A program made the translations under genes and the position numbers. DNA of 45,029 bases from Armatimonadota bacterium (GTDB lineage: Bacteria > Armatimonadota > Fimbriimonadia > Fimbriimonadales > GBS-DC). Where the stretch lies: positions 1-45,029 of the forward strand of contig JBBIQJ010000003.1 in assembly GCA_037442385.1 (NCBI GenBank), read 5' to 3'. Within the stretch, counting starts at the first letter, position 1; each line of letters begins with the position of its first letter. The notes beneath the pieces were generated by a model, which worked only from the letters and a program-made list of their open reading frames with translations, did not search any database and was not told the origin of the DNA. Below, piece after piece: positions 1 to 45,029 of the stretch.

Positions 1-24
1 TAGCGCGGCTCTACAGGTACACTG

Positions 25-1266
25 TTGCAAGCCACCAGCGAGCTGGAGGAGCGCGGACTAACCGACCTCTCGCGTGAGGTGAGCCTCGACGAGCGGCGCG
101 TGCTGCTGCAAGTCGCCAGCAAACTGCTGGATCGCCCGATTCCTGAGCAGTTTGAGGCAGACACGGAGGTTACGGAAGAAAAAGTGCAGAGACGCCTGCG
201 GGAAGCTCTGCGCAAGATTAGCAAGCTCGTGGAGCCGGCAAACACGGGGATTAACCGTGTGGAAGAGCTGTTTGAGGCGCGCAAACCCAAGGGCGAAGCC
301 ATCACGGTGGACTACGAAGGCGAAGTGGTGCATATTGAGCGTACCAGCCTGCGCCGCTGGGTCGTGCTGAAGGCGAATCTGCCCGTGGGCGAGATGCTAA
401 TAGGCAAGATGAGCCTTGACGATATTGAAGACCCTGCCACAGGCGAGCGCCTGCTTTCGGCGATGGAAGAGATCCGCGCCGCGCATGTGAACCGCCTGAT
501 GGAAGCGGGCGTGGAAAAGGTGCAGGTGCTGGACGCGATTCTCGTGCCGCCTGTAGGCTCGCTGGAAGTGGCGCCTGGGGACAAGGTACTGCCCGGCGAT
601 CGCCTCACGCCCGGTCCGCTGAATCCGCACGAGCTGCTACGCCTGCGCGGCGTGCGCGGTGTGCAGGAGTACCTCATTCAGGAGATTCAGGCGGTCTACA
701 AGGCGCAGGGCGTGGACATCGATGACAAGCATATCGAGGTCATCATTCGCCAGATGCTCCGCAAGCGCAAGGTAGTGGACCCTGGCGACACCTACTTCCT
801 GCCCGGTCAGACGGTGGACCGCTTCGTGTTTGAAGACGCGAACGCCAAGGTCATCGCCGAGGGCGGCAGCCCCGCGATTGCGGAGTGGGTGCTGCTGGGC
901 GTGTCGGAAGCGGCGCAACAGACCGAGTCGTTCCTCAGCGCGGCGTCGTTCCAGCGTACGGTCAAGGCGTTGACAGAGGCGGCTGTGCGCGGCAAGGTGG
1001 ATGAGCTGGTCGGCTTGAAAGAGAATGTGATTATCGGTCGGCTCATTCCTGCAGGCACAGGATTTGTGAAGCCTGTGTTTGTGCCGCGCTTTGAGCATGC
1101 CACCGCCGCCGCGACTGCCGCGGTTAAGCCTGCGGAATCGGAGCCGACGCTGGGCACGCTGTTCAAGGAGGAGCTGGAGCAAGGCTCTGATGCGCCTTCT
1201 AACGAAGCCAGCGGCGACGACTCTTCGAACAAGCCCAAAAAGAACCGCAAGAAAACCGAAGAGTGA
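25..1266 (+). CDS. rpoC: DNA-directed RNA polymerase beta' subunit, C-terminal part (5' portion outside the window or separated by an in-frame TAG at 1-3)
   Basis: Motifs [36 protein letters not shown] and [17 protein letters not shown]; acidic/Lys-rich tail. The true start is not visible. Confidence 0.95.
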
Positions 1267-1282
1267 GCCGTATCGCTTCCGG

Positions 1283-1320
1283 GAGGGTTCCCGCGAGACT
1301 TGGGAACCCTCTTCTCTTTT
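1283..1320 (+). terminator. Intrinsic terminator after rpoC
   Basis: Perfect 10-bp stem GAGGGTTCCC (1283-1292) / GGGAACCCTC (1302-1311) followed by TTCTCTTTT. Confidence 0.8.
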
Positions 1321-1327
1321 GACCATC

Positions 1328-1810
1328 ATGCGCCGTGCAACCCGAAAGATTCTAACCGGTGAACAGCTGGCCCAGCGGGTGGCTCAGTGGAAAGCGCAGG
1401 GCAAAACGCTGGTCTTCACCAACGGATGCTTTGACCTGTTGCATGTAGGGCATTTGCATCTGCTGGAGCAGGCGAAAACGATGGGCGACCTGCTGATCGT
1501 GGGCGTCAACAGCGACGAGTCGGTGCGTGCGCTCAAAGGGCAAGGTCGCCCGATTGTGCCTGAAGCCGAACGCGCCGAGCTCATCGCCGCGCTGGAATGC
1601 GTGGACGCCGTAACCATCTTTCCCGAACTGACCGCGAATGCTCTTTTGCAGCTCGTTCAGCCTGACTACTATGTCAAAGGGAGCGACTACACAGAGCAGG
1701 ACCTGCCAGAAGCGGAAACGGTGGTGGGTTACGGCGGCTTCGTCGTGATTCTGCCCTACGAGCCGAACCACTCCACCCGTGCCCTCATAGCCCGCATCCG
1801 AGAGGTATAA
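1328..1810 (+). CDS. rfaE2: D-glycero-beta-D-manno-heptose 1-phosphate adenylyltransferase (RfaE domain II / HldC type)
   Basis: FTNGCFDLLHVGH (HxGH), VGVNSDESVRALKG..RP, YVKGSDY, ST. ATG at 1328 chosen because the longer ORF overlaps rpoC. Confidence 0.88.
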   Translation: MRRATRKILTGEQLAQRVAQWKAQGKTLVFTNGCFDLLHVGHLHLLEQAKTMGDLLIVGVNSDESVRALKGQGRPIVPEAERAELIAALECVDAVTIFPELTANALLQLVQPDYYVKGSDYTEQDLPEAETVVGYGGFVVILPYEPNHSTRALIARIREV

Positions 1811-1819
1811 TACCTGCCA

Positions 1820-2605
1820 ATGCGAATCCTGTTTATTGGCGATATTGTCGGGCGTCCAGGGCGACAGGCAATAGCCCGCGTGCTTCCCGAATGGCGCGAA
1901 CGCTACGCGCCTGATATTATCCTGGCAAACGGAGAGAACTCGGCAGGCGGCAACGGCATGACCCCTCAGGTCGCCGAAGAGCTGTTTGCGCTGGGCATCG
2001 CGGGCTTCACGATGGGCAACCATGTGTGGGACAAAAAGGAAATCTATCCCCTTCTGGACAGCGACCCCCGAATCGCACGCCCTGCGAACTACTCGCCCAT
2101 GGCGCCCGGCAAGGGCGTCATCTTCTTCGAGGTGCTGGACAAGAAACTCGCGGTAATCTCGATGGCGGGCAGGGTCTTCATGGAACTCGCCGATTGCCCT
2201 TTTCGCACCTTTGACCAGATTTATGCACAACTGGATACGCCTTTTGTGTTTGTAGATTTTCATGCGGAGACCACCGCCGAAAAAGCCACCTTTTCTGCCT
2301 ATCTGGACGGGCGTGCGAGCGCGGTTGTGGGAACCCACACACATGTGCAGACCGCCGACGAGCGCATCCTGCCGAAAGGTACCGCCTTCATCAGCGATGT
2401 GGGCATGTGCGGCGTGTTTAACTCCTCCATCGGGATGGACATGGAGGTGAGCCTCCAGCGTTTTCTGACGGGGTTGCCCATTCGGCTGGAAGTGACGAAA
2501 GGCAGCCCTCTAGTGGCGTGCGGCGTGTTGATTGATCTGGATCGCACAACGGGTCGCGCGCTTTCGATTCAGCGTCTTCAGAAGCGGTTCGAGGCTGGAG
2601 GCTGA
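1820..2605 (+). CDS. ymdB: YmdB-family metallophosphoesterase (2',3'-cyclic nucleotide phosphodiesterase, TIGR00282 type)
   Basis: MRILFIGDIVGRPG, NGEN, MGNH, DFHAE, GTHTHVQTADERILP, DVGM. Confidence 0.92.
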   Translation: MRILFIGDIVGRPGRQAIARVLPEWRERYAPDIILANGENSAGGNGMTPQVAEELFALGIAGFTMGNHVWDKKEIYPLLDSDPRIARPANYSPMAPGKGVIFFEVLDKKLAVISMAGRVFMELADCPFRTFDQIYAQLDTPFVFVDFHAETTAEKATFSAYLDGRASAVVGTHTHVQTADERILPKGTAFISDVGMCGVFNSSIGMDMEVSLQRFLTGLPIRLEVTKGSPLVACGVLIDLDRTTGRALSIQRLQKRFEAGG

Positions 2606-2608
2606 GCA

Positions 2609-3676
2609 ATGGCAATCCCACGCCTTGCCACGGTATGCCTGCTGCGCCCTGAAGAAGTGCCCCCCTCTCATCCTGATTTTCGAGTGGTGAGTGTGTTCAA
2701 CCCGGGGGTAGCGGCGGTTGGGGAGCGTGTGGCACTGCTGGTACGCGTCGCCGAAACTCCACGCGAACATCGGGCTGGCTTCGTGGGGCTACCACGCTAT
2801 GCGCCAGGCGAGCCAACCCCTCATATGGACTGGCTTCCCGAATCGGAGGTGGAGCCGATCGACCCGCGCGTGGTGCGCCTGCGTACAACAGGCGCCATCC
2901 GCCTCACTTTCGTGTCGCATTTGCGAGTGGCGTGGCTGGATAGCACGGGCATCCGTGTGGAGTCGATTTCGCCTACCTCCACCTTCCTGCCCGAAACCGG
3001 ATGGGAAACCTATGGCGTGGAAGACCCGCGCATCACCGCGCTCGATGGGCGGTTTTACTTCACCTATGTGGCGGTTTCGCCTCACGGCGCTTGCACCGCC
3101 TTAGCCTCCACGGGGGATTTTCAGCACTTCACACGGCACGGGATTATCTTCCCGCCTGAAAACAAAGATGTGTTGCTGTTCCCAGAACGCATTCATGGGG
3201 AGTATGCCGCTCTGCACCGCCCAAATCCCAACACCCACTTCCATCCACCCGAAATGTGGATTGCCTATTCTCGCGACCTAATCGATTGGGGGCGCCACCG
3301 CCCGCTTTATGGGGGTGGTCGCGAGTGGGAGAACGACCGTGTGGGCGGTAGCACCGTGCCGGTGCGTCTGCCCGAAGGCTGGCTGGAGATTTATCACGCG
3401 AACCGTAAAGCACGCGGCGAGGCGGGCGTGGGAACTTACACCGCCAGCGCAATGCTGCTGGATGCCGAAGCGCCAGAGCGCGTGCTGAAAGTGTCTCATG
3501 AGCCGATTCTCGTGCCCACTGAGCCGTTCGAGCGAGAGGGGTTCGTGCCGAATGTCATCTTCCCGACGGGGCTTCTGCTACGCGACGACGAGGCGCTGCT
3601 CTACTATGGCGCCGCGGATACCTGCACTGGCGTCGCCCGCCTGCGATTGAGCGATATTTTGGAAACTCTGGAGTAA
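2609..3676 (+). CDS. Glycoside hydrolase family 130 (beta-mannoside phosphorylase/glycosidase)
   Basis: VFNPG, YGVEDPRIT, ENKD, LHRP, GFVPNVIFP, YYGAADT. Confidence 0.88.
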   Translation: MAIPRLATVCLLRPEEVPPSHPDFRVVSVFNPGVAAVGERVALLVRVAETPREHRAGFVGLPRYAPGEPTPHMDWLPESEVEPIDPRVVRLRTTGAIRLTFVSHLRVAWLDSTGIRVESISPTSTFLPETGWETYGVEDPRITALDGRFYFTYVAVSPHGACTALASTGDFQHFTRHGIIFPPENKDVLLFPERIHGEYAALHRPNPNTHFHPPEMWIAYSRDLIDWGRHRPLYGGGREWENDRVGGSTVPVRLPEGWLEIYHANRKARGEAGVGTYTASAMLLDAEAPERVLKVSHEPILVPTEPFEREGFVPNVIFPTGLLLRDDEALLYYGAADTCTGVARLRLSDILETLE

Positions 3677-3682
3677 ATTCTT

Positions 3683-3710
3683 GCAGGAGTCGAGGCAGTT
3701 TTCTCGAAAC
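3683..3710 (+). promoter_or_regulatory. SigH-like promoter motif GCAGGA-N17-GAAAC
   Basis: Intergenic, upstream of the SD GGAGG/ATG 3742; the same motif and spacing occur at four other gene starts. Confidence 0.55.
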
Positions 3711-3741
3711 TGGTTCTCACAACGCAATACGGGAGGAGGCT

Positions 3742-4224
3742 ATGCGACCGACATCGGTGCTGGTGATCGGGATACTGGGAATCGTGCTTGGAGTGCTGGG
3801 GCTTTGCTGTGGCGTTCTGGGGTTAGCAGGAGCGGGATTGCTCAGTGGGGCAACACAAGCGCAAGGCGGACAGGCGGTTCCAGGGCTGGCGCTCCTGCAG
3901 GATCCAACCTATGCGCGGTTCACGATGGTTTCCGCTCTGGTGATGATACTGCTATCGCTATGGCTGTTGATTGGTTCCATCATGTTCATCATGATGAAGC
4001 CGATGGGCTGGATTCTGATGGTCGCCTATGCGGTTCTCGCAATCGGCTGGAACATCCTGTCGCTGGTTCTGGATATGACGGTGCTGGCGTCCGTGTATGA
4101 GCGAACGGGAACCCCGCGCTCTGCCTCGAACTATGTGTCGTCTGCCATTGGTCTAATCTACCCGATTGTGGTGCTGATTGTGGCGACGCGCCCGGCGGTC
4201 AAGGAGCGTTTTCAGAGCCAGTAA
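3742..4224 (+). CDS. Hypothetical integral membrane protein (about 4 TM helices)
   Basis: GGAGG SD; alternating hydrophobic segments; RPTSVLVIGIL N-terminus and TRPAVK C-terminus. Confidence 0.8.
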   Translation: MRPTSVLVIGILGIVLGVLGLCCGVLGLAGAGLLSGATQAQGGQAVPGLALLQDPTYARFTMVSALVMILLSLWLLIGSIMFIMMKPMGWILMVAYAVLAIGWNILSLVLDMTVLASVYERTGTPRSASNYVSSAIGLIYPIVVLIVATRPAVKERFQSQ

Positions 4225-4633
4225 CTTTCTGGCGTATGGCTTCGGGGCATCGGGTGGGCTTGCCCTCACGGGTGATCCATACATGGCGTGTCCAGCCGTC
4301 TGCCAGCAGGCGCTGGTCGCCCTCGCGAACGATTTGATACTCGAAGCGCATCGTGCTACCCTTGAGTTCGGTCAGGCGCACGCGCACAATCACTCGGTCG
4401 CCGTAGCGTGCTGGTGAACGGTAGCGGCAGTACGCCTCCACCACTGCCAGCGGCGTGCCGTCCTGTTCCACTGCCTGATAATCAATGCCGTATGCCTGAC
4501 AGAACGCCCCGCGTGCCACCTCGAACCACACGAGATAGTTCGCATAGTAGACGATTCCCATCGCATCGGTCTCGGCGTAGCGCACTTCGAAGGGCTGGGT
4601 TTCGATCCACGGGGTGAGCGCCTGTTGTTCCAT
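4199..4633 (-). CDS. Acyl-CoA thioesterase, YbgC/FadM hotdog family
   Basis: VRYAETDAMGIVYYANYLVWFEVAR, YRSPARYGD. ATG 4633 lies 7 nt below a TAAACT -10. Confidence 0.9.
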   Translation of the reverse strand: MEQQALTPWIETQPFEVRYAETDAMGIVYYANYLVWFEVARGAFCQAYGIDYQAVEQDGTPLAVVEAYCRYRSPARYGDRVIVRVRLTELKGSTMRFEYQIVREGDQRLLADGWTRHVWITREGKPTRCPEAIRQKVTGSENAP

Positions 4634-4670
4634 CGAAGATAGTTTACCCCGAAGGGGGTACACTATGAGT

Positions 4671-5663
4671 ATGCTTCAGTCACAGTTGCTGGCGCCGCGC
4701 GAGCTGGTGCTGCGTGAAGTTCCCTTGCCATCGCCTGCCCCTGGCGAAGTGCTGGTAAAGGTGGAGGTGGCGCTGACCTGCGGCACGGACCTGAAAACCT
4801 ACCGTCGCGGGCACGCGAAGCTCCCTTTCGGCCCCTTTGGACACGAAGGAGTAGGGGAGATTGTGGCAGTGGGGGGGGGCGTTTCCCATTTGCAGGTAGG
4901 TCAAAAGGTAACATGGATGCCCACTGCGCCGTGCGGGACCTGCGAGATGTGCCAGCGCGGGCGCCCAAACCTGTGTCGGAACCTGTTTGAGGCGGTGGTG
5001 CTGGGCGCGTATGCGGAGTACCTGCTGATAAACGCGCGTGTGGCGCAGGTGCATGTGTTTCCCCTGGAGGGGGTGTCGGCAATGAGGGGGGCGTTTGCTG
5101 AGCCGTTGGCGTGCGTGATTCATGCATGGCGGCTACTGGAGCCGATTGGAGGCAAGCGCGTGGCGATTTTCGGCTCTGGCACGATGGGCTATCTGCACCT
5201 GATGGAGGCGCAGGCGCGCGGCTACGAGGTGGTAATGGTGGGACGCCGTCCAGAAAAACTGCAGCTGGCTCAGGCGCTGGGAGCGCACATCTGGGTGCTG
5301 GAAAATCCGCAGGATGTCCCCTCAGAGCGCTTTGACGCCGTGATTGAAGCCACAGGCGCCCGCGCTATGTGGGAACTCGCCCCGCAATGGTGCATGCCTG
5401 GGGGCAAAGTGCTGTTTTACAGTGGTCTGGCGAAAGACGAAACGGTGTGTCTGCCTGCGGAACCCCTGCACTATGATGAACTGACCCTGCTGGGCAGCTT
5501 CCACCTGACCACTGCGGACGCCATTCAGGCGCTGGAGCGCCTCAAGGAAGGGGGCTTGCCCGTAGAGCGCCTTATCAGCGGAGCCTATCCGCTTCGGCAA
5601 ATCAGGGAGGTTTTTGAGCGGCTGGACAGGGGTGAGGGCATGAAGTACGCGATTATCCCATAA
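4671..5663 (+). CDS. Zinc-dependent medium-chain alcohol/sugar dehydrogenase
   Basis: CGTDL, GHE, CGTCEMC...C structural Zn site, EPLAC, GSGTMG. Start is 4671 or 4665. Confidence 0.88.
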   Translation: MLQSQLLAPRELVLREVPLPSPAPGEVLVKVEVALTCGTDLKTYRRGHAKLPFGPFGHEGVGEIVAVGGGVSHLQVGQKVTWMPTAPCGTCEMCQRGRPNLCRNLFEAVVLGAYAEYLLINARVAQVHVFPLEGVSAMRGAFAEPLACVIHAWRLLEPIGGKRVAIFGSGTMGYLHLMEAQARGYEVVMVGRRPEKLQLAQALGAHIWVLENPQDVPSERFDAVIEATGARAMWELAPQWCMPGGKVLFYSGLAKDETVCLPAEPLHYDELTLLGSFHLTTADAIQALERLKEGGLPVERLISGAYPLRQIREVFERLDRGEGMKYAIIP

Positions 5664-5667
5664 AAAA

Positions 5668-5744
5668 TGGTCGGGGCGGGCAGATTCGAACTGCCGACCT
5701 CTCCCACCCGAAAGGAGCGCTCTACCATGCTGAGCTACGCCCCG
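5668..5744 (-). tRNA. tRNA-Pro (anticodon CGG), CCA encoded
   Basis: Reverse complement CGGGGCGTAGCTCAGCATGGTAGAGCGCTCCTTTCGGGTGGGAGAGGTCGGCAGTTCGAATCTGCCCGCCCCGACCA folds as a cloverleaf with anticodon loop TTCGGGT. Confidence 0.95.
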
Positions 5745-5829
5745 ACGGGGTTAATTGTACCCGACGGCAAGCGGAATTTCAAGGGGCGTGAGGGGATACA
5801 ACGGGTATACTTTCCTTTCGGTTGACTCG

Positions 5830-7749
5830 ATGTTAGGGCGGATCTGGCGTTTGATTGTGGGTGCGCCGCTGTCCACTCGGCGGGCGCGCCATGAGCGGCT
5901 GGCGGTGTGGCTGGCGCTGCCTGTGTTTGCCTCGGATGCGCTTTCCTCGTCTGCCTACGCCACCGAAGAGATGAAACTGGTGCTGTGGCAGGCGGGCGAA
6001 GAGGCGTTGCGCATGGCGTTTCCTATTTCCCTGGCAGTGGTGGCGCTGCTGTTTATTGTGGTTTTCTCTTACCGCCAGACCGTGTATGCTTATCCGCAAG
6101 GGGGCGGCGCGTTCAATGTGGCGCGTGAGAATCTGGGCGAGTTCTGGGGATTGCTGGCAGCGTCGGCGCTGCTGGTGGGCTATGTGCTGACCGTAGCGGT
6201 GAGTATCGCTGCGGGCGTGAATGCGATTATTTCCGCCTTCCCCGGAATGCTCCCCTACAGGGTGTTGCTGTGCGTGCTGTTTATTGCATTCATGACCTTC
6301 GTGAACTTGCGGGGCGCACGCGAGTCGGGCGCTGTCTTTGCCCCCCCAACCTACGGCTTTGTGCTGACTTTTGCCCTACTGATTCTGGTAGGGTTAGTGC
6401 GCCGCTTCTCGGGTGATGTGGAGTCGCAACCGTATGAACCCTATCCTGGCACCCTCACAAGCCTAAGCCTGTTGGTGATACTCACAGCGTTCGCGCGGGG
6501 ATGCTCCGCGCTGACAGGAGTGGAAGCCATTTCCGACGGGGTGGCGGCGTTCAAAGAGCCTGCCCCACGCAACGCCGCGAAGACGCTACTGCTGATGGCG
6601 TTCATCCTTTCGGGGCTGGTGCTGGGGATTACCTACATCTCTTCCTATTACCAGGTGCTGCCGCGCGTGAACGAGCATGGCGAGATTGTGGAGACGCTGA
6701 CCTCGCGTATGGCGCGCGCAGTGCTGGAAGGCACACCGTTCGGGTGGTTCTACTATGTGGTGCAGATTGCCACAACTGCGATTTTGATTCTGGCAGCGAA
6801 CACCGCCTATGTAGACTTCCCGCGCCTCTCGTCGATTCTGGCGAACGCACGCTATGCACCCCGCCAGCTGGCGAATCTTGGCGATCGCCTCGTGTTCAAT
6901 AACGGGATTATCCTGCTGGGGGTACTGTCGGCGCTGTTGATTATCTATTTCCGCGGGGACACCCATGCGCTCATTCCCCTGTATGCTGTGGGCGTGTTTA
7001 TTTCGTTCACACTTTCGCAGGCAGGAATGGCGCGCCGCTTCGTGCGAGTACGCCCGCCGCGCTGGCAGGTGGCGATGCTCATCAGCGGCTTCGGCGCCGT
7101 GACGACTTTTCTGGTGTTCATGACCCAGCTGATCGTGAACTTCAGGTATGGCGCGTGGATTACGCTGGTCGCAATTGGGATTGTTATCTTTCTGCTGTAC
7201 AAGGTACACGGGCACTATATGGAAATCAAAGAGCAGTTGCGTCCGATAGCCACCCCACCGCGCCCGATGCGCCATAAGGTGCTGGTCCTGGTGCCTGGCG
7301 TACATCAGGGGGTTTTGAAAGCCCTGGACTACGCCCGCCAGCTGGCAAACCCTGAAGATATCGAAGCGCTCCACATCAATGTGGATCCCCGCCCACCTGC
7401 CGTCTATCGGCGCGTGCTGAAGCGCGGTCCCGATGAAACCCCCGAACTGCGCCTGATGACCCCTGCCGCCGAAAAAATGCAAAAAGAGTGGCAGACCTAT
7501 GTGCCCGATATTCCCCTGCGAATCATCGACTCCGAACACCGCTCCCTGATTGAGCCAATAGAAGACTATATAGACGAGCTTATCGAGAAGGAGCAGTTAG
7601 ACCAGTTGACGGTGATTGTGCCAGAATTCTACCCACGCAAATGGTGGCATCACCTGCTCCATAACCAGTCGGCGTGGATGGTGCGTCTGGCATTGATGAA
7701 GAAACCCAAAGTCGTGGTCAGCACGGTGCGCTATTTCCTGGAGCGATAG
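5830..7749 (+). CDS. APC-superfamily permease, KimA/YdaO-like (probable K+ or amino-acid transporter) with a cytoplasmic C-terminal domain
   Basis: FASDALSSSAYATEE, SYRQTVYAYPQGGG, ALTGVEAISDGV, LIPLYAVGVF, PEF..KWWHHLLHNQ. Confidence 0.87.
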   Translation: MLGRIWRLIVGAPLSTRRARHERLAVWLALPVFASDALSSSAYATEEMKLVLWQAGEEALRMAFPISLAVVALLFIVVFSYRQTVYAYPQGGGAFNVARENLGEFWGLLAASALLVGYVLTVAVSIAAGVNAIISAFPGMLPYRVLLCVLFIAFMTFVNLRGARESGAVFAPPTYGFVLTFALLILVGLVRRFSGDVESQPYEPYPGTLTSLSLLVILTAFARGCSALTGVEAISDGVAAFKEPAPRNAAKTLLLMAFILSGLVLGITYISSYYQVLPRVNEHGEIVETLTSRMARAVLEGTPFGWFYYVVQIATTAILILAANTAYVDFPRLSSILANARYAPRQLANLGDRLVFNNGIILLGVLSALLIIYFRGDTHALIPLYAVGVFISFTLSQAGMARRFVRVRPPRWQVAMLISGFGAVTTFLVFMTQLIVNFRYGAWITLVAIGIVIFLLYKVHGHYMEIKEQLRPIATPPRPMRHKVLVLVPGVHQGVLKALDYARQLANPEDIEALHINVDPRPPAVYRRVLKRGPDETPELRLMTPAAEKMQKEWQTYVPDIPLRIIDSEHRSLIEPIEDYIDELIEKEQLDQLTVIVPEFYPRKWWHHLLHNQSAWMVRLALMKKPKVVVSTVRYFLER

Positions 7750-7751
7750 CG

Positions 7752-8174
7752 ATGCGAACGATTCTGATGGCGTATCGGGGCACAGAGCATGACAAGCGCG
7801 TTCTGCGCTGGATGTGTCGCCTTGCGAAACAGACACGGAGCAACCTGCGGCTGGTGTATGTGCTGGTGGTCAGCTTCAGCCATGAGATAGACGCGCCCGA
7901 ACCTCCCGGCGCACACGAGGCGGAGCAGATTTTGCTGGAAGCGGAACATATCGCCGAGACGGAAGGGGTGCCCGTCGCGGCTGATCTGGTTCAAGCACGC
8001 GACGCTGGGATTGGGCTGGTTAGCGAAGCAGAGGAACTGGAGGCAGACCTGTTAGTGATGACCGATCACCGCCATCTCACCCCAATGGAGAATCCGCTGG
8101 GGCTGGGCACGGTCGCCTATGTACTGAAGCACGCGCCTTGTCCCGTTGTGGTCTACTATGAGCCAATTCAGTAA
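7752..8174 (+). CDS. Universal stress protein (USP)
   Basis: MRTILMAY start, ADLLVM and GTVAYVLKHAPCPVVV; starts 2 nt after the permease stop. Confidence 0.85.
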   Translation: MRTILMAYRGTEHDKRVLRWMCRLAKQTRSNLRLVYVLVVSFSHEIDAPEPPGAHEAEQILLEAEHIAETEGVPVAADLVQARDAGIGLVSEAEELEADLLVMTDHRHLTPMENPLGLGTVAYVLKHAPCPVVVYYEPIQ

Positions 8175-9279
8175 CAGAGAGCCATTAGACCCCATCTGGG
8201 TAGCGCAGGTACGGGAGCGGTTGCTGGCATGGTTTTCGGTGAATCGCCGTCCTATGCCGTGGCGCGACAATCCTTCCCCCTACTATGTGTGGCTCTCTGA
8301 GGTGATGCTGCAGCAAACTCAGGTTGCCACCGTGATTCCTTATTTCGAGCGTTTCGTGGAGCGGTTTCCGACAATAGAAGCGCTGGCTTCGGCGCCGCTG
8401 GAGGAAGTGTTACGCTACTGGGAAGGGTTAGGCTACTATTCTCGTGCGCGACACTTGCACGAGACCGCAAAGCGCATTGTGCAGGCAGGGGGGCAATTCC
8501 CCGGCACCGCCGAAAAACTGCGTGAGCTGCCCGGTATTGGAGCCTACACTGCAGGCGCGATTGCGAGCATCGCCTTTCAGCAGCCAGAGCCTGTGGTGGA
8601 CGGCAATGTAACGCGCGTGCTGGCGCGTCTGCTCTGGCTCAAAGGTAATCTGAAGCAGGGCGCAGGACACAAACTACTGTGGGAAATAGCACGCGAGCTG
8701 GTGGACCCAGAGCGCCCCGGCGACTTCAATCAGGCGCTGATGGAACTGGGGTCAACGATTTGCACACCAGCACAACCCGCGTGTTCTCAGTGTCCCTTAC
8801 AACCGCTCTGCGCCGCTTATGCACGCGGTCAGCCCACAGCAGTGCCAGAGTCTGCTCCTTCCAAACCCTCTCGGAAGGTGGTGGATGTTTCAGCGGTTAT
8901 CCTGCGGAATGGCTCGGTGTTGCTGGCAAAACGCCCCGAACAGGGACTCTGGGGCGGCTTGTGGGAATTCCCGCGCACAACGCGAACCCAACGAGAGAGT
9001 ATCGAGACGCTTGCGATTCAGGCAGCGGAGGCGGTTGGACTGCGGGCAATCCCCTACGCTATGTTGGGCTGTGTGCGGCATGCTGTTACCTATTCACGGA
9101 TTGAGCTTTACGGCTACCTCTGCCTCTACCAGGAGGGCACACCTCGTTCACAGACCTACACCCAGCTGGAGTGGGCTACGCTTGAGAACCTCGCCCAGTA
9201 TCCACTCTCTGCGCCCCAGCGGCGGCTGGCGCAGATGGTTCAACAGACGACGCGCCAGCTTACTCTGTTTGAGGGGTAG
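8158..9279 (+). CDS. mutY: A/G-specific adenine glycosylase
   Basis: VWLSEVMLQQTQV, WEGLGYYSRAR, LPGIGAYTAGAIASIAF, VDGNV, 4Fe-4S C-x6-C-x2-C-x5-C, NUDIX-like GGLWEFP. Confidence 0.95.
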   Translation: MSQFSNREPLDPIWVAQVRERLLAWFSVNRRPMPWRDNPSPYYVWLSEVMLQQTQVATVIPYFERFVERFPTIEALASAPLEEVLRYWEGLGYYSRARHLHETAKRIVQAGGQFPGTAEKLRELPGIGAYTAGAIASIAFQQPEPVVDGNVTRVLARLLWLKGNLKQGAGHKLLWEIARELVDPERPGDFNQALMELGSTICTPAQPACSQCPLQPLCAAYARGQPTAVPESAPSKPSRKVVDVSAVILRNGSVLLAKRPEQGLWGGLWEFPRTTRTQRESIETLAIQAAEAVGLRAIPYAMLGCVRHAVTYSRIELYGYLCLYQEGTPRSQTYTQLEWATLENLAQYPLSAPQRRLAQMVQQTTRQLTLFEG

Positions 9280-10279
9280 GCGACTCTATGTGCTGAGCTA
9301 ACACCGCCTCGAACGCTTCCAGAGTCGGCGCTTTGACAGCCTCCGCATGCAGCTGATGCAAGGTTTGGAGGTCCGTTATCTGCTGCAGGCGATAGGCGAC
9401 TGCTTCAGGTACAGCCCCAAATCGCAGTTCCAGCGTTTGCAGAATGCCTTGTTGCAGTCCTTGTTGCAGTCCTTGTTGCAGTCCTTGTTGCAGTCCTTGT
9501 TGCAGTCCTTGTTGCAGTCCCTTCTTGGCGCCTTCTTCCAGCGCTACCAGCTCGAGGCTGGTGAGCCGGCGGATGCGCTTCTTGCGCTGAACCTCTCGCA
9601 CGACTTCTGCCACCTGACGCTCCAGTTCCTTGGGAAGTGCCATGATTGCGTCCACCTCCGCGTATAGCTCCGCGATGTATCGTTTAGTATACCCACCTTC
9701 CAGCAGTTTGCGTATCATGCGCACCTTTTCCTGAAACAGGAGTTCGGGATTGCCCCGCAGGCGCAGGGCGTTCAAATGTGCCAGCGTGATGACCGCAATT
9801 GGATTGCGGCTCTGTTCCAATCGCTGGGGGTCTAGGTCCAGCAACTTGACGGTCATGAACTCAAACACCAGCTGGAACTGGGCAATCTTTTTATGCAGGC
9901 GTCGTGGGCGCCAGTTCGGATTCGAATCTGCTAGTATCGCCAGGCAGATGACCTCTTTATTGTAGGTCAGGCGCAGGTGTAGATAGTAGTCCAGCATGCG
10001 CTCTTCAAAGAAGGGGTCAGGCTGAACTTGGATTTCGATATGCACTACCAGCAGACACGAGTTGCCGTTTTTGAGGTGAACCAGCACCACAATATCGGGT
10101 CGGCGCCCTTTGCTGTAGGGCGAATGCACGCGGCGCAGCTCCACATTCAGGAACTCAAAGCCGCGTTTCCAGTCAATCAAGCGATACAAACTCGGAAAAA
10201 AGAAGCGTATGCACTGGGGAAAGAAGGTGCGCACCGCTTCTTTCCAGTAGGCATCAAAGCGTGCATGCGGTCTCCTCAT
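9260..10279 (-). CDS. Rpn/YhgA-like PD-(D/E)XK recombination-promoting nuclease family protein
   Basis: D..WKE...FF...FFFP.....IDW, RRPD...HIEIQ, FEERM..Y, NP.A, GLQQ repeats and an L.LRFG.VP C-terminal domain. ATG 10279 lies just below a promoter motif. Confidence 0.82.
   Translation of the reverse strand: MRRPHARFDAYWKEAVRTFFPQCIRFFFPSLYRLIDWKRGFEFLNVELRRVHSPYSKGRRPDIVVLVHLKNGNSCLLVVHIEIQVQPDPFFEERMLDYYLHLRLTYNKEVICLAILADSNPNWRPRRLHKKIAQFQLVFEFMTVKLLDLDPQRLEQSRNPIAVITLAHLNALRLRGNPELLFQEKVRMIRKLLEGGYTKRYIAELYAEVDAIMALPKELERQVAEVVREVQRKKRIRRLTSLELVALEEGAKKGLQQGLQQGLQQGLQQGLQQGLQQGILQTLELRFGAVPEAVAYRLQQITDLQTLHQLHAEAVKAPTLEAFEAVLAQHIESPTPQTE
9447..9518. repeat. Perfect 12-bp tandem repeat (CCTTGTTGCAGT)x6 encoding (GLQQ)6
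   Basis: Six exact copies read directly; in frame within the Rpn C-terminus. Confidence 0.97.
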
Positions 10280-10288
10280 AACTTGAGA

Positions 10289-10316
10289 GATTCTAAAGAA
10301 TGGTGATTTATCCTGC
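10289..10316 (-). promoter_or_regulatory. SigH-like promoter motif GCAGGA-N17-GAATC upstream of the Rpn gene
   Basis: Fills the 40-bp thiL-rpn gap and ends 9 nt before the ATG. Confidence 0.55.
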
Positions 10317-10319
10317 GAT

Positions 10320-11294
10320 TCATCCAAAATGGTCCCAACCGTGAAAAGTCCACGGCAGGCGCTGTCCCGTTTCGTCTTCCAGCCAGAGTTCGGGTTCTGC
10401 AGTAATTTCCCCAATTTTGGCTACGGGCGTGCCCGTTTCAGCCGCGATGCGAGAGGCGAGTTCTCTGGCGCCATCTGGCGGGGCGGTGAAGAGCAGCTCG
10501 TAATCCTCGCCACCCAGCATGGCAAAAAGAGCAGGGTCTTCGCCATGTGAAAACGCCCAATCACGTGCCACCGAGTGAACAGGGATGGCTGACTTAAAAA
10601 CGATTGCCCCCTTGCCTGACGCCTGGAGCAGTTTGGGTAGGTCGGCTGCCAAGCCATCGCTTAGATCCATCATTGCGCTGGCACCCCCTGCTCGCGCAAG
10701 TTGACCCTCTCGCAAACGGGGCACTGGCTGGAGATGCGGAGACAAATCAACTCCCTGAGCGTTCGCCTCCAGCAGTGCGTGCAAGCCAGCGCGGCTTCCG
10801 CCCAGCGCGCCCGTCACCATCAGCCAGTCGCCTGGCTGCGCCCCAGAGCGCAAAACAGGCTTGCCGTCTACTGTGCCCAGCACGGTTATGTCCAGCACCA
10901 CTCGCTCCGCACGGTTGCTGTCGCCTCCCACCAGCGCACACCCATACTGACGCCCACACGCCGCCAGTCCCGATGCCAGCTCGGGGAGCCATGTTTCGGT
11001 CAGATGCGGCGGCGCCGCAAATGAGAACAACGCCACTGCAGGCGTTCCCCCCATCGCGGCAATATCACTCAGGTTCACCGCCAGTGCTTTCCAGCCCAGC
11101 GCGTGGGCGTCCGTCCAGTCCATGCGGAAATGCACTCCTTCCACCAGCATGTCCACAGTAAGCAAGAGCGTGCGCCCTTTGATGCGCAGCACGGCACAAT
11201 CGTCCCCAATCCCCGTCGCCACCTCCAGGGTCAGCGAGTCAGGAGGCGCCCCTGCAATCTGTGCAATCCGGGCAATCAGGTCGCTTTCACGCAT
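10320..11294 (-). CDS. thiL: Thiamine-monophosphate kinase
   Basis: GIGDDCAV, DMLVEGVHF, GWKALAVNLSDIAAMGG, GGD, MMDLSDGL, GGEDYELLFT, GWDHF. Confidence 0.95.
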   Translation of the reverse strand: MRESDLIARIAQIAGAPPDSLTLEVATGIGDDCAVLRIKGRTLLLTVDMLVEGVHFRMDWTDAHALGWKALAVNLSDIAAMGGTPAVALFSFAAPPHLTETWLPELASGLAACGRQYGCALVGGDSNRAERVVLDITVLGTVDGKPVLRSGAQPGDWLMVTGALGGSRAGLHALLEANAQGVDLSPHLQPVPRLREGQLARAGGASAMMDLSDGLAADLPKLLQASGKGAIVFKSAIPVHSVARDWAFSHGEDPALFAMLGGEDYELLFTAPPDGARELASRIAAETGTPVAKIGEITAEPELWLEDETGQRLPWTFHGWDHFG

Positions 11295-11389
11295 CAGGGG
11301 GAGTATACCTCTGAAACCCACCGCTCTCGACGGAGTAAGGGAACTTACCGATAATCATGGAGTATCCTATTATAGGGGATGAGGAACCG

Positions 11390-12829
11390 ATGACTCAGAG
11401 CGAACGCGCCGAGCTGGAACGCTGGATTGAGATGATTTACGAAAAAGCCCTGGAACTGGGCTTGGATCCCTATCCCGTGCATTTTGAGGTCGTGCCTGCG
11501 CATGTGATTTACGAGCTGGGCGCTTACGCGCTGCCAGCGCGCTTCTCCCACTGGACCTTCGGGCGTGATTACCATGTGCAGAAAACGATGTATGAGTACG
11601 GCGTCAGCCGAATCTATGAGCTGGTCTTCAATACCGACCCCGCGCAGGCGTTCCTGCTGGATGTGAACGACATGCTGGCGCACAAGCTGGTCGTCGCCCA
11701 TGTGTATGGGCACTCCGACTTTTTCAAAAACAACATCTACTTCGAGCATACCGACCGTAAGATGATCGAGCGGGCGCGCCTGCACGCCGAGCGGATCCGC
11801 GACTATGAGGCGCGTTATGGACCGCTGGTAGTGGAGCAGTTTCTGGACGCCGTGCTGGCAATAGAGGAGCATATTGACCCCGTTCTGCCTACCTACGAAA
11901 GCGGGGCGCGCCCCAAAGCCCAGCCCACCGAAGAGGCTCCCACAGGCGATACTTATGAGGACATCTTTTACATGGTCCAGCCCAAACCCAAGCCTGAACC
12001 CCGTAAGCAGAAAATCCCCCCAGAACCGATGAAGGATTTGCTGCTGTTCCTGCGCGACTATTCGCGTGTGTTGGAAGATTGGCAACGCGATATTATCAGT
12101 ATGATTCGTGAGGAGATGATTTACTTTTTGCCACAAATTAAAACAAAGATAATGAATGAGGGCTGGGCGACATTCTGGCATGAGCGTATTCTTGAAAACC
12201 TGCCCCTTACTCCCGATGAGCATGTCCAGTTCCGCAAGATGCACGCATCGGTGATTCAGCCTGGCTCACGGCTGAGTATCAACCCCTACTATGTGGGCTA
12301 CAAAATCTTCCGCGACATCGAGCGGCGCTGGAACGGAGAAGTAGACCCCGAAGAGTACGAAACCGACTGGATGGGCTATCCCGTGGAGCGTCCCAAGGGG
12401 CAGGGGCTACAGAAAATCTTTGAGGTGCGCCAGCTGGAGTGCGATCAGAGTTTCCTGCATAAATATCTGACCGAACGGCTGGTGCGCGAGCTGGATCTTT
12501 ACACCTATCGCGTGGAAGAGCGCGACGGCGAGCTGGTGTGGGTGGTGGATGAAACTGACTGGCGTAAGGTGAGAAATGCGTTTGTAGACCAGCTCACCAA
12601 CTTCGGCGTGCCTGTGATTACGGTGGAGGACGGCGACTGGGAGCATCGGGGCGAGCTTTACCTGAAACACCACTACGATGGCAAACCGATCGATATCGAG
12701 CGCACGGCGCGGTGCTTGCGCTACATCTATAAGCTCTGGGGACGCCCCGTTCATCTGGAAACCTGGATTGACGACGAGCAGGTTCTGCTCTCATTTGACG
12801 GCAGCGCCTTCACTCAGCACGCGATTTAG
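11390..12829 (+). CDS. spoVR: SpoVR/YcgB family protein
   Basis: PARFSHWTFG, IYELVFN, AHVYGHSDFFKNN, TKIMNEGWATFWH, NPYYVG, LWGRPVHLET. GAGG SD before ATG 11390 (alternative start 11357). Confidence 0.92.
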   Translation: MTQSERAELERWIEMIYEKALELGLDPYPVHFEVVPAHVIYELGAYALPARFSHWTFGRDYHVQKTMYEYGVSRIYELVFNTDPAQAFLLDVNDMLAHKLVVAHVYGHSDFFKNNIYFEHTDRKMIERARLHAERIRDYEARYGPLVVEQFLDAVLAIEEHIDPVLPTYESGARPKAQPTEEAPTGDTYEDIFYMVQPKPKPEPRKQKIPPEPMKDLLLFLRDYSRVLEDWQRDIISMIREEMIYFLPQIKTKIMNEGWATFWHERILENLPLTPDEHVQFRKMHASVIQPGSRLSINPYYVGYKIFRDIERRWNGEVDPEEYETDWMGYPVERPKGQGLQKIFEVRQLECDQSFLHKYLTERLVRELDLYTYRVEERDGELVWVVDETDWRKVRNAFVDQLTNFGVPVITVEDGDWEHRGELYLKHHYDGKPIDIERTARCLRYIYKLWGRPVHLETWIDDEQVLLSFDGSAFTQHAI

Positions 12830-13637
12830 CCTGCTGGAGGAGGCGCTCCACAGCCTCCATATCGCCTTTCTGGAGGGCGTCTGCCAGGGCATCCAGTTGG
12901 GTACGCAGGTGGGCAAGCCACTCCAGCAGTGCCTCGCGATTGAGGGTGAGGATTTGCGCCCACAGAGCGGGGTCGCTCTGCGCTACGCGTGTCGCGGAAC
13001 GCCAGCTGCCCCCTCCTGCCAGGTGTGTCGGCGACTGCGCCGCAAGCGACTGTAGGCTGAACGCCAGCACATGGGGCAGGTGACTCAATAACGCCATTTC
13101 GCGATCGTGCGCCTCGGCATCCATCAGTACAGGGGTTGCCCCCAGATGAAGCGCCATCTGGCATACTGTCTCGATGGCATCGAGGTGGGTTTCGAATGTG
13201 GGCGTTAGTACCCACTGGGCGCCGTGAAACAGGTCGTGCCGAGCCGATTCCCAGCCATGATGTTCCGTGCCTGCAATTGGATGCCCACCTACGAACTGCG
13301 CCGGGTAAGGAAGCCGCTGTCTTGCCCAATTCAGCACGGGCGACTTCACACTTGCCGTATCTGTCAACACATGCGCGGGAGAAAGGTGTGGGGCAAGCTG
13401 CTCAAACAGCGTGGGCAAAGCGGCGGGCGGTGTGGCGATTAAAATCAGTTCTGCTTGAGCACACTCCTGCAGGCTGACGGCGGCATGGTCGATCGCGCCG
13501 ATGGACAGCGCTCCCTCGCAAGCGCGGTGGTCCATATCATAACCGAGCCGCCGCTCAAAAAGGGGCTTCGGGAGCGCACCTAACCCCAGCCCGACCGAAG
13601 CCCCTATGCCTCCCAAGCCGATAATGGCAATCTGCAC
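12810..13637 (-). CDS. tyrA: Prephenate/arogenate dehydrogenase
   Basis: IIGLGGIG Rossmann motif, TDTASVK, GGHPIAGTE, HD....SHLPH, TRVA.SDP.LW. GTG 13637 preferred (6 nt below TTTAAT); TTG 13673 is the alternative. Confidence 0.88.
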   Translation of the reverse strand: MQIAIIGLGGIGASVGLGLGALPKPLFERRLGYDMDHRACEGALSIGAIDHAAVSLQECAQAELILIATPPAALPTLFEQLAPHLSPAHVLTDTASVKSPVLNWARQRLPYPAQFVGGHPIAGTEHHGWESARHDLFHGAQWVLTPTFETHLDAIETVCQMALHLGATPVLMDAEAHDREMALLSHLPHVLAFSLQSLAAQSPTHLAGGGSWRSATRVAQSDPALWAQILTLNREALLEWLAHLRTQLDALADALQKGDMEAVERLLQQAKSRAE

Positions 13638-13685
13638 TCGTTGATTAAACCCCACGAGTTGATGCGTTTGCAACCTCCCGCTTTC

Positions 13686-14159
13686 TCACTGCGTGATGAA
13701 GGCGGTGAAATAGACCTCCAGCACGCTCTCTTTCTCGTGGGTCTTGTGTTCCAGCACTTCATTAATGCGTTCGCGGATTTGTTCCTTGATTTTGTACTTG
13801 CCTTCGAGCGAATGTAGCTCGGACTTGGTGCGCCCCGCGAACGCCATCAGCACGGCATCTTTGAGGGCGGGGAGTTCTTCCTTCATATGTCCGCCATCGA
13901 TGCCTTCTTTGAGACCGATTGCGACGCCGACTTTCAGGTAGGAATCCTCGCCCAGGTTGATTAAGAACTCGCCCAGGTCCAGCGTGCTGCCTACTTTGGG
14001 CGGCTTGGGTTCGGGCGGAGCCTTGCTACCCATCATGTTCTTCCCGACGAAGATGCCGCCCGCCAATCCAGCGACCAGCACAATTACAATCATCAGCATA
14101 GGGCTTTTGCCCTTGCTCTCGCCACCTTCTTTTGGGGCTTTTTCCTTCTTGCCAGCCAT
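13686..14159 (-). CDS. fliL: Flagellar basal body-associated FliL family protein
   Basis: Lys-rich N-terminus, one TM helix, LGEFLINL, YLKV, KDAV, EGK..IKEQI..RIN, VYFTAFITQ. Confidence 0.88.
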   Translation of the reverse strand: MAGKKEKAPKEGGESKGKSPMLMIVIVLVAGLAGGIFVGKNMMGSKAPPEPKPPKVGSTLDLGEFLINLGEDSYLKVGVAIGLKEGIDGGHMKEELPALKDAVLMAFAGRTKSELHSLEGKYKIKEQIRERINEVLEHKTHEKESVLEVYFTAFITQ

Positions 14160-14260
14160 AGGGATCTCACCAGAGCGATTATTCCACATCGGTGGGGTAT
14201 ACTTCCAGCAGGCGCGGCGCTCAGGGTAGTGGACTGACGGTCTGCACCGAAGGAGATCGC

Positions 14261-15877
14261 ATGCACTCAGATGACGAAGCTCGCCTGCGCAGTGAACTGG
14301 AGACTCTACAAAGCGAAAATAGTCGGCTCCGTGCGGAGATGGAACAACTCAAGAGGGACTCCGAACAGAAGCGACGACTGGAAGACGAACTTCGTGAGCG
14401 AGAAGCGCGCCTGCAACTGGTGTTGAACCAGCTGCCCGCGATTCTCTGCACCGTTGACTCCCATTTGCGGTTTACTTCGGCAAACGGAGCGGGATTGAGG
14501 CTTCTCGATCTGGATACCGGGCAAATTACAGGAAAGTCGGTAGCGGAAGTGCTGGCACCTCACGACCCGACTCCTGTGCTTGAAGCCCTGGCAGAAGCGC
14601 TGCAGGGGGTCCCAAAGGAGTTCGAGTACGAGTTCAAGAAGCGCCTATTTCAGGTGTGGCTGGAGCCGTTGCGGGGAGCGGATGGAAGTATGGAAGGTAT
14701 TATTGGCTTTGCGATTGACATCACCGACATCCGACGCCTGCAGATGCAGATTGATCAAGCGCAACGGCTGGAGAGCATCGGGCGACTAGCAGGCGGGATT
14801 GCGCATGACTTCAACAATGTGCTGGCGGGAATTAGTGGGTTTGCGGAACTGGCGCAAATGCAGCTCCCCGAGGAGCATCCCGCGCAGTCCTATCTGCGGC
14901 AGATTCGGGATGCCGTCGCGCGCTCCAGCCAGATGGTTAGCCAGCTGCTGGCGTTCGCGCGGCGGCGCGTGATTTATCCCCAACCTATGAGCCTGAATGA
15001 GCATCTCCAGCGCGTGCTGGGGATTTTACAGCAGATTCTGGGAGAAGACATCAAACTTAATTATTACCTGGATGAGCAGCTGGGCACCGTGCGAGCGGAC
15101 CCCGCACAGGTTGAGCAGGTGCTGGTGAATCTGGTCTCCAACGCGCGACAGGCGATGCCCCGCGGCGGCAGTCTCACGATTGAGACCCAGAATGTGGTGC
15201 TGGATGATGCCTATGTGGCAAGCCACTGGCAGGTCAAGCCAGGCGAATATGTGCTGATTGCCATCACCGATACGGGCGAGGGGATTGCTCCCGAACACCT
15301 GCCCCATCTGTTTGAGCCGTTTTACACTACCCATGAGGGGGGCACGGGACTGGGATTGGCGACCGTTCACGGAATTGTCAGCCAGGCGGGAGGCTATGTT
15401 TGGGTTTATAGTGAGCCGGGCAAAGGCACGACCTTCAAAATCTATCTGCCGCGCGTCCACGAGGCACCCCAGCCGCTGGAAAAAGTTCCCAATGAGGCTC
15501 CTGCACAGGGGGACGGAGCGCGCATCTTGCTGGTGGAAGATAACCCCGATGTGCTGGAGACCACCGCCGCGCTGTTGCGCTCTCTTGGCTATTCCGTTCA
15601 AACGGCTACCATGCCCAGTGAGGCAATGGCAATTGCTCAGTCGCATCCGATTGACCTGCTGATTACCGATGTGGTGCTACCTCAGATGCGCGGTAGTGCG
15701 CTCGCCCAGACCCTGCAAGCGTCGCACCCGAAGATGAAAGTGCTTTACATCTCAGGGTACACGGAGAATAGCATTATCGAGCAGGGCGAGCTAAAGCCGG
15801 GCGTGGCGTTTCTAGCGAAGCCTTACACGCTGAGCCAGCTCGCCGCCAAAGTGCGCGAAGTGCTAACACAGCCCTGA
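14261..15877 (+). CDS. Soluble hybrid sensor histidine kinase (coiled coil-PAS-HisKA-HATPase-REC, CckA-like architecture)
   Basis: AGGAG SD; [54 protein letters not shown]. Confidence 0.92.
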
Positions 15878-15879
15878 CG

Positions 15880-15907
15880 GCAGGAGTACGAACTCACGCG
15901 GTGAACT
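15880..15907 (+). promoter_or_regulatory. SigH-like promoter motif GCAGGA-N17-GAACT
   Basis: Fills the 40-bp gap before the carboxyltransferase ATG at 15918. Confidence 0.55.
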
Positions 15908-15917
15908 CAAAAGCGCG

Positions 15918-17525
15918 ATGAGTGTGCTGCAGAGTCAGATCCGTACCAGCGACCCTGAGTTTCAGACGAACCGTGCGTATTACGAATCGCTCCTGCAACG
16001 GTATCGCGAAGCACTGGAATGGGCGCGTGCTGGGGGCGGCGCCGAAGCCTTAGCCAAACACCGCGCCCGCAACAAGCTCACCGCCCGCGAACGCATCCAG
16101 GCGCTGATAGACCCCGACACCCCCTTTCTGGAAATTGCGCCCCTCGCCGGATATGGACTCTATAACAACGAGGCGCCCTGCGCAGGTATCGTTACGGGCG
16201 TTGGCGTCATTCACGGCAAGGAGTGCATGATTATCGCCAACGACGCCACCGTCAAAGGCGGCACCTATTTCCCTATCACCGTCAAAAAACATCTGCGCGC
16301 TCAGGAAATTGCGATGGAGAATCGCCTCACCACGCTTTATCTGGTGGATTCGGGCGGCGCGTTTCTGCCCCTGCAGGCGGAGGTGTTCCCTGATCGCGAC
16401 CACTTCGGGCGCATCTTCTACAATCAGGCGCGCATGTCGGCGATGGGCATTCACCAGATTGCCGTCGTGATGGGGTCATGTACCGCTGGGGGCGCATATG
16501 TGCCCGCGATGAGCGACCAGACCATTATTGTGAAAAATCAGGGGACGATTTTTCTGGGGGGACCGCCGCTGGTCAAAGCCGCCACAGGCGAGGTGGTCAG
16601 TGCGGAGGAGCTGGGCGGCGCGGATGTGCATACGCGCCTTTCGGGCGTCGCTGACTACTTCGCCGAGAACGACACCCATGCCCTCCAGATGGCCCGCGAA
16701 CTGGTGGCGCACCTCAACCTCCGCAAGGAGTATCCCTTCGAACTGGCGCCTCCTGAAGACCCACTCTATGACCCCGCCGAGATTTACGGGATTATCCCGC
16801 GCGACCTGCGCCAGCCGTTTGAGGTACGCGAGATTATCGCCCGGATTGTGGACGGCAGCCGCTTCGTGGAGTTCAAAGCGCGCTACGGCACGACACTGGT
16901 GTGCGGCTTCGCCCATATTCACGGCTTTCCTGTGGGCATTATTGCGAACAACGGGATTCTCTTTTCAGAGAGCGCGCTCAAGGGGGCGCACTTTATTGAA
17001 ATCTGCTGTCAGCGCCGTATCCCACTGGTGTTTCTGCAGAACATCACGGGTTTCATGGTGGGTAAGAAGTACGAAAACGAAGGGATAGCGAAGCACGGTG
17101 CCAAAATGGTGATGGCGGTCGCGAACGCGCAGGTGCCCCAATTCACCGTGATTATCGGTGGCTCGTATGGGGCGGGCAACTACGCGATGTGTGGTCGTGC
17201 CTATCAGCCGCGCCTGCTCTGGATGTACCCCAACGCCCGAATCGCCGTGATGGGCGGCGAGCAAGCCGCGAATGTGCTGCTGACGGTGAAGTTAGACCAG
17301 CTCGCCGCGAAGGGGCAAACCATGTCCGCTGAAGAGCAAGAGGCTTTCAAAAAGCCGATTCTGGAGAAGTACGAGGAAGAGAGCAGCGCCTTCTACAGTA
17401 CCGCGCGCCTGTGGGACGATGGCATTATCGACCCTGTCGACACGCGCACGGTGCTGGCGCTCGGCATCTCGATGGCGTGCAACGCGCCTATCCCGGAAAC
17501 GAAGTTTGGGGTGTTTCGGATGTAG
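15918..17525 (+). CDS. mccB: 3-methylcrotonyl-CoA carboxylase beta (carboxyltransferase) subunit
   Basis: [64 protein letters not shown]-terminus. Confidence 0.9.
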
Positions 17526-18723
17526 CGTCGGCGCGGTCGTAAATCAGTTGCGCGACATGGTTCACATCTTTATCGCCGCGCCCCGAAAGGTTCACCAGAA
17601 CGACCGAGCCTTTCGGCAACTCTGCACTGAGTTTCACGAGATAGGCAAACGCGTGGGCGCACTCCAGCGCAGGGATAATCCCTTCCGTGCGGGTGACCCA
17701 GGCGAACGCCGAGAGCGCGTCTTCGTCGCTGACCGCCACATACTCGGCGCGCCTAATCTCTTTCAGGTAGGCGTGTTCAGGCCCAGAACCGGGGTAATCC
17801 AGCCCTGCGGAGACCGAGTGGGTGGTCCGAATCTGTCCGTCTTCGGTTTGCAGGATGAGGCTGGCAGAGCCGTGCAGGATGCCGTATTCGCCTGCGGTAA
17901 GGCTTGCGGCATGCTCCTCGGTGTCCAGCCCCTTGCCGCCGCCCTCCACGCCGATCAGGCGCACGCCCTCATCTTCTATAAACGGGTAGAAGATACCGAT
18001 CGCATTACTGCCTCCGCCGACACTGGCAAGCACCACATCGGGCAGGCGTCCTGCATAGTTCAATATCTGTTCACGCGCTTCTTCCCCAATCACCGCCTGA
18101 AAATCGCGCACCATCATGGGGTAGGGATGCGGTCCCACACATGAGCCGATGATGTAATGGGTGGTGCGCACATTGGTGACCCAGTCGCGGATAGCTTCGC
18201 TGGTGGCGTCTTTGAGGGTGGCGGTGCCGCTTCGGACGGGATGCACTTGGGCGCCGAGCAGAATCATGCGGAACACATTCAGCGCTTGGCGTTCCATATC
18301 TTCTGCGCCCATATAGATTTCACACTCCAATCCGAACAGCGCGCATGCGGTGGCGGTTGCGACGCCGTGTTGTCCCGCGCCTGTTTCGGCAATGATGCGC
18401 TTTTTGCCCATCTTTTTTGCCAGTAGCGCCTGCCCCAGCGCATTGTTGATTTTGTGGGCGCCTGTGTGGCACAGGTCTTCGCGCTTGAGGTAAATATCGT
18501 GTCCCAGCGCACGGCTCATGTTCACCGCATAGTAGAGCGGGGTAGGGCGCCCTGCGTAGGTGATGCGATAGTAGTTCAGTTCGCGCTGGAAGTCGGGGGC
18601 ATTTTTGTAGTGCAGGTAGGCTTCGGTTAACTCTTCCAGAGCAGGGATAAGCGTTTCAGGTACGAACCGCCCCCCATAGCGTCCGAAGTAGCCCTTCTCG
18701 TCGGGCATCTGATACGCTGGCAT
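17488..18723 (-). CDS. trpB: Tryptophan synthase beta chain (TrpB1)
   Basis: [62 protein letters not shown]. Confidence 0.96.
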
Positions 18724-18859
18724 GCGAAAAGTATACCATGCGTGGGATGCCTTTGCTTCCCTACCAACGGCGTTCGCACTCGAATCGGAGGCAGACGGCG
18801 AGGAACAGGAAGAGTGAGAACCCCGAAACCCACGGGTGCTGGGGTATACTTCAGGCGAT

Positions 18860-19588
18860 ATGAAACCCGTTATTGAAGTGCGCACTCTGACGAAAGACTA
18901 TCGGATGGGGAGCGTGATTGTGCATGCGCTGCGTGGGGTGGACCTCACTGTGATGCCCGGCGAGTTCGTGGCGATTATGGGGCCTTCTGGCTCGGGCAAG
19001 TCCACCTTCATGAATCTGATTGGTTGCCTGGACCGCCCCACGAGTGGGGAGTATTATCTGAACGGCGAGCCTGTCAGTCAGATGAGCGACGCCCAGCTGG
19101 CGCGAATCCGCAATCGCTATATCGGGTTCGTGTTTCAAACCTTCAACTTGTTGCCCCGCATGAGCGCGCTACGCAATGTGGAGCTGCCCCTACTGTACGC
19201 GGGCGTTCGCGACCGCACCGAACGCGCCAAACGCGCGCTGGAAATGGTGGGGCTTGCCGAACGCATGCACCACCGCCCTAACGAACTTTCAGGTGGGCAA
19301 CAGCAGCGCGTCGCGATTGCCCGCGCGATTGTAACGGACCCCGTGCTGATTCTGGCAGACGAGCCAACAGGGAATCTCGACTCGCGCTCCAGTGAGGAGA
19401 TTATGGCTATCTTCCAGAAGCTCAACCGCGAGGGGCGCACAATTGTGCTGGTGACCCACGAACCCGATATTGCCGAGCATGCGAAGCGCATCGTGCGCTT
19501 CCGCGACGGTAAGATCGTCTCCGATGAGCCTGTGCCCAACCCGCGTGAAGCCGCGATAGAGCTGGAAAAAATCCCCGTGTTAGACTGA
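18860..19588 (+). CDS. ABC transporter ATP-binding protein, LolD/MacB/FtsE-like
   Basis: [47 protein letters not shown]. Confidence 0.93.
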
Positions 19589-19593
19589 GGGAA

Positions 19594-22209
19594 GTGAGGG
19601 CGATGACTCCGCCTCCCCTGTGCCCCACGAACGCCCAAAAACTGACCGACCCGCAGGTGTGGGAGGATCAGGGCATCCCCCGCGATTTTGAAGGTCCCCA
19701 CACGCACACCCTGAAGTTCGAGTGGTACCCCCAGCGAGGGCGACGCTACTGGCTCCGATTCGACGGCGTAAGCTATGAGGCTGTCGTCGCGCTGAACGGC
19801 AAACCGCTGGCAACCCATCGCGGAATCTGGGATGCGTTCACCCTCAATATCACACGCGCCTTGCGTCGGGGCGAGAACCACCTGACCGTGCAGATGACCA
19901 AAAACGGCGGCGCGCGGTTCCCCGTTCCAGAGGTGCTGAGCGGGTTCCTACCGTATGTCGCCACGCCGTTCGGGGGACTGTGGCAGCCTGTGTGGCTTTT
20001 CGAGACGGGCGAGGCGTGGCTCAGCGATCTGTGGGTGCGTGGCGAGGCGGACGGCACAGTTCACCTCTCAGGCTTCGTGGTGAGCAAACGCCGTGTGCCG
20101 CTCTCCATCACAATCCACTCCCCGAAACTCCCAGGCAAGTATAAAACGGAATTGAAGGCGCAAGGCGCGTTTGAACATACTATTGCGCTCACTGAACCTC
20201 AGGCATGGTCGCCAGAGACGCCCACGCTCTACTGGTGTCGGGTCGAGGTGGGGGATAACTCGCACTGCGTAGACCTGCCTTTTGGACCGCGCACGGTGGA
20301 GGTGCAGGGGAGCCAGATTTGTTTGAACGGCACACCGTTTTACCCGCGCGGGCTGCTCCACTGGGGCTGGTATCTGGACACCCACGCGCCGAACCCCCCT
20401 CACGAACAGGCACGCAAGGAGCTGATGGCTCTCAAAAAGGCAGGTTTTAACATGCTTAAGGCGTGCCTCTGGGTGCCGCCCGATTGGTACCTCACGCTCT
20501 GCGACACGATGGGAGTCGCCGTCTGGCTGGAGTTGCCTCTGTGGCTTCCCCAGATTCCACTCGAACGGCTGGATGAGGTGGTTACCGAATATGAAGCCAT
20601 CGTGCGCCGGGTGCGGAACCACCCCTGTGTGGTGCTGTGGACGCTGGGCTGCGAGCTTTCCGCGCGGTTTCCCGCAGAGGGGTTGCGCGTGCTGTATGAG
20701 CGGGTCAAGGCACTTACAGGCAGCCTGATGGTGCGTGATAACAGTGGCGGGGGCGAATGCTACGGCGGCTCGCTACAGGAGTATGCGGACTTCGCGGACT
20801 ATCACCTTTACGGCGACGCGCACTTCGCCCGTACGACTTTCCGCGCGTTTCTGGACGCGCCGCGCCCGTCCCAGCCGTGGCTTCAGGGCGAGTTCGCTGA
20901 CCACGATACCATGCGCGATTTTACAGGTTTGCGCCAAAAGGTTGCATCTCGGCATCTCTGGTGGCTCTCGCAGGACCCAGGAGAGAACCCGAAGGGTGTG
21001 CGCTGGTTTTACGAGACGCCCTATGTGGAAGACCGCCTGAAAGCGCAGGGGCTGTGGGACGCCCTGCCAGAGCTGGTGGAAAACTCGCGCAAGGAGATGG
21101 TGGCTTACCACAAAATCGTGCTGGAGACGATGCGCTCACTTCGGGGAACTTCGGGCTATGTCGTCACCGGGCTGAAAGATACCCCTATTGCCACGGCAGG
21201 CTTGCTGGACGAACTGGGCGAGCCAAAAGTCTCCTTAGAGGCGTATCGCGACTTCAACGCCGACACGGTGGTGCTGATAGACTGGGCGCAGCGTCGCGTG
21301 TGGCAGGCAGGGGGCGACCGCCCCGCGAACCCAGACCCTTACAACCATTTCGGCGGGCAGACACTGCACCCCCGCGTTCTGCTCTCCCACTTCGGCAAGC
21401 CGCTACCTTCACCCCTTACAATATGCTGGGAGCTGTGGCTGGGAGAGACTCCGGCAGGGCAGGGAGCGGTTTCTGTGGAGGCTCCCTGTGGCGAGCCGCC
21501 CTTGTTTTTGTGCCAGCTCAGCGTGGCACTGCCCGCTGTTTCGGTCCCCACGCCCGCGCTTTTCGCGGTAAAGGTGGAAGGGGCAGGGGAAGTGATTGCC
21601 CGGAACCGCTGGCGCTGGGGCATCTACCCGCGCCCGCAGTGGGAAATGCTCCCCACGATTGCCCTCCGCGAGTCAGCAATTTACTTTGATGAATGGGACC
21701 TGCCCGCGGAGGTCTTTAAACGCTCTGAACAGCCTCCAGAAGCGGAATCGGTGCTGCTCGCTGCCACGCTGCCGGACTGGCTTGGTGAATGGGTGGCACA
21801 GGGCGGGCGATGCCTCGTGTTGATGCCACGCTTGAGAAGCCACACGCAGGCGATGCCCTTCTGGCGCGAGGCAACCCATCGATTCCTGCCGCACCCCGTC
21901 TGGGAACGGCTGGGCTGGATACCCGAACATCTGGACGAGCGCCTTTTTGCCTTCAGTACCGATTATGCGCTCCTGCCTCAGGCGTGCTTGCCCTCTGCAC
22001 AGCGGTACATCCCCCTCTGGCAGCGCATCGACACACGCACTGGCTATTGCCACGCCTATCTGCACGAAGAAACGATAGGGAAGGGGAAAGCGCTATTGAC
22101 CACTTTGCACTTCGCAGGGGAACACGGCGATACGCCTCGCACGCTTCGCTCTCACCCGGCGGGGCACTACTGGCTTTACGCGCTTTTGCGCTACCTTGCG
22201 GAGAGATAG
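19594..22209 (+). CDS. Glycoside hydrolase family 2-like protein
   Basis: [12 protein letters not shown]....H.G.W..F sugar-binding domain, [39 protein letters not shown]. Start is 19594 or 19603. Confidence 0.78.
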
Positions 22210-23084
22210 CGCTCCAGCTCCGCTGTCGCGTCGCGGGCTGTGGGCGAATCAGAGAGGCGATACCCGTGGGTTTCTGCCCATTCCCGCGCCAGTTGACGCA
22301 GGAGTTCCGTGCGCATGCGCTGTGCCCTCCCCCGTCGTTCGGCGAACTCAGTGTTCAGGTTTTCTCCCGAAACTTGCAATTGGAGCGACGGAATCTGTAT
22401 TTTCACAGCCCCAGCTGGCGAGAGTGGCTCCAGCACAGGCAGGTAAAGTTCGCGCAAGTCGGGCTGGCTGGCGAGTATCTGGTCTACCTCCTGCTCCATC
22501 CGGCGCTCGAACTCGCGCCGTTTCGCACGCAGGCGGACGGTTATCTCCTGCTCAATCCGCTGGATACGCTCCTGAAACGCTCGCTGGAGCGCCTGCTCCT
22601 GCTGAGCAAACCGTTGGTCAAGTTGGGCGAGCCGCTGCATAGCTTGCCGATAGCGGGGTGAATCGGGTGGGAAGTAGAGCGTTTCAAACAACGGCAGGAA
22701 CCGCTTCCGTCCGTACGCCTGAAACGCCTGAAACCATGCCTCGTCCCATTCGCGGTACAAGGTGGCAAGGTCGTATTCCGACTCGATTTCCGCACGCCAC
22801 CGCGGTTCCAGCTGGGACAGGATTTCGAGTCGGGTCGCCAGCAGTTGCTCGCGTACCGCCGCACGCTGTTGCAGGATGCTCTCCAGCGCAATTTGCCTGC
22901 GCTGGCGCACGGATTCTGGCAAAGGGGGCACAGCCATCGAATCGAGAATAGCGCCTGTAGCGGGCAGTTCTTCCGCCAGAGAGGGGAGGGCAGGGAACGA
23001 AGCCGCAGGAGGCGTTCCAGGGCGTGGTAAGCGAACCTGCACAGGCTCTGGTCGTGAACTACATCCCCCCAGCAGCAGAGCCAA
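22191..23084 (-). CDS. Hypothetical lipoprotein, coiled-coil rich, with Skp/OmpH-like C-terminus; start uncertain
   Basis: LLLGGC lipobox, Pro-rich linker, long Q/E/R helices; directly downstream of skp. Confidence 0.7.
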   Translation of the reverse strand: MALLLGGCSSRPEPVQVRLPRPGTPPAASFPALPSLAEELPATGAILDSMAVPPLPESVRQRRQIALESILQQRAAVREQLLATRLEILSQLEPRWRAEIESEYDLATLYREWDEAWFQAFQAYGRKRFLPLFETLYFPPDSPRYRQAMQRLAQLDQRFAQQEQALQRAFQERIQRIEQEITVRLRAKRREFERRMEQEVDQILASQPDLRELYLPVLEPLSPAGAVKIQIPSLQLQVSGENLNTEFAERRGRAQRMRTELLRQLAREWAETHGYRLSDSPTARDATAELERYLSAR

Positions 23085-23108
23085 AGCCAGTACGGTATAA
23101 AGCAGGGT

Positions 23109-23144
23109 TCGGGAGGAGGGAGCGCTTCGCGCGCTCCCTCCCGA
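23109..23144. repeat. Strong GC-rich palindrome between skp and the lipoprotein gene (terminator, REP-like or processing hairpin)
   Basis: GGAGGGAGCGC (23115-23125) / GCGCTCCCTCC (23131-23141); alternatively closed by TCGGGA/TCCCGA with a 3-nt bulge. No U-tract follows on the minus strand. Confidence 0.7.
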
Positions 23145-23152
23145 AAAATAAC

Positions 23153-23773
23153 TCAGCGCCGTTGATTGGGCTGCTGTGCGTCTAATCGCTTGATCACCTC
23201 GCTGGTAATATCGTTCTCCGCGTAGTAGACCACATCACTGGAAAAGACCATCACCAGCTTTTTCTCTTTGGCAATTTGAGCGACAATTTCGCGGATGCGC
23301 TTCTCGGTTGCCTCGCGCTGTTGCTGAACCTGCTGCTGGAGCTGTTGTTCCAGTTGCTGGGCGCGAACCTGCAGATTTTCGCGCCCTTCGCGCTCCATCT
23401 GGGTGAAGCGCTCCAGAGCGGTCTTTTCCGTTTCGTTCAGCTCGCTCTTCTGGCGCAGGGATGCCAGCTCCGCTGATCGCTGGCGCGCGGTGTTAATCAG
23501 TTGCTGAATCTGCTGGCGCTCTGCTTCGGTCGGGTTTTCTTTCAGAAGCAGGTTGAACAGGGTGTCGCGCTCTTCCGCGTTCAGGATAGGACTCTCCTGT
23601 AGGGTCTGGAGCGTTTGAACAAAGCGTGCTTGCACCGCTTGAAGCTGCTGGCTGACGGCTTTCACATAGTTAGACTCTTCCATGATTCGGCGTTCGTCAA
23701 TCACGCCGAAGTTCTGGGCGGTTGCCAGCGTCAGGCTGGCAAGACTCAGTGTCAGAAGCATCCATGTTTTCAT
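23153..23773 (-). CDS. skp: Skp/OmpH periplasmic outer-membrane-protein chaperone
   Basis: Signal peptide, FGVID, long coiled coil, IAKEKKLVMVF...DITSEVIKRL; follows bamA. GGAGG SD before ATG 23773 (alternative 23788). Confidence 0.85.
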   Translation of the reverse strand: MKTWMLLTLSLASLTLATAQNFGVIDERRIMEESNYVKAVSQQLQAVQARFVQTLQTLQESPILNAEERDTLFNLLLKENPTEAERQQIQQLINTARQRSAELASLRQKSELNETEKTALERFTQMEREGRENLQVRAQQLEQQLQQQVQQQREATEKRIREIVAQIAKEKKLVMVFSSDVVYYAENDITSEVIKRLDAQQPNQRR

Positions 23774-23830
23774 CGTTTTGACCTCCATGTCCTTCGAAGT
23801 ATACCTTTCGGGGGCGCAGAAAGTTCCATT

Positions 23831-25609
23831 TCAGAACTGCTGCCCGATGCTGAAGTGCGTGCGTCCGCCGTCGCGCCCGATGCCGTAGTCCACACGGAGC
23901 GGACCAATGGGGGTACGCACGCGGATGCCGAAGCCGAAGCCCACCTGCGGCTTGAAGCCACTCGATTGTGTGAACTGGTTGACAGTGGGGTATCCGCCCC
24001 ATGCGTGCCCGATGTCGACGAACAGCACGCCTGTGAACGCCTTTTCGATGGGCTGTCGCCACTCTATGCTCAGCAGCGCGGCGTTACGTCCCCAGAATCG
24101 GTCTTCGGGGTAGCCGCGCAGGGTTTCGGCGCCGCCGATAAAGAACTGCTCAAAAAACGGGATGTTGCCCGAAATAGTTCCATAGTAGAGGCGTATTGCC
24201 AGCACCTGGCGGCGGTCGTCGGGCTGGCGGCGCGGTCCTTGCGGTGAGTAGTAGTAGCGGTAATCCAGCCCAATTCGCAGGAAGTTGGAGCGCCCCAACC
24301 GTACCACGCCCGCATCCAGAAACTGCTGCTCCACCGAGCGGATATTCGTCTGCCCTGGTTCCAGTGTAAGGGAGAGGTACTGCCCTGTGGCAGGGTCTAA
24401 GTCAAAATCGCGTGTGTTGTAAGCCCCGCGCAGGCTCAGGCTCCATATCGAGCCGTCCTGACGAATGAAGCCGCCGCTGGTGGAAGTCGCGACGCGGTTC
24501 GTGTTCACATCTTCCGTGCGCACGCCGATTGTCGCCGAGACGAAATCGTTCAGGGCGCGCCCCACGCTGAGGGAGACTCCGCGACGACGCTCGTCATATT
24601 GCTGCTCCAGATTCGGGTCTACCGCCCCTCCAAAGAAGTTGGAGGTGAAGCGGTAGACCAGTTTGTCATACAGCGAGACAGAAAGGCGCGTGCCCCGTGA
24701 ATCGAGATAGGGTTCGCTGAACAGGAGTTCGATGCTGTTGCCGCGTCTTCCGCCCGTACTCTGAAAGTTTAGCCCCACCGTTTGCCCGCGCCCCCGAAAG
24801 TTCGTTTCGTAGATTTCTGCCAAACCGATCAGACGACGGCGCGAATCCACCGCGAAGCCGACATTCAGGCGTCCTGTGGTCTGCTCTTTGACTCGAATAA
24901 TGAGGGCGGTCGCGCCGCCCTCGCTGATGTTCTCCTCATACTGCACGGTTTCGAAATAGCCCGTGTTGAGAATACGATTCAGGTCACGCTGCCAACGATT
25001 GAGATTATACAGGTCGCCAGGCTTGGTACGTATCTCGCGCAGAATCACATACGGCTGGGTTTTCGTGTTGCCCTCCACACGGATGGAGCTGACCTTCAAT
25101 TCGGTAATATACACCCGCACGGTGCCGGTCTCTTCATCGGGCACGATTCCCTCGATCAGCGCGGCGTACCCCTCTTTTGCGTAGGCACGCACGATTTCTT
25201 CCGCATCGATGCGGACAAAGTTGGTGTTGAACACCATGCCGGGCTTGTTGCGAATCAGCTCCAGCAGTTGCTCACTGCGGAATACCGTGTTGCCGATAAA
25301 CTGAACTTCTTTGATGAGCGGGTTCTCCACCACTTCGAACTGAACGCGCACGCCGGTCTCGGTCTGCTCTACGCGGGGGCGCACCGCCGAGAACAGCCCC
25401 ATGCCGAGCAGCGCGTTTCGATCGGACTCCAGCAACGACTCGCTAAACACTTCGCCCGGCTTGAGCCGAAGTGCGGTCAGCACAGCATTTTCCGAAACAT
25501 TGCGCAGACCGCGAACCGTAACCGATTCGATTCGGCGTGTTTGTGCGGCTGCCATCGTACTGCACATAACAATCAGTAGAATCCATCCCACTGTACGCTT
25601 TGTGAACAT
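23831..25609 (-). CDS. bamA: Omp85 family outer-membrane protein assembly factor (BamA-like, about 3 POTRA domains)
   Basis: Signal peptide, POTRA motifs (V.GLRNV, FIGNTVF, VEGNTKT..YVILRE), FFIGGAETLRGY, TPIGPLRVDYG, HFSIGQQF. Confidence 0.9.
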   Translation of the reverse strand: MFTKRTVGWILLIVMCSTMAAAQTRRIESVTVRGLRNVSENAVLTALRLKPGEVFSESLLESDRNALLGMGLFSAVRPRVEQTETGVRVQFEVVENPLIKEVQFIGNTVFRSEQLLELIRNKPGMVFNTNFVRIDAEEIVRAYAKEGYAALIEGIVPDEETGTVRVYITELKVSSIRVEGNTKTQPYVILREIRTKPGDLYNLNRWQRDLNRILNTGYFETVQYEENISEGGATALIIRVKEQTTGRLNVGFAVDSRRRLIGLAEIYETNFRGRGQTVGLNFQSTGGRRGNSIELLFSEPYLDSRGTRLSVSLYDKLVYRFTSNFFGGAVDPNLEQQYDERRRGVSLSVGRALNDFVSATIGVRTEDVNTNRVATSTSGGFIRQDGSIWSLSLRGAYNTRDFDLDPATGQYLSLTLEPGQTNIRSVEQQFLDAGVVRLGRSNFLRIGLDYRYYYSPQGPRRQPDDRRQVLAIRLYYGTISGNIPFFEQFFIGGAETLRGYPEDRFWGRNAALLSIEWRQPIEKAFTGVLFVDIGHAWGGYPTVNQFTQSSGFKPQVGFGFGIRVRTPIGPLRVDYGIGRDGGRTHFSIGQQF

Positions 25610-26178
25610 CAGCGTTCATCCTCCTCCTGATAGATGTAGGGTGCAAGTCGTGTGCGGAGCCATGCGCGTGCGCGCGCCAGACGGCTGCGAACCGCCTCCA
25701 GCGAAATGCCCAACACCTCTGCCATCTCTTCGTAAGACATCTCCTCGTATTCACGCAAGATAATAATCTCCTTATAGTCGGGCGGCATTTGCTGGATCAG
25801 GCGTTGCACGCGCTCGATCAGCTCCTGCTCCAGCACATACTCTTCGGGGCTGGGACCGGGGTCTACTGGCTCCCACTCTATCGGCTCGCCCCATTCATCG
25901 GTTTCCAGTGTGCTTAAGTCAATTTCGCGTTTGCGTTTGCGGGCGCGCTTTTCGAGGTGGTCGTTGGCTAAGTTCACTGCGATCCGATAGAGCCATGTGT
26001 AGGGCTGGGAGTCGCCGCGGAATCGCTCGTAAGCGCGGAACGCGCGGTAGAAAGTCTCCTGCGTCAGGTCAGCGGCGTCTTCGGGGTCGTTGACCATGCG
26101 CAGGAGCAGGTTGTAAATGCGTCGCTCGTAAGTGGCGACCAGCGCTTCGAACTCATCCGCGTCGCTCATCCATTGCAC
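25609..26178 (-). CDS. ECF RNA polymerase sigma factor (RpoE/SigW-like)
   Basis: DAADLTQETF, F.GDS...TWLYRIAVN, LREYEEMSYEEMAEVLG...VRSRLARAR. Its stop overlaps the bamA ATG. Start is GTG 26178 or ATG 26169. Confidence 0.93.
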   Translation of the reverse strand: MQWMSDADEFEALVATYERRIYNLLLRMVNDPEDAADLTQETFYRAFRAYERFRGDSQPYTWLYRIAVNLANDHLEKRARKRKREIDLSTLETDEWGEPIEWEPVDPGPSPEEYVLEQELIERVQRLIQQMPPDYKEIIILREYEEMSYEEMAEVLGISLEAVRSRLARARAWLRTRLAPYIYQEEDER

Positions 26179-26201
26179 ACCCGCATCACTTCCTCGTTGC
26201 G

Positions 26202-26229
26202 TTAGACTCGTGCCAACAGTTTTGGTTTC
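26202..26229 (-). promoter_or_regulatory. ECF-type promoter GAAAC-N16-AGTCTAA upstream of the ECF gene (probable autoregulation)
   Basis: Matches the AAC/GTC pattern typical of ECF promoters. A GGTATACT -10 lies just upstream (about 26236-26243). Confidence 0.6.
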
Positions 26230-26243
26230 GGATTAAGTATACC

Positions 26244-27518
26244 TCAGGGTTCGGCGGGTAAGCGCGCGCCGGTGGCATAGCGCAGCTGGAGGTCTGCCAG
26301 CGCCAGGTCGTAAACGGCTTGCACGAGGTTCGTCTGTGCGGTGGTCAGCGCCAGCTGGGCGGTCAGCACTTCGATCAGTGTACCAGCGCCCTCCTGAAAG
26401 GCGTCGCGTGCGGCTTCGTAGTTGCGCTGGGCGGCGGCAAGCGCCAGCTGTGCCGCGCTCAAGCGTTCGCGGGTCTCCTGCACGCTGAGATACGCGCCTT
26501 CCACCTCTGCATAGGCGTCGCGCTCTGCCTGGGTCAGGCGGAACAGGGAACCGCGATAGCTGGCTTCCGCCTCGCGCAGATTCGCCCGCAACAGCCCTCC
26601 GTCAAACAGGGGATATGACGCCAGAATCTGGATTTGACCCTGTGTGCGAGTGTTGGGGTCAAACTCGCGGAAGCCGCTCACACTGAGTCGCAGTTGCACG
26701 AGGCTGTTCATGCGGGCAATTTCCAGCGCGAGCCGAGCCGACTGCACCGAGAGTTCTGTGGCGCGCAGGTCGGGACGCTGGCGACGCGCCTGTTCCCAGA
26801 GCGCCTGCAGATTTTCGCTTCCTGGGGTGGTTGCGGGGTTCTCCACCTTTTGCAGTGCAGGCAGCGGTTTGTCGGGATTCCAGCCGAGCAGGCGCTTCAG
26901 GTCGGTCTCCGCCAGCTGCAGGGCGTTCCGCGCCTGTATCTGTTGCACGCGGGCGTTCGCAAGGTCTGCCTCTGCCTGCAACACATCTTTGGCGGGCGCA
27001 GTGCCCACCTCCGCCTGCGCCCGCACCGCCTGCAGAATCGTTTCCGCGCGGCGTACTGTCTCGTCGGCGACCTGGAGCAGCTCCTGACGACGAAGCACCT
27101 CAAAGTAGGCGCGCGCCGTTTGCAAAATCAGCGTGCGTAAGCTATCCTGTGTGGAGTAGAACACCCCCTCGTTGGAGCGCGACGCCTGTCGAATGCGAAG
27201 GTTGCGGACGCCGTTATCCAGCAAGAGCCATTCCACATTCAGGGCGGTCTGGCGTTGGGTCAGCTCGGTGGTGGCGCCGCCCTGTTCCACACGCGTGCGT
27301 GTGGACGAGGTGGCAATATCGAAACTGGGAAACAGGCTGGCGCGTGTGGACTCCAGCCGCGCTCGCGAGGCGACACGCTCCTCAAACAACGCACGGGATT
27401 GACCGTTACTCTGCAACGCCTGCTGGATTGCCCCCTCCAGAGTTAGAACCTCCTGCGCCGATACCACGCCATAGCATACGCTCACGATAGTCAGAATCCA
27501 TAGTCGATGCGGTTTCAT
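26244..27518 (-). CDS. TolC-family outer membrane efflux protein
   Basis: Signal peptide, LTLEGAIQQAL, two OEP repeats (AYFEVLR..ELL, YPLFDGG, NY...RDAFQEG.GT.IEVL.AQ). Confidence 0.9.
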   Translation of the reverse strand: MKPHRLWILTIVSVCYGVVSAQEVLTLEGAIQQALQSNGQSRALFEERVASRARLESTRASLFPSFDIATSSTRTRVEQGGATTELTQRQTALNVEWLLLDNGVRNLRIRQASRSNEGVFYSTQDSLRTLILQTARAYFEVLRRQELLQVADETVRRAETILQAVRAQAEVGTAPAKDVLQAEADLANARVQQIQARNALQLAETDLKRLLGWNPDKPLPALQKVENPATTPGSENLQALWEQARRQRPDLRATELSVQSARLALEIARMNSLVQLRLSVSGFREFDPNTRTQGQIQILASYPLFDGGLLRANLREAEASYRGSLFRLTQAERDAYAEVEGAYLSVQETRERLSAAQLALAAAQRNYEAARDAFQEGAGTLIEVLTAQLALTTAQTNLVQAVYDLALADLQLRYATGARLPAEP

Positions 27519-27527
27519 AAGAAACCT

Positions 27528-27555
27528 GTTTCCACGCCCTGCAGGCGATTCCTGC
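27528..27555 (-). promoter_or_regulatory. SigH-like promoter motif GCAGGA-N17-GAAAC upstream of the tolC-like gene
   Basis: Ends 9 nt before ATG 27518; back-to-back with the lysS GGTACAAT -10. Confidence 0.55.
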
Positions 27556-27577
27556 TAATTCGGGTACAATCCCTGAC

Positions 27578-29068
27578 ATGAGTCGGCACTTTGAAGATGA
27601 GAATCCGCTGGTGCAGGTGCGTCTCGAGAAACTGCAAAAGCTGCGCTCGATGGGGTTAGACCCGTTCGCCGTAGAGCGCTATCCGATTACCCACACGCTG
27701 GAAGCGATTCATGAGCAATACGAGGCGCTGGAAGGGCAAACGGTGTGTGTGGCGGGGCGCATCTTCTCGATACGGCAGATGGGGCGCGCTACCTTTGCGC
27801 ACCTGATGGACGCTACGGGTAAACTCCAGATTTATCTTAAGGCGGATGAACTGGGCGAACGCTACTCCCGGATAGACCTGTGGGACCTGGGCGACTATCT
27901 GGGGGTCAAGGGGTTTGTGTTTCGTACTCGCACGGGCGAGATTACGATCCATGTGCAGGAGTTCACTTTGTTAGCCAAAGCGGTGCGCCCGGTGCCGTTC
28001 CCGAAGGAAAAGGGAGAGCAACGATGGTTTGAGTTGCACGATGTGGAGCAGCGCTATCGCCAGCGCTATCTGGACCTGCTGGTGAATCCCGAATCGCGCC
28101 GACGCCTGCTGGCGCGATGCCGAATTGTGTCAGAAATCCGGCGCTTTCTGGAATCGGAGGGGTTTATTGAGGTGGAAACCCCTGTGCTGCAACCTATGGC
28201 AGGCGGCGCCGCAGCGCGCCCGTTCATCACATATCATAACGCTCTACAGCGGGAATTTCAGTTGCGAATCGCGCTGGAGCTTTACTTGAAGCGTGTGCTG
28301 ATTGGGGGCATCGACAAGGTGTTCGAGATAGGGCGCGTGTTCCGCAACGAGGGCATCTCCACGCGCCATAACCCGGAGTTCACGATGCTGGAGCTCTATC
28401 AGGCATATGCGAACCTCGAAGACATCATGGATCTGGTGGAGCGCCTGTTCCGCACGGTGGCAGAGCGCGTTTTTGGCACAACGGTCTTCGAGATGCACGG
28501 CGTGCAGGTGGATTTCAGCCAGCCGTGGCGGCGCGTGCGCCTGATGGACGCAATTCGCGAGTGTACGGGTCTCACCGAAGCCGATTTTGAGACTCTGGAA
28601 CGCGCCGCACAGACTGCCGAGAGGCTGGGCATTCATATTGAGCGCAAAGACACGGTGGGCGGTATCATCGAGAAGGTGCTGGAGAAATGTGTTGCCGAGC
28701 ATCTCCAGCATCCGACCTTTGTGTATAGCTTTCCGATAGAAACCTCTCCATTAGCCAAGCGTGAACCCGATAATCCGCGCTTCACCCGGCGGTTTGAGGG
28801 CTATGTGTTTGGCAAGGAGGTCGCGAACGCCTTCTCCGAGCTGAATGACCCGCTGGAGCAGCGCGAGCGATTCGAACAACAGCTGGCGATGCGCCAGGCA
28901 GGCGACGAAGAGGCGCACCCCTACGATGAGGATTTCCTGCATGCGATGGAGTATGGCATGCCCCCTGCTGGCGGACTGGGAATTGGGATTGACCGTATGG
29001 TGATGTTGTTGACGGGAACCGACTCCATCCGTGAGGTGATTTTCTTCCCGCAGATGCGCGAGGGTTAG
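27578..29068 (+). CDS. lysS: Lysine--tRNA ligase (class II)
   Basis: RYRQRYLDL, FIEVETPVLQ, GGAAARPF.T.HN, FRNEG.S.RHNPEFTMLE, YGMPPAGGLGIGIDR. Confidence 0.97.
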   Translation: MSRHFEDENPLVQVRLEKLQKLRSMGLDPFAVERYPITHTLEAIHEQYEALEGQTVCVAGRIFSIRQMGRATFAHLMDATGKLQIYLKADELGERYSRIDLWDLGDYLGVKGFVFRTRTGEITIHVQEFTLLAKAVRPVPFPKEKGEQRWFELHDVEQRYRQRYLDLLVNPESRRRLLARCRIVSEIRRFLESEGFIEVETPVLQPMAGGAAARPFITYHNALQREFQLRIALELYLKRVLIGGIDKVFEIGRVFRNEGISTRHNPEFTMLELYQAYANLEDIMDLVERLFRTVAERVFGTTVFEMHGVQVDFSQPWRRVRLMDAIRECTGLTEADFETLERAAQTAERLGIHIERKDTVGGIIEKVLEKCVAEHLQHPTFVYSFPIETSPLAKREPDNPRFTRRFEGYVFGKEVANAFSELNDPLEQRERFEQQLAMRQAGDEEAHPYDEDFLHAMEYGMPPAGGLGIGIDRMVMLLTGTDSIREVIFFPQMREG

Positions 29069-29069
29069 G

Positions 29070-29855
29070 ATGTATGGCGCGACGCTGGGCGTGATTGCCG
29101 ACTGGGTTCGGGCGCTTAACCTGCCGGTTCGGTTGCTCCAGCCGCGTGGGGTGGACGCGCACGAGGCGGCGCTCACCGTGCGGATGGTACAGCAGGCGGT
29201 GCGTTGTCGTCGGATTATTGCGATTGGGGGTGGGTTGGAGGGCTATCTGGATGCGCTCAGGCGCGCCCTGCGCCCCGCGCGGATCCCCATCATGGAGTTA
29301 GCCCATCTGGAAAGCCACTCTCAGTCCGACACCCATCCCCATCACGCATCCGTGAGCCTGCACCTCTGGCTCGATGTGGAGCGGTCGCGTGCGAGCTGTG
29401 AACGCATTTACGGGTGGGCGCAGGCGGATGGGCTTGCCGATGCGCAGGTGCGTTCGGGCTGGCGTCGGACGCAGCTGCGCTTTCGCCAGTTGCAGGGCGC
29501 GATTCAAAGCCTGCGCCCGCTCGTGCAGGGCAAAGCCTATATCGCGGTGCATGACGCTTACCGTCCGCTAACGGAAATACTCGGCATGCGCTCGCTGGGA
29601 AGCCTTCAGCCTGATGAGGAAACACCGCCAAACTTACAAAAACTGCACGCGTTGATTCGGATTGCCCGTCGTGAGCCTGTGCTGTTTGTGCTGAGCCACA
29701 CAGAGCGTGGCGTGGGTGCAACGCTCGCGCGAATCCTTAAGATACCGCTCGTGCTTGCCGATACTTTAGAGCAAGTGGAGCCTCATCGCGACTACTTCCA
29801 GCGGTTTCTGGACCTGCTGGCGTCGCTGGAGGCGGGCGTGCGGGCGCATGGTTGA
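29070..29855 (+). CDS. ZnuA/TroA-like metal-binding protein lacking a signal peptide
   Basis: P.GVDAHE, IG.GLE.Y, His-rich loop, HLWLD, HDAY, DTLE; no hydrophobic N-terminus. Confidence 0.72.
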   Translation: MYGATLGVIADWVRALNLPVRLLQPRGVDAHEAALTVRMVQQAVRCRRIIAIGGGLEGYLDALRRALRPARIPIMELAHLESHSQSDTHPHHASVSLHLWLDVERSRASCERIYGWAQADGLADAQVRSGWRRTQLRFRQLQGAIQSLRPLVQGKAYIAVHDAYRPLTEILGMRSLGSLQPDEETPPNLQKLHALIRIARREPVLFVLSHTERGVGATLARILKIPLVLADTLEQVEPHRDYFQRFLDLLASLEAGVRAHG

Positions 29856-29897
29856 ATTTCACCGCGCCCTGTGGAATAAGTTCTGTGGGGCACGTTC

Positions 29898-31361
29898 ATG
29901 GCTTGTGGATGGGTCAGCGCGGTTTTGTGGCTCTCGGTGGGGCTGTACGGCTACCTGATCGTGCATCACAGCCTGCAGGCATACCTCTCACGCCAACGGG
30001 CGATTAATCTCCGCCTCGTGGGATTCCTCATCACCAGCCTGATTTTCTCGCTGGTGGACAGTTTTCTCTATCAAACAACGCCTCAACCCCCTCCCAATGC
30101 TTACTGGCTTACCATAGCGCAGTTCCTGACATCTTCGGCATGTGCCGTTTTCTTTGTGGAGATAATAAGCAACCTCTACCAGCTGAATCTCTGGCGTGGG
30201 GTACGCTGGCTGTGGTTTTCGCTCGTGCCGCTGACCGCTTTCAGCGGGATGGGATGGGTTATTGAGCCTGAACTGAAGCGCCTTTATCTGCCTTTGATAG
30301 GCACTTATTACTGGCATGGCGAGAGTAGCGGGTTGGGAGTGGCTTTTTCGTTACTCTATCTGGGGAATTTTATCTGGGCGTTTGGAGCCGTGTTTCGGAA
30401 CTGGGGACGGCTCACCACCGACTCACGAATCACGCTGGGCGCGATGAGCGTGATCATTCCTCTTGTACTGGTGGATATACTGGTCTACTATGGGGTCTTA
30501 GCGTTAGTCCCCACATGGAATATGGCATACTGGGTGCTGGCGGTCGCGATGTCGATCCACTTGAACCTGCAGATTTATCGGCTTTCTCAGGAGCTGGAGC
30601 AGGCAAACGCCGAGCTGGAGAGCGCGTATCGGCAAGTGATTGAACATGAGCGCCTGAGTACGATTGGACAGGTGGTGCGCGGGATTGTGCATGACTTGAA
30701 AAACTTTTTCAACACGATTCAGTCGCTGGCGGATGTGGGGGTGATGCGAGCGAAACGCGATCCTGCGTTTCAATCGGAAAAATATTTTGAGAACATCGGG
30801 CAGTCCACGCGCCGGGCGCACCAGTACCTGTTGGATCTGCTGGAGATGACCCGCGAGGAAAGCCAGCTTAAGGTAGAACCTGTGGAAGTGGCGGCGGTGG
30901 TGAACGAGGTGGCGAAGCTCTCAGGCGCACGCCTGATGAACCCCCCAGTGGAGATTGTGAATCACATCCCGCGCACCCTGGTGATGGAAGCCGATCGCCG
31001 CTACCTCATGCAGATGTTCCTGAACCTCACGCTGAACGCCATTCAGGCGATGAAGCACTGGCACGGCGAACGGCGCATTGAGTTCAACTGGGTGGAACAC
31101 CCGGAGCAGACCATTCTGGTGGTAAGCGACACCGGCCCCGGACTGCCGCCCGAAGTGCGCGACCATCTGTTCGAGCAATCCGTCACGACGAAGCAGGGCG
31201 GCAATGGGATTGGGCTGATGCTGGTGCGCCGCGCGCTGGAAAAACATGGCGCCAGCGTGCAGGTTCACTCCGAGTTAGGGAGGGGCACACAGTTCGTGTG
31301 TGTGTTCCCTGTGCCGCCGCGACTGATGTCGGTGGGTGAGCAGGTGAGTGTGGTGGCGTGA
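29898..31361 (+). CDS. Membrane sensor histidine kinase (about 7 TM input domain)
   Basis: Hydrophobic N-terminal half, IVHDLKN H-box, NLTLNAIQAM, DTGPG, TTK.GGNGIGL. Confidence 0.9.
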   Translation: MACGWVSAVLWLSVGLYGYLIVHHSLQAYLSRQRAINLRLVGFLITSLIFSLVDSFLYQTTPQPPPNAYWLTIAQFLTSSACAVFFVEIISNLYQLNLWRGVRWLWFSLVPLTAFSGMGWVIEPELKRLYLPLIGTYYWHGESSGLGVAFSLLYLGNFIWAFGAVFRNWGRLTTDSRITLGAMSVIIPLVLVDILVYYGVLALVPTWNMAYWVLAVAMSIHLNLQIYRLSQELEQANAELESAYRQVIEHERLSTIGQVVRGIVHDLKNFFNTIQSLADVGVMRAKRDPAFQSEKYFENIGQSTRRAHQYLLDLLEMTREESQLKVEPVEVAAVVNEVAKLSGARLMNPPVEIVNHIPRTLVMEADRRYLMQMFLNLTLNAIQAMKHWHGERRIEFNWVEHPEQTILVVSDTGPGLPPEVRDHLFEQSVTTKQGGNGIGLMLVRRALEKHGASVQVHSELGRGTQFVCVFPVPPRLMSVGEQVSVVA

Positions 31362-31422
31362 ATTGGCGCTACCCTTGCTACATCTGGTGTCGGGTTGCCG
31401 CTCAGGTATAATCTTTCCCATC

Positions 31423-31683
31423 ATGGGCTGGTGGAAGAAGACCGACTTCTGGATTGCGATCATTCTCTTCGCTATAGGGATTATCGGGCTGGCGCGTGGC
31501 AACGAAGCGATTGCTGACCCGGGGCAGGATGTGGACCCCCGCCTGGCGTGGCTCTACCTGCTCGCAGCCGTGATTATGGTGGTGAACGGCATCCTTTCTC
31601 ATCGCCAGCACCTGCGCGATCTGGAAGCGGAAAAAGCGAAACAGTCCCAGAAAACCAGCCAACAGGAGGTTCCGAGTCGATGA
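31423..31683 (+). CDS. Small hypothetical membrane protein (2 TM)
   Basis: Two hydrophobic helices; a GGTATAAT -10 lies 10 nt upstream; ATGA overlap with the next gene. Confidence 0.75.
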   Translation: MGWWKKTDFWIAIILFAIGIIGLARGNEAIADPGQDVDPRLAWLYLLAAVIMVVNGILSHRQHLRDLEAEKAKQSQKTSQQEVPSR

Positions 31684-31961
31684 TCCACTGTGCCGAATGT
31701 GGCAAACCGCTGGAAAAAGTGCCGCTCTGGTTCGAGACGGTTGCCATCCGCTTTGTATGTGATAACTGCCGTAAGGTCAACCCCAGTCTCTGGCTTTCTG
31801 CAGCGGTAGACGAGGAAGAAGAGAAGATTCTGCCTGAGGACGATCAAGAGCGCCCGTTTGTGGAGGGCGAGGTGAGCCTTGAGGATCTGGCAGAAGAAGA
31901 CCGCAAGCGCCTGCTGGGGGATGACCTGTTTGACGCCGAAGAAGAGCCAGAAGCCGAATGA
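31680..31961 (+). CDS. Hypothetical zinc-ribbon protein with acidic C-terminal tail
   Basis: CAEC...CDNC, then D/E-rich tail; GGAGG SD; ATGA overlaps on both sides. Confidence 0.8.
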   Translation: MIHCAECGKPLEKVPLWFETVAIRFVCDNCRKVNPSLWLSAAVDEEEEKILPEDDQERPFVEGEVSLEDLAEEDRKRLLGDDLFDAEEEPEAE

Positions 31962-33028
31962 CGCCCCAGTTCCGCGCCATAGCGCCGCATGAGCAGCCTG
32001 CGTGCCTGCAGCTCTGGACGCAGGTGTTCTCGCCGGGCGCGGACTACTTTGTGCGCTACTTTGAAGAGCCACTGTGGAAACCCGAATATACGCGCGTGTG
32101 CGAGGTGGGCGGGCAGCTGGTCGCGGCGGTGCAGCTCGTGCGCCGCGCGGTACGCCTGAACGGACAAGCGGTGCCCATGGCGGGGATTGCGAATGTGGCG
32201 ACCCTGCCTGAATACCGTGGGCGCGGCTTCTCCACCCAGCTGCTGCGCGATGCCCAGCGCGTGATGGACACCGAAGACTTTCTGTTCGGCTTGCTGTTCA
32301 CGGGCATCCACGACTTTTATGCGCGGCTGGGCTGGGAGCGGGTGCCGTTTCCCCTGTGGACTGCAACACCCCGGCCCGTGGCTCTGGACGGCTGGCGGTT
32401 CCGCACTGCCGAACCCGACGATTTGCCTCCGGTACAGTGCTGGTACGCCCAGACCTACGCCGACCGTCCGCTGAGCGTGGTGCGCGACGACGCCTACTGG
32501 CGCATCTGGACACGCTGGAACGACCCGAGCTGGCGACGCGCCTTCTACATCGCTGAGGACCCGCTCACCGCTCGCGGCTATCTCGTGCTGGAGACCCACC
32601 ATCGTATGCTGCCCGACGGCACACGCCGGGTTTCCGCCATTTCGGTTCAGGAGGTGGGCGCCGCGCCCGATGATACCGAAGCGTTCCAGAAACTGATTGG
32701 TTTCGCGGTCCAGATGGCGGTGAGCGCCGAAGCGGAGCAGGTGCGCTTCTTTTTGCCCCGAAGTGATGTGGAGCGGTGGGTGCGTCCACTTCTGCCCGAA
32801 ATATCGCCTCAGCCGATGGGGAGCGCGATGGTTCGGGTTGGTGTGCTGGAGCGTTTGTGGGAGGCGTTTGAGCAGTTTGGCGCTCAGGCGCGGGCGGCGG
32901 CACAGCAGCTGCCCCCTGCGCTGGCGCTCGCCTGGCTGTTCGGTCTGGAGCTGCCCGAAATCCCCAGCGCGTTTTACACTCTCCTGCCGCCGCGCCCTGC
33001 CTGCTACTCGCCCGTCGATTCATTTTGA
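31958..33028 (+). CDS. GNAT N-acetyltransferase, Eis-like tandem GNAT
   Basis: AGIANVATLPEYRGRGF, LF....FYARLGW, second degenerate GNAT (R.DAYW). Confidence 0.85.
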   Translation: MTPQFRAIAPHEQPACLQLWTQVFSPGADYFVRYFEEPLWKPEYTRVCEVGGQLVAAVQLVRRAVRLNGQAVPMAGIANVATLPEYRGRGFSTQLLRDAQRVMDTEDFLFGLLFTGIHDFYARLGWERVPFPLWTATPRPVALDGWRFRTAEPDDLPPVQCWYAQTYADRPLSVVRDDAYWRIWTRWNDPSWRRAFYIAEDPLTARGYLVLETHHRMLPDGTRRVSAISVQEVGAAPDDTEAFQKLIGFAVQMAVSAEAEQVRFFLPRSDVERWVRPLLPEISPQPMGSAMVRVGVLERLWEAFEQFGAQARAAAQQLPPALALAWLFGLELPEIPSAFYTLLPPRPACYSPVDSF

Positions 33029-33030
33029 CG

Positions 33031-34797
33031 ATGACTCTGGAAATTGGGCTGACGCTGGGGCTGCTTGTTGGCGCGATAGCGCTGTTTATCAGCAATCGGT
33101 TTCCCCCCGAAGTGGTCGCGCTCATTTTGCTGGTGACCCTGCTGATGAGTGGATTGGTCTCCCCAGAGCAGGGTTTGAAGGGGTTCAGCAACCCTGCGGT
33201 GGTTACCATCGCGGGCATGTTCGTATTGAGCGAGGGTCTGCGTCGCACAGGTGTTATCGAGCAGATTGTGCGCGTTCTGGAGCGGGTGGGGCGTCGGAGT
33301 GCGTGGCTGGCGATGGTGCTGTTGCTGCTGGGAGCCGCGGCGCTCTCGGCGTTTATGAACAACACCGCCGTCGTGGCGTTGTTGATCCCCGTCGTATTGA
33401 GCATGGCGCAGTCGGCGAATCAGAGTCCCTCGCGCTGGCTGATACCACTCTCCTACGCTTCGATGTTCGGCGGGGTCTGCACGCTTATTGGGACCTCCAC
33501 CAACCTGCTGGTGAGCGGAGTGGCGGAACAACGGGGTCTGGCGCCGTTGGGGATGTTTGAGTTCACGCCGCTGGGGCTGATTTTCACGGGGGTTGGCATG
33601 CTCTATCTGCTGACCATCGGGATGCGTCTTTTGCCTGACCGTCGTGCGCAGGCGGATCCCGCTCAGGCATATCAGCTGGGGCGCTACCTGATGGAGGTGG
33701 TAGTGAGCGAGACGGCAAAGTCGGCGGGCAAGCCTTTGCTGGAGGCGGACTTCGTGCGCGAGTTGGGTGTGGAGGTGCTGGATATCTGGCGCAACGGCGT
33801 CCGCCTGCTACCGTTGCCCGACCGCCTGATTCAGAAAGGCGATATATTGCGGGTGCGCTGCCCGCTGAACAAGCTGGAGGCGCTCCAGTCGCGCTATGGG
33901 CTGACCCCGCTGCCCGAGGCGCAGTTTCATGAGGAGCCAGAAGATTATCTGCTTGCCGAGGTGGTGATTACGCCGAACGCTTCGCTGATAGGCAGGTCGC
34001 TCAAGCAGGCACGGTTCCGCAATCGTTTTGGCGCCACCGTGCTGGCGTTGCGCCACCGTCAGGAGACGTTGCTGGAGCAGATTGCCGATGTGCCCCTGCA
34101 GGCGGGCGACACCCTGCTGATTCGGGCCCCACGCGAGCGCCTCGTGGAAATTGCCCAGCATCCCGATTTTCTGTTGGTTTCCCAACGCGAAGTCAGCCCT
34201 GTGCGTTCGGGGCAGGCGCTGCTGGCAAGCGCGATTATGGCGGGCGTGATTGTGGTCGCCTCGCTGGGATGGCAGCCGACAGCGGTTGCGGCGCTGGGCG
34301 GCGCCCTGCTGATGGTGCTGACCCGATGCCTCAAGCCTGAAGAAGCGGTTCAGGCGGTTGACTGGCGGCTGATGGTGATGCTGGGGGGCATGCTGGCGCT
34401 GGGCACGGCGATGGAAACCACGGGCGCCGCCCGATGGCTGACCACCCAGATGATGCACACACTGGGTAATCTGGGACCCTATGTGGCGCTGGCGGCGTTC
34501 TACCTGCTCACCTCGCTGCTGACCGAGATGATGTCCAATAACGCGACGGCGGTGCTGATGGCGGCGCTGGCGATTGAGGTCGCCAGCACACTGGGCGTAG
34601 ACGCGCGCCCATTTCTGTTTGCAGTCGCTTACGCCGCCTCCTCCAGCTTCATGACCCCTGTGGGCTATCAGACCAACACGATGGTGTTCGGCGTGGGGCA
34701 GTATGAGTTTCGCGATTTTGTGCGTGTAGGGGCGCCGCTGAACCTGCTCTTCTGGCTGCTCGCCAGCCTGTTGATACCCTACTTCTGGGGGTTTTAG
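33031..34797 (+). CDS. SLC13/CitMHS-type permease with two TrkA-C (RCK_C) domains
   Basis: [51 protein letters not shown]. Start is TTG 33025 or ATG 33031. Confidence 0.9.
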
Positions 34798-34835
34798 CGG
34801 TGGGGGCGTCAACCCACAAGTTCCGATGTCCTCTG

Positions 34836-34864
34836 GCAGGAATATTGTTGGCTCAACACGAACC
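34836..34864 (+). promoter_or_regulatory. SigH-like promoter motif GCAGGA-N18-GAACC
   Basis: Intergenic, upstream of GGAGG SD/ATG 34887; spacer is 1 nt longer than in the other copies. Confidence 0.45.
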
Positions 34865-34886
34865 ATGAGCGCGCGGAGGCTATCCG

Positions 34887-36839
34887 ATGCGTTGGAGGCT
34901 GCTGCTTTTGGGGATGGTTTGCGCATCTGTTTGGGCGCAGAGCGCCCTGAATCCCAGCGAAGACGAGAGGCTGAACCAGAAATTCTCGGTGCGTGCTGTG
35001 GGGTTGCCCTTGCGCGACCTGCTGACACAACTGAGCCAGCGCACGAAGGTCGCGCTCAAAGTAGAGCCAGCTCTGCAGGAGTATCGTGCGTGCCTGTACG
35101 CGAAAGAGAAGCCTTTGAGCGAAATTCTGCGCCATCTGGCGGAGGCGTTCGGGTTTTATTGGAAACGCGAAAAACCCTCTGAAGAGGAGCCGTACCAGTA
35201 TCGCCTTGTCGCGCCGCCCGTGGAAAAGGCTGCGACTCGTGAGAGCGACCTGGGCGTGTTTCGTGAGAAGGTGCTGGCGCCCGTGTGCGCGCAACTGCAG
35301 ATACCGATTGAGGCGCGATTAGAACAGCTCAAGCAGGTCGCGGAGCAGGGAGGGGGCACGCCCTCTCCAAAAGAGCTGGAGGCGTTGATGCCCGTATTTC
35401 GTTCCGTAGACCCGCTTAGCCTTGCGGCGTGGCACGCCCTCTGCCAGATGAGGGAAGACGAATGGCACCGACTGGCACAGGGAGAGGCGCTCTTCTTCAG
35501 CACGCGCGTTCCCAACCAGATTCCCCCCAGAGCGATAGACGAGTGGAAAGCCGTGATGGGGGAGATCTTGAAATCTGATGAAAATGAGCATGGCGCAGGC
35601 GAGGGGCGCCTGCACCAGTTGGCGAAGCTTAAGACCGCCAATGAACTGCGCGCAATGGTGCGATATGATGCGAGCGACAAAGCCCTCAAAGTCGCTTACG
35701 AAGCGCTGGCGGATGGAAACCCGGTGGTTGTGGACAGATCGCAGTCTGCCTTTCCTGAGATAATCCTCTGGACTGTTCGTGAGCCTGTTCGCCGAACGCT
35801 ACACCAGGAACCGGAACCGACCTTACCTGCGAAGCACCCTGTGCTTTCGCGCGCCCTCACCCAGTTCAAAGAGCCAGGTCCTCACGACGACTGGTTCCAG
35901 TGGCTTTCGGAGCTGATGGTGCAAATGGCAGAAACAACCGATGCGCCTCTGGCAGCCGAGTATTACCCCCTGCAGACCGACTCGATAGTGATGCAGGACT
36001 GGTACAGATACCGCCCCCGCCTGCCACAGGATTGGTACGCTTTTCAGAATTTGCTACGGGTATTTGGTTATCGCACTCGGCTGAGCGACTCCGGCTGGGT
36101 GGTGATAGAGAGCCGTCAGCGCGAATATGCCCGCGAGAACGACATCCCCCATCCTGTATTGCAACGCTGGCTATTCAAACCCAACCGTCGGGGCGTGCTC
36201 ACTTTCGACGAGTGTGCCGAGGTGGCGGTGCTTTCATCGTATCAAAGAGACGCGCTTTATATGTATATTCAGTCCTTTGCGTATCTGAACGACCTGCTTG
36301 GAGGGGTTGTTCCGTATGTTCCTGCGGAGCTGGATTTCCTGCACGGGGGATTACTGTATGCCCAACGCACGATTGTTTGGCTTCAGTGGGAGCGTGGTTC
36401 TACCCTGCCTGCGCCCCTGCCTGAAGAGGGCATTCTGTACGCGATGCAGCTCTATGCTTCGCTCAAGCCCGCCCAGCGCACCCAGTTGCGGGCAGGGGGG
36501 CTCCCGTTCAACCAGCTGACCCCAGCCCAGCAGTGGCTGTTTCTGCTGGCGTACACGCGGGGCAACCTGCTAACGCTGGACGACTTCTGGCTGCCACCAG
36601 CCCAGTTGCAAGCACGGATGCAGAGCGCCTCTATGCGCCTTATGAGTGAAACCCGCGTCCAGGAAGGTGTGCGCATCCCCGCTGACCAGAAGCCACCCAT
36701 CCGTACGCTGGAAGACTGGAAGCGCTACCATCGCCAGGTGCGTCTTGAGAAAACCCCCATGCGTGTTCAGGTGTGGCGGTTTGAACTGCAGTGGGGCGAG
36801 GATAGACGCGAGATTGTGCTGGAACTGCCTGTGAAGTGA
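34887..36839 (+). CDS. Hypothetical secreted protein with N-terminal secretin/STN-like segment
   Basis: Signal peptide (MRWRLLLLG...AQ); RLNQKFSV....PLRDLL.QLSQRT.V.L.V resembles STN/N0 domains; the rest is unrecognised. Confidence 0.7.
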   Translation: MRWRLLLLGMVCASVWAQSALNPSEDERLNQKFSVRAVGLPLRDLLTQLSQRTKVALKVEPALQEYRACLYAKEKPLSEILRHLAEAFGFYWKREKPSEEEPYQYRLVAPPVEKAATRESDLGVFREKVLAPVCAQLQIPIEARLEQLKQVAEQGGGTPSPKELEALMPVFRSVDPLSLAAWHALCQMREDEWHRLAQGEALFFSTRVPNQIPPRAIDEWKAVMGEILKSDENEHGAGEGRLHQLAKLKTANELRAMVRYDASDKALKVAYEALADGNPVVVDRSQSAFPEIILWTVREPVRRTLHQEPEPTLPAKHPVLSRALTQFKEPGPHDDWFQWLSELMVQMAETTDAPLAAEYYPLQTDSIVMQDWYRYRPRLPQDWYAFQNLLRVFGYRTRLSDSGWVVIESRQREYARENDIPHPVLQRWLFKPNRRGVLTFDECAEVAVLSSYQRDALYMYIQSFAYLNDLLGGVVPYVPAELDFLHGGLLYAQRTIVWLQWERGSTLPAPLPEEGILYAMQLYASLKPAQRTQLRAGGLPFNQLTPAQQWLFLLAYTRGNLLTLDDFWLPPAQLQARMQSASMRLMSETRVQEGVRIPADQKPPIRTLEDWKRYHRQVRLEKTPMRVQVWRFELQWGEDRREIVLELPVK

Positions 36840-36864
36840 AGCCTTTTCTCTGTTCCCTCGTCAA
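36838..36864 (+). promoter_or_regulatory. ECF-type promoter GAAGC-N16-CGTCAA upstream of alpha-2-macroglobulin
   Basis: Same spacing as the motif upstream of the ECF gene. Confidence 0.45.
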
Positions 36865-36896
36865 ACCAATAGTACAACCGGGAGGGAACCGAAGGG

Positions 36897-39800
36897 ATGT
36901 TCACATCGCGATGGCGGCACGGATTGCTGGGCGTTGTGATTCTCGTGCTGGTGCAGTTCTATGCCGTTGCAGAGTTGATTCAAAACGAACCGCCTCGAGG
37001 TACGCTGATGGGGCACGTGTTTTCCAGTCGCACGCTCCAGCCCATTCCCAGAGCGGAAGTCAGGCTGGTGCTGCAGAAGCGCCTGCCCGAAAAATCTCCC
37101 GAAGGCTCGCAACGCAGGGCGCTTTTGCGGGAGCAGGGACGGATTGAAGAAGACCGCGATGAGGTGGGTTCCATCTGGTCGGTGCGCACGGACGCTCAGG
37201 GACGGTTCGCACTGCGCGGGATTCCTGCGGGGGTCTATCGGCTCTCTGCCTACTCTCAAGCGCATTCGCTTCGAAACCCGCCTTACCATGACGAGATCGA
37301 GGTCGCCATTCCCGAAGGCACGCGTGTGGAGAAAGACCTCTACCTCCAGCCGGACTCGGACTTTATGGAGCTGATTTATCCGCAGGCTGTTTACTACCCC
37401 AATGAACCCCTGAAGATAGGCGTGCGCGGCTTCACGCAGGAAGACGAGATGGAGGTGACTCTGCTTGCGCTCAAAGGCAATCGCGCCCCTTCGCAACGAC
37501 TGATGCGCCTACTGGAGACCCTGCGCTTCGGCTGGTGGCACTCCTCCAGAGAGCTGCGCGAGGCGATGGACACGCTTGCCGATGCGTTCCAGCCCTTGTG
37601 GTCGCAACGGATGCCGATTACTGGGCGCGATCCAGAAGGGGTGTTCACACGCTACATCGAGTTGCCGCGCCAGCCTGAGGGGGTCTATCTCGCCCGTATC
37701 GTTGCAGGCGAACTGGAACGCGCCGCAGTGGTGGTCGTCAGCCGATTTGGGATTGTTTTCAAGCAAGACGGCGAACAGATGGAGTTCTGGTGCGCCGACC
37801 TCAAAACGGGGCAGCCTGTGCCCGATGTGCCTTTACAGCTCTGGGAGTCGCCCGGACGCACGCTCCAGAAACTGGGCGAAGGGCGCACCGACGCGCAGGG
37901 ATTTTGGCGCGTTCAGGAAGGCAGAGGCGAAAGGATTTACCTTTTCGCGCTCTCTCCCGACGGCGCACGCCTTATTCACTGGGCGTCGGGCTACAGTTAC
38001 AGGCGCAGCGACACCCCCCTGTATGGAGCAATCTACACCGACCGACCCATCTACCGCCCTGGGCACGCCATTCACTATAAGGGCATCGTACGCCTGCAAA
38101 CCCCACAGGGCTACACCATCCCGCCCCCCAACACCCCGGTGGAGGTGGAAGTGGTAGATCCCCGCGATGAGACCTATACGAAGCAAACCCTCACACTCAA
38201 CGAGTACGGCGCATTCTCTGGCGCTTTCACCCTGTTGCCCGAATCGTCCACAGGATATTACACCATATTTGCTAAAGTGGGTGACTACGGCACGATTGAT
38301 CAAAGCATCCCTGTGAGCGCCTATCGTAAGCCGAGCTACCGCATTCAGGCGCGCCCCAGTAAAGCCTTCTATCTCGAAGACGAAACAATAGAGGTGGAGG
38401 TCTACACCGAATACTACTTCGGCATGCCCGTGCCGAACACGAAAATCGAGTATGAGGTCTATCGTGAGCCACGGATTTCGGACGATTACGGCTGTATTGT
38501 GTGCAACGGACCGCCGTGGCAGGAGACGGGCGGGGTTTATGGTGAGGAGGTGCTGACAGGCGAGGCAACGACCGATGGGCAGGGACGCCTGACGCTCCGA
38601 TTCCGTGCGCGCGACCTGCTCCCCAAACAAGAGACCGAAACGCTTGGGACGGAGCCGTACCCCTTCACGCTGAGCCTGTCGGGCCTAAGCGAGGGCTGGG
38701 AAGCAGCAAAAGCCAGAGTGAAGTTTTCCGTAGCGCCATGTGTGTGGGAAATCCGCATCAAGCCCGAATACTGGTTCGGCGAGCCGAATCAACCGTATCG
38801 TGTCGAAGTGCAGGTGCGGGACCTGCGCACGAACCAGCCCGTGCAGACCACCCTGCAGGTGAAGGTGGGGCGCTTCACATGGGCAGGACGCTATCGCGTA
38901 ACGGAATATCCCTTCCGCCAGGCAATTCAGACCGATGCCCACGGTAAAGCCGTTCTGGACTGGACACCCCCCGAATCGGGCGACTGGCAGCTGGTGGTCT
39001 CGGCTCAGGACCCCACAGGCAGGCGATGTGAGGAAAGCGCCACGCTCTGGGTTTTTGAGCGCACCTATCGGGGTGGGGAAGTATCTGATTCCCGCAACCC
39101 CCTGGAAGTGCGCCTACAGAAAGAGCATTATATGCCCGGAGAGAGCGTGGAGGTTGCCATTCGTTCGCCCTACCCTGACGCGGTATATTATGTAAGTCTG
39201 GAGGGCGAGCGGCTTTTTCAGTCGAGGATTGTGAAGGTGACAGGGAGCCTTACCCGCGTGAGAATCCCGCTCACCGAGGCGCAAATCCCCACTGCCTATG
39301 TGAGCGTATGCATGGTGCGCAACAAACAGCTCTATCAGCGCACACTGAATGTGTCGGTGGGCACACAGGACACGGAACTCAACATCAGGGTTCAGACCGA
39401 CCGCACTCACTATGCGCCGCGCGACACCGTGCAGGTGCGCATTCAAACCACCGATGCGCAGGGGCGTCCCGTTCCTGCAGAACTCTCGCTGGCGGTGGTG
39501 GACGAGGGCATCTACGCGATTATGGAAGATGACCCCCATCGGCTGCGCCATGCCTTCTATGCGCACAGGTCTAACAGGGTGTACACCAGCTTCTCAGCGC
39601 CCTATCTGGCGCTTCAGGGCGACAAGGGTGAAGCGGAAGATACACGCCGCAACTTCCCCGACACCGCCTTCTGGCTGCCTCACCTGCGCACCAATCCACA
39701 GGGTGTCGCGCAAGCCACCTTCCGCCTGCCCGATAACCTGACCGAGTGGCGGCTCACCGTATGGGGGCACACGCTGAAAACGCAGGTCGGCTACGCAAAA

Positions 39801-41798
39801 GCCGCCATCAAAAGCGCCAAGGACCTGATGGTGCGCCTGCGCACGCCCCTGTGGCTGGTGGAAGGCGATAAAACCGAACTCAGCGCGATTGTGAGCAACA
39901 ACACTAATCAACCCCAAACCGTGCAGGTGGTGTGGCATACGCCCGAAGGCACGCAGAGCCAGCAGTTGACCGTCGCGCCCAACGACTCGCGCACGCTGAG
40001 CTACCCCTATCGCGCTCGCAAAGTGGGCATGCAAACGATTCGGGTTTCCGCGCGAGAGGTCAACGGCAGGCTCCGCGATGCGGAAGAGCGCCGTTTTGAG
40101 GTCAAATCCGCCGCCACGCCGCAGGTCGCCACGCGCGTGATGCTTCTCAATGGGGAGCGCCAGATGGTGATGAACCTGCTGCCCGACAGCCGCCTCGAAT
40201 TAGGCACGCTGGAGATAGAGGTTCAACCGACGCTGCTTCAGTTTTTGACCGCGCGGCTGGACTATCTGATAGAGTACCCCTACGGCTGTGTGGAGCAAAC
40301 AGTGAGCCGTTTTGTGCCTGCGGTGCTGGCGCGGCAGGTCTATCGGCATCTGGGCGAGCCGATGCCCCCTGAACTGGAGGAGCGCGTGGAAGCGGCGCTC
40401 AAAGCAGGGCTTCAGCGCCTGTCGGAGCTGGAAGCGCCCGAAGGCGGCTGGGGCTGGTGGGAATCTGAAAAGCCAGAGCCATGGATTACCGCCTATGCCA
40501 TGCGCGGCTTGTATCTGGCGAAACAGGCGGGTGTATCCATACCTGAACCGCTCTACGAACGCGGGCTGAGCGTACTCCGACACATGGCAGACTCGGAAGT
40601 GCGAAAATACCGTGAGGCGCTACAGGAGGTACCGTCGCCCTCAACAGACGACCTGCTGCGCGTGCTGGAAGCCCTGGCGGAGATGGGCGAGCCAGCTCCC
40701 GATGCGATCCGCAAAGAGCCAACTCTGCTGAGCCGCATGACCCAGCAAGCCCTCAACACACGGGGGCGCTGGTTTTATCAGCCGCGCCTACAATTGATGA
40801 GGCTCATGGTTCACTGGTCGGATTTGCCTGACGCTCGCAAGCACCTGCGCGCGCTCTGGAATGCCCTGCAAAGCGATTACCGCGAGACCGCCGACGCCCT
40901 CTACTGGTTCCGTGAGGAGCGGAACGAGTTGTTCGTAGAGAGGGTAGTGAGTCAGGCGCGGGCACTGCGGCTGCTGCTGAAGCTGGAGCCGTTCCTCAGC
41001 GAGCTGAACCTGACACCGCGGCGCTATCGACCGATGGTGGAAAAGACTGCGCTGGGGCTGGTGTTGATGCATTACGGCGAGGCGTGGTACTCCTCTTACG
41101 ACACCGCGCTCGCAATCGAAGCGCTGCTGGCGTACATTCAGCGCTATGAGGCAATCAATTCTCGTGGCAACCCTCGTGTGCATGTGTGGGTGAACGACAA
41201 GCCCGTGCCCGCGTTTGAGGGCAAAGTGCGCCTGCAGAGCGAATGGCTACGCAGGGGTGAGAACCTGATTCGCCTGCGTGCGGAAAGCGGTGTGCCGATT
41301 GTGGTCGCGCGGCTCACCAGCTGGCGTCCGCTCACCTATGCAGAGGGGCAGTCGGGAGTTATCCGAATGCGCCTTTACGCGCTCCAGCCGTCGCAGGATG
41401 TGCTGACACCTTCCGAAACGCTCCGCCCCATTCCGCTGGGGGGCGTCGTGCGCGCGGGCACGCTCCTTCGGGTCGAGGTGGAACTCACACGCCCACGCAA
41501 TGTGTCTGACTGGGACTACTCGGTGCTGGAGGCGCCATTCCCTGCAGGCTGCGCGCCCGTGGACACCGAGGCGTTTCTGAAAGCGGGCTGGTGGGCGAGC
41601 GACTACAGCGAGATACGGGACGACCGCGCGCTCAGCTTCCAGTCCCGCTGGTGGTGGTACGACGACACCAAACGGTTTGTGTTTCTGGTGCGTGCGGAGG
41701 TGCCTGGCGAATACAGCATACTGCCGGCGCGCCTGTGGGGGATGTATGCGCCGTTCAGCGTCTCCAGCGAGGCGTTTCGGATTGTGGTGCAGGAGTGA
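36897..41798 (+). CDS. Bacterial alpha-2-macroglobulin family protein (thioester-containing)
   Basis: YTDRPIYRPG, AELSLAVVDEGI, RRNFPDTAFW.P, LPDNLTEWR, YPYGCVEQT (thioester, 40287-40298), GGWGWW, IRDDR, PG.Y...PA...MY. Confidence 0.93.
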   Translation: MFTSRWRHGLLGVVILVLVQFYAVAELIQNEPPRGTLMGHVFSSRTLQPIPRAEVRLVLQKRLPEKSPEGSQRRALLREQGRIEEDRDEVGSIWSVRTDAQGRFALRGIPAGVYRLSAYSQAHSLRNPPYHDEIEVAIPEGTRVEKDLYLQPDSDFMELIYPQAVYYPNEPLKIGVRGFTQEDEMEVTLLALKGNRAPSQRLMRLLETLRFGWWHSSRELREAMDTLADAFQPLWSQRMPITGRDPEGVFTRYIELPRQPEGVYLARIVAGELERAAVVVVSRFGIVFKQDGEQMEFWCADLKTGQPVPDVPLQLWESPGRTLQKLGEGRTDAQGFWRVQEGRGERIYLFALSPDGARLIHWASGYSYRRSDTPLYGAIYTDRPIYRPGHAIHYKGIVRLQTPQGYTIPPPNTPVEVEVVDPRDETYTKQTLTLNEYGAFSGAFTLLPESSTGYYTIFAKVGDYGTIDQSIPVSAYRKPSYRIQARPSKAFYLEDETIEVEVYTEYYFGMPVPNTKIEYEVYREPRISDDYGCIVCNGPPWQETGGVYGEEVLTGEATTDGQGRLTLRFRARDLLPKQETETLGTEPYPFTLSLSGLSEGWEAAKARVKFSVAPCVWEIRIKPEYWFGEPNQPYRVEVQVRDLRTNQPVQTTLQVKVGRFTWAGRYRVTEYPFRQAIQTDAHGKAVLDWTPPESGDWQLVVSAQDPTGRRCEESATLWVFERTYRGGEVSDSRNPLEVRLQKEHYMPGESVEVAIRSPYPDAVYYVSLEGERLFQSRIVKVTGSLTRVRIPLTEAQIPTAYVSVCMVRNKQLYQRTLNVSVGTQDTELNIRVQTDRTHYAPRDTVQVRIQTTDAQGRPVPAELSLAVVDEGIYAIMEDDPHRLRHAFYAHRSNRVYTSFSAPYLALQGDKGEAEDTRRNFPDTAFWLPHLRTNPQGVAQATFRLPDNLTEWRLTVWGHTLKTQVGYAKAAIKSAKDLMVRLRTPLWLVEGDKTELSAIVSNNTNQPQTVQVVWHTPEGTQSQQLTVAPNDSRTLSYPYRARKVGMQTIRVSAREVNGRLRDAEERRFEVKSAATPQVATRVMLLNGERQMVMNLLPDSRLELGTLEIEVQPTLLQFLTARLDYLIEYPYGCVEQTVSRFVPAVLARQVYRHLGEPMPPELEERVEAALKAGLQRLSELEAPEGGWGWWESEKPEPWITAYAMRGLYLAKQAGVSIPEPLYERGLSVLRHMADSEVRKYREALQEVPSPSTDDLLRVLEALAEMGEPAPDAIRKEPTLLSRMTQQALNTRGRWFYQPRLQLMRLMVHWSDLPDARKHLRALWNALQSDYRETADALYWFREERNELFVERVVSQARALRLLLKLEPFLSELNLTPRRYRPMVEKTALGLVLMHYGEAWYSSYDTALAIEALLAYIQRYEAINSRGNPRVHVWVNDKPVPAFEGKVRLQSEWLRRGENLIRLRAESGVPIVVARLTSWRPLTYAEGQSGVIRMRLYALQPSQDVLTPSETLRPIPLGGVVRAGTLLRVEVELTRPRNVSDWDYSVLEAPFPAGCAPVDTEAFLKAGWWASDYSEIRDDRALSFQSRWWWYDDTKRFVFLVRAEVPGEYSILPARLWGMYAPFSVSSEAFRIVVQE

Positions 41799-41813
41799 GG
41801 CTTTCATGGCACA

Positions 41814-42027
41814 GTGAGGTATACGGCTACGGATGGTGCCAGCCGCGTATGGCGCGGATGCTGGCGCCGTGCTGATGCCGGGGCGGGGGGTGTGCATCAA
41901 TATCGGCGACCCGTTCGCCTGAGCGGTCGTCTATGGGCAATACGCGGAGCGACGACGAAATGGAACCCAGAGGCTCGTCTAAGGAGTGGATTCTGAATAT
42001 TGCCTTCAATCGCTGGTAGTATAACCG
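41814..42027 (+). pseudogene. Decayed, internally deleted copy of the downstream methylase-endonuclease pair
   Basis: Three colinear blocks: 41814-41839 ~ 42973-42998 (promoter and M start); 41841-41942 ~ 43175-43275 (internal M, +1 indel, TGA); 41944-42027 ~ 44240-44323 (M end/R start, TAG). Confidence 0.92.
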
Positions 42028-42147
42028 TTTTCTGTTCGCGATGAACCTGCCTGTGGCGGACTGGGAGCAGATGGAGCAGGGGACGATTCGGGGAGTGCTT
42101 GAAGAGTAAATTCACTTTTCTCCACCACAAGGTATACTCCCCACGCT

Positions 42148-42951
42148 ATGTGGGAGTTCGTCCAGTCGCTGTGGGAGCGTCATCTCGATACGGTGCTGGC
42201 GAGCGCGGGCAAAATTCTGCTCGTGTTGCTGGGCGCAGCAGTGGCTCGCTGGATTGGCGGGCGCGCCATTCATGCGACCGTCGCCGCGCTCACCCGAAAA
42301 ATAGAGCTCTCCTCCCGACGGCAGGCGCAGGTGCAGACCATCACCGCGCTGCTGGTGAGCGTGCTGAACTATGTGCTGCTGTTCGTGGTGATTTTCACGA
42401 TTCTAAGCATTCTGGGGGTCAATCTGGGTCCTGTGCTGGCGACGGCGGGGGTGGCGGGGCTTGCCATCAGCTTCGGCGCCCAGCAGATTGTGCGTGATGT
42501 GCTGAACGGCTTTTTTATTCTCGTGGAAGACCAGTTCGCGGTGGGCGAATATGTCACGATTGATGGTGTCAGCGGCGTGGTGGAAACGATGGGCATGCGT
42601 ATCACCCGCATTCGCGACGATTCGGGCAGACTCATCACGCTCGCCAACAGCAGCATTACCCGTGTGATCAACCATAGTCGCGGCGAGCAGAAGATTGCGA
42701 TTGAAGTCGGGATTGCCAGCACGATAGAGCTGAACTCCGCCCGTCAGTGGCTGGAGCAGAGCCTCGCCGCGTTCGAACATCCTTCCCTGAAGACCCCACC
42801 CTCCCTCGAGGGACCGCTCACGCTGGAAGCCAGCCGTTATCTGTTTCGCATCACAGCGGGCGCGGAGCCGTCAGCGGGTACAATTGTGCAGGACGCCCTG
42901 CGCGCCCATCTCTTGCAGAGCGCCCGACAACACCAGATACCGCTCGCCTAG
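42148..42951 (+). CDS. mscS: Small-conductance mechanosensitive channel family protein (YbiO/YkuT-like)
   Basis: LATAGVAGLAISFGAQQIVRDVLNGFFILVEDQFAVGEYV, G.VE.MGMRITRIRD.SG.L....N. Confidence 0.92.
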   Translation: MWEFVQSLWERHLDTVLASAGKILLVLLGAAVARWIGGRAIHATVAALTRKIELSSRRQAQVQTITALLVSVLNYVLLFVVIFTILSILGVNLGPVLATAGVAGLAISFGAQQIVRDVLNGFFILVEDQFAVGEYVTIDGVSGVVETMGMRITRIRDDSGRLITLANSSITRVINHSRGEQKIAIEVGIASTIELNSARQWLEQSLAAFEHPSLKTPPSLEGPLTLEASRYLFRITAGAEPSAGTIVQDALRAHLLQSARQHQIPLA

Positions 42952-42991
42952 GCGCAACGGCTCGTGTATGCGGTGAGGTATACTGCTACGG

Positions 42992-44278
42992 ATGGCGCTA
43001 ACCGACACCTGCGCGGCAAAGGTTTACCTCGCCGATAGTCGGAACATGGCGGAGACGCCCAGTGAAAGCGTCGCGCTTGTCGTCACCTCGCCCCCCTACT
43101 GGCATATCAAAGACTACGGCGTGCCCCATCAGATCGGCTACGGGCAAACCTTGCACGAGTATCTGTACGACTTGAGCCGCGTATGGCGTGAATGCTGGCG
43201 CGTGCTGATGCCGGGGCGGCGGTTGTGCATCAATATCGGCGACCAGTTCGCCCGCGCAGTAATCTATGGGCAATATAAGGTGATCCCGCTCCATGCAGAG
43301 ATAATTGCGCAGTGCGAAACAATAGGCTTTGATTACCTGGGCGCTATCATCTGGCAAAAGAAGACCACGATGCGTCCTTCAGGGGGAGCGGTGGTGATGG
43401 GGTCTTTTCCCTATCCGCCGAACGGTATCGTGGAGCTGGATTACGAGTATATCTTGCTGTTTCGTAAACCGGGCAAAGGGGCGTCTCCTTCGCCCGAAGT
43501 GCGAGAAGCGTCGGTGCTTACTACAGACGAGTGGAAGACCTTTTTCAGCGGGCACTGGCAGTTTGCTGGCGAGCGACAGGCGTTTCATGAGGCGATGTTC
43601 CCTGAAGAGTTGCCGCGCCGACTGATACGGATGTTCTCGTTTGTGGGGGAAACTGTGCTGGACCCGTTTGTAGGGAGCGGCACAACGCTCAAAGCGGCGC
43701 TTGAATTGAACCGTAATGCAATTGGCTACGAGATACAGGTAGACTACCTGCCCCTGATTCGTCAGCGGCTGGGGATGGACAGCCTGCTCCCCCCGAGAGT
43801 GAGCATTTACCAGCGTGGGGAGGCGCTGCCTCCCGTAGAGCCGCCAGAGGGGTACGCGCCCCGTATCAAAGATGCCACGCCCCTGATAGAGCCGAAGCAG
43901 GTGCGTGTGGAACCTGAGGCGACCTATCGAGTCGTGGGGGTTGCTCATTTTGCGGCAGGAAACCCTGTCCTGCTCACGGAAGAGGGGCTGCAGGTTGCCC
44001 TGCTGGGCGTGCGGGTTCCTGCGGCGCTTCAAGAGCAGGCTTTAGGATATTTGAAAACTTATGTAGTCGGCAAAAGAGTGCTATTGCGGTTTGAGTGCCC
44101 CCATGAAAGCGCAGGACAGCCTGTGCCCGTGTACCTTTATCTGACCAATCGGTTGTTTGTGAATCGAAAAATGATCGAGATGGGGCTGGCAGAGGCGGAC
44201 AGGGAGCGTGAGTACCGCTATCGCGAGCGGTTTATTGAGGCGGAGCGACGACGAAATGGAACCCAGAGGCTCGTCTAA
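42992..44278 (+). CDS. Type II DNA methyltransferase, beta class (probably N4-cytosine), with C-terminal SNase-like domain
   Basis: LVVTSPPY precedes H.AMFPEELPRRLI.MFS..GETVLDPFVGSGTT (beta order); about 120-aa extra C-terminal domain. Confidence 0.9.
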   Translation: MALTDTCAAKVYLADSRNMAETPSESVALVVTSPPYWHIKDYGVPHQIGYGQTLHEYLYDLSRVWRECWRVLMPGRRLCINIGDQFARAVIYGQYKVIPLHAEIIAQCETIGFDYLGAIIWQKKTTMRPSGGAVVMGSFPYPPNGIVELDYEYILLFRKPGKGASPSPEVREASVLTTDEWKTFFSGHWQFAGERQAFHEAMFPEELPRRLIRMFSFVGETVLDPFVGSGTTLKAALELNRNAIGYEIQVDYLPLIRQRLGMDSLLPPRVSIYQRGEALPPVEPPEGYAPRIKDATPLIEPKQVRVEPEATYRVVGVAHFAAGNPVLLTEEGLQVALLGVRVPAALQEQALGYLKTYVVGKRVLLRFECPHESAGQPVPVYLYLTNRLFVNRKMIEMGLAEADREREYRYRERFIEAERRRNGTQRLV

Positions 44279-44945
44279 GGAGTGGATTCTGAATATTGCC
44301 TTCAATCGCTGGCAATATAACCGCCCGCACTATGTGGGCAAGCTCTCGGAAAGCATCCGTGAATGTGCCCCCCGCACACTGGAAGAATGGGAGCGCTACT
44401 ACTTTGAAAAAGTGCGTCCCACGCAAAAGATGCTGGCTGACACGATGGAGGAACACCTCAACGAGATAGGACGCAGGCTTTATGTCAAAATCAGTGAACA
44501 GCTCCGTGCCGAGATAGAGGCAATTACCGAAGAAGACTGTATTCAGTATGTGTATGAGGTGGTAATAAAGCGCACTTTTGAGGGTTATCTCAGAGAGAAG
44601 AAGACCGTTTACGAGCAACTGGAGACGCTTCTGCAAGTTAAGATGGAACCTGCGCCTGATGAGTGGGACAGGAAATACAACATAGACTTCTACATCAAGG
44701 TGGGTGAGCGCTACATCGGTATTCAGATCAAGCCGGTGAGCTACGCGCAGCTCCCTGAAGCACACAAGTGGCATGAGTGGATGGCAGAGTCGCATCGCCG
44801 ATTTGAGAAACAGGTGGGTGGGCGGGTCTTTATTGTATTTTCAATCAAGAAGGATAATACCAGGCAAATTGCCAACCCCGAAGTGGTAGACGCAATTCGT
44901 GAAGAGATAGCGCGTTTGCGCAGAGAACAGGGGCTTTCAGAATAG
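44256..44945 (+). CDS. Type II restriction endonuclease, MjaI-like family
   Basis: KEWILN.A.NRW, VG..SE.IR.C.P..LEEW..YY, D.KYNIDFYI......IGIQIKP (PD-QxK variant); overlaps the methylase 3' end by 23 bp. Confidence 0.8.
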   Translation: MEPRGSSKEWILNIAFNRWQYNRPHYVGKLSESIRECAPRTLEEWERYYFEKVRPTQKMLADTMEEHLNEIGRRLYVKISEQLRAEIEAITEEDCIQYVYEVVIKRTFEGYLREKKTVYEQLETLLQVKMEPAPDEWDRKYNIDFYIKVGERYIGIQIKPVSYAQLPEAHKWHEWMAESHRRFEKQVGGRVFIVFSIKKDNTRQIANPEVVDAIREEIARLRREQGLSE

Positions 44946-44950
44946 TCCCC

Positions 44951-45029
44951 CAGAAGATTGCGATTGAAATTGGGTTTGACCGCTCACGCTGGAAGCCGGT
45001 CGTTATCTGTTTCGCGTCACAGCGGGCGC
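44951..45029 (+). pseudogene. Decayed, internally deleted copy of the mscS 3' half (runs off the window end)
   Basis: 44951-44978 ~ 42688-42715 (3 mismatches) joined to 44978-45029 ~ 42812-42863 (3 mismatches). Confidence 0.9.

Follow-up and report, generated by a model that had tools for sequence, protein, structure and literature searches.

The window analyzed here is a single 45,029-nt contig of a metagenome-assembled genome (MAG) of an Armatimonadota bacterium (JBBIQJ010000003.1, positions 1 to 45,029; assembly G000). Close to its end, it carries what is, judged from its sequence, a minimal type II restriction-modification (R-M) unit of about 2.0 kb, consisting of a -10 promoter block, a beta-class methyltransferase gene (M), and an MjaI-family endonuclease gene (R). 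The left end of the putative mobile unit is a leaderless-type promoter block (42973 to 42991, + strand), with GGTATACT located 7 nt upstream of the M start codon. This block was identical at 25 of 25 positions in G000 and in the related genomes G003 and G002 and at 22 to 23 of 25 in the fossil copies described below. M (42992 to 44278, + strand) encodes a 428-residue beta-class N4/N6 DNA methyltransferase (Pfam N6_N4_Mtase, 7.9e-41, 140.8 bits), in whose translation we read the motifs TSPPYW and DPFVGSGTT (TSPPY, FVGSG). It ends in a C-terminal extension of about 130 residues without a significant match among PDB sequences; an SNase domain considered for this extension was rejected (E 0.058, below cutoff). 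R (44256 to 44945, + strand) overlaps the 3' end of M by 23 nt and encodes, from the ATG at 44256, an MjaI-family restriction endonuclease of 229 residues (Pfam RE_MjaI, 6.2e-48). It covers profile positions 1 to 163 of 164 of RE_MjaI (PF09568) with 163.2 bits against a cutoff of 22.7, and its start codon is conserved in relatives. Between M and its G002 counterpart we counted 107 synonymous and 33 nonsynonymous codon differences, which argues that the live genes are under purifying selection. Each genome examined harbored one live M-R copy.

In the excerpted text of two published studies, MjaI cuts CTAG and M.MjaI is a beta-class m4C enzyme (PMC2615612, PMC5867850). We assign the pair a putative CTAG specificity with m4C modification, specificity and enzyme activity both being predicted from family membership. 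CTAG is depleted in the genome, with 588 sites in 2.47 Mb (observed/expected ratio, 0.18).

The left neighbor of the old R-M site described below is an alpha-2-macroglobulin-like gene, A2M (36897 to 41798, + strand; Pfam MG2, A2M, A2M_BRD, TED, and bMG10). An intact channel gene, mscS (42148 to 42951, + strand; 267 residues; Pfam MS_channel_2nd, 1.1e-18), precedes the R-M unit; it differs from the G003 gene by 14 synonymous codons and 1 nonsynonymous codon. We found no recombinase gene in the M-R unit, no transposase or integrase gene between A2M and the contig end, no terminal inverted repeats around the insert, and no tRNA in the G003 and G002 loci. A transposon- or integrase-borne island was rejected on these grounds.

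Interlocked remnants around the intact genes

The original prediction had described a spliced R-M remnant before the intact mscS and a spliced mscS remnant after the intact R-M genes. Both were recovered. In an assembly-wide comparison, positions 41814 to 42027 resolved into three pieces of the intact M-R pair (42992 to 44945), and positions 44951 to 45029 resolved into two pieces of the mscS 3' end; in a self-comparison of the window, all copies lay on the + strand, direct and colinear, as had been claimed.

The first fossil piece (41814 to 41845, + strand; 28/32 identical to 42973 to 43004) contains the M promoter block and start codon, with a mutated -10 box that reads TATACG in G000 and TATAGG in G003 compared to TATACT in the live copy. 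The second (41841 to 41942, + strand; 91/101 identical to 43175 to 43275) covers approximately M codons 62 to 95, is 89% identical over 102 nt (E 3e-30 when all 2.47 Mb of the assembly were searched), and carries a 1-nt insertion and an in-frame stop. The third (41944 to 42027, + strand; 82/84 identical to 44240 to 44323) comprises the last 39 nt of M and the first 68 nt of R (E 4e-34; longest exact run, 73 nt) and has a TAG in place of a CAA of R. At the joint between the first two pieces, we noted the microhomology A(A/G)CCG.

Between this fossil and mscS lies the gene that had been left as X in the predicted M-R-X-mscS unit. It proved to be the remnant of a vapB(C) toxin-antitoxin pair, namely, the last 25 codons and the stop of the antitoxin gene vapB (42032 to 42109, + strand; tblastn match to VapB residues 52 to 76 at 92%). 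The 5' part of vapB and all of vapC are deleted in G000 and intact in G003 (PIN domain, E 1.5e-11).

On the other side, the last 265 nt of mscS (42688 to 42952) represent the duplicated target, of which 169 nt are retained in the duplicate, mscS'. Its first piece (44951 to 44978, + strand; equivalent to 42688 to 42715) starts 5 nt past the R stop; a possible microhomology (ATAGTC) near this joint was discarded as unconvincing, being offset by 9 nt. The second piece (44978 to 45029, + strand; equivalent to 42812 to 42863; 49/52, E 4e-15) is cut by the contig end. In its complete form it measures 141 nt and matches at 136 of 141 positions in a 143,849-nt metagenome contig (L028) and at 140 of 141 in G003.

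Where the mscS stop meets the R-M unit, junction alignments delimited a novel joint (42952 to 42972, + strand) containing about 20 nt that match neither parent flank; a search for their source returned no match longer than 15 to 17 nt anywhere in the genome. A CTAG site lies on this junction (42948 to 42951), where the ancestral sequence is CATAG, and it is the only one in 27 kb. Just upstream of the unit, G000 and G003 differ at 3 of 13 positions at the live copy and at 4 of 13 at the fossil. The 13 to 20 nt upstream of the unit thus evolve unusually fast, and the apparent filler could be a diverged original spacer.

Because the window is the entire contig and ends inside the mscS remnant, the finding stops at the assembly end, and we considered whether the interlocked repeats might be a chimeric join of strain variants made during metagenome assembly. 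The contig indeed breaks off 13 nt into a 53-nt exact repeat, and it resembles G003 from about 41.2 kb to its end, unlike the next contigs. About 1.3 kb is missing from the MAG (the remainder of mscS', dinB, and the 5' part of alr): dinB was not found in the G000 bin, and alr begins at codon 140 on another contig (C210). A BLAST search of positions 41601 to 45029 against all 220 contigs of the 2.47-Mb assembly matched only the repeats within the contig. Against an artefact, L028, of which 3,319 nt were analyzed, is 100% identical to window positions 42459 to 45029, carries the right half of the architecture, and runs through the window end: there mscS' extends a further 89 bases as far as the mscS stop, and a 9-nt spacer then leads into dinB. 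Furthermore, the same architecture with identical piece boundaries lies in the interior of a 292,721-nt contig of G003, including the same 96-nt deletion in mscS', and in the interior of a 263,308-nt metagenome contig. The copies differ by 2 to 12% and are thus not collapsed identical repeats, and the deletions specific to G000 (vapB 5' part and vapC) indicate that its sequence was not simply taken over from the G003 assembly. Were there a chimeric join at 41.2 kb, it would bear only on the cross-species transfer discussed below, since every element of the architecture is located to the right of that position. We consequently regard an assembly artefact as very improbable.

Ancestral order and origin within the lineage

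The gene order in a sister genome was a check set beforehand, with M-R-X-mscS as the expected ancestral state. G002, which belongs to the same genus, shows precisely this order, with mscS directly before dinB: A2M, M, R, A2M', vapB, mscS, a 9-nt spacer, and dinB. G001 harbors mscS-dinB-alr without R-M genes. Hence the mscS|dinB site is empty in two of the two other genomes of the genus (G002 and G001), each with one mscS 3' copy. Together, this order and these empty sites suggest that the mscS|dinB boundary received its copy of the pair from the A2M site.

The G002 pair is followed by A2M', a duplicate derived from the 3' part of A2M (about 41559 to 41702), which is 80.6% identical over 144 nt (51 residues at 71%, E 9e-23). 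By-eye reading of the alignment suggested an original span of roughly 245 nt. In G003, the fossil is bordered on one side by the A2M stop and on the other by the tail of the same A2M' fragment, making it the positional counterpart of the intact G002 pair; the A2M' tails of G003 and G002 are identical at 48 of 74 positions. We read the A2M' duplicate as the mark of an older event of the same kind as the mscS duplication. No empty A2M|vapB site was found that would prove this older insertion.

Over 217 columns, the fossil matched the resident live pair at 201 positions and the G002 pair at 189; the second copy arose, therefore, within this lineage. It might alternatively have come from outside, with a related strain's M-R fragment inserting at mscS|dinB and the redundant resident pair decaying. 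The 20 nt upstream of the live unit are unlike the spacer upstream of the fossil, the pair occurs in varied contexts in nine loci of other genera (after tRNA-Arg in G004; with uvrC on one side and an aminotransferase gene on the other in G018), with no mscS found in any of the nine, and the composite locus itself seemingly crossed between species. Nevertheless, among the copies examined, the live pair is closest to the resident fossil (201/217, compared to 198/217 for the G002 pair over the same columns), and the pairs of other genera reach only 68 to 80% identity in protein or DNA comparisons. So close a donor would itself be a member of the lineage, which only shifts the question elsewhere. 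We thus consider an outside origin improbable.

The composite locus lies in a tract of about 5 kb that is 93 to 100% identical to G003, compared to a background of 82 to 89%. Three-way sliding identity and alignment placed the left edge of this tract at 41200 to 41245 (no strand assigned), with 79 to 93% identity to its left and 93 to 100% to its right. Judging by this mosaic, the locus appears to have crossed between species. Since only two lineages carry the architecture and share it via one tract, a single event accounts for it.

Routes to the second copy

From gene order, flanks, and identities, we conclude that the R-M pair very probably relocated, with the A2M site as its origin and the mscS|dinB boundary as its destination. 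Our explanation as a whole, in which this relocation took place by a one-step copy-and-paste event with long target duplication, we hold at a probability of roughly 55%. The unit would first have been seated between A2M and vapBC, with the duplicated A2M 3' end already at its side. A second copy would then have landed, in the lineage of G003 and this contig, some 1.9 kb farther downstream and precisely on the mscS|dinB boundary, duplicating the last 265 bp of mscS, so that the intact mscS now stands before the pair and the truncated duplicate stands after it, keeping the ancestral junction to dinB. One example of such a route is replicative template switching, in which replication leaves the mscS end for the neighboring donor copy and re-enters mscS 265 bp upstream of the position where it had left. 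Because the live copy would have provided methylation in trans, the old one could have decayed freely: deletions would have cut it to three pieces, the mscS duplicate would have lost 96 bp, and G000 would further have lost most of vapBC.

The original prediction offered either a tandem duplication or an insertion with long target duplication. Both fit, and the two were not separated decisively; the one-step and two-step routes predict almost the same end state. In the two-step route, a unit of about 3.5 kb (M-R-A2M'-vapBC-mscS), with breakpoints 19 to 20 nt upstream of M and 1 nt past the mscS stop, would have been duplicated head to tail; reciprocal loss would then have stripped copy 1 of most of M-R, and copy 2 of A2M'-vapBC as well as the 5' 540 nt of mscS. 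The ancestral M-R-vapB(C)-mscS order seen in G002, the direct and colinear copies, the presence of just one novel joint, linking the mscS end with the M start, the fossil being nearest to the resident pair, and the same deletion-spliced look of both dead copies are all in agreement with this route, and tandem duplications and deletion bias are common among bacteria. Indeed, neighboring donor and target sites and colinear copies are just what a single tandem duplication would produce, which counts against our preference for one step.

Nevertheless, copy 2 lacks A2M', vapBC, and the 5' part of mscS, and its two surviving pieces both derive from the final 265 nt of about 1.8 kb of dispensable DNA. 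M-R and mscS are represented among the complementary leftovers, whereas no trace of the intervening genes remains in the 5 nt between the R stop and mscS'. The roughly 20 unmatched nt at the joint, unrelated to either flank, also argue for one step. A perfect 3.5-kb repeat would presumably collapse readily before two complementary deletions could become fixed. Finally, under serial tandem duplication the older A2M/A2M' pair would need a third R-M fossil upstream of A2M, and none was found there; one candidate, a 28-nt match (36701 to 36728, E 0.006), was rejected as a conserved part of a 650-residue upstream protein, the same stretch being present in a genus-g5 ortholog without R-M genes nearby. 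The older duplicate beside the unit, with no fossil upstream of A2M, hence also favors one step, as does G018, where a homologous pair is flanked by a perfect 75-nt direct repeat. Among the nine other-genus loci, a DNA-level flanking duplicate adjoining the unit was detected only in G018. A translated search of 11 relatives' loci (these nine, G002, and G003) found a duplicate in G018 and G002, other matches being weak and not adjacent. G018 offers no clean empty site because its region downstream of uvrC differs from all seven relatives compared. We therefore favor the one-step mechanism, at about even odds, over a full tandem duplication later trimmed, which we regard as possible but rather unlikely.

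A stronger version of the one-step reading is quite doubtful in our view. According to it, the pair would be an autonomous, recombinase-free mobile unit with its left end at the -10 block, which made at least two hops in this lineage, first to the A2M 3' end and later to that of mscS, each duplicating part of the 3' end of the upstream gene (265 bp at mscS; 144 nt still detectable at A2M). The second hop would have been copied from the neighboring donor, CTAG cleavage would have helped form the joint, and the locus would then have invaded a sister species by homologous recombination in the flanks. Were this version true, insertion with long target duplication would for the first time be represented by a donor together with its product, and its mechanism would become testable.

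The repeats leave the two nested recombination routes that had been proposed, and the coordinates confirm their geometry. A crossover between mscS and mscS' would delete 2,166 bp and restore the empty site. A crossover between the fossil and live R-M copies in the third fossil piece would delete 2,296 bp comprising mscS and M, leaving R behind a promoter with a mutated -10 box. Gene conversion between mscS and mscS' has occurred in G003; these repeats thus do recombine. Through the interlocked repeats, the housekeeping gene mscS is bound to an addiction module, given that mscS-deleting recombination would also remove the methylase and leave the nuclease.

Relation to known systems

Type II R-M pairs act as selfish mobile elements, and the locus bears on how recombinase-free pairs move. 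In one place it records the decayed donor, the target duplication alongside the new copy, an earlier duplication at the previous site, and signs of ongoing recombination between the repeats, and two relatives show the empty site. It reduces the candidate mechanisms to two, namely, a local replicative event and a tandem duplication trimmed afterwards, and it illustrates that such a hop can reorder neighboring genes.

Rearrangement by tandem duplication and random loss is a model of gene-order change from animal mitochondrial genomes. The change from M-R-X-mscS to mscS-M-R, with pseudogene pieces at complementary positions, resembles it. Here, however, the setting is a bacterial chromosome, the mover is a selfish addiction module, and the leftovers expected from the intervening genes are missing in copy 2.

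Insertion of R-M gene complexes with long target duplication was reportedly described by Nobusato et al. in 2000. In the excerpted text of the later survey by Furuta, Abe and Kobayashi (2010, PMC2853133), such insertions are recognized by R and M lying inside the insert, an insert of <20 kb without other mobile elements, and a duplication of >30 bp. All of these features are present here: the insert (42953 to 44950) holds only M and R and, at about 2.0 kb, has no room for another gene, and the 265-nt duplicated target is single at the empty sites of G002 and G001, directly before dinB. As in the published cases excerpted there, the R-M pair has neither transposase nor integrase, the direct repeats on its two sides greatly exceed transposon target duplications in length, and the repeated sequence is single in an empty-site relative. 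The 265-bp length falls among the 46 to about 420 bp published, and the repeat extends over the upstream gene's 3' end, which is also true of the Haemophilus influenzae cases (PMC2853133).

Four features set the present locus apart from the cases in that excerpted text. The same genome preserves a decayed donor copy roughly 1 kb upstream, which gives the event the look of a local copy-and-paste rather than of an import; the old site is itself bordered by a second, earlier duplication (A2M'); the repeats show their age, being 85 to 99% identical and carrying internal deletions; and the host is a thermophile-type Armatimonadetes MAG, from a phylum absent from the survey's list as excerpted. In the same text, insertion with long target duplication was inferred solely from presence/absence comparisons (PMC2853133).

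Amplification of R-M complexes via flanking long direct repeats is cited as demonstrated in the excerpts of PMC2853133 and PMC3031569. The mscS/mscS' direct repeats (141 nt, 96 to 99% identical) likewise bracket the pair and could drive unequal crossing-over, excision, or amplification, whereas no copy-number variant was observed here and the genomes examined have one live copy each. With respect to the enzymes, the locus is similar to the CTAG-specific MjaI, MthZI, and BfaI systems: R spans the full RE_MjaI profile, its partner is a beta-class methyltransferase with an SPPY-type motif, and CTAG is strongly depleted. It departs from the MjaI type in the length of M, which at 428 residues has about 130 additional C-terminal residues, M.MjaI homologs being 303 to 364 residues long in the excerpted sources (PMC2615612, PMC5867850). 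Overall, the locus is a natural example of a behavior known in kind rather than a new system.

Remnants around the restriction-modification pair

We searched positions 36000 to 45029 for repeats and compared 41601 to 45029 by BLAST with the whole 220-contig assembly of the Armatimonadota MAG (GCA_037442385.1, here G000). This end of the window carries an A2M-like gene (36897 to 41798), mscS (42148 to 42951; MS_channel_2nd, E 1.1e-18), a beta-class methyltransferase gene, M (42992 to 44278; N6_N4_Mtase, E 7.9e-41), and an MjaI-family endonuclease gene, R (44256 to 44945; RE_MjaI, E 6.2e-48, with the profile covered in full). The original prediction placed a restriction-modification remnant before the intact mscS, and indeed three pieces of the live M-R pair were found in 41814 to 42027 (hereafter the fossil). 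Piece a (41814 to 41845) matches 42973 to 43004 at 28 of 32 positions, piece b (41841 to 41942) matches 43175 to 43275 at 89% over 102 nt (E 3e-30), and piece c (41944 to 42027) matches 44240 to 44323 (E 4e-34). The mscS remnant expected after the intact pair, mscS', was likewise recovered as two pieces in 44951 to 45029, which make up the final 79 bases: 44951 to 44978 matches 42688 to 42715, and 44978 to 45029 matches 42812 to 42863 at 49 of 52 positions (E 4e-15). As predicted, both searches showed every copy in direct, colinear arrangement, and BLAST found nothing similar to the remnants on the other G000 contigs.

M has an extra C-terminal region of about 130 residues (43862 to 44275), conserved among family homologs (tblastn to residue 399); it gave a subthreshold match to SNase, an OB-fold nuclease (E 0.058), and no sequence relative of it was found in the PDB. 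Of the 12 GGTATA(C/A)T motifs in the window (e.g., at 42131, 42977, 18843, and 11309), 8 are followed 6 to 10 nt later by the start codon of an 86- to 428-aa ORF. M, mscS, and vapB in the same-genus genome G003 are among the genes with this motif ahead of the start. Leaderless or near-leaderless transcripts are thereby suggested as a habit of this organism.

The window, which is the entire contig C3, ends within the mscS' repeat, and the MAG lacks dinB and codons 1 to 139 of alr; the next contigs after C3 are C210 and C21. A pattern scan found the R/mscS' joint on two metagenome contigs. The matching part of the first (L028, 3319 nt of a 143,849-nt contig) is 100% identical to 42459 to 45029 and runs 748 nt past the window end, covering the remainder of mscS' as far as the mscS stop, then a 9-nt spacer, dinB, and the first part of alr; the second equals G003.

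Identity between G000 and G003 is 79 to 93% in 150-nt windows from 39153 to 41241 and 93 to 100% from 41242 to 45029, and L028 is 98.3% identical to G003 over 3319 nt; other regions compared give 86 to 89%. In the 5' part of A2M (91 to 98%, windows 39153 to 39741) and in alr (91.9%), G000 is nearer to another same-genus genome, G002. Either homologous recombination in A2M and alr recently carried the whole composite locus from the G003 lineage into that of G000, or C3 is chimeric, with sequences of two co-occurring species meeting near 41.2 kb. G000 has deletions of its own (the 5' part of vapB, and vapC), which shows that the contig does not simply duplicate the G003 assembly. The G003-like tract contains the interlocked architecture in full, and G003 provides an independent assembly of it; the finding is real.

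Gene order in sister genomes and age of the second copy

A DNA search of 40 relatives, together with fetched regions, yielded three informative genomes of the same genus (G001, G002, and G003). Well inside a 292,721-nt contig, G003 has the order A2M, fossil, A2M' tail (A2M' being a duplicate of the 3' part of A2M), vapB, vapC (PIN domain, E 1.5e-11), mscS, M, R, mscS', dinB, alr, and it shares with G000 both the three fossil pieces and a 96-nt internal deletion of mscS'. The order in G002 is A2M, M, R, A2M' fragment, vapB, vapC stub, mscS, 9-nt spacer, dinB, alr; its A2M' fragment matches 41559 to 41702 (144 nt at 80.6%; 51 aa at 71%, E 9e-23). G001 has mscS-dinB-alr. The ancestral order M-R-X-mscS, which had been predicted for sister genomes, thus exists in G002, and both same-genus genomes without the new copy (G001 and G002) have nothing inserted between mscS and dinB.

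By its sequence, the stretch labeled X in that prediction is a vapBC toxin-antitoxin locus. It is intact in G003 (reverse complement of locus L013, 2932 to 3600) and cut in G002 to vapB plus 24 vapC codons (locus L014, 6175 to 6473), and all that G000 keeps (within 42028 to 42147) is the last 25 codons of vapB (42032 to 42109). The deletions in G002 and G000 are independent. The R gene of G002 shows an apparent 1-nt deletion in an A run near codon 193 (L014, about 5845 to 5917), after which the tblastn match goes on in a different frame; true loss of function, phase variation of the tract, or a sequencing error may lie behind it. G000 (contig C210), G002 (L014, 8971 to 9786), and G003 (L013, 3840 to 4655) each carry a second, solitary N6_N4-type methyltransferase gene (271 aa) three genes downstream, beyond dinB and alr.

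The A2M stop forms the left boundary of the fossil in G003, and on its right the fossil meets the tail of the A2M' fragment found after R in G002; this tail is identical between the two genomes at 48 of 74 positions, the level expected for neutral DNA between them. These bounds make the fossil the positional counterpart of the intact G002 pair. Of the 217 bases that could be aligned, the G000 fossil shares 201 with the resident live pair, 189 with the G002 pair, and 208 with the G003 fossil; in the same columns, the live and G002 pairs share 198. M differs between G000 and G002 by 107 synonymous and 33 nonsynonymous codons, so that neutral divergence from G002 is far above the 7% separating fossil and live pair. 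The second copy therefore arose within the G000/G003 lineage, well after the split from G002. We regard its arrival from an outside donor as unlikely.

Recombination between the repeats and restriction context

The two nested recombination routes proposed from the window have the right geometry. A crossover between mscS and mscS' would remove 2166 bp and restore the empty site, and one in piece c would remove 2296 bp, with loss of mscS and M but not of R. To judge from post-segregational killing by R-M systems, loss of M in this way should kill the cell, provided that R is active. mscS' matches mscS at 140/141 positions in G003 (longest exact run, 136 nt) and at 136/141 in the G000 type represented by L028 (53 nt); piece c matches the live copy at 82/84 in G000 (73 nt) and 79/84 in G003 (37 nt). 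In this 141-nt part of mscS', G003 has three derived substitutions (window-equivalent 42861, 42903, and 42913), all present in both its mscS and mscS', while the other base is retained in G002 and in the two G000 copies, indicating at least one gene-conversion event in G003.

MjaI is described as specific for CTAG in PMC2615612, and M.MjaI and its relatives as beta-class m4C enzymes in PMC5867850; CTAG is presumably also the target of the neighboring R. It is depleted in the G000 genome (588 sites, O/E 0.18). The CTAG at 42948 to 42951, the sole one in 27 kb (previous at 15812), overlaps the stop codon of mscS precisely where the novel joint falls, and the equivalent site reads CATAG in mscS' of both lineages and in G002 mscS. 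Other 4-base palindromes are also depleted (GGCC, O/E 0.06; ACGT, 0.09; GATC, 0.33; CCGG, 0.39), and tblastn with M gave partial similarity on seven other G000 contigs. Further restriction systems, past or present, are suggested in this genome.

Possible insertion with target duplication

Homology between mscS and mscS' stops one base past the stop codon; mscS' starts 5 nt past the R stop and is followed by the ancestral spacer and dinB. Downstream of intact mscS come about 20 nt matching neither flank and then a promoter block, which begins 19 nt ahead of the M start codon and is 25/25 identical in G000, G003, and G002 and 22 to 23/25 in the fossils. From the joint positions on both sides, the inserted unit thus measures about 2.0 kb, with nothing in it but the promoter, M, and R. 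Of the 265 nt of target that were duplicated (42688 to 42952), 169 remain. The old site shows this geometry too: its flanking A2M/A2M' pair, at about 80% identity, is the older duplication. The window insertion has every feature by which insertion with long target duplication was recognized in the work of Furuta, Abe and Kobayashi (PMC2853133).

We consider one-step copy-and-paste, in which the unit would have been placed at the mscS|dinB boundary with target duplication, to have a probability of about one half. The original interpretation is supported; the route it put first, tandem duplication and then loss, here with [M-R-A2M'-vapBC-mscS] as the unit and deletions complementary between the copies, would give the same end state and has in its favor that the donor adjoins the target. 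However, no leftover of vapBC, A2M', or the 5' part of mscS lies between R and mscS', the joint contains unmatched nucleotides, and a 3.5-kb perfect tandem repeat would be unstable. The older A2M' duplicate would moreover need a further fossil upstream of A2M, and none exists; the lone candidate match there belongs to a conserved stretch of the protein encoded upstream. We thus regard this route as possible but the less probable of the two.

The spacers just upstream of the promoter block (42953 to 42972; 41799 to 41813) change much faster than their surroundings, and those at the three junction types are mutually unrelated. Between G000 and G003, the 13 to 20 nt upstream of the unit differ at 3/13 positions at the live copy and 4/13 at the fossil, in a tract with 1.6 to 4% difference. 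Because this segment evolves abnormally fast, the filler at the joint may be a diverged spacer, which counts against one-step insertion.

The M-R pair occurs in many different contexts across the family. In G018, from another genus, the homologous pair has uvrC on one side and a class-V aminotransferase gene on the other, and the 3' end of the aminotransferase gene supplies a perfect 75-nt direct repeat that brackets the pair (locus L017, 6986 to 7060 and 9117 to 9191); a clean empty site was not obtained among the seven relatives compared, because the region downstream of uvrC differs from that in all seven. In G013 (locus L024) and G010 (locus L025), a frameshifted M without R occupies a common site, and in G004 (locus L018) the pair begins directly after a tRNA-Arg(tct) gene.

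Overall, the window locus is not a new kind of system but a well-preserved case of a known behavior of restriction-modification gene complexes, extended here by a donor that survives as a fossil and by another, older target duplication.
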